The notes beneath the pieces were generated by a model, which had not been told where the DNA came from, searched no databases, and saw nothing but the letters and a program-made list of their open reading frames with translations. Shown piece by piece: positions 1 through 64,000 of a DNA stretch of 64,000 nucleotides. A program made the position numbers and the translations under genes. Source of the stretch: Magallana gigas (taxonomy: Eukaryota); NCBI RefSeq assembly GCF_963853765.1, contig NC_088855.1:33604001-33668000 (forward strand), in the 5' to 3' direction. The number at the start of each line of letters is the position of its first letter. Position 1 is the stretch's first letter.

Positions 1-187
1 GCTAAGTAGTCATAAAAAGCATTAAGGATACAAATAGAACGCTGCTTTCAGAATTGTGCTATGATTTTTGTCTTTTTGCTTCTGGTGCTTTAAACTGCTG
101 CTTGATTTGCGCTTTTTATTTTCTGTGCTCGCTTCTCTCTGTGCTTTGCTGTGTTTGTGCTGTGTTATATAAGAGTGTGTGTTACAG

Positions 188-3100
188 GTCCTTTGCTATC
201 AAAATGATGACCCCTCAAACCCCAGTTCACCCACAGGCAAGGGCAAAGAGGGCAAAGATAAGAAAGATGCCAAGAAATCAGATAAGAAAGATGAGAAAGG
301 AAAAGTAAGCTGCATCGGCTACTTAGTAACATTTTGTTGCTTTTGTATTTGAGTTTTTGTATAACTGTTTACCCTGTGTGAATTTTGACAACAGTTTAAT
401 GGTAATTATTTTTGTAAACATGACCATTGATTTAACTTACATGAAAACTATTATATTAATTTTTTGATGTTTGAAATATCTAAATGATAAATACAAGGAA
501 ATGAGTAAAAACTTAAAGTTAAACTAATTTAATATACCAGTGTTGCAGAATTTAGAATTTTCTATACTGTTGAAATCAGTCACTTTTTTATAGATAATAA
601 TTTCAAGCTATTAGATAAAATTTCACAAATATACCGGTACATCAAATAATTGAATTTTCTCTATGATTACATAGGGAGGAAAAGATGATAAAAAAGATGA
701 CAAGAAAGGAGGGAAGAAAAAGAAAGAGCCAGAGGTGGAACTAAAGCGGATGCCCCCCACATACACCACACTAGCCACGTGGCACATTCCACTGGTGGAT
801 TTCTTGGAAGGGGAGTATGAGTTCCGCTCCGTGTTCACACAGGGAGGAGTGGAAGTGGCATCAACTATCAAAAGTCTGGACATTGGAAAGGTAAAGGACT
901 CCATATTGATCTCCAACTGGTACCATATATCCAGGGTTTTTTTCCCGTTTCACAAAATTTGCGAGAAGGGGAAAAATGTGTATCATTTTTAATTTGCATC
1001 AGTCATTTGTTGCGATTTAAAAAGTTTCTTATAGAAAATGATACAGAATATAATTTCTGCATATTCAATAATTTGCGATTTAAAAGAGATCGCGAAAACT
1101 AGATCATCGCATAAACTACCGGATATACAGTATTTAATTCCTCACAAATACATGCCTATACAATACATAGGGTGGTAAGAATTGGAATATTCCAAATTAT
1201 TTGTAGAAAGACAAAGATAAGAAAAAACCTGGCTCCTCAAAACCAAAGAAAGATGAAAAAGGAGGAAAAGGTCAGTATCACACAGGAAAACTGCATGCAC
1301 TAAATTCATGGCATGTTCCTTCATCATTTACCTTTTTATTTGATTTTTTCTTGGTTCCAATTTTTTAAAAGTTATAATTGTTCTTTACCCAATTTACTGA
1401 CGATGTCATTTCAAATTCCAGGCACCCCAGGTAATTTCTAATTTTTGTTTTCCAAAGATCTATGTTCTGTAGTACATGTACTATGTTGCCATATAATGTA
1501 TCGTAACATATATATACTTATAATAGTTCTTCCCAGTACATTCTAATATAATGCATTCATATAATATAGTACTTCGAGTAACATCCCCTGAATTATATAA
1601 CACAGATAATAGGTACAACCAAACATTTGATATAATATTTAATAACATATTGCAACCCTGTATGACACAGGGCATCTCTGAAGTAAGAATAAATCATGCC
1701 TATACTTGGTTGTGCATATTTGGCTTGTAATTCCACTAAGTTTCACACGGGGCCTAAAGTATGGCTTGATTATTGAGTATTGAAACTCCTGGAGCAGTCT
1801 GTTGCATATACACTGATTCACTTAAAGAATTTGCAGGCTGCATGGCTATGAGTCTCTTATAAGCTCCATCCTCCCCAGATACTACCAACAGTATATTCAG
1901 TTGGGGAATGGTTACCACAACTTTAATCTAACTGTCTAAATTATAATACAAACATAATACCTGTACCTCATTTTGTCCTTTTTAATCACTGTAATTAATA
2001 ACCACTCAGCGTCCATGTATTATCCATATGTTGCACTACATTTAAGATTTGTGTAATGTTAAGTAGGGCTAGTCGTTGTTGTAAAATTAATTATCGGTAA
2101 TTTATATCACATTACAAATATGTCACACAGATAATTTTTTCTGTATTTTGCATAACAATTCTCTACCTTTAAGTTAACTTTACTTTTATCTCATTGGATT
2201 TGTCATGACCTTGACCCTATGTTTTAAACAAAGGTCAGTGTCATATTGACGATCATCTATATTTTTTAAATGAGCATATCTTAATTACAATATATATTAA
2301 AGCAATGTACATGTACTAGCCTGAGAGGATATATGTATTTGTAATTATACTTGCCAGTACTTAAAATTGCATTAAATGGATTCTCTTTGCCTTAAGGAGC
2401 TGTACCTGATACATGAAATAGTTTGCATACATTGAAATGAATAATGAAAATGGAATTTAGCAGCTTGATCAATTTTCTATTCCATTCATTGCTTAATAGT
2501 CCAAATACATTTGGAACATTGAGCAAAATCCAATTAGATTCTACAAGGGGACACTGCTTTGAATAAATTAGTATTAAATTGTGTGTAAAGTTTCATTCTA
2601 AGTAAAACTTGTCTTTTATTGCAGATTCTAGACGTTCCAGTGTTATTGGAAAGATGAAAGGCATAAAACTTTTGGTTTTTTGCTTGAATTTCAAACTCTC
2701 TCTCCCCTGTTTATAATTTCACTGTGTGTGATGTGATTTTTATTTCAATTGCTCTAAGAATTCACCCCCTTTTCATTTGTTTTCATGTAAAGTTATTCAT
2801 AAATATCTCTTTTTGTTGAAAAGTTTTCTTTTGATATTATAACTTCACTTGATCTTCAAATTTGATTTCCACAGATTTCTAACTTTTTTCCTTTAGTGTG
2901 ATTTGTTTTCTCTTTTTGGCTATGACAGAATCAACAGAGTTTGTTAATTTTATTTTCCTTCAAAAGAAAGTGATGCAAAAAATTTGAAACAATGAATCTC
3001 TCTTCAAATTTTGTACTATAAACACATTATACTGGTACATAACTACCATATAATACATATATTTCATAGTAGATGCCAATGAACATGGTTATTTATTCGT

Positions 3101-4394
3101 ACAGTTCTAACTTCCCATCACATAACTCATTACACAACGTTTAAGTAAGATAGCAAGATTACAAAGTATAGATATTGTCTCTTTTCCCAGCAGGCAGTGC
3201 GAGGTCTCGATCAGGTGGAAAAACTCCTAGTTCCGTCAGCTCACGTATGATTTAATTGATATTTAGTCGAACTTTAGAAATTAGAGGACATTAGGATTAG
3301 GCTGCTGTTACATGTAGATTTGGTGTTTAGGCTCCACAGAACTATTTATTGACTGTGTAGTTTTTATTTTCATAATTGGTGGTTTTTTCAGATGTGCATT
3401 ATAGGAATCTGTTGCACTTTTTTTTCCCGTCATGATGTGTAAAACTTAATCAACAAGCACAGTGAAACATACAATTTTGATCCGTAATCTGTTTTAAAGG
3501 TGCATGGTGGCAATTTTAAATTTTTAAAGTAAATCAAATCATAAGTAAAATAGTACCGAGAGAAATTAAATTTTACGGATAGTTCAATTCATATTTAACT
3601 TCATAACCACCTCTGTAATGGTTAAATTATTTTGTAACAAAATGCACATTATTATTTAAAAAGTTTACCGAAAAGTTATTATCATCTATAAAATTTCACA
3701 TTTTCAAAAACATCAGAGTAGTATTATCAATAAACTATGTAGCGTACTTCTATATTTTATCAGTAATAAAGATGGATGACTACCTTGTCAATAGACTTTA
3801 TTCAGAGAACAATTCATATAAATTAAATGTTTGTAGTTAAACATGACAACAAGATTCATTTATCTTTTCTTGTCCCAAGGTATATACTGTTTTTCAATAA
3901 AGATACATTTTTAAATGCGTTCATTCATACATCATCATAGGCATAATTTTCAGCTCATTCAACCAGGGGTAAGCTGTTTCATTAATGCGATTTTTGTATT
4001 TTCAGATTTACAAAGCACTTGTTCTTTGTAGATTACCACTTAAAATTTGAAGTTATAAAATCATAAATAGATTTTTAACCATTTTCTTATTTGTGATGCA
4101 AAATAACAGTATTCATATTCTAGTACTAATATATACTTTTGTTATGTTCTTTTTAAAGATGGGGGAAGGAAAATGAGTGCAGCTGGTCAGAAAAAGGATG
4201 ATAAGAAAGGAGACAAAGGGAAGGGTGGTAAGGCCGCTGCTCCCGCCCCTGAGGAAGAGGAGGACCAGGGTCCACCCCCTCCACTGGAGGTTCAGGTAGC
4301 AGTCAGGCTTCATCACTGGAAAACAGCCATGGACTCTCTAAAAGAGGAGGAAGAAAAGAACAAGGCAATGGCTGAGGAGCAGCAACAGGGGTGA
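188..4394 (+). CDS. LRRC43: LRRC43-like protein, 3' portion (gene starts upstream of the window)
   Basis: Phase-consistent exons 188-304, 675-890, 1207-1270, [2625-2660, GC donor], 3191-3244, 4159-4394 (stop); 723 nt = 241 codons. Lys/Asp-rich low complexity. ELKRMPPTYTTLATWHIPLVDFLEGE and PPPLEVQVAVRLHHWKTAMDSL resemble the vertebrate LRRC43 C-terminus as I recall it ([26 protein letters not shown] ... [21 protein letters not shown]). The LRR region is not in the window. Confidence 0.6.
921..1132. mobile_element. MITE with TAC(T/C)GTATATCCGG-type terminal inverted repeats
   Basis: Left end taccatatatccagg, right end ccggatatacagta; same family as 16477-16695. Confidence 0.7.
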
Positions 4395-5600
4395 TAACTT
4401 GTATGTTAAGTTTTTGAATTGCTCTAAATTTTTTATCAAATAAATGATGTTAAACTGTAAAGAGATGTTGAACACTAAATTTAAAAGAAAAGATTAAAAC
4501 ACACAGAAAGATTAAAATTGCCATTTGAGACTTATATCCTGGTATTTTGCAGATTGCCTGAAGATTAAGAAGATTTTAAGGAATCATGCAATTGATTTGG
4601 AAAGACAATCTAGTGAAGAAAAAATTCTTATTGAACGTCAAGAGTAAAAACCTCTTATCAAACAGAAACCAAATGTGCTATATAAAGAAATCTTGACTTT
4701 CTATTTTTATACATGTATGATCACTCAGTTTCAAGTGCATAATAATGTGAACATCCTGAAGAGTGCACGTTTATCTTGAAGATTTTTGTCTTTAATCTGT
4801 GATAATTCTGTGCAGATGTTGTAATCTATTCTGTGATATTAAAATGATTGTTATTTTTAATTTTTTGTTTATTTATTCTCGAAAAGTGAACATTATCATG
4901 AGGTTGGTAAATACTGCAACACAGCCATTCTCCTGATGGAAAATTCATGATGTGTGCATTTATATTCAGATGGGCATGCATAATTAAGACATGGGATAGG
5001 TAAAGATACCACTATACATTTATTCTCATTAGAGATCAATATTGTCATGGCAGTTCTACACTGTATTGTGCAAACATAGAGCCAATAATGAATAAACAAT
5101 CCCAACCCACTGCAAAAATAATGACACTAAATTCCAGAATGTTAATCTTCATTGATAATGTGTAATAAAACTTAACAGTTGTATGCCATACATTCATATA
5201 CATGCTTATCATGTACAATTTAAAAGAGACTGTAAGTCATAGATCCCAAGTAATTTGAAATTATACCATAACACACAATGTAAATAGATGACAGAGGTTA
5301 TATCAATAACAAATCTTGAACAAAAAGCTGATACTATTGAAAAATCATCCCAGTTTAAAATGTTCAAACAAGAAAAAACCCAGTAGTGTTAAAAAGATTA
5401 CAGCATAAATGTGAGTTCTTGGACACTTAAACTCAAAGTTATACATGAATTACAGACATCCTCAATCATCAAACATGGTTGACTGAGGCCCGCACCTTAT
5501 TGTGAGCACTGCTTGCATCACTGTCCTCCACACAGGCACACAGTGCAAGCCTGATTTGGGAATTTATCACAGGTCATTCATCAATAATAAAATGAAAATG

Positions 5601-8600
5601 TCATATGTTTTCCTTCTTTGATTTCTTCTTCTTCTTTTTTTCAGATTTCTACAATATAAAACATGCAAAAAGATATCAATACATGTAGTAATATTATTAA
5701 AAGGAATATCTGGGGTATTTAAACCATTTAATTTTCCCAATATGGTGGTTAATAAATCACTTCCAAAAAATTCTATGTAAGAAAAAATTCTTCTGCATGC
5801 AGAGCCATAAATATATATGCATGTACAAACCTTTCTTTTTCTAGGCAACGTTTCATCTGCAGTCATTTTTACATCCTCACTTGTTTCATCTAACCCATTG
5901 AATGAAGCATTCTCTGTTACGCCATTTTCTCTCTGTATATCTGCATCCACCTCCATGCCCTCTACTGCCAGATTTGAATCCTCTTCTGCTGTTGGTTCAT
6001 CAGTGAACTTGATGTGAGATTTCCTCTTTGTTTTCTTCTTTTCCCAAGACCCCTCTTCACTAGAAAGAAAATTTTAGAAAAGCTGTGAAAACAATCAGCA
6101 TGGAACTTGAAAATGGAGGTCAAGTAGACCTGAACAAGAAGAAATAATCACTTTATGGTACATGATGGAAATATAAGATTGCCATGTTGATATAGGACCT
6201 TAAACTTGGGTCTGTATCATGACACAACCTTAAGCTATGAGCAACCTTTGTGACTATTACGAGTCCTTTATGTAAATTCTTTAAAAAGTTGTGGAGTGCA
6301 TGGTTCTGAAAATATCATATCATGTTGAGGATATACATGTAAATAAAAGTAATGATTAAAGTAACTTTCAGAAGATCTGAACAAGCCTTTAAAAAAATGT
6401 ATTTTGACCGATTACAATTTTTATCTTGAATTTTGCCTTCATGTTTTTATACATCTTACATGTTTAACTTAGATTAAAGGGTCATACTGCAAATATCAAA
6501 ATGCACATGTATTTTGAATATTCAAACTAACTCGACTGTCTCCGAGGAAAAATGATAATCATTTTCATTTTGAGAGCCAGTAAATTCTTAATGTTATCAG
6601 AGAATTTAATTGCACAGCATTACTGTGAAAAATTGGTTGCAAACTTTCTCGATTGACATTTGAACAATTTGCACTTACATTTTCTATATGTACATGTACC
6701 TAGCCTTTATAGAACATGCTACATCTAATTCAACTGCAAAATATCAGCAGCATCTGACTGTGAGCATACAATATTATAATTACCTCCATAAAGATCCATG
6801 CATAGACAATATTCTGTTGTTGACATAAATCCTCTCCACTTTAAATTCAACTTCATTGCCCTCCATCAGTTGATCTTCATTCAACTCTGACTTCCTTATT
6901 GAGACATTGAAGATTCCATACACCAGCAAACTGACATGGTTTTTGAACACTCTGTGCACAACACCGGTGAGAGTTGAACCAACAGTAGGGCTATATGAAT
7001 CAGGACGAATTTTTTAATATTAAACCATTGCAGTCCGTCCCAATCTGTAGCCAGGTATTAAAGTAACAGTATCTTATCACATTTTCATTACCGGTAAGTC
7101 ACAAAGAATGTACACACATCTATAATAATGATCTTAAATATAGGCCATCAATACAAGTTTTCTGAATGTCATTAGCCCGCATGCACTTATATGGGACAAA
7201 AGACTGGGCCAAGGAGAGAGAAAGTATCATATATTAAAATTAAGTCATATAAGATGCATATTGTTGTCTGAACAAACTGATAACTAAAGGTCTCCATCAG
7301 AACAAGACCCTAATAACCTGAATGTCAGATTATATTCTCTAGTAAACTATTGATTGAAAAAATACAACTTTTAAATTAAAAATGCCTTTTACAACACTTA
7401 CTTAAATACAATAAAATCTGCCACGATATCAAAATGGATATAGGGATCCACAATAAGACCCATGGCTTGTTGAATTCTGATGTTGTTGTAGGCAATTAAG
7501 GCACCACCAAATCTGAAAATAATACGGAGAAACTACAGGTATCTGTGCTGTAATTCACATCAGATGAACAACCATTAATATTTAATTAACATTATTACAA
7601 CAGGATACAAATAAACAAATCATAAGACAAACATTTACCAGAGTATTTAAAATCCCCCCAAAAACCTTAAAAAAACCCTCAAAAATCTAACCCCAGACTG
7701 AGTAGCTAGCAAGTTAGCAAAACAACTCTCATTAAATAACAAGATACACAGCTTTTTTTTCGTGTATAGAACAACAGAAAAACCGATATTAAAGTTATGA
7801 AAAACCCGTCACCAAATCAAAAGGACACATGTTTTTGTTTTCCCTTAGACTGAAGTCACACTTTAATTGGTTTAAATGTGATGTGTGGCTGCCCGATATA
7901 CTGGTATACCTATGTGTCCATTTGGAGAGAACTAATATTTGAATTTATGGCTGACGCTTCACCTACCCACATCGACATTTCATAATATTGAATACAAAAT
8001 CTGCATTCTGTAAGTTTGTAAAATATTTGGAGTAGCTGTATTTTAAAATAATTTTTTAATGAAAGTAGTTGCCCTTGAATTGATATCACATTGTTGTGTT
8101 TGGAGCAGAATAAAATGGCAGCGGCAAGATATGCCAAGACCTCTGCGGAGGAAAGGGAGAAAATGTTTAAAATTGAATAGCCATAAATCATTGTAAGTGA
8201 ACAAGAATGTAGCAAAGATTTTTAAAGATTATTTGAAAGGTGAGGATAAGAATATGAAGAGTTTGACTGTGTTAAATTGGACAAGGTGTAAGGCCACTTT
8301 TATATGGATTTTTTAAGATCATTGCTTCTTGTGAAACAAGTCTTATTTGATGATCCCCGGGAAAACAAAACACTTATTAGATTAGGTTTGTTACTGACTG
8401 ATTATGGAAAATTATCAGGTTAATCATGCAATCTCATAGACAGCTCAGTTTCGCCATCTTTGAGGTTGATCAACCTTATATCTTTCCGTAGTCAGTAACA
8501 AACCAAATAAGTAATAAAATAATATGGGCTTAAAATAAGTCTATAGATAGATCTAATTTTTTTTTTCAAATTAGAACCACCTTGGGCATCAAAAATTACA

Positions 8601-8993
8601 TATTTAACAAGGCTTAATAGCATGATTGATACAATAACAAACATGCACAGATATAATACGTAATGATTGTACATATCATCTACATTACATGTTTTTTGTA
8701 TTTTGAAAAGAATAAAACATGTTTAAGCTTTTGTAAATCGATTGTCAAAATCATTTATTATTGAATGATTTATGTCATCATTATTCTCCTTCAATACACA
8801 ATATAGAAACATACTCTTCTGACACCAAATTTCTTTCCGATTTCAAAGCCTCTTCTATTCCCTTCCTTGTGTTTCCAAGAAATCGAGGATGAAATATTAC
8901 GCGTTTGCATTTGTTAACCTTTTCAAATTGTGAATGGTCTTTAGACTTCATTATTTCTTCAGCTTCTTTAAAACTTATTACATTGTAGTTCAT
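5601..8993 (-). CDS. POLR1F: DNA-directed RNA polymerase I subunit RPA43 (TWISTNB)
   Basis: complement(join(5601-5648,5831-6059,6784-6990,7402-7512,8815-8993)), 774 nt, 257 aa, all GT-AG and in phase. Motifs HPRFLGNTRKGIEEAL, GALIAYNNIRI, YIHFDIVADFIVFNPTVGSTLTGVV, HVSLLVYGIFNVSI and a Lys-rich tail are typical of RPA43. Confidence 0.92.
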
Positions 8994-9411
8994 TTTCTTT
9001 TCAACATGTGGTATTTAGTAGGAAGTACAACTCGCTCTGTAAAAGAAGAGTTTAAAAGCCAACTCGACTATTTCCGGAATACAAGATCTGATGTCGGCAC
9101 ATGGTATCGGTAGGGGTAGCCCATCCCCAAATTTTTCTTGCAGCAAATCCCTGTTCTCAAATTTACATAAAGGCCTAGAAACTTGATTTATGAAAGTGTT
9201 TCTTGGGCCGGGGTGTAAAGATTAAAGTAAAATTGACGAAAATTAACATTAACACTGAAGTGTCAAGCTTAAGGCACTCACCCCACCCAGCCCCGCGGGA
9301 TAGGATTTTGAAGTTTTAAGAATCTTGATTTTTTTTATTTATCCTTTGCAATGATCTCTTCTTTCATAGTGCAAGCCTGAAAGGCATTTACCCTACAGAT
9401 CCATTTAATGA

Positions 9412-9636
9412 TACCGTGGAATCATAAGATTTCGTGGTGGCTCAATTTTCATGGAATTTGTGGGTACCTCTCATCCACGAATTAACATCCTCCACGAAAT
9501 AGATCTATTAAGTATGGGTTTTAAAGTCATATTTCCTTTTGTGGGTAATTGCTTATACCCAAAATTACTTCCAAACCTGTAAAATTTGAGCAATCCACGA
9601 AAATTGGCCCCCAGGAAATTGAATGATTCAACATTA
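9412..9636. mobile_element. MITE, TAC(C/T)GTGGAATC family
   Basis: Starts taccgtggaatcat and ends atgattcaacatta; colinear with the copy at 15835-16063. Confidence 0.75.
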
Positions 9637-10017
9637 TTTAGGTGTGTCAAGTTACCTGAAATAATTTTTTCTTTGAAGTTGGAAGATAAAGAAATGAATT
9701 TATAATAGGTATACTTTTATTTCAAAAATTTGAAATATGATAAAAGACTAGTTTACACTAACACCTTACATAATGGAAGTATACTAATTTACTACATCAA
9801 CATAGTAAAACTGTTACAAATCAAATTTGTCTAAAGATGTGTCTATAAAAATTGCTAAAATTAATACTCCTGACACATGCTGAAAATATATTGGATTCTT
9901 AAAAGTCTGGTAAATGAACATGAATCATGATGTAAAACTTAATCTGAACAGCCATATTTCACAAGGTATATAGTAAAATAATGAAAAAAGACATGCATTA
10001 CTCATTAGATTTGCAAA

Positions 10018-12734
10018 TCAGTCTTTGTCTGTGTCTAATTCATCCCAAATACTTTGCAACTTTTGCTGAGCCACATCATCTGGTATTTTACTTTTACGAA
10101 CTTTTTTCTGGTCCCATCCCCTTTTGGCTGCTTTTTGTTGTCGTTTCCTTTGCTTGATTTGTGGAATATGATACAAACTTCCAAAATCTATAAGTCTTTT
10201 CAATTTTCTGGCCTGTTTCGCAAGTGAGGGAGACTCTGAAATTGTCTCTAAAGCTTTCGGTGGTGGTGGCAAATAATTTTTCGCAGTATAGATTTTTGCA
10301 ATGTCTTCTTCAGATTCTAACTTTTTTCTTTTTCTTGGTGCTTTCACTGGGGCTGTTGAACCATTTAAATCTTTCAAGACACTACCAAAATCTTTCTTTT
10401 CTTCCTGCTCTGTCTGCTCTTCTTCTTTTGTTTCATTGGGCTCTTCTCTACTAGCTCTAAAAATTTCAAAAGACCTTCTGCGGAGTCTCCTGGACCTTTT
10501 CTCCTCAGCAATTTGTTCGTCCTGGCTTTGACCATCTTCACACTGGGTGTTATTGTCCTCTGTAGTACTTGCATCATCAGTAGACGATGCTGAAGGACAG
10601 GACACTGGTAATGCACAACTCTGGTCATCTGATGACAAGCTCTTCCTTGGACGACCTCTCTTTCTCTTCACTTTCTGAGATGTACTTTCATGAACTTCTG
10701 CCGAGTGTGTTTCGAATTCATTGCAAGTGGGAATTTCTGTTCCATTTATTTGACAGTCAGCTTCCACGTCCATGCATACATTTCTCCTCTCCTGCACACT
10801 AGCATTGCTTTCTATCTTGCTGTGGCTTGTTTCATGATCTACACTTTCTGAAAATCTTTGCATGTTGGTTTTAATAGTTGTTGAATCATCTTGAGAAAGT
10901 TTCCTAGGTCGCCCTCGTTTTGCAGATTTCACTTTTGATTTAGTATCTGCATTTGAATTTATCAATGATATCTTTAGCACATTAGAATTGTTTTCAGTTT
11001 TTTCTTCTACATCACTTGCCTGAACCACTTGTGGTGAGTTTTCTTCTGTAAGGTCTGAACAGCTGATTTCTGGAGAAGGAAAAACTGATGCATCCACATC
11101 ACTAGTTCCTTCAGGTACAAGATCATCAGAACCTCTGTTTTCTTTTCTGTCCTCCACTAAAGATTTCTCCAGTTCAGCATTTTCTGTTTCCAACATTATA
11201 TTCTGTTCATTATATTCTCCATTTTTTTGTAGTGATTCTGTAATTCTGGGAGATGAATCAACAGTTCTTGGACTTATATTTAACTCTACATCTGCAGTTT
11301 GATCAGTTTTATTATCATCTAATTGATTTTCAAAGTCAATATCATTGTCATTAAAATTATTTTGTGTACTATCTGTTGGTAGGCTGCTTTTTTTCAGCAG
11401 TGCCAGTTTTTCTCCCAGCGTTTTACACACCTTCATAAAATGGGTCTTGGGAGATGAACATGTAGAATCTCCTTTGTTGCTGTGCTCATTAGATTTCAAA
11501 CCAACATCAGAATAATCAGCAGATAACTGCTTGGGTTGTAGCTTTGTTCTGATTTTCTTGTTGGAATATCTTACAACCCTGGACTTTATCTGAGACAGGG
11601 GAGTAAAAAACTCCCCATCTGAGGCTGGTGAATTGGGGCTTACAAGGGAGCTTATAGTAGGTGATTGAGAAATATCAGCAATAAAAGGCTGAGAGGGAGA
11701 ATATGGCAAGGAATCTGACAACACTGGGGGAGCTATGGGAGTAGAATAATCATCAGGGTGAGGTTCAGGAAGAGGAGTTCTTTCTTTTTTATCATCATTT
11801 GTCACCTTTTCACTATGTTGATTTATCATCTCTTCTTCAATGATCACGGGAGTTATTCCCACACTCTCATGTTGACCAACGCTACTATCGGGACATCTGG
11901 GTCCCTCCACATCTGACAGAGAAGTATTTTGGAAGTCTAGAAGGCTGCGACGATCAACTTCACTTGTTCTGTCTGGGGTTTCTGCTATTCTGAACTGCTG
12001 AAGTTCATCTGCATTGAACATTTGGGATCTCCTGCGTTTCTTTTCTTTCAGCTCTGACAAACGTCGAGACTCCGGAGATGGCTCTTTCCAAACACTTCCA
12101 TAATTGCCTCCACATATTTCCTGACAAAACAAATGTATATATTCAATTTTATTAATGTCTAATTTACAGATATTATAACTTTCAATCAACATTAAATCAA
12201 AATGAACAGTGATATCCCTGGGTAAGGGGAAATAACAGGACTCTCACACCACTTTTTGAGAAAGGGGCCATAAAGAAGTGGAAAATAACTTTAAACTTTT
12301 TGGGGATACTTTTTCATTTCTTTTTGGATAACCAATATACTTTAAAATCGTGATATGCTGGGTTTCTGGCCTTGTTGTTATCAACTAAATTTTGTTTTGC
12401 GATACATCGGAATTTGAATAGCAAGTTAGTTATACGCATGTATATCTAACTACATGTGATATATTTTCTTAAATTTTGGGGAGAAATGACCATTGGGAAA
12501 ATTAACACTTCAATATGGAAATGAAGAACATGTACTTTTTTTTAATTTGGCCCTTTATTTGCCCCAGTTATAGACCACTGAGAGCCCTGAATAAAGATAT
12601 TTTATACTTTAAATTTGCCTTTAGCAATCTAACAGAAGTAAAAGAATTTTGATTTATACTTGTCAATTAATTCTTACCAAGTCCTGTGAGATTCTTAGGG
12701 AGCGTCTTCTCTTTTTTTTAACATCTAGATCCAT
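10018..12734 (-). CDS. PRR14L: PRR14/PRR14L-like protein with a C-terminal Tantalus-like domain and two AT-hook motifs
   Basis: complement(join(10018-12120,12678-12734)), 719 aa. The true start MDLDVKKKRRRSLRISQDL lies on a small upstream exon. C-terminal IYTAKNYLPPPPKALETISESP...KLKRLIDF...QQKLQSI matches the Tantalus/PRR14 motif. KRGRPRK occurs twice. The rest is acidic and Ser-rich, likely disordered. Confidence 0.8.
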
Positions 12735-13494
12735 GCCTGCATTCTATGAAAACAAAAACATTACAAAAAATTAAAATTATCATAATAAAAAACAATACAC
12801 GCCAGGCTTCAGAGGTTTCTGAGATTTGTATCACTTACACATTCAATAAGTAAGCACTTAAAAACTATTTATTGAGAGGGGGGGGGGGATTTAATTTGCT
12901 ATTTTAAGGTGCTATTGCATTTATAATACATTAAAAATTTCATTATTTTGTACAAACTATTTTGCTGACATCACAACTTGTATTACCCTAGTTGAAATTT
13001 TGCACAACTTATTGTTATTTAGTTATGAGGAAACTGTCTAATTTTTGCAAATAAATTCAATAATGAATAGTTACAAAATCTATACTCATATGATCATATC
13101 CACTGAGTTGGAGTAGTAACTGGCTTTCTGTTATTTTTTTTCGCAGTTTTTCAAAAAAGAAGGATCATGCTTAACCTTGTGTAAATTTTGAGCCTATGGA
13201 ATTAATTTTTATGAAAATTCTGATACAAAAATGTAAATTATCAATGAAAAATTATTTAAAGTTTTGAATAAATGATCAAAAAATGAAAATAGGGATGCAA
13301 ATACTAATATATAATAACCCCTAAAGATTTATTCTTTTAATTTCTAATGACTATATAGTTATGATATGGTCTTAAAAAAATAGCTCATTGTTTGAGAAGT
13401 TTTAAGAGGGTTGAGGAGGGGGGCCATAGAAAAATTTAAACTTTTTTGGTAAATCAACGCTCAACGCTAATCAACTGAGTCAGTTTACCTACTT

Positions 13495-13867
13495 GGAAAC
13501 CTACGGTTGATTATGCATCATTCCTCTACTCATCACCCGTGGGTCTCTTTAAACTTTGACGCTCGTTTTAATGACCGAATATTTATAAATATCATCTTAT
13601 CAAATAAGTCATTACAGTAATAGAACTCTTCTGTTTTTAAAGGGTGCATTACTGTTGCCTTGCTATCAATACAAATTAATCGTTCTGCGATCGCCAATTG
13701 AATACTGTTAGGAACGACCGTTTAAAGCAAATTGCTGATTGGATCAATTTACTCAGGGTGTAATATGAGCCACCAATCAATTTGTATGCTTCAATACGAG
13801 CACTGAAGTTTAAAGGGACCCACGGGTGATGGAGAGAGGAACGATGCGTAATCAACTGTGGGTTTCT
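13495..13867. mobile_element. MITE with ~75-bp terminal inverted repeats
   Basis: ggaaacctacggttgattatgcatcattcctct...cacccgtgggtctctttaaac is the imperfect reverse complement of gtttaaagggacccacgggtg...aggaacgatgcgtaatcaactgtgggtttct. Confidence 0.75.
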
Positions 13868-14834
13868 GTCTATGCTACTTGTAATGATAGTAGGAATATG
13901 ACTACATTTGTTTAATGACAATTAATATGCACTCTGCTATCACATGATACTTCCACTTCAGCAGCTGTTCAAAAGTGTATAATTATGGCGTAATTACATG
14001 TTATTATGACATGTCACAAAATAATAACTGAACACGATGGATGCAAGAACTGAATGCAAGACTCATGTTTGTCATGTATCAGCGCTGCCACTCCATATGA
14101 AAAAGGAAGCATACACGATCTGATAAGCATGGAAAATTGATTCAGAGTAACGATTTTACATATTCTTGAAAAATGAGATACAATGTTAGGAAAATTCAAA
14201 TGGTAATGCAATACACAAATACCGACTGGCTGCTACCTGGCCTGAAAAAACATAGAGAAACGTCGAATCTATTTAGACAAATGAACTGATTGGTTTGTGA
14301 CATTTTACAGATAGTAATACCTTAACCAACATCAATACCCATTTCCTTATAATCAAATACCTTTGATAAATATGCGGAGACTTCCACTTTATAACAAGCG
14401 CCCAATTTCTGAGCATGCGCAGTGAAAATAAAATGTTTTATAATCCGATCCCGACTTCATTTACATATTGAATCGTCCTCGCACTAATTCGTACCCCCAC
14501 GATTTATATAGAAGCCCTAGAAGATGATAACTTCAAGTTGTGCGAACAAACCACTGATGTGCCAAGGCATATGTTTATAATGGGCGAATAGGGTCAAATA
14601 TTTTTATCATTCTGTCTGTAATTGGAAATATTTTAGGGCTTGTCTGAAACGAACTTTTTTAAAACTATTATACAATATAATGTTAAATATTAATCATATT
14701 ATGAATCATGGTATATTATATCAACATGCAATGACATCTATCAAGGGTGAGGTATGTAGGACAAGGTTTTCTCAGCATCCTTGATAATTTTAAAATCTTA
14801 ATTGTTAAATCTGCATGCCTAAGCATCAAGATAA

Positions 14835-15220
14835 TCAAGATCACTCTCCGTATCTGAAGCTAGCTCATTTACATAGTGAAATCAACATTATGCAAGTTTG
14901 AATAAGTATACCCAGTTAGTACTATTATTTACATAAACATGTGACCCACCCCAGTATCACAAAATGCATTTAATATCTATCAAAATTTGGTAAAGATTAA
15001 ACCAATAATATCTAAGATTTATCTATCAAGATCACTCTCCGTATCTGAAGCTAGCTCATTTGCATAGTGAAATCAACATTATGCAAGTTTGAATAAGTAT
15101 ACCCAGTTAGTACTATTATTTACATAAACATGTGACCCACCCCAGTATCACAAAATGCATTTAATATCTATCAAAATTTGGTAAAGATTAAACCAATAAT
15201 ATCTAAGATTTATCTATCAA
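14835..15220. repeat. Tandem duplication, two copies of ~191 bp
   Basis: gatcactctccgtatctgaagc starts at 14839 and again at 15030; the copies are near-identical (tttacatag versus tttgcatag). Confidence 0.9.
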
Positions 15221-15834
15221 AAACTTTTACCAGCTCCAAAAAACCTCATCCAGCATCCAAAACCTATGGCTCAGATTCAGCATTCAAGCATGTACAGTGC
15301 ACAAGTATCATAAAACGCACCATCTATACAAGTTAGGTGAAAATAGGACTGGTAGTTTATAGTTAGATGTGGCTAGCAAAGTGCACCTGCTCCAAAAACC
15401 TTGACCCCCGGAATCTTAAATCAGCAACCAAGTCATTTAAGTCCGTAAGTAGGTCCAGATGCACTAACCAAGCAAGTCTGGTGAAGGTAGTATAAGTGAT
15501 TATTACATACAGGACCTGCTCTACAAACTTTAACAAAGGGTGCATATGCTCCCCCTGACTTTATCATGGTGTCAGAGCTGAATATACAAACAAACTCGCA
15601 GTACAATTTTACAATTTATTTATCCAAGAAAATTTTTAGAACATTTAAATGTACACAATGTATACATTAGGTAACAATTTCCTTTAAACAAAGCTTTCTA
15701 TAGCCTAATTCACGTTGAAAAAAAATATACTGTACACAGGGTAATTTTCGCCAGGTGTAATTTTCGCTCTTCTACAACTGCAAACGGTTTCAAACCGTCT
15801 TGAATTTGCCCAGATACAGTTGTTTTAAAAGAGA

Positions 15835-16063
15835 TACAATGGAATCATTAGATTTCATGGTGGCTCAGTTTTCATAAAATTTGTGGGCACCTCTCATCCA
15901 CAAATGAACATCCACCATGAATTAATAATTAAGGTTTTGAAGTCACATTTCTTTCATAGATATGAGTACCGGTATACACAAAATTACATACGTCCCAATG
16001 AACCTGTGAATTTAAAGCAATCCACTAAAAATGGCCCTCATGAATTTTAATGATTCCATAGCA
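15835..16063. mobile_element. MITE, TAC(C/T)GTGGAATC family, second copy
   Basis: Colinear with 9412-9636 (gatttcatggtggctc...tttgtggg.acctctcatccac). Confidence 0.75.
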
Positions 16064-16476
16064 TTATCTGCAACAATGGAATTCGCCTAGTCTTAAATAC
16101 ACTGTGATGAGGGCGAAATGTGCAAATACAAAACGAGGTGAATATTTCCCTGCATACAGTAGTTATTAATGTTTTATTCTCTTGGTGTACCACTAAGTAT
16201 AAAGTGATAAGGGTAAAAAATAGGTCATTCACCAAGCTTATCACTTCCAAACAATGGTGCAATAATTTCACTGCACAGTATTGGGTGGTCTATATTTTGT
16301 TAGTTCCTACTTGAAAATTTTTGAAAGCATGCAAAAATGCAATAACGTGTACCAAATAACAAATATTGTATTTGCAGTACATGTACATGCATTGATATAA
16401 GTGATTCACTCAAGTTCAACCTATTCAAAGTAGATCATTTATGCATCTTGCTGTTGGGTAAATACTGATAGCGGGG

Positions 16477-16695
16477 TACCGTATATCCGGTATTTTTCGT
16501 GATCATCTTATTTTCGCTTTTTTCGCAATCTTTTTTCAATCGCAAATAATTGAATACGCAAAAAATATATCCTGTATCATTTTCAATAAGAAACTGTTTT
16601 AATTGCAAAAAATAACTGACGCAATTTAAAAATGTATTATATTTTCCCCATTTTTGCAAATTTTGTGACACGCGAAAAAATACAGATATACGGTA
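16477..16695. mobile_element. MITE with TACCGTATAT(CCGG) terminal inverted repeats
   Basis: taccgtatatccgg at the left end, cagatatacggta at the right end. Confidence 0.75.
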
Positions 16696-17789
16696 TTTAG
16701 AGCAGAAAAGATCTAACTTGAATTAAATCGATTCAATTTACACTCTGTGTTGTTTTTTGTTTTTTTGAGAACCAAGGGTATGCATGGCTTTAATCAAATT
16801 ATATCATAACAAACAAGAAGTGAAGAATATTTCTGTAAGTATGAAGTATATGCACACTATGGTATACCAGACAAGAATGTCACTCATAACATCTAAGGTG
16901 TGATATGTCACATTATGGCACAGAAAAATATCTATCAATGATTCACACCAGTCAAAAGTTCCTTTCATTTCACATAAAAAATGATGAAAGGTTATTTAAG
17001 GTTTTTGTTTATATTATTTGCTAATAAACCTGATGAGAAGTACAGACTGTACAGTAATCTGTACTGAATACAGAAAAAAAAAAGGAGTCGAGAAAAAATC
17101 AACTTCATAATAACAACTAATACATAAAATTCTAAATACATTCATTTTAAAGAACCATCAAATAGGGTATTAAAATAAAACAACAACCAAAAACAATAGA
17201 TGTTAATATAGGAGATATAATACTTCAGTATTTGTACTAGAATTCATTCATATATACATGTAAATTTAGTACAGAGCTAACACAGCCTTTCTCTAAATGA
17301 CTAAAACAATAAAGAGTCTAAAATCTCTATAAAAAAATTATAATATTAAATAATATTAACAACGCCATTAAATCAATGTATTAAGCAATTTTACTAAATG
17401 CCTAAATAATAAAAATGTATATTCTTTCACTTCAAGTGATATTCTAAAATACCAAAAAGGTCCTTTTAGATTTAGAATAAACAGAAGGGAAAAATCAGAT
17501 AAGATCAGATCACAAACAAAGCAATATACATTTATTTTACCTCGTTGCACTAACTAAAAAGCATACATACCGGTACAACCAACACATTGTTGCAAAATAC
17601 ATTTAAACAGAAACTGTATACAGAGAAATAAAAAAAGACCTGTGTTGGTAATAAAGATTCAGTAACTTTGCAGAGCACTTGTTCATAACAGAATAAAATT
17701 GTTTATAATAAAACATGTATGTCTAAAATTGCTTTTCGAAAGTTATTAGCAAATCAGTCGCTACTCGCAAACCCTATTTGGCAGTGATA

Positions 17790-20700
17790 CTACACTAGAC
17801 TACAGTGCTTGCTTTCAGAGTTTTCAGGATCATTGTTTGGCACCGCCTTCTTCTTATCAGAGGTCTTCTTACCGCGATTGCGTTTGGCAGAGCGAGATTT
17901 CTTCTTGCGGGGGCATATCAGCAGACCATCCCCAGAATGGCTGCTATGGCTACTACTTTGAGAGGATGACTTATGAGAGACAGTGCTATTGTTTCTTTTC
18001 ACGGAGGATGAGGACGATGATGAAGCAGCTGTATGCCAATGAGTATCACAGATTTCAGAACCGCCACTACGTGAGGGAGCACTCTGACTACAAGCATTAG
18101 ATTCAAGAGACGAAGCACCAGGAAAATGAGGAGACCTAGTAGATTGTTCATTCCTAGACTTAAGCTCTTCAATGAATGATAACTGTCTAGCAGGGACAGA
18201 AGAGGATCTGCAAGCTTTCCTATTGTAATTACCATTGCTTTGATCATTGTGATATTTGGACTGTGGAGATAGTGTTTTGTGTTTCTTTGATTTTGTTTCC
18301 TCCCTTCTGTTTGCTTTGCTACTAGAATCTGAGGAAGAATTTAACACACTATTATTGTTTCGCTCATTGGATGACAAACTTTGAAGTGAACAACATGAAT
18401 GATTTGGTTGTGAACCAGGACTGAATCTTGCACCATCTTCGCTTGAACATCCATGAAAACCAGAGGAGGACTCCATATGGGAGGATGTATCACAGGAACC
18501 ACAAGTGTCTGAGATCCCACTGTATGATGGTGTTTCTGTGCCTGTAAGCCTAGATGGCATTCTTCCAGAACATGGATATTGAACATCATTACTGAGAGCA
18601 CTTTCTTCTACAGTCGAGAGCTTCTTTTCACCTGTCTCTGAGCAGACTGACAAGCCAGAGTGAGAGGAATGAGATTTCTGAATGTTAGGATAATTAATCG
18701 CACAAGAATGCCCACAGGCTGTGTCAGAAGAATCTGAACTTGGCTGTAAGAGTTTGGATAACCTTAGGATTCTAAGATTTTGTGAGTCATAAATTTGCTC
18801 CATTTTCCTAATATTGTCCTCTGCTTCCAAAACAGAATCGTTTTCTAATACATTAGTGGCTCCAACACCCTGCTCATTGCTGACCTCAGACGAATTATTG
18901 TAGGAGTTGTGGGAGACTCCCATGCTTCTTGCATCACTACCTTGAAAACTGACTTCATCTAGAGAAACGTCTGGTATGGCATTACTTTCTCTTCTGGCAG
19001 GTGGTTGAGGTCTGTTTGCGTTAAAAGTAGATACTGCGGGCAAGGAATCATAACTGTGACGACTAGTTTGGACATATCGGTCAGCAGGGTTTCCGCTTTC
19101 TGTGGACAAGTCATCTGTATCACTTAACTCCGCTATTTGTGAGGGTTGCATGTATCTTCTCCCGGAAGCAGGCAGTCTAGGCCGATCTTGGATCTCTGAA
19201 GCAGTAGTGGCAGTGGACGAATCTTCCCAGAGTTCTAACAGATCTGGAGAGAAATTAACTTGGTCAATAATATGTCTGTTAAATGTTGGCAATGTTTGAG
19301 AGCTTCTTTGAGCTTCCCTACTGTGTCTTTTCCAAGGGAGGGAAAACCTTGTATTTCTTTGCCTAGATTCTTGAGCATGTGCATTTTCACAACCTCTTGG
19401 CGGTGCAGGACTGGAAATATGGTCCGAGTATCCTGGAAGACTATGGTGTCTTGATAGATTAGGATTACAAGGACTTGAGAGAGTTGAGGTATTTTCTGTT
19501 ACTCTGCCACTGGCTGAACAAGCAGTACCTAGAGCGGCACGAGGTGATGTCTGACACCCGATGTTGTTGTTGTTATTTGGACAAGGTGAGGAAGCATTGT
19601 TATTATTGGAACTGTCTACAGCCTCATAAGGAGGGGGAGCTTCCCTGGGATACATTTGGTCTGGGGGCTTTGGAGGGGTGTAAGGAGGTGGGGGATCATC
19701 GTACGAGGGACATTCAAAACCAAAGAATTCTGGGGATATGCTGTCAATATCTCCATCCTCCAGCCTCTCACGACGTCTACTGTCTCTGTATCCTGGATAA
19801 AAAGAAAGATATAAATAAACGTTTGTATCAATGAAATATCAATTTACCCCAACATGATCTTTTTAACCAGTAATTATTTACAGTTATTGAGATTTAAGTT
19901 CAAATTATGTAACATATTTACCAGGAAGCTTATAATAAAAACAATGGTAAATGACTCTAAATTACTTACTACGCATGGCCTGGAGAAGCCGTCGTTGTCT
20001 TAGACGATGACCCATAAAAAGTAGAAGAGCAAGCACGAGGAAGGAAGTGATGGTACTGGCGACTAGTCTCAGGCCTAAAGTTGTCATGTTATCAGAGTTT
20101 CCTGCGAAAGGTGTAAAAGCATATTAATTTCTCTGAAAAAATGGTCTCATTTGATGGATATCTCTCCCTAATACAAGCTTATAAGAAAAAAATGCCCTTG
20201 GAATTGCACTAAACCCAATGCTACTATGCCTAGATTTGAAGTTGCAGAACTATAACCTAAAGTTAGAAATATCTTTCCACTGACACTAAAATATGTTGAT
20301 AAAAAATTAACATAGCTAAAAACTACCATTAATGGGAAAGAACATTTCAACATGTCAACCAACTGATGGACAGTGCCAGCCAACATTCCCCTTTTCTCAT
20401 ATACCAGAACATTATTTTTAAAAGGAATGAGGGGACAAAAATTAAGAGCTAGTAAAAGGATGTAAAATCCAACAAAGAAGAGAGACAAACCATTAGCATC
20501 ATTATTCTTGGTTGGGTCAGTGGCGTTAGTGGGAGGAAACTGTCCATGTCCCCCGCCCCCATCATCTTCACAGCGGAATTTGCAGCATTTGTCATCGATC
20601 ATAACCGGGTTAAGACAGCCAGTGGGAGGAATGCAGGACACCGATTTACACATGGTAGGGAAGCCATCACTACAGGTACACTGATAACAGGGGTCAGGCT

Positions 20701-23700
20701 TGGGCTGGAAGACCTGGCCATTGGAGATCTCCTTCCCAAAGTGGTCTGTACACCTCAGCTCTGATAAGGCTGGAAAACCAAAATAATACAGTATAAGATT
20801 TCGGAGAGATGATACATGAACTGGTATTTCATAAAATCATGGACAACTATACTGCTCTACAAAATGACTTTGTGACCACATATACTTTTTCATTTTGTCA
20901 AATTATTTTTTTTCTCCATTAAAAAGATGGAAAGGAATCGGTAAATCCAAGTACCACTTGACAATTTCACTTATCATTAAAAGGAGTAAAATAGCTGGTG
21001 CAATGTCCAACTTGAAGATTCAACTTCTAAAATGAATAACAATGACCTTATTTACACATTGTCTTACAATTACCTTTTAATCATGTTTAACTCACCCTAC
21101 CGTTAAAACGTACTACTGGTCAGAATCATTTTAATTTTCAAATCGAAGGTATACAAACGGTGTCTTCCCACTTAGCCAACATTTTGAAAAAATACAGGTA
21201 AAATACAGGTAGATCTGTGTTGGCTAAGTGGGAATGGGGTGCAGGTTGAGAACAAAAGAATTTAATGACAGGTAAGCTATAGTCTGTTTTCACATTAACA
21301 GGGAGGAAAAAATATGTTCACCTTCAGAAGAATAAATATGATTTGAGCTTCTGTCCCAGTATATTTTTTTATTTAATTAACTCCAATGTAAGTGTTATTT
21401 TCAAATTATGATTTTTACGTAATTAACTATTACATTTTTCCTCTCAATGTATGCTTTTAAATTGAGCTATATATGTATATCTTGGTTTGTCTATTTTCAT
21501 CATATTTTGAATTAAATTATATTAGTTGAGTTAACTTACACTAAGCCTTGAAATGTAATGTAAATATAAAAATCCCGTTTGAAATTATAGCTATGAATCA
21601 AATGGGTTTTATTTCAATTTTTTTCTTCTATATTCTATGGTTTCTAAAGTTATATTGAGTATTTCCAATATACACAATATATGAAATTAACAAAACACAA
21701 AAGTGCTAGAAGAAAGAACTCACGTTTTTGATGTTGTATACTTCAAACTTAATAAGATCTGTTGTATGATGATGTAATTTTAATTAGATGAAAAGATAAA
21801 ATCCTCCTCTGCCGTTCTGTCTGAAGATAGGCCATTTTGATTTGATTTGATTTTTTAATATTTTTCAACTTAAACAGTCCATAAAACGGTGACCCATAAA
21901 ACAGTTAAGAACTTATAATTTTGAGGCTTTTGATTTTGTTAACTAATAACCATAATTTTGCTCATCTTTCTAGTCTATTTTCTTTAAATACTACCGATCG
22001 ATCTCATTTATAGAATTATACACCCAATTTAAACAGTTTATAATTATTTACTTAAATGTTTTAATCATGCATGTACGTGTATTGGTTAATTCATACAAAA
22101 GGTTTAATGTAATCATCTTGCAGAGAATTGCTTATCTATATTTTTTAAAAATATTTTATAGTTATTTTTATCTATTTTTGCTGATATGGGCAAAATAGTG
22201 CTTTTTTATATAAACAACATAACAAATTTAAAGAAGATTTTCTAGTATATTTAATTTGGTATAAAAGTATATTTTATTAAGTATTACCAGTATTTCTCTA
22301 AATAATTTCATGCATCCTATTTTATTTTTTTATAAAAATGCTAACGTTAATTTGTTTTTTAAACTATTCTCCGGTAATTGATAACAAGTACATTTACATG
22401 TAAAAAAACAAACTATAGCCCTCTGATCACTCAGGTGTGAAAATCAAAATGTTGGCCAAGTGGGAATTGAGAATTTCAGAATGTTGGCTAAGTGGGAATA
22501 AACCATACAAACATCCAAAATTACAATATATCTGTGCACTTATGATGCATGTAATGGGATGTCTTTAATTCAGAATTTTGTTACAATTACCGGTACACAA
22601 TGACTTACTTGGGTATGAAAAGATGTAATAAAAGACAAACAGGTGCAAAATAATTTGCCCCTTTGTCTGGTATAAAAAGAAAAGTTCATTAAACCTTATC
22701 TCTTTGTATGTCTCTTTATCCAAACTATCTATTGTTGACCCTTCAAAACTCACAAAGGGCCAAGCTAATGACAGTCAACCTTTGTCATGTTCACTGGCTA
22801 CTTTATTAATTTTTTTTCACAGCTCTCCCTTTATGTTACTTTCATTTATTAACAGTAGGGGATATGTGATTTTGTACTCTCCTATTATACTTCCATTCAC
22901 AAGAGGCTTACTAAATTTGTTTGGCTTTATTTATTTGGTAACAATTGCCTATTTTATAAATACACCTGGACTCAACTTGGCTAGCCGAGTGTCAGATTCA
23001 TTTTTCTCATCTCCCCTTGAGAAAAATGAGTCTGACACTTGGCTAGTGAAGATGACCTGGACTATGGTTTGAAAATAGTGAAATAACAATACTTTTCCTT
23101 GAGTGCTAAATTTTACAACAGTACACTGTATTAAATAATAAGCTAAGAATTTGTTGACTAGTATCTGCAGGTTTAAAAAACTTTTTATTTTAGTACTTTA
23201 TATATGAAATTTCATCTGCTCATCAAAAGTTCAATGAACCAAAGTCCATCAGCTATTGTCAATGACTTTATCATCCTAGCTACTGTACATTCACCTTCTA
23301 TAAACACCACAGTCATATTTAATGATATTTTGTTCTTTGTCTAATCCCTATCAAAATTAATTAAAAGTTACTCATCTCATCAAGCCAGATTAAAACAAAA
23401 GTATGTAATAGGTACTTTGACTTTTGAAAGATTAAAATTAATTTTTCAATATTAATTTTCAAAATGCTAGAGAACATATCCAGCTAAAATTATACTACAT
23501 GTAGTCTACTAACTTAGCAAAAATGATCCAACAACTGAAAGATACTTTACATCATTATCGATAATAATAACTACACAATAAGAGTACTTACGAATCAATG
23601 ACATTTTTCAATTTTCCCTCAAATTACAACCATTGAATCCATTCACAATGTATGGTAGACTCAAAGACTGTTAGATATAGTAAGTCTCCTAAACTCCACC

Positions 23701-26700
23701 TTAATCTTCCAAAGTTCCAGGGAGTTGTTCAAAATATTTAAAAAATAACATCAGTGGTGACAATAGAGTCCCTTTTGAAAAGAACTGATAATATCAGGTT
23801 TAATCTAAGGATTACAACAGAGCTCCCTGTGTCACGTCAACTTCTTTGATTTCTCATTGTCTTGCCTTCAATGATGCATCCAAAATCTTTTCTCACTATC
23901 TCTTTAATTAGTTTTCTCCTCAAAAGCAAAAAGATGAAAATCACCTGTTTGCTCTGATGTGTAAATAGATCAGTGAATTTGTTTTAAATCTAGACAAATG
24001 GATTGCATTTCCCTCTATAATGAGGTTCTTTGACGGATGACTGTCCACTTTACTACTACCGATAATACTGCCAAGTGATAACAATCTCCTTACAAGGAGA
24101 GTTAGTCTAATGCTCTCTCTCCGCTCTATACGGTTGGACTAAACAGTCCTGGGTAGGGCATCTTAGACTTAGTCTACAGATTAAGTCCACATTCCTATAT
24201 ATGGGCAACTCTGTCCATTGTGTGGTATCTCTCGGGTGCAATAACAAAGATACAGAATGAAGGCAAGCTAAGACTGGAGTTAATCATCTCAAACATGATA
24301 CTCAATGGCAATCTTATCAGGTCATCTCCACTTTAGAACTGCTAACAAGACCTCCCATTCAAGAGAGAAAATTAACCAGTAGATGTAATAGGCTCCCAAA
24401 AAGTACCACCAAGCAAAAGATAAAGGAACCAATTTGATTTAACCGGAATATTTAATAAGATGCATAACATTAAACATTTAACATGACTAAAAAAAATTTT
24501 TAAACAATGCAAAATATAAGACTAATGGTTACCTTCTTTAAATTTGCATAATTATATCAAATGTTTTTTTGTTTACCAAAAAGTTGGGTGATAAATAGTT
24601 GTCACACTGATTGATGAGCTTCCTTGATACAGAATGCACAAGATCAACTGATAATACTTTGAACAGTTATGCAACATTCCGTTCCAACTTGTCTGATCTC
24701 ATTCTTTCCAAATAATGTTATTTTATTTATAACCCTGGCTTCCCTTTATTGACTGAAAAAATCGGGCCTTTTCAAAGTTGGTATAAAGACCTGAGTAAAC
24801 GTCACCTTCTGAAGGAAATACAAATATCTCAAATTTAACACATAAAATTCATTACTTTAGAAGTATCCTCTTGAAATACCTCTATTCACACATACCATTG
24901 TTTTAGTTATCAAAATATTCTTTCATCAGACCCTCTTGAACACTGGACTTCATTCCAGGAGATGTGATGGTCTCCTTAGGGAAAGCTATCACGCATGATA
25001 AAGTGTTTATTTTGTCAAAAGGCAGTTGATAAGAATGTTTTACTGTCATATTATAGTTAAGATAAATAATTAACACTATCTGTTTCAAAATCAAAGGAAA
25101 TTTTGAAAATTTGTATTTTGTACTTTGTACAGGGCTGCAGAGCTTATGCTCAAAAACAAAAATTTTGCTTTCAAAACATTTTCATTTTAAAATGATGTTA
25201 CAGCAGCTGTTATTACATATACTGAAGTTATTACAGAAATCTATAGATTATAAATTAAACAAACTTTGTTATAAAAAAAAATACACAGTTGTGGGTTCCA
25301 AATATATCGATCTATCTGTCAAAATGTGTATTTCTGAGAGTATATGTAATTCAAAATACATCAATGATCATGGTGTAAATTTCTCATTTTTGATAGCACA
25401 CTGGCTACAGAGAAAATTATGAATTAGTTTCCATTTTTTTTCAGTGGAAATCAATACTGTACAAATAATGTCTGAAAATACGATATAATTTTGCCTATGA
25501 GCTATATAGCTGTTGACTAATAAACATTAATACAATATCAGTACCTACATATACAAAATAGCACAATGATTACTAGTAATTAACACTTAGCACAATGATT
25601 ACTAGTAATTAACACCAAACCATATTCACAAGCAATTTACTGTAATTAAATATGACCATCCTTTGATTTCTGATATTACTGATTCAGAATGAAATGATTA
25701 AACTCAGGTTACTACAATGTAACGGTAGAATCTACTTGTAACATAGACTATATAAACAAATGTTTGACAAAGATCCATGAGAATCTTCTTTTATATGATT
25801 AATTGTTAATTATCACACCTCAGCTCAACTGTAAAGATCACTAAAATCTTCAGAAAACAATCACTCTAAAATTTACCATCTTCATTAACATATATCTATT
25901 CATAATCAAAACATATATTCATAATCAAATATCTTTGAAAATTTTTCAATTTGATTGATCACAATGATCACATTTTGCCTTCGTCTTCCAGGTTTATTCT
26001 TTTCAAAAGTAATATCAACCATTATTTACAGTACATCATTCAAATATTCAGAGACATATATAACAGTAAGTATATACGTCCCTGAAATATTTTAATCTTT
26101 TGTAATCATGCTACAAAATGAGTTCGATTTGAGGGTACAATTTTAAAATGTACATGTGTTACTTGATTTTCTTATATAAATGTTCTAGTAGTTTTCAAAA
26201 ACAAATCAAGATTTCTTTACTGACACGTCATCTTTATATTTACCAGTAGATATTGACAAGAATGAAAACAGAATTCCAATGGGGAAAAATCAGACATCTT
26301 TTCTCCAAACTGAAGTCTCTCAGAACACCTCTTATTATTTCTCAATGCTATAACTGGGGTACAATGTACTTACATGACTAATGTTGTTAAAAAAAACTGT
26401 AGAATGTTCTTTTTAGTTGCATTATTTAAAGGGACATGGTCACGATTTTGGTCAAAAATTATTTTTTGATTTTAGTATTTACAATGCTTCAGAAAGGCAT
26501 TTCTAATAGGCAAACGAAATTTGGTGTTATTTGTTGAGTTATAAGCAAGTTACAGAGCTTGAAATTCTTCGCTATGTAAACAAAGCGCGTGTTTACATTT
26601 TGAACGTTGAAGTAAAAATTTCAGTTTTAAACCTAAAACGAATGTGTTAAACGTTAGGAACTGTATATTTATGCTTGAAATAAATAAAAAGATAGACAAA

Positions 26701-27523
26701 TAAGCTGGAAAATGATTTTTTATTGGTATATTGAACCTATGTAAACAAAAACAGGGCACGGGCCTTGTTTACATGTTAAAGAATTGTGAGCCCTGTATCT
26801 TGCTTATAACTCTACGAATGACTCTCAAATTTAATTTGATCATTAGAAATGCATTTCTAAAGCATTGTAAATAATAAAAACATAAAAATAAAATTTGACC
26901 AAAATCGCGACCATGCCCTTTAACACAACAAGTTAAAGGAGGTGTTTCAAAGGAGAAAGTCTGGGATTTGTTCATAATACTGAATGAACACATTTGGATC
27001 TTAAGGTATTACTAAATATCAAATAATTATGGCAAAATGTGAAGCAAACACAAGTAAAATAATTTTTACTCATCTTTGATGAATATGACTTACTATTTAC
27101 TTGCTAAATCTTATATAAAATGTATTGGTAATTGAAATAATTTATAAAAATCATGCTATGTTAATACCTGACCTGTCATACGAAATTATTCTTATGAAAG
27201 TATATTATGATCTTTCATATGAAATGTGAAAGTCAGAGGTTCAGTTGCAAGAAATCGATCATATTTACTTTCATTGAATTAATGAAAGCCTGTGAGCCAT
27301 CCATGAATTTACTTCGGCATAACAGCGGAACATATCATGAACATATCATTTCATTTGATTTCAGGGTACTGGTTGTACTTTCTTGCCATCTTAAAGCAAC
27401 TTCTAAAAAATATAGATATGTGCAACAAAAAGTTTTAATGTGTGATTTTTTTTATACAGCCGTATGTCTGGGCTCACCTGAACTCAATCCCGTGACGAAG
27501 ACGATCACTGTGAAGACTACCAT
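17790..27523 (-). CDS. DGCR2: Integral membrane protein DGCR2/IDD-like (signal peptide, VWFC domain, TM helix, long cytoplasmic tail)
   Basis: complement(join(17790-19792,19970-20101,20491-20769,27478-27523)), 819 aa, all introns phase 1. Signal peptide MVVFTVIVFVTGLSSA; VWFC CTDHFG...PCYQCTC..G...MC.....IPPTGC......DKCCKFRC. TM and juxtamembrane GLRLVASTITSFLVLALLLFMGHRLRQRR is close to vertebrate DGCR2 ([29 protein letters not shown]). Two PPPY motifs follow. Confidence 0.88.
21148..22512. mobile_element. Non-autonomous DNA transposon-like element with repeated TTCCCACTTAGCCAAC subterminal motifs
   Basis: Motif at 21165-21180 with inverted copies at 21219-21234, 22451-22466 and 22483-22498; AT-rich interior with no ORF. 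Confidence 0.55.
22981..23046. repeat. Short palindromic hairpin element ending in GGCTAG(C/T)GAAGATG
   Basis: 29-bp arms at 22981-23009 and 23018-23046 with an 8-nt loop. Confidence 0.8.
26430..26919. mobile_element. Kolobok-like MITE
   Basis: TTAA on both flanks; TIR agggacatggtcacgattttggtcaaa / tttgaccaaaatcgcgaccatgccct. Confidence 0.8.
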
Positions 27524-27834
27524 GTCTTCTTTTCACAAATAGACTCACAATCGGTCTCGGAATCGAAGTTTTTCATCCATGTCTGGTCAGTCTCGCCCAA
27601 TAGTTGACTGACATGGCTGCCTAAATAAATTAATTCGGAACATCTCGTTCGCTACATTGTATGTCGATAATAATCCATGAAAATGTCCGAACGTCGACAC
27701 TTGCGAGACTTTCCGAGAAACAACATGTCTGCGCCCATGATAGGTCAGAATCGGGAATGAAGAGTAAAGCATTATCTGCAAAACCTACGACCTAATTTTG
27801 AATACCAGCTGAAGCAGTAGGAGAAGAAAAGAAA
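27524..27834. promoter_or_regulatory. Bidirectional promoter region between DGCR2 (-) and PXMP2 (+)
   Basis: The divergent start codons are only 311 bp apart, and the interval is locally CpG-rich compared with the flanks. Confidence 0.7.
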
Positions 27835-30800
27835 ATGAGTCTAAGCAAGGATAAAGGGGATAAAAACCCACTGGAGAAGGCTCTTGCTGCATATATTAAA
27901 GCCTTGCAGACAAAACCTCTATTGACAAAAGCTATCACAAGGTAAATATTGTGTAAAAAACAAACGAATTAAGCTGACTTATTTGTAATCAGCATGTATG
28001 AAATATGTTTCCGTTTTCAATTAAAGGAAATTCAATTATTTGTTCTGATTTTATTCTGAATGTAGAAAGTAGCTACAGTGCATGGTTTACTCTTCTACTT
28101 TCATTTTCCATAAAGAGTAAGGTTTGAGGTCACAAAATGGAACAAAAGACAACCAATAGACAAATGACAATAGACAAGTGATGGGTGTATCACAAAATAC
28201 AAAAATCATTGCATAAAAAGCAGGTGTCAGAGAACATAAGATGCAATTAAGGTGGCTCACTACATCGTGAAATATTTTCTCAAATCAGCAGAAATTTACT
28301 TGATTATGATAGATATCTTAATGGATAAGAAGTATTTAAGTCTAAAATGCAAAAAATGTGCAATTTTGGATGAAAAATTTATAAATTTTCAAAAATTTAA
28401 TTAAGTTAACATGAACTAAAGCTCCAGGTATATTCGAACTCATGATCTGCACATCAGAATCCCAATACTTTAACCACTGAGCTACGACGATAAACAATCC
28501 AATCAAACGATATAATCAGTTTAACAAAACATTTAAATTGCCATCTTGTGATGTAGTGTCTTAAAAAATATGTGTAGATGTAGTGAGGTACCTTAAAAAA
28601 ATGTTGTTTTTAATAACGTCACCTGATTAGATAAAGGAAACAGCGTGACTTAATTTCACAAAAAATGTAAAAGTTTGACGTGATCACGTGAATAAATTTA
28701 ATCCATATAGATGCAAAAAAAAAAAAACCTGATAGTTTGACAATAGAAGGACCAAGCCCAAAACTAAAGAATTTTCAGTTGAAGTATAGATATTTAGCAG
28801 AAAAATATTGTTAAGAGTATGCTTAATGAATAATTATTTTACATCCAGGTGTATTTACTCATTTTCAGAGGAAAAATGTTTTTAAAAATTACATTATGCA
28901 TTTATCATAGAAACCTAAATACACAAGCATTAGGATATGAATATGTTCCTTAGATTCCTAGATTCTGTGTGTCTTAATAATCATGTTAATATGTATTTTA
29001 ATTATTTCAAATATAGAATCAAAATCATCCAACTTTTGCTATCACATGTATGCAGTGAAAAAATTACTGTCAAGTTTGACCGACGTGAATGAAAGGATTA
29101 ATATTTATCTATTTCATCAAAATATGAATGATCACCTTCTTATTCTACAATGTAAAATGATATCAGAAATAATTTCATAAGACCTCTTTTTTTAAAAGAA
29201 ATCAAGTAATGACTCAGATCCTGAGTTTGAGTACATTGATAAAGAATTAAATAGTTATTGCATCATTTATAGCTTTCCTACCTGTATCATTCTGACAGTA
29301 AATTATAAAAAAAAAAAACGAAAAAACTCACTCACCTGACTATTGATACATGGATTCTAGGATGGATTCCCCAATCTCATCTAATCACTTCTATAATGAT
29401 TTTTGTTAGCTACAATTAACTTTTAATACTTGCTAGTATGTGCTACTTACTTCTTAATAATATTGACATACCAAAGACAATAATTACATGTACCAGTACA
29501 TGTTATAAATTTGACTGTGTATTAGACTGAATAATTGTTTGTATTTCAGCGGATGCATTGCTTCGATTGGAAGTTTGGTCTCTCAGCTGATTGTTCCTAA
29601 TCCAGCAACTGGTGGAAAAATTGCATGGAGGAGTGTTGCTGCTTATGGAGCATTTGGGTATAGTGTACATTGAATTATCATAATGTATATATATATATAC
29701 CGGTAATTGTATATATAAAATGTAAAAAGTGTAGTTATTTTTCTTTCATTTTGGTGTGAAGAGGAAACAATACTTCAAATTTTTTATAGTGGGTTTGATG
29801 ATAATAATCTGGATATAGCACAAAATTTGTGTCATGCTAAATTATTTCCACTAAAACAGTAGCGGGCTCAAACTTGATAATTTGAAGCAGATTAGAGCAG
29901 AGGACACATGACAGATATTTATGTAACAGCTAGTGGATCATGAGGAAAAAATGAGATTAGATAAAATCAGTTAAGGATCATCGTCAGCAATCCAAGGCCA
30001 GATTTATACAGCTTACTGATAGTGGAGCAACTCAGTGATATTTTCTCATTCTGATAAACAATTCATGCCTTATTTCAATTGGCTCCTTTACACTTTCATG
30101 AAGGAAATCAAAGCAATCTTGGTAATACGAAATGTATGCTTTCAGGAAACTAACAAGAGGCACAAGGGCCACATCACTCACATGAGCAGTGATGTCTTGA
30201 CCAAAGTATATTGGAAATTGGAACCAACTGTAAAATTAGAATCCCTTTTGTAACCCCCCCCCATTTGCCCCCAGTAAATATGATATGAATGGATTTGAGA
30301 ATTCTTCATATTTGCTTGTTTCTATTTTAGTTTCAAAACTGGTAGCTTCATAACAATTGATACTTTTTGCCTACTGTTGGTTTAATACTGGTAAAACTGG
30401 TCCAATTGTTCTAATGAAAAACTTACAATTCAAATCACAGACCCCCAACATCATCCCCACCACCCCATCCTGGGAGTCTCTAAAGGGGTAACTGCAAGAC
30501 TATACTTTAAAATTACCGTATGTAGACTTACTCAGTCTGGTACATGTATATGTACTTGCTTTGATATGTGTATTAATTTCACAAAATATAGTTTTTGAAC
30601 AAATCAAAATTTACCGTATGTTAGTAAGCTTTTGTAAATGGTAACAGGATTTTAAGCAATTGATTATACCTACAGTTAACAAAAATCTGCCGCAACCGAG
30701 AAAACCGTTACTATACTTATCTATAAACTACAGTTTTTGAACCAGCTAGTTTAACAATTGATCAAAATTATACCGGTTATAGATTCTAACCCTGAATCAT

Positions 30801-32059
30801 TTTACATGTATGTGGATCATAAGTTGAACTTCATCTTTCTATATACATTTTAGAAAAGAATCAAACCAAATATGAAGTCAAAGTTTTAAGATAAACATTT
30901 ATTTTACATTTCAGATTTGTTGTGAGTGGTCCTTTAATTCACCAGTTCTATATCCTGTTGGACAAAATGATGCCACCGAAAAAGGAAAAGGCCACAGCCC
31001 TTGATGGCATCAAGAGAGTCATTGTGGATAGACTTGTGTTTGCTCCACCCTTCCTGTTATTGTTTTTTTATGTCATTACAATTCTAGAGGTGAGTAGATA
31101 GTGTATTTTTGTTTTCAGATTTTTTTCTAATCAATCACATAATGCAAGTTTTATTATTTTTTGTTTAAAAAAAAACCTATTTTGTTTACAGAATGAAATG
31201 AGTGTATTTTTAAATTAGGATGGTACAGTATATTTTGTGGTACAGTAATATAATCATATACAATTAAGAACAGTATGTTGCATCTTATGAATTGTTAGAT
31301 TTGAGAATTGTATGAGAATTGTAGGAGTCATCATTAATATGAAACAACTAAATTTTGTGGGTTGTCACTCAGATATTTGTTGATTCAAGATTACCTGATC
31401 AGATTTTTCTGACACAAATACATGAAAAATATTATCCTTTCTCACTTAAAAAAGTACTTTTTAACAGGGTCAAGGTCACCAGGCAGCCATTGCTAGAATC
31501 AAAGAGTCCTTCTGGCCAGTCTTGAAGTTGAATATACAGGTGTGGACAGTGTTTCAGTACATCAACATCAACTATGTTCCACCAAAGGTAACCTTTTTAT
31601 CCGGATGGTCACATATGTGCTTATAATAATGAAATATTCAGGAAAAATGTTAATACTCCAAAAAAAATTTATGCTGAGACAAATGTCAATTACATTTTAT
31701 TCTTGAAATGAATGTATCGGTATGTACAATTGTAAAAAAAGGTAGTGAATGAATTGGACTTTATACATTGTATTTTACTGTGGTTTTCTGAGAGAAGAGG
31801 GTGTGTAAGGTGGAGGGAGGTTGTTTAAAAATTGACATAAAAATGAAAGAAAATTTACATTAGACTATGTATTGCCAGTGGGTCAGAAAGAAACTGAATC
31901 AAAGTCTGGATAAATGTTTTAAGTTGTAAAGGGAATTAATTTTGTTTTACTTCTTTGTTCTTTCAGTATAGAGTATTATTTGGGAATGTTCTGGCTCTGG
32001 TTTGGTCTGTATTTGTGGCGTCTAAGAGAAGGAAGATGGCCCTTGCTAGCCAGAAGTAA
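27835..32059 (+). CDS. PXMP2: Peroxisomal membrane protein 2 (Mpv17/PMP22 family)
   Basis: join(27835-27941,29550-29657,30915-31089,31468-31587,31967-32059), 200 aa, in phase. Motifs YIKALQTKPLLTKAITSG, GFVVSGPLIHQFY, VDRLVFAPPF, FWPVLKLNIQVWTVFQYININYVPPKYRVLFGNVLALVW. Confidence 0.92.
28251..28592. mobile_element. Kolobok-like MITE containing a tRNA-like internal segment
   Basis: TTAA on both flanks; TIR ggtggctcactaca / tgtagtgaggtacc; minus-strand A-box and B-box-like sequence at about 28420-28490. Confidence 0.7.
30098..30300. mobile_element. Helentron-associated (HINE/pearl-like) interspersed repeat fragment
   Basis: Begins aacaagaggcacaagggccacatcactcacatgag, a palindromic terminus I recall from oyster HINE elements. 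Confidence 0.45.
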
Positions 32060-33239
32060 CCAGTGTGTTTGATGAGAAAAAACAGTACAAACGTTCACAT
32101 TCCAGCACCATTATGAACTGTCATTAGTCATAGTTGCCAAACCTTTGTTACTTAATTTGTACATGTAATCTATGTACAGTTTAGTAACAAATACATTATT
32201 TTTTGATACAAGTGAAATCCCTAGAATTATGTATGGCATTTTTATATAAACATTTACCACTTTTAATTTCTGTGTAATTTTGTATAATATTATCATTTTA
32301 CTCAGATGTATGATTTGTTGATTTAATTGACTTAACAAAGACAGCTCTTGATATTTATGACTTTTACCAATCATCTTTGTTTTACATGGGGATTTGAATC
32401 CTACTGTCCCTGTTTTCTTAAAACCATTAAATGTACTACAAACAATAATATATGCATCATGTAGTAAGTTAATTTAACTATGTTAGTTTTTCTATGATTA
32501 TTTAAACCCACAAAAAAACTTTAATTAGGAAAATTAAAGGTACACAATTAAGTACATGTACTACTTTCTGAATATCAATGAAGATTTGAATGTGTTTCAT
32601 TCGATCTGATGATAGATAAATGAATCAGCCAATGATAAATCTTATATAATTTATCCAACAAATATGGGAGAAAATTACTAATACAGATACCAATACTTGA
32701 TGTTTAAAACATTTATTTTTTGTGGCATGATATCTTCCTTGTTACAACAATAACATCTACCATTAACAAAAATATAGGTGTTTTAATGTCAAGGGTCAGT
32801 GGAGACTGTACCATTTGTCCCACTTTGAACAGCTCTAGCCTTTCACAGAAAAACACCTGTCTGTTGTTCTGTAAAATGTTGGAGGTGTTCCAGATGCCAT
32901 TTGTCCTTGTTCAGTAAATTGTTACCGGTACCATGCACTGATAAACTTTTGTGATATTTGTTGTGTTATTTTCTTACAAATGGGAACACATTTTGTATTA
33001 TATTTAGTTAAAAGTTGTTCCAGTTACTTCAAACTGGTGAATATTATATAGTTAGTATATATGTATTATAATGATAACAATGTACATTTTTGATTACTGC
33101 GATATGTTCAAAGAAATCAATATCACAGGCGATATATACTAAAGTATTGATACTATAAATAAATGCATTCTTATTTTTTTTAAGTGATTTCTTTTTTGGT
33201 ATGATGAATGAATTATCCATCTATGTCATCTAGCTATCT

Positions 33240-33265
33240 CAGTGGCGTCGGAAGCAAATTGAAAG

Positions 33266-33303
<38 letters not shown>

Positions 33304-33579
33304 CGCTGGACTAATCCTCAGAAATCTTGACAAAAAAAAACCAAAAACAAACTTAATTCCCAAAACCATTAAAATCCTAAATGGGGGGGGGGGGGGGGGG
33401 GGGGGGGGGCTAGTATACCTATGACTCCAAGGTAAATTTAGGAACAATTATCTTTGCTGCAAGAAAAGAAAAAGTGGGGGGGGGGGACTGAACCCTCTAT
33501 GCTGCTATGTGCCTCATGGTTAGGTCTAACTTTGCCAAAAAAGGTGGAGGGGCTTAGCCCCCCGGTTCCGACGCCTATG
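33240..33579. mobile_element. MITE with CA(G/T)(T/A)GGCGTCGGAA TIRs and long internal poly-G tracts
   Basis: cagtggcgtcggaa ... ttccgacgcctatg, flanked by TATCT on both sides (33235-33239 and 33580-33584). A related inverted fragment (ttttcttgcagcaaa) lies near 9130. Confidence 0.75.
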
Positions 33580-34249
33580 TATCTCATCCATATTTCAATT
33601 GATGTTTTTGGTTATTTTTAGAGATTGGCCTAGCTTCCTCAGAATTAATATATATGTAAATTTAAAGATATATCCACAAAATAATATAACAAAAGTATGA
33701 AATTATTACACCAACTAAAATATTTTAAGATAGATAGTGAATCCCCTCATTTTAGAGATGTTAATTATTCCCAAAAAAAAAAATTGTCTTTTTACAAAAT
33801 GGGGGTGGGGGTATACTTAAATGTACCTATGATCTGAATTGGCAATTCATATATTTTGTAAAAATCAGTTGTTAGAGTAATAAAATATTTATATGAATTT
33901 ATGTATAAATTTGTTTTTTGTTTTATTTCATTGACATAGAGAAAGAGAGAGTATGACATTTTTCTCCAATGAGTAATGATTGATCTTTCATGGAATGCAA
34001 TGTACAGCATGTGTCAACTGAAATTTTTAGATGATTAAAGCCTTGGAATTATGAGAAACAGTTTAATATTGATGTGGAGGTTATATATGTTATTTATGTC
34101 TCTGATATTAATTCCAACCATTCAGTATTTATGGAAGTATTGCCCAATAATATGACAAGTTATAACTTACACTATAAAAGTGCATGTGCACTTACATGAA
34201 ATATTTACATTGAGAGGATCTCTTGATTTTTTCCAAGTAATTATGAATT

Positions 34250-34364
34250 CGTCTTCACTAGCCAAGAGTTTTCGGTCTACACTGCTCCCCATTTATAGCT
34301 AAAGGTTTACTGTCCCCGTTAATGGGGAGCGGAGTTGACCGAAAACCCTTAGCTAGCAAAGATG
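34250..34364. repeat. Palindromic hairpin element (CATCTTCGCTAGCCAAG family) with a short spacer
   Basis: tcttcactagccaagagttttcggtc...gctccccatt pairs with aatggggagc...gaccgaaaacccttagctagcaaaga. Confidence 0.75.
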
Positions 34365-34719
34365 TTATAAACTGTAAAATAGGGAATCTCTAATTATGAT
34401 ATGTTAATGTGTATGAAGCTCTCCAGATTCAACATATTTAGTCACTTTTTTGCTACACTGCGTATATATCTGTCTCTTGCACTAAGTTATGTTACAAAAA
34501 ATCAACCCCCACCCCCACCCCACCCCACTTATTTGTCATCTGTGACTTATCATCATTTTTTTCATGTCTTATTTAATTTGAGTTACTTCAAAGATATAAG
34601 ATAAAGATTGTTAAAAGAGTATTATTTTTCTTCATAAAATCGAAATGCTTATGTACAACTTAACTTATTAACGAATAAACTGGTTCTCTACAAGAGCTAG
34701 TTCTCCTGTCGCAAAAACA

Positions 34720-37629
34720 ATGATATTAAGGACAAGGTATTTTTTTTATGAATTAATATTGCTAATACATCTTTTACGCTGCAAAAAGAATTCCGTTTTT
34801 GATATAATGCCAAGATATTTCGTTAATGAATTTGCAATATTAGTCAAATGATCAAAATTCAAAATTTTCGTTCTCAACTCGAATTTTCTCTTTATAAACT
34901 TCTGTCATCCTATCTTGCCTAAAGTAATTGTACTATCGATCTTGATAGAGTATGAACACTTGGCTGTGATACACATACTTACCACCTCTTACACTGTTTA
35001 ATGAGAAAGATTATATTAAAGCTGTGAAATATGATTAATACCAAGCTGATCTAATACTGCTTCGGACAGTAATTATGTTGATTACAACTGTCAAGACTGT
35101 AATACATTTATTCGTTATTGTAGCCTTAACAGCCTTTTTAGGAGCCAGATAAGTAATGAAACAAAGAGAACTATAGTATCGAAAGTCAGAAGACAAGGTA
35201 AGACATTATATGGTCATGTGTATAGCTTTAGCTGCAGGTGGATGGATGACATAGGAACTACAGTGCCTCCCTCAGTGAAAAACTGCAATTTACGGTGCAC
35301 ATAAAATGGACTGATCAATCATATTTCCTAATACATTCTGTACAAATATTTGACTCCAAAAATTCATCGGATATTTTACTACAGTTATCGTCACTTAACT
35401 TGCTTCTGATATTCTTTTAAACACCATCTCCAGCCCCATAATCTGAAGTGGTGCAGTTTGTTCACATGTTTAAATGGTGACTCTTGATCTCGATTTAAAT
35501 TTAATGATCTCTGAATCTCAGCAATGTTCGATAACTCTAAATTATCCCTGAATTTTTTTCTTCATACCAGGACATACAATAAATCTTCTTTTTATACAGA
35601 TAAATTTACGAAGAGATGTAGTTTAAATATAATGCTCAGATATTCAATGAGCTGTTTGGCTTAGTTGCTCTATGGAGACCTACTACATGAAGATAAAAGG
35701 GTTCGAGTCACAAATCCACTGGGTTTTTTTTTTTCTAATATGATCTCAACTTGTAGATTTATTCCATTTTTAGTTATGCATTGTGGCCAAAATTGCAAAT
35801 TTGTAAAAATGCATGGATATCATAAAAAGTTCTTTTTATTTTATTTCACTAATAAAGTTTGAAGGATTAATAACATTTTTATGATGTAAAAAATACTTAA
35901 AGGCTGAGGATAAGAGAACCTTAGCATACTTCATTTTCTGAGGTCAGGTAGTGTGTTTTGGAGAAAGTTTGAGGCAAGTAAAGTTAGATATCAGTAGGAA
36001 ATTACCTATTGAGTGCAGCAGCTGCACAGATTACAGACAATTTGTCCACTGTAAAAATTATAGCCCTTATCCAATTCCCACTTAAGCACCCATCTTCACT
36101 AACCAAGGGTTTTCAGTCCACTTTGCTCCCCATATGGGGAGCAAAGTGGACCAAAAACCCTTGGCTAGCGAAGATGGGGAGCAAAGTGGACCAAAAACCC
36201 TTGGCTAGCGAAGATGGGGAGCAAAATGGACTGAAAACCCTTGGCTAGCGAAGATGTTAACCACCTTGCCCTCATCTAAAAACAAACCTTGCCGAACCAA
36301 AATACAAGTACTTGCCCTCACCCACATATCATCTTTAACCCTAGATAGAATGTTCTATCGTTAAAATGACAAATGTCCTACGGACCCAGTTAAGACTGTG
36401 ACCTGTGACCTTATGTAGCCTGGTCAGGGTAAGATTATTTTTTCTATTTTAACCCCATCTTCTCCATCAAATCAAACATTTTTGAAGGTTTTAAAATGAA
36501 ATTACTTAAAAATTTATTATACTGGTACTGAACTTGCGAAAATGATATGTTGCTGCCATATAGCAGAGTACTGTATACAGGGAAGTATTCACCCCCCCCC
36601 CCCATGTTATTTTAACCCCTTTTGCCCTCATTGTCAGCGAGCATTTAAGACCAGGCGAATTCCAGTCGCTCATATTATCACTCTTTAAACATACAATGTA
36701 ACTGCATCTGGGTGAATTCAAGATGGGGCAAAACTGTTTGCAAGTGCAGATGGGGGAAAATTACACGGGGTGAAAATAACCCTGTACTCAATATTATTTA
36801 AGGAATAGGGAATCATTCTTTGACTGAGTATTATGAGGTGAAATCCAATAAAGCCCAAAGGGCTTTATAATAGATTCGAAAACACTCCGACCGAAATTAT
36901 CACCTCATAATATTCAAAGGATGATTCCTTAAATACTTATATTTATATTATTTCCAATTTGTACACTTTAAAACAACATAATTTAATGTAAAATATATCA
37001 GGTTACAAACACCTAATTTAATATATTTTTGGGCTAACACAGCCACATTTTGATACCAAGGTAAATTAACCCATCATCAATTCTTATACGAATAGGTTGC
37101 ATTAAATGATAATTATTTATTCTTTCTAAAGATGGATTGCTTCGTCCAAAACAACAGCCAGATAACCCTTTAATATTTGAAAGGTCGGTGCAGAATAGAG
37201 ACTTGATTTGGTTTGGAGTTTGGACGCTCTGTTTCTTTGAAGCTGTTTACCTTGCCAAAAGATGGTATGCGAGATACACAAGCAATGAAAAGTACATCAG
37301 GTAATGTTTTTGAAAGTTTTTGGATTATGGTATTGTAAAAGGCACATTGATAAATAATAGCATTGTTGTATGTATTATACAGTCAAACTTCATTATCTCG
37401 AACTAGATGGGACTGTTTTAAAACTTCAAGATATTTAAGTATTCAAGATATTAAGGGTAAAATGCTAAAAATTAAGTGGTTGGAACTTACATATGACTTC
37501 GCCATATCCACTGTATTCGAGATATCAGTGTTCAAGATAAGTTCAACTATACAAGTTAAACATTTTATATTTTTTCTTTTTTTACATAGGGCAAGATTTC
37601 CCTCCTTTGTCATTAGCACGGAATTCTAA
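34720..37629 (+). CDS. Uncharacterised 93-aa single-pass membrane microprotein, possibly mitochondrial (weakly COX7C/COX7A-like)
   Basis: join(34720-34736,35142-35197,37132-37300,37590-37629), 282 nt. Canonical GT-AG introns with matching phases 2,1,2, and AATAAA about 90 nt after the stop. Product MILRTRSQISNETKRTIVSKVRRQDGLLRPKQQPDNPLIFERSVQNRDLIWFGVWTLCFFEAVYLAKRWYARYTSNEKYIRARFPSFVISTEF. Confidence 0.68.
36091..36256. repeat. Palindromic hairpin element with the right arm amplified to three 40-bp tandem copies
   Basis: Left arm 36091-36133 abuts the right arm with no loop. Unit atggggagcaaagtggaccaaaaacccttggctagcgaag starts at 36134, 36174 and 36214. Confidence 0.9.
36569..36790. mobile_element. 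MITE, TACTGTATACAGGG family
   Basis: tactgtatacaggg...aaaataaccctgtac; a related fragment (ttgaatt..gcccagat/gcaaacggttt) lies at about 15729-15830. Confidence 0.65.
37378..37551. mobile_element. MITE, TACAGTCAAAC family, inside intron 3 of the microprotein gene
   Basis: tacagtcaaacttcattatctcgaac ... gttcaagataagttcaactata; imperfect inverted ends. Confidence 0.65.
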
Positions 37630-39431
37630 AGAACATGTAGAGATCTAAAGAACATTCTTAATTCATCTAAAGAACAGATGAACTAAGTTACATATATGTG
37701 TATTATTCCTTTTAATGAAATAAAATAAAATGAAATTATGATTTTACTGAGTGCAACTTAAATTGATGTACATTTTATCAAATAAGAGTGTTTATATCAT
37801 TAATTATTTCTTTAACCAGGGGTTTTCGGTCCTCTCTACTCCTCATTTTCACTAATTGATCAGATTTGAAGCAGCTTTTATAAAGTCTACTAATAAATGT
37901 ATAGCATTTGTTCATATTTTTAGCAACATAAAAACAATATCTGACAGTAAATGTACTGAAAATTGGCAAGAAATTACATCTTTAAGATCGACATCTCCTG
38001 AAATGAAGATTATGAAAAACAATTTATTGATTAAAGATCAATATATACCTTTTACAGACTTAAAACTAAAACTTATTGTGTTTGAAGACAATGTTAAATG
38101 TACATGTGTATTACAGAAAATTAATGGTTAATGTCATACTAATTCATTGAATGAAAATGGGTATATAAATAAATACCCTTCCCTCAATCCTCAACAATAG
38201 AAAGAGGGTCTATTTATATTTATTTCATATGCAATGTTCATTTATTCAAAGGGGATTCTGATGTACAAAGGATGTTTTCTTTTGAGAATCTCTCTCTCTC
38301 TCTCTCTCGATCGAGAAAAAAGATGGCTTTATTCTGCCTATCCCGCTCTTGATAATATGTATTCCTAAAATACATGGACAATGTATCACCATGAAAAATT
38401 ATGCAATATATTTATTCCAAAAAAAAAATCGACATTCCCCTGCCAATGAAGAGACCGTGCCCAACAAATATAGAACAATTACTGTGCGAATAGACACCAG
38501 GGTCCTCTTCATTTAGCACGAGTTCTCGTCATTTAGCACGAGTCGGTCAGCGCCGATCTTCGGCCCCATGACAGGTGCTTCATTCATATTCTGGCGTCAG
38601 AACCCTCCCCAATAAAAAGGACAGCCCCGGCCGCTGAGTCTTTCCCTCGGAGAGACTCTGGTTGGTTGCCATGTTTTCTTGTTCAGACGCCATAGGTACG
38701 TTTTATTTGATTATAATCTAGCAACAATTAATTTAACCTTATTTTTTTTTTGTATTAAATACAAGTAACATATCTTGACGTGAAAAATTCAAACGCGAAT
38801 AATGTTGTTTATAAGTCAATACGAAATATTACATGTTTTTCAACATATGACTAAAATTCACAGTATAATTTTCATTTTAAATGTCGTTTATATATACTAT
38901 AGTGTTGGCTATATTACATTTCAAAAATTCATTACCATGTGATTTAAACAGCGATTTTTTAAAAAACAATTTGAGTTTTGTTTTTCGAGAATAAACAAAG
39001 TTTTCACATTTTGTATTCAATCGTCTGATATGTCTGAATAAGAACTTTCAATTTACATGCATTGTTCCATGTACTTATATGTTAAAAAGGCGATAAAAGA
39101 ATTGCATGTATGTAACATCAAGACCAGAGCTAGTGAAGAAATAAACATATAAATATATAAAATAAAGCATATTTTGGGTGTATCAGATACGAAAAAATCC
39201 AATGGTTTACTTTAGGAGAGGTAAAGGAAAGATATTCTCTTAGCTTAATTGCTTGCCTTTTATAAAAAACGAAAAAGAACAAAATTACTTTTTTATTATA
39301 GTAATTAGTGTATCAATATACAGGGCGCAAAGTTCATCTAAGGTACAAACTCATTATTTCATTCATTATTAAAAAACGCACGTCGTAAAAATTATTTGTA
39401 GATTTTTTTTTTCATTGTTGATTACATGAAT

Positions 39432-39615
39432 NNNNNNNNNNNNNNNNNNNNNNNNNNNNNNNNNNNNNNNNNNNNNNNNNNNNNNNNNNNNNNNNNNNNN
39501 NNNNNNNNNNNNNNNNNNNNNNNNNNNNNNNNNNNNNNNNNNNNNNNNNNNNNNNNNNNNNNNNNNNNNNNNNNNNNNNNNNNNNNNNNNNNNNNNNNNN
39601 NNNNNNNNNNNNNNN
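39432..39615. other. Assembly gap (run of N)
   Basis: 184 consecutive N. Confidence 1.
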
Positions 39616-53259: not shown

Positions 53260-54243
53260 ATTAATAATTCATATATATATATGTATGTATATGAAGCCTG
53301 AACAAGGAAGGTCATGGCACAACCTGTAGTAGGACAGCAGAAATGTGCATGTGTAAAAACACAGAAAAAGTGGCTGGACCGGGAATCGGACCCGGGACCC
53401 CCTACTAATTTTTATATTAAGTGCATGTATTGTAAATTCATATGAATCGCAAGAACTTTGGAATAGGTTTGCTGGTCGACGAATACAACCCCACAGTACT
53501 AAGAATATTGGAAACATCATTGAATGCAATCATTTCGAATTTTCTCCGAATCTCATCAAATACAGTTCTTTTTATCCATGTCCGTTTTAATGGGTGGTCC
53601 AAACTCAAATGGTAATTAGCAAATATTAATAAACACTTACTTAATAATGTTAAACGTTTCCCTTTTGCTTGATTCCTACATAGGCAAGTGAATGGGGATG
53701 AAATTAAGGAAAGTAATTTGCCCTGCGACATTTCAACAATTAAATTATTAACTCAAACATGGGCAATTCGTATGAAAAAATTAAAAATAATATGGCGTTG
53801 ATTTGTTTGTCAATAAACAAAAAATAAAGATATACATGTTTATACAAATACACAGTAAAACTGAAAATCAAAATCGACCTCCTCCCCCAAATAGGAAAAA
53901 TAACGAAGAATGAAAATTACATCTAGAGTATGACCTAACCTGCAACTGAAAACCGGAAACACATGTTTACACTGTAAATATTGCAGTTTCATGAGTTTGT
54001 ATGGAACTTAAAATACTTCTTGTAATCCTGAGTGGGAAACACATGGAATAGGTAATAATTGACATTTTTCAACTATACAAGAGGTGATCATCCTAATGAT
54101 ACCTTGGCAATTTTTTTTGGTAAAAAGGTTTAATTTTATTTGAAACATGGAATGAAATGACATCAAACACTCTTTTTACATGATGTTGATCAATGTAGCA
54201 CTGATCAACACCACTAAAGTATTGATTCATTTATTTTAGTGGA
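53260..54243. promoter_or_regulatory. Divergent promoter region between MRPL18 (-) and NLE1 (+)
   Basis: Head-to-head arrangement about 1 kb apart. The NLE1 first coding exon has an acceptor at 54238-54239, implying a non-coding first exon in this interval. Confidence 0.55.

Positions 54244-64000
<9,757 letters not shown>

What the first reader, a model, noticed from the sequence alone, without database searches (positions are those of the whole stretch)
34720..37629. Hidden four-exon gene for a 93-aa mitochondrial-type single-TM microprotein
No listed ORF captures it. Seen in sequence: four short exons join with canonical splice sites and matching phases (2,1,2); exon 3 is open in only one frame, the required one; AATAAA follows the stop. 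The product has an Arg/Ser/Thr-rich N-terminus that resembles a mitochondrial presequence, one aromatic-rich TM helix (LIWFGVWTLCFFEAVYLA) and a basic tail. Inference: SKVRRQ...PDNPLIFERSVQNR loosely echoes COX7C (SVVRRS...PGKNLPFSVENK), and KRTIVSKVRR echoes the COX7A2 presequence (QRTISTASRR). The TM segment matches neither well, so it may be a highly divergent or lineage-specific respiratory-chain accessory subunit.
Basis: partly seen in the sequence, partly recalled or inferred. Interest (0 to 1): 0.75.

Follow-up and report, generated by a model that had tools for sequence, protein, structure and literature searches.

The report
Real oyster microprotein gene, mitochondrial-looking
The four-exon gene is real and conserved among oysters, but one splice site was misplaced, so the product should be 99 rather than 93 amino acids; it looks like a mitochondria-targeted, single-helix membrane protein of an unstudied family, not a recognisable COX7C or COX7A relative.

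Summary
The gene exists. Searching only the exon-3 peptide found oyster relatives. One is a RefSeq four-exon model in Saccostrea echinata (LOC133205169, "uncharacterized"), in the same place downstream of an Mpv17/PMP22 gene. Another is a 99-aa protein from a spliced RNA contig of a closely related oyster.

That contig aligns to the window as 34709-34736 | 35122-35197 | 37130-37314 | 37583-37726. This supports junctions 35197/37132 and 37300/37590. The coding sequence is then 300 nt (99 aa).

Exons 2-3 have no indels or stops in four lineages. dN/dS is about 0.3 against the distant oysters but about 1 against the close relative.

The N-terminus is basic and nearly acid-free, with a conserved TOM20-type motif and an R-x-I-(V/A)-S site. 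A moderately hydrophobic helix follows, with its invariant residues (D, W, W, C, E, L, R, R) on one face. Pfam and PDB sequence searches found no family, and the fold searches were uninformative. ESM features point weakly to small mitochondrial subunits (SDH7, COX7B-like, ESSS). COX7C/COX7A2 kinship is unsupported.

The window's exons were never joined for any search.

The parts
34686..34719 (+). Conserved block just upstream of the ATG (AACTGGTTCTC...GCTAGTTC.CCTG), probably 5'UTR and/or core promoter. At least the last 11 nt are transcribed in the congener.
   Evidence: It aligns with the Saccostrea locus at about 75-85% although dS between the two is about 1. L005 matches 34709-34736 at 100%.
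34720..34736 (+). Coding exon 1: ATG plus 14 nt (M-I-L-R-T, then AG of a split codon). Donor AAG|gtattt, phase 2.
   Evidence: The layout is identical in Saccostrea (ATG AAT TCG AGG ACA AG|gtattt) and the sequence is identical in the congener transcript.
35124..35197 (+). Coding exon 2, corrected to 74 nt: acceptor ttattgtag|C, donor AAG|gtaaga. It encodes (S)LNSLFRSQISNETKRTIVSKVRRQ and holds the TOM20-type motif LNSLF and the R-T-I-V-S site.
   Evidence: L005 2236-2311 aligns to 35122-35197 at 93%. Acceptors are aligned in Saccostrea, and L004 has a 74-nt exon 2. In-frame translation.
37132..37300 (+). Coding exon 3 (169 nt; phase 1 in, phase 2 out). It holds the conserved G-x-L-R-P-x-Q..D-x-P..F-E-R segment and the membrane helix with invariant D, W, W, C, E, L, R, R.
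   Evidence: Hits at 75%, 62% and 55% identity. AG|AT and AG|GTAA borders are kept in three genomic relatives. No indels. dN/dS 0.28-0.30 against distant oysters.
37590..37629 (+). Coding exon 4 (37 nt plus the TAA stop): acceptor tttttacatag|G; tail (R)ARFPSFVISTEF.
   Evidence: The junction is seen in L005 and L001. Tails of similar type occur in the congener, in L004 and, longer, in Saccostrea.
37630..37750 (+). 3'UTR with two overlapping AATAAA signals at 37719 and 37724. The end near 37750 is estimated.
   Evidence: Congener contigs align through 37726 and stop about 20-30 nt later; L001 ends in a short A run.

Best explanation
This is a genuine four-coding-exon oyster gene: 34720-34736, 35124-35197, 37132-37300 and 37590-37629 on the + strand. 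It encodes a precursor of about 99 aa belonging to an uncharacterised family so far seen only in oysters (RefSeq LOC133205169 in Saccostrea echinata is a member). Shown here: the exon structure, conserved splice sites and phases, spliced transcripts in a close congener, conserved position next to an Mpv17/PMP22 gene, and long-term purifying selection. Inferred: the first 22 or so residues act as a mitochondrial presequence, being basic and almost acid-free, with an L-x-x-L-F/L TOM20-type motif and an R-x-I|(V/A)-S processing-type site. After import, the single moderately hydrophobic helix would sit in the inner membrane. Its one conserved face (D54, W57, W61, C64, E67, L71, R74, R78 in P0008 numbering), including a membrane-embedded Glu and Cys, would pack against a partner membrane protein. 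That would make it a small accessory or assembly-type subunit, not an enzyme. My confidence that the gene is real and coding is about 0.95. My confidence in the mitochondrial single-pass reading is about 0.55, and that is the figure given for the whole statement. The partner is unknown.
For: Family hits with the exon-3 peptide alone: E 1.6e-23 to 1.5e-11. P0003 is RefSeq 'uncharacterized protein LOC133205169 [Saccostrea echinata]'; its gene sits downstream of a PF04117 gene, as in the window. The spliced congener contig L005 aligns to all four exons, and P0008 is 99 aa. Splice borders are conserved in L002, L003 and L004. dN/dS summed per exon is 0.32 against Saccostrea and 0.31 against L004, with no indels in exons 2-3. 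22 of 55 exon-3 residues are invariant. Conservation has helical periodicity: only 78 of 5000 shuffles reach it. Presequence-type features are conserved in the lineages that carry exon 2. AlphaFold2 gives a long helix over residues 43-80 with pLDDT up to 93. ESM feature neighbours are all small mitochondrial single-helix subunits, scores 0.86-0.89. Exon 3 GC is 0.40 against 0.27-0.35 for the introns.
Against: No protein from this species was in the collections. Against the close congener dN/dS is 0.97, and exon 3 (88.8% identity) is no better conserved than its flanking introns (85.9% and 91.5%), so recent constraint is weak or selection is diversifying. The mitochondrial call rests on simple rules and sub-threshold language-model neighbours; no dedicated predictor was available. 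The flank after the helix is much more basic than the flank before it, which does not fit the usual stop-transfer orientation (N-terminus in the matrix). Best-window helix hydrophobicity is only 1.07-1.55 on the Kyte-Doolittle scale. Pfam and PDB sequence searches gave no family, and the fold searches were uninformative.
Confidence: 0.55

Rival explanations
1. It is a real gene, but the product is a single-pass protein of the ER, secretory pathway or another non-mitochondrial membrane. The basic N-terminal 50 residues would then be a cytosolic domain, not a presequence.
For: The hydrophobic segment lies far from the N-terminus and the flank after it is strongly basic. No mitochondrial family was matched. 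ESM scores are below the tool's 0.9 level.
Against: The N-terminal features are conserved across lineages: almost no acidic residues, an amphipathic L-x-x-L-F motif and an R-x-I-(V/A)-S site. Helix hydrophobicity is only moderate, which is more typical of inner-membrane proteins than of ER signal anchors (established knowledge). All named ESM neighbours are mitochondrial.
Confidence: 0.25
2. It is a very divergent orthologue or paralogue of a known small respiratory-chain subunit, such as COX7B or the protostome COX7B-like Deltameth_res family, COX7C, COX7A or NDUFC1. It would then not be a separate family.
For: ESM neighbours include Deltameth_res (0.89) and a COX7B/NDUFC1 cluster (0.86). An invariant Asp sits at the start of the helix, as described for COX7B and CG7630 (PMC9346487). 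That paper shows such subunits can be related at HHpred E-values near 1.
Against: No hit to PF16020, PF05392, PF02935, PF02238 or PF15088 at E up to 10 for three members. No solved oxidase or complex I chain matched at E up to 10. PMC9346487 reports that ordinary CG7630 homologues are detectable in Mollusca by Jackhmmer, so oysters probably already have a recognisable COX7B-like gene. The D-x-x-L-x-x-G spacing described there is not reproduced; the family has D-x-x-W-(L/F/V)-(G/T).
Confidence: 0.12
3. The transcript is real but the open frame is not translated or not functional. It would be a non-coding RNA or a decaying gene in this lineage.
For: dN/dS is about 1 against the close congener, and exon identity equals intron identity. 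Codon-usage score is unremarkable. Very few contigs in public data carry it.
Against: The frame is intact with no indels in four lineages separated by dS of about 1 or more. dN/dS is about 0.3 over those distances (z about -3 against neutrality from the counts). The 22 invariant residues are all kept in the window. Of the polarisable changes, 6 fall on the congener branch and 3 on the window's. Splice phases are conserved.
Confidence: 0.05

Closest known systems
RefSeq 'uncharacterized protein LOC133205169' of Saccostrea echinata (P0003, 102 aa)
   Same: It has the same four coding exons: a 17-nt first exon ending ..AGG ACA AG|gt, a 74-nt second exon and a 169-nt third. The phases are the same and so is the upstream Mpv17/PMP22 neighbour. 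Exon 3 is 62% identical and the invariant residues are shared.
   Different: The C-terminal tail is different and longer (15 against 12 residues after the exon-3/4 junction). It has no name, no Pfam domain and no literature.
COX7B and the protostome COX7B-like family (CG7630; Pfam Deltameth_res PF16020, COX7B PF05392)
   Same: Small nuclear-encoded precursor with a presequence, a conserved stretch before a single helix, and an Asp at the start of the helix. It is among the nearest ESM feature neighbours.
   Different: No HMM match at E up to 10. The residue spacing on the helix differs. Molluscs are reported to have ordinary CG7630 homologues (PMC9346487), so this is probably a different gene.
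   Same: Only the general build: a basic N-terminus, one helix and a small size.
   Different: No Pfam or PDB sequence match of any strength.
Other small presequence-bearing single-helix OXPHOS subunits (plant SDH7, NDUFB11/ESSS, NDUFC1)
   Same: They are language-model feature neighbours at 0.86-0.89 and share the overall architecture.
   Different: The scores are below the tool's reliability level and the neighbours belong to unrelated families, which the tool itself reads as 'that family is probably wrong'. No HMM match.

Membership tests
Oyster LOC133205169-like microprotein family (unnamed) | Significant sequence similarity over exon 3, with the shared invariant residues | tested here: met
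   E 4.1e-15 to P0003 and 1.6e-23 to the congener. 22 invariant columns.
Oyster LOC133205169-like microprotein family (unnamed) | Same exon-intron layout and phases, and the same genomic neighbour | tested here: met
   Exons of 17/74/169 nt, conserved AG/GT borders and an Mpv17_PMP22 gene upstream in both genomes.
COX7C (PF02935) | Match to the family profile or to solved COX7C chains | tested here: not met
   No PF02935 hit at E up to 10. No PDB chain at E up to 10 by sequence or profile.
COX7A (PF02238) | Match to the family profile or to solved COX7A chains | tested here: not met
   no hit.
COX7B / COX7B-like (PF05392, PF16020 Deltameth_res) | Match to the family profile | tested here: not met
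   No hit at E up to 10 for P0008, P0003 or the P0004 part. ESM feature neighbours at 0.86-0.89 are only a lead.
COX7B / COX7B-like (PF05392, PF16020 Deltameth_res) | Asp at the matrix end of the helix with the Leu and Gly spacing that docks on COX4 (PMC9346487) | tested here: inconclusive
   An invariant Asp precedes the helix, but the following spacing is D-x-x-W-(L/F/V)-(G/T), not D-x-x-L-x-x-G. No profile-profile comparison was possible.
COX7B / COX7B-like (PF05392, PF16020 Deltameth_res) | Physical presence in cytochrome c oxidase | not testable with these tools
   This needs complexome profiling or co-purification.
NDUFC1 (PF15088) | Match to the family profile or to solved complex I chains | tested here: not met
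   no hit.
Mitochondrial presequence-targeted proteins (a class, not a family) | N-terminus net positive, nearly acid-free and amphipathic, with a hydrophobic-x-x-hydrophobic-hydrophobic TOM20 motif and an Arg at -2/-3 of a processing site | tested here: inconclusive
   Simple-rule scan: net +6/+7 in the first 30 residues; LSSLF / LFGLL / LNSLF / LNNLF at residues 7-11; R-x-I-(V/A)-S at residue 21. TargetP and MitoFates were not available.

The most novel reading that the evidence does not exclude
The protein is an oyster-lineage supernumerary subunit or assembly factor of a respiratory-chain complex. Its fast amino-acid turnover between close species (dN/dS about 1) would then reflect co-evolution with fast-evolving, mtDNA-encoded membrane partners. 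The conserved Asp/Trp/Cys/Glu/Arg face of its helix would be the docking surface.
Probability: 0.2. Interest if true: 0.6.

Novelty: new member of a known kind. Interest (0 to 1): 0.38.

Why it matters
Small spliced genes like this one are routinely missed by ORF lists and often by annotation pipelines. Here a reader working from sequence alone recovered one almost exactly. If the mitochondrial reading holds, oysters carry a lineage-restricted inner-membrane microprotein with a charged, conserved helix face. That makes it a candidate taxon-specific accessory factor of oxidative phosphorylation. The COX7B-like story in flies (PMC9346487) shows such subunits can stay hidden for years because their sequences diverge quickly. 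The finding is directly testable by complexome profiling of oyster mitochondria. If the reading fails, this is an ordinary orphan membrane microprotein.

Tried and rejected
1. Pfam on the exon-3 peptide and on three family members: only chance-level rows (INCENP_N at E 0.089, DUF2887 at E 0.062).
2. PDB sequence search with the single peptide and with the family profile: nothing at E up to 10.
3. Word-index protein search with the 55-aa exon: blank. The real proteins are 99-134 aa, outside its 30-96 aa length window. The blank meant nothing.
4. ESM Atlas with exon 3 alone: no usable hit.
5. Codon-usage log-odds trained on the window's large exons: uninformative, rank 39 of 197. The training set is dominated by disordered Ser-rich proteins.
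6. Foldseek against PDB, and the Atlas shape search, with the AlphaFold2 model (mean pLDDT 68): only generic long-helix matches, no E at or below 0.001.
7. JGI metagenome scan with the family profile: 226 pattern matches, none confirmed.
8. Literature search for the run, sample, assembly and gene identifiers: nothing.
9. Exon 1 could not be located in L004.
10. The idea that the exons are 3' exons of the upstream Mpv17-like gene was rejected. That gene has its own stop at about 32056, and Saccostrea annotates two separate genes.
11. A repeat or transposon origin was rejected: the repeats lie in the introns and flanks, not in the exons.
13. All whole-protein analyses used the natural orthologues P0008 and P0003. 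dN/dS was computed exon by exon and only the counts were summed.
Full report
**What is in the sequence**

The window is AT-rich animal DNA (GC about 0.32). All have GT..AG borders and the stated phases.
- Exon 1, 34720-34736: ATG...AAG|gtattt.
- Exon 3, 37132-37300: ctaaag|A...CAG|gtaatg.
- Exon 4, 37590-37629: acatag|G...TAA.

Exon 3 is open in only one forward frame, and one reverse frame is nearly open too. AATAAA follows at 37719 and 37724.

None of this is beyond chance by itself. The window holds 197 stop-free stretches of 55 codons or more outside the known large exons. A codon-usage score ranks the exon-3 frame only 39th among them. A local GC rise (0.40 in exon 3 against 0.27-0.35 in the introns) is only suggestive. 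The exons are not part of the MITE-like repeats, which lie in the introns and flanks.

**Evidence that the gene is real**

First searches with the 55-aa exon-3 peptide (window:37134-37298) were blank:
- Pfam, the PDB sequence search and the ESM Atlas found nothing.
- The word-index protein search also found nothing. That blank turned out to be a length artefact: the tool only sees proteins of 30-96 aa, and the real relatives are 99 aa or longer.

The exhaustive HMMER search of 1.84 billion representatives then returned four true relatives, at E 1.6e-23 to 1.5e-11, plus three repeat-protein false positives.
- P0003 is RefSeq "uncharacterized protein LOC133205169 [Saccostrea echinata]". Its gene spans about 2 kb on a 69.7-Mb scaffold. 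It lies directly downstream of a PF04117 Mpv17/PMP22 gene.
- The window has the same neighbour on the same strand, with coding pieces from about 27802 to 32056. BLAST aligns both genes between the two loci.
- Mapping P0003 back on its locus gives a first coding exon ATG AAT TCG AGG ACA AG|gtattt. It has the same length, phase and donor as the window's exon 1.
- About 35 nt upstream of the ATG are also conserved.

A profile word search added P0008, a 99-aa protein. It comes from Logan contig L005 (run SRR14492784).
- L005 aligns to the window in four blocks: 2210-2237 = 34709-34736 (100%), 2236-2311 = 35122-35197 (93%), 2310-2494 = 37130-37314, and 2473-2617 = 37583-37726.
- The contig therefore lacks all three introns. 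Around the joints it reads ...GGACAAG|CCTTAGC......GACCAG|ATGGATT... and ...ACATCAG|GGCAAGA....
- A second contig, L001 (SRR8427105), shows the exon 2/3 and 3/4 joints as well and ends in a short A run.
- The rest of L005 is an intronless Rab3-like mRNA in the opposite orientation that does not match the window. L005 is thus an RNA-derived chimeric contig, not a genomic retrocopy.
- Two genomic contigs, L003 (same congener) and L004 (a more distant oyster-like animal in an ENA metagenome), keep the AG|AT and AG|GTAA borders of exon 3.

**Correction to the model**

In the congener transcript, exon 1 is joined to CCTTAGCAGCC.... That corresponds to window 35124, not 35142.
- The Saccostrea acceptor aligns with the window's ttattgtag|CC.
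- L004 also has a 74-nt exon 2.
- With this acceptor the coding length is 17+74+169+40 = 300 nt, that is 99 codons plus the stop.
- The extra six codons give (S)LNSLF..., matching LSSLF, LFGLL and LNNLF in the relatives.
It cannot be excluded as a minor alternative in this species.

**Selection**

dN/dS was computed per exon, and only the counts were summed.
- Against Saccostrea it is 0.32 (pN 0.26, pS 0.55). Against L004 it is 0.31. From those counts the deficit of non-synonymous changes is about three standard deviations.
- Exons 2 and 3 have no indel or stop in four lineages.
- Against the close congener the picture differs: dN/dS is 0.97 (24.5 non-synonymous against 6.5 synonymous differences). 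Exon 3 is 88.8% identical, while its flanking introns are 85.9% and 91.5% identical.
- Polarising with the two outgroups, 6 changes fall on the congener branch, 3 on the window's and 8 are undecided.
- All 22 residues invariant across the family are kept in the window.

I read this as a protein with a fixed core and freely changing remaining positions, possibly with recent acceleration. It does not look like a dead gene.

**What the protein looks like**

P0008 and P0003 were used as natural stand-ins.
- The first 30 residues carry 7 Lys/Arg and 0-1 acidic residues. They are Ser/Thr-rich and are modelled as a helix.
- Residues 7-11 form a hydrophobic-x-x-hydrophobic-hydrophobic motif of the kind TOM20 recognises. 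This motif is conserved in all four lineages that have exon-2 sequence. R-x-I-(V/A)-S at residues 21-25 resembles an Arg-3 processing site. The link to TOM20 and to processing rests on established knowledge, not on a predictor.
- A conserved S-K-V-R-R-x-D-G-x-L-R-P-x-Q..D-x-P..F-E-R stretch follows. After it comes a long helix, residues 43-80, with pLDDT up to 93.
- The best 19-residue hydrophobic window of that helix scores 1.07-1.55 on the Kyte-Doolittle scale, which is only moderate.
- Invariant residues recur every 3-4 positions along the helix: F46/E47/R48, Q51, D54, W57, W61, C64, E67, L71, R74, R78. The periodicity peaks near 103-110 degrees, and 78 of 5000 shuffles reach it. One face of the helix is therefore conserved, including a Glu and a Cys inside the hydrophobic stretch. 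This is what one expects of a helix that docks on a partner.

**Comparison with known families**

- Pfam gives nothing real for three members at E up to 10.
- The family profile matches no solved chain at E up to 10.
- Foldseek and the Atlas shape search return only generic long helices.
- The ESM feature search with P0008 gives neighbours at 0.86-0.89. These are plant SDH7, Deltameth_res, ESSS/NDUFB11 and a COX7B/NDUFC1 cluster.
- According to PMC9346487, Deltameth_res is the protostome COX7B-like subunit.
- All named neighbours are small, presequence-bearing, single-helix mitochondrial subunits. They belong to unrelated families, however, and the scores are under the tool's own reliability line. 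I take this as weak support for the class and none for any one family.
- The same paper reports ordinary CG7630 homologues in Mollusca. That argues this gene is not the oyster COX7B-like.

**Verdict**

The gene is real and conserved in oysters. It is already predicted, unnamed, in one RefSeq genome. No family membership beyond that unnamed oyster family could be shown.

The most likely mechanism is a presequence-imported, single-pass inner-membrane microprotein that binds a partner through one conserved helix face (about 0.55). A non-mitochondrial membrane protein is the main rival (about 0.25). A very divergent known OXPHOS subunit follows (about 0.12), then a non-functional frame (about 0.05).

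**What could not be done**

- No dedicated targeting predictor was available.
- No profile-profile comparison with the small-subunit families was possible.
- The joined product of the window's exons was deliberately not built or searched.

Noticed in passing
window 27802-32056 (+): An Mpv17/PMP22-family gene in five coding pieces (about 27802-27942, 29515-29670, 30895-31098, 31465-31623, 31940-32056). It lies immediately upstream on the same strand, and the same neighbour precedes the Saccostrea orthologue, so synteny is conserved.
   Followed up: partly
window 46323-49529 (+): A gene with a carbonic-anhydrase-type domain (exon-like ORFs at 46323-46556, 46577-46774, 46972-47118 and 47324-47617). 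It runs into a 632-aa low-complexity ORF at 47631-49529, possibly a receptor-type or CA-related protein.
   Followed up: no
window 34252-34362, 36078-36256, 37808-37848: A family of MITE-like palindromic repeats, with 40-nt units in three tandem copies at 36134-36253. They flank the gene and sit inside intron 2; none touches an exon.
   Followed up: partly
window 34686-34716: A block of about 30 nt just 5' of the ATG (AACTGGTTCTC..GCTAGTTC.CCTG) is conserved with Saccostrea although synonymous sites are saturated. It may be a promoter or 5'UTR control element.
   Followed up: partly
L005:1-2209 and L001:1-1868: Both Logan RNA contigs are chimeric. L005 carries a complete Rab3-like mRNA in reverse orientation, fused 11 nt before the ATG. 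L001 carries 1.9 kb that does not match the window, fused inside exon 2, with in-frame TGA TGA.
   Followed up: partly
P0002, P0004 (L001, L004): The collection's gene caller read TGA as Trp on these AT-rich animal contigs (seen directly in L001). This inflates the products to 134 and 184 aa and hides the true ends. Lengths of such Logan and ENA proteins should not be trusted.
   Followed up: partly
window 33229-33447: Long poly-G/poly-C runs give spurious poly-Pro and poly-Gly ORFs on both strands. This is low-complexity sequence between the two genes.
   Followed up: no
   Followed up: no
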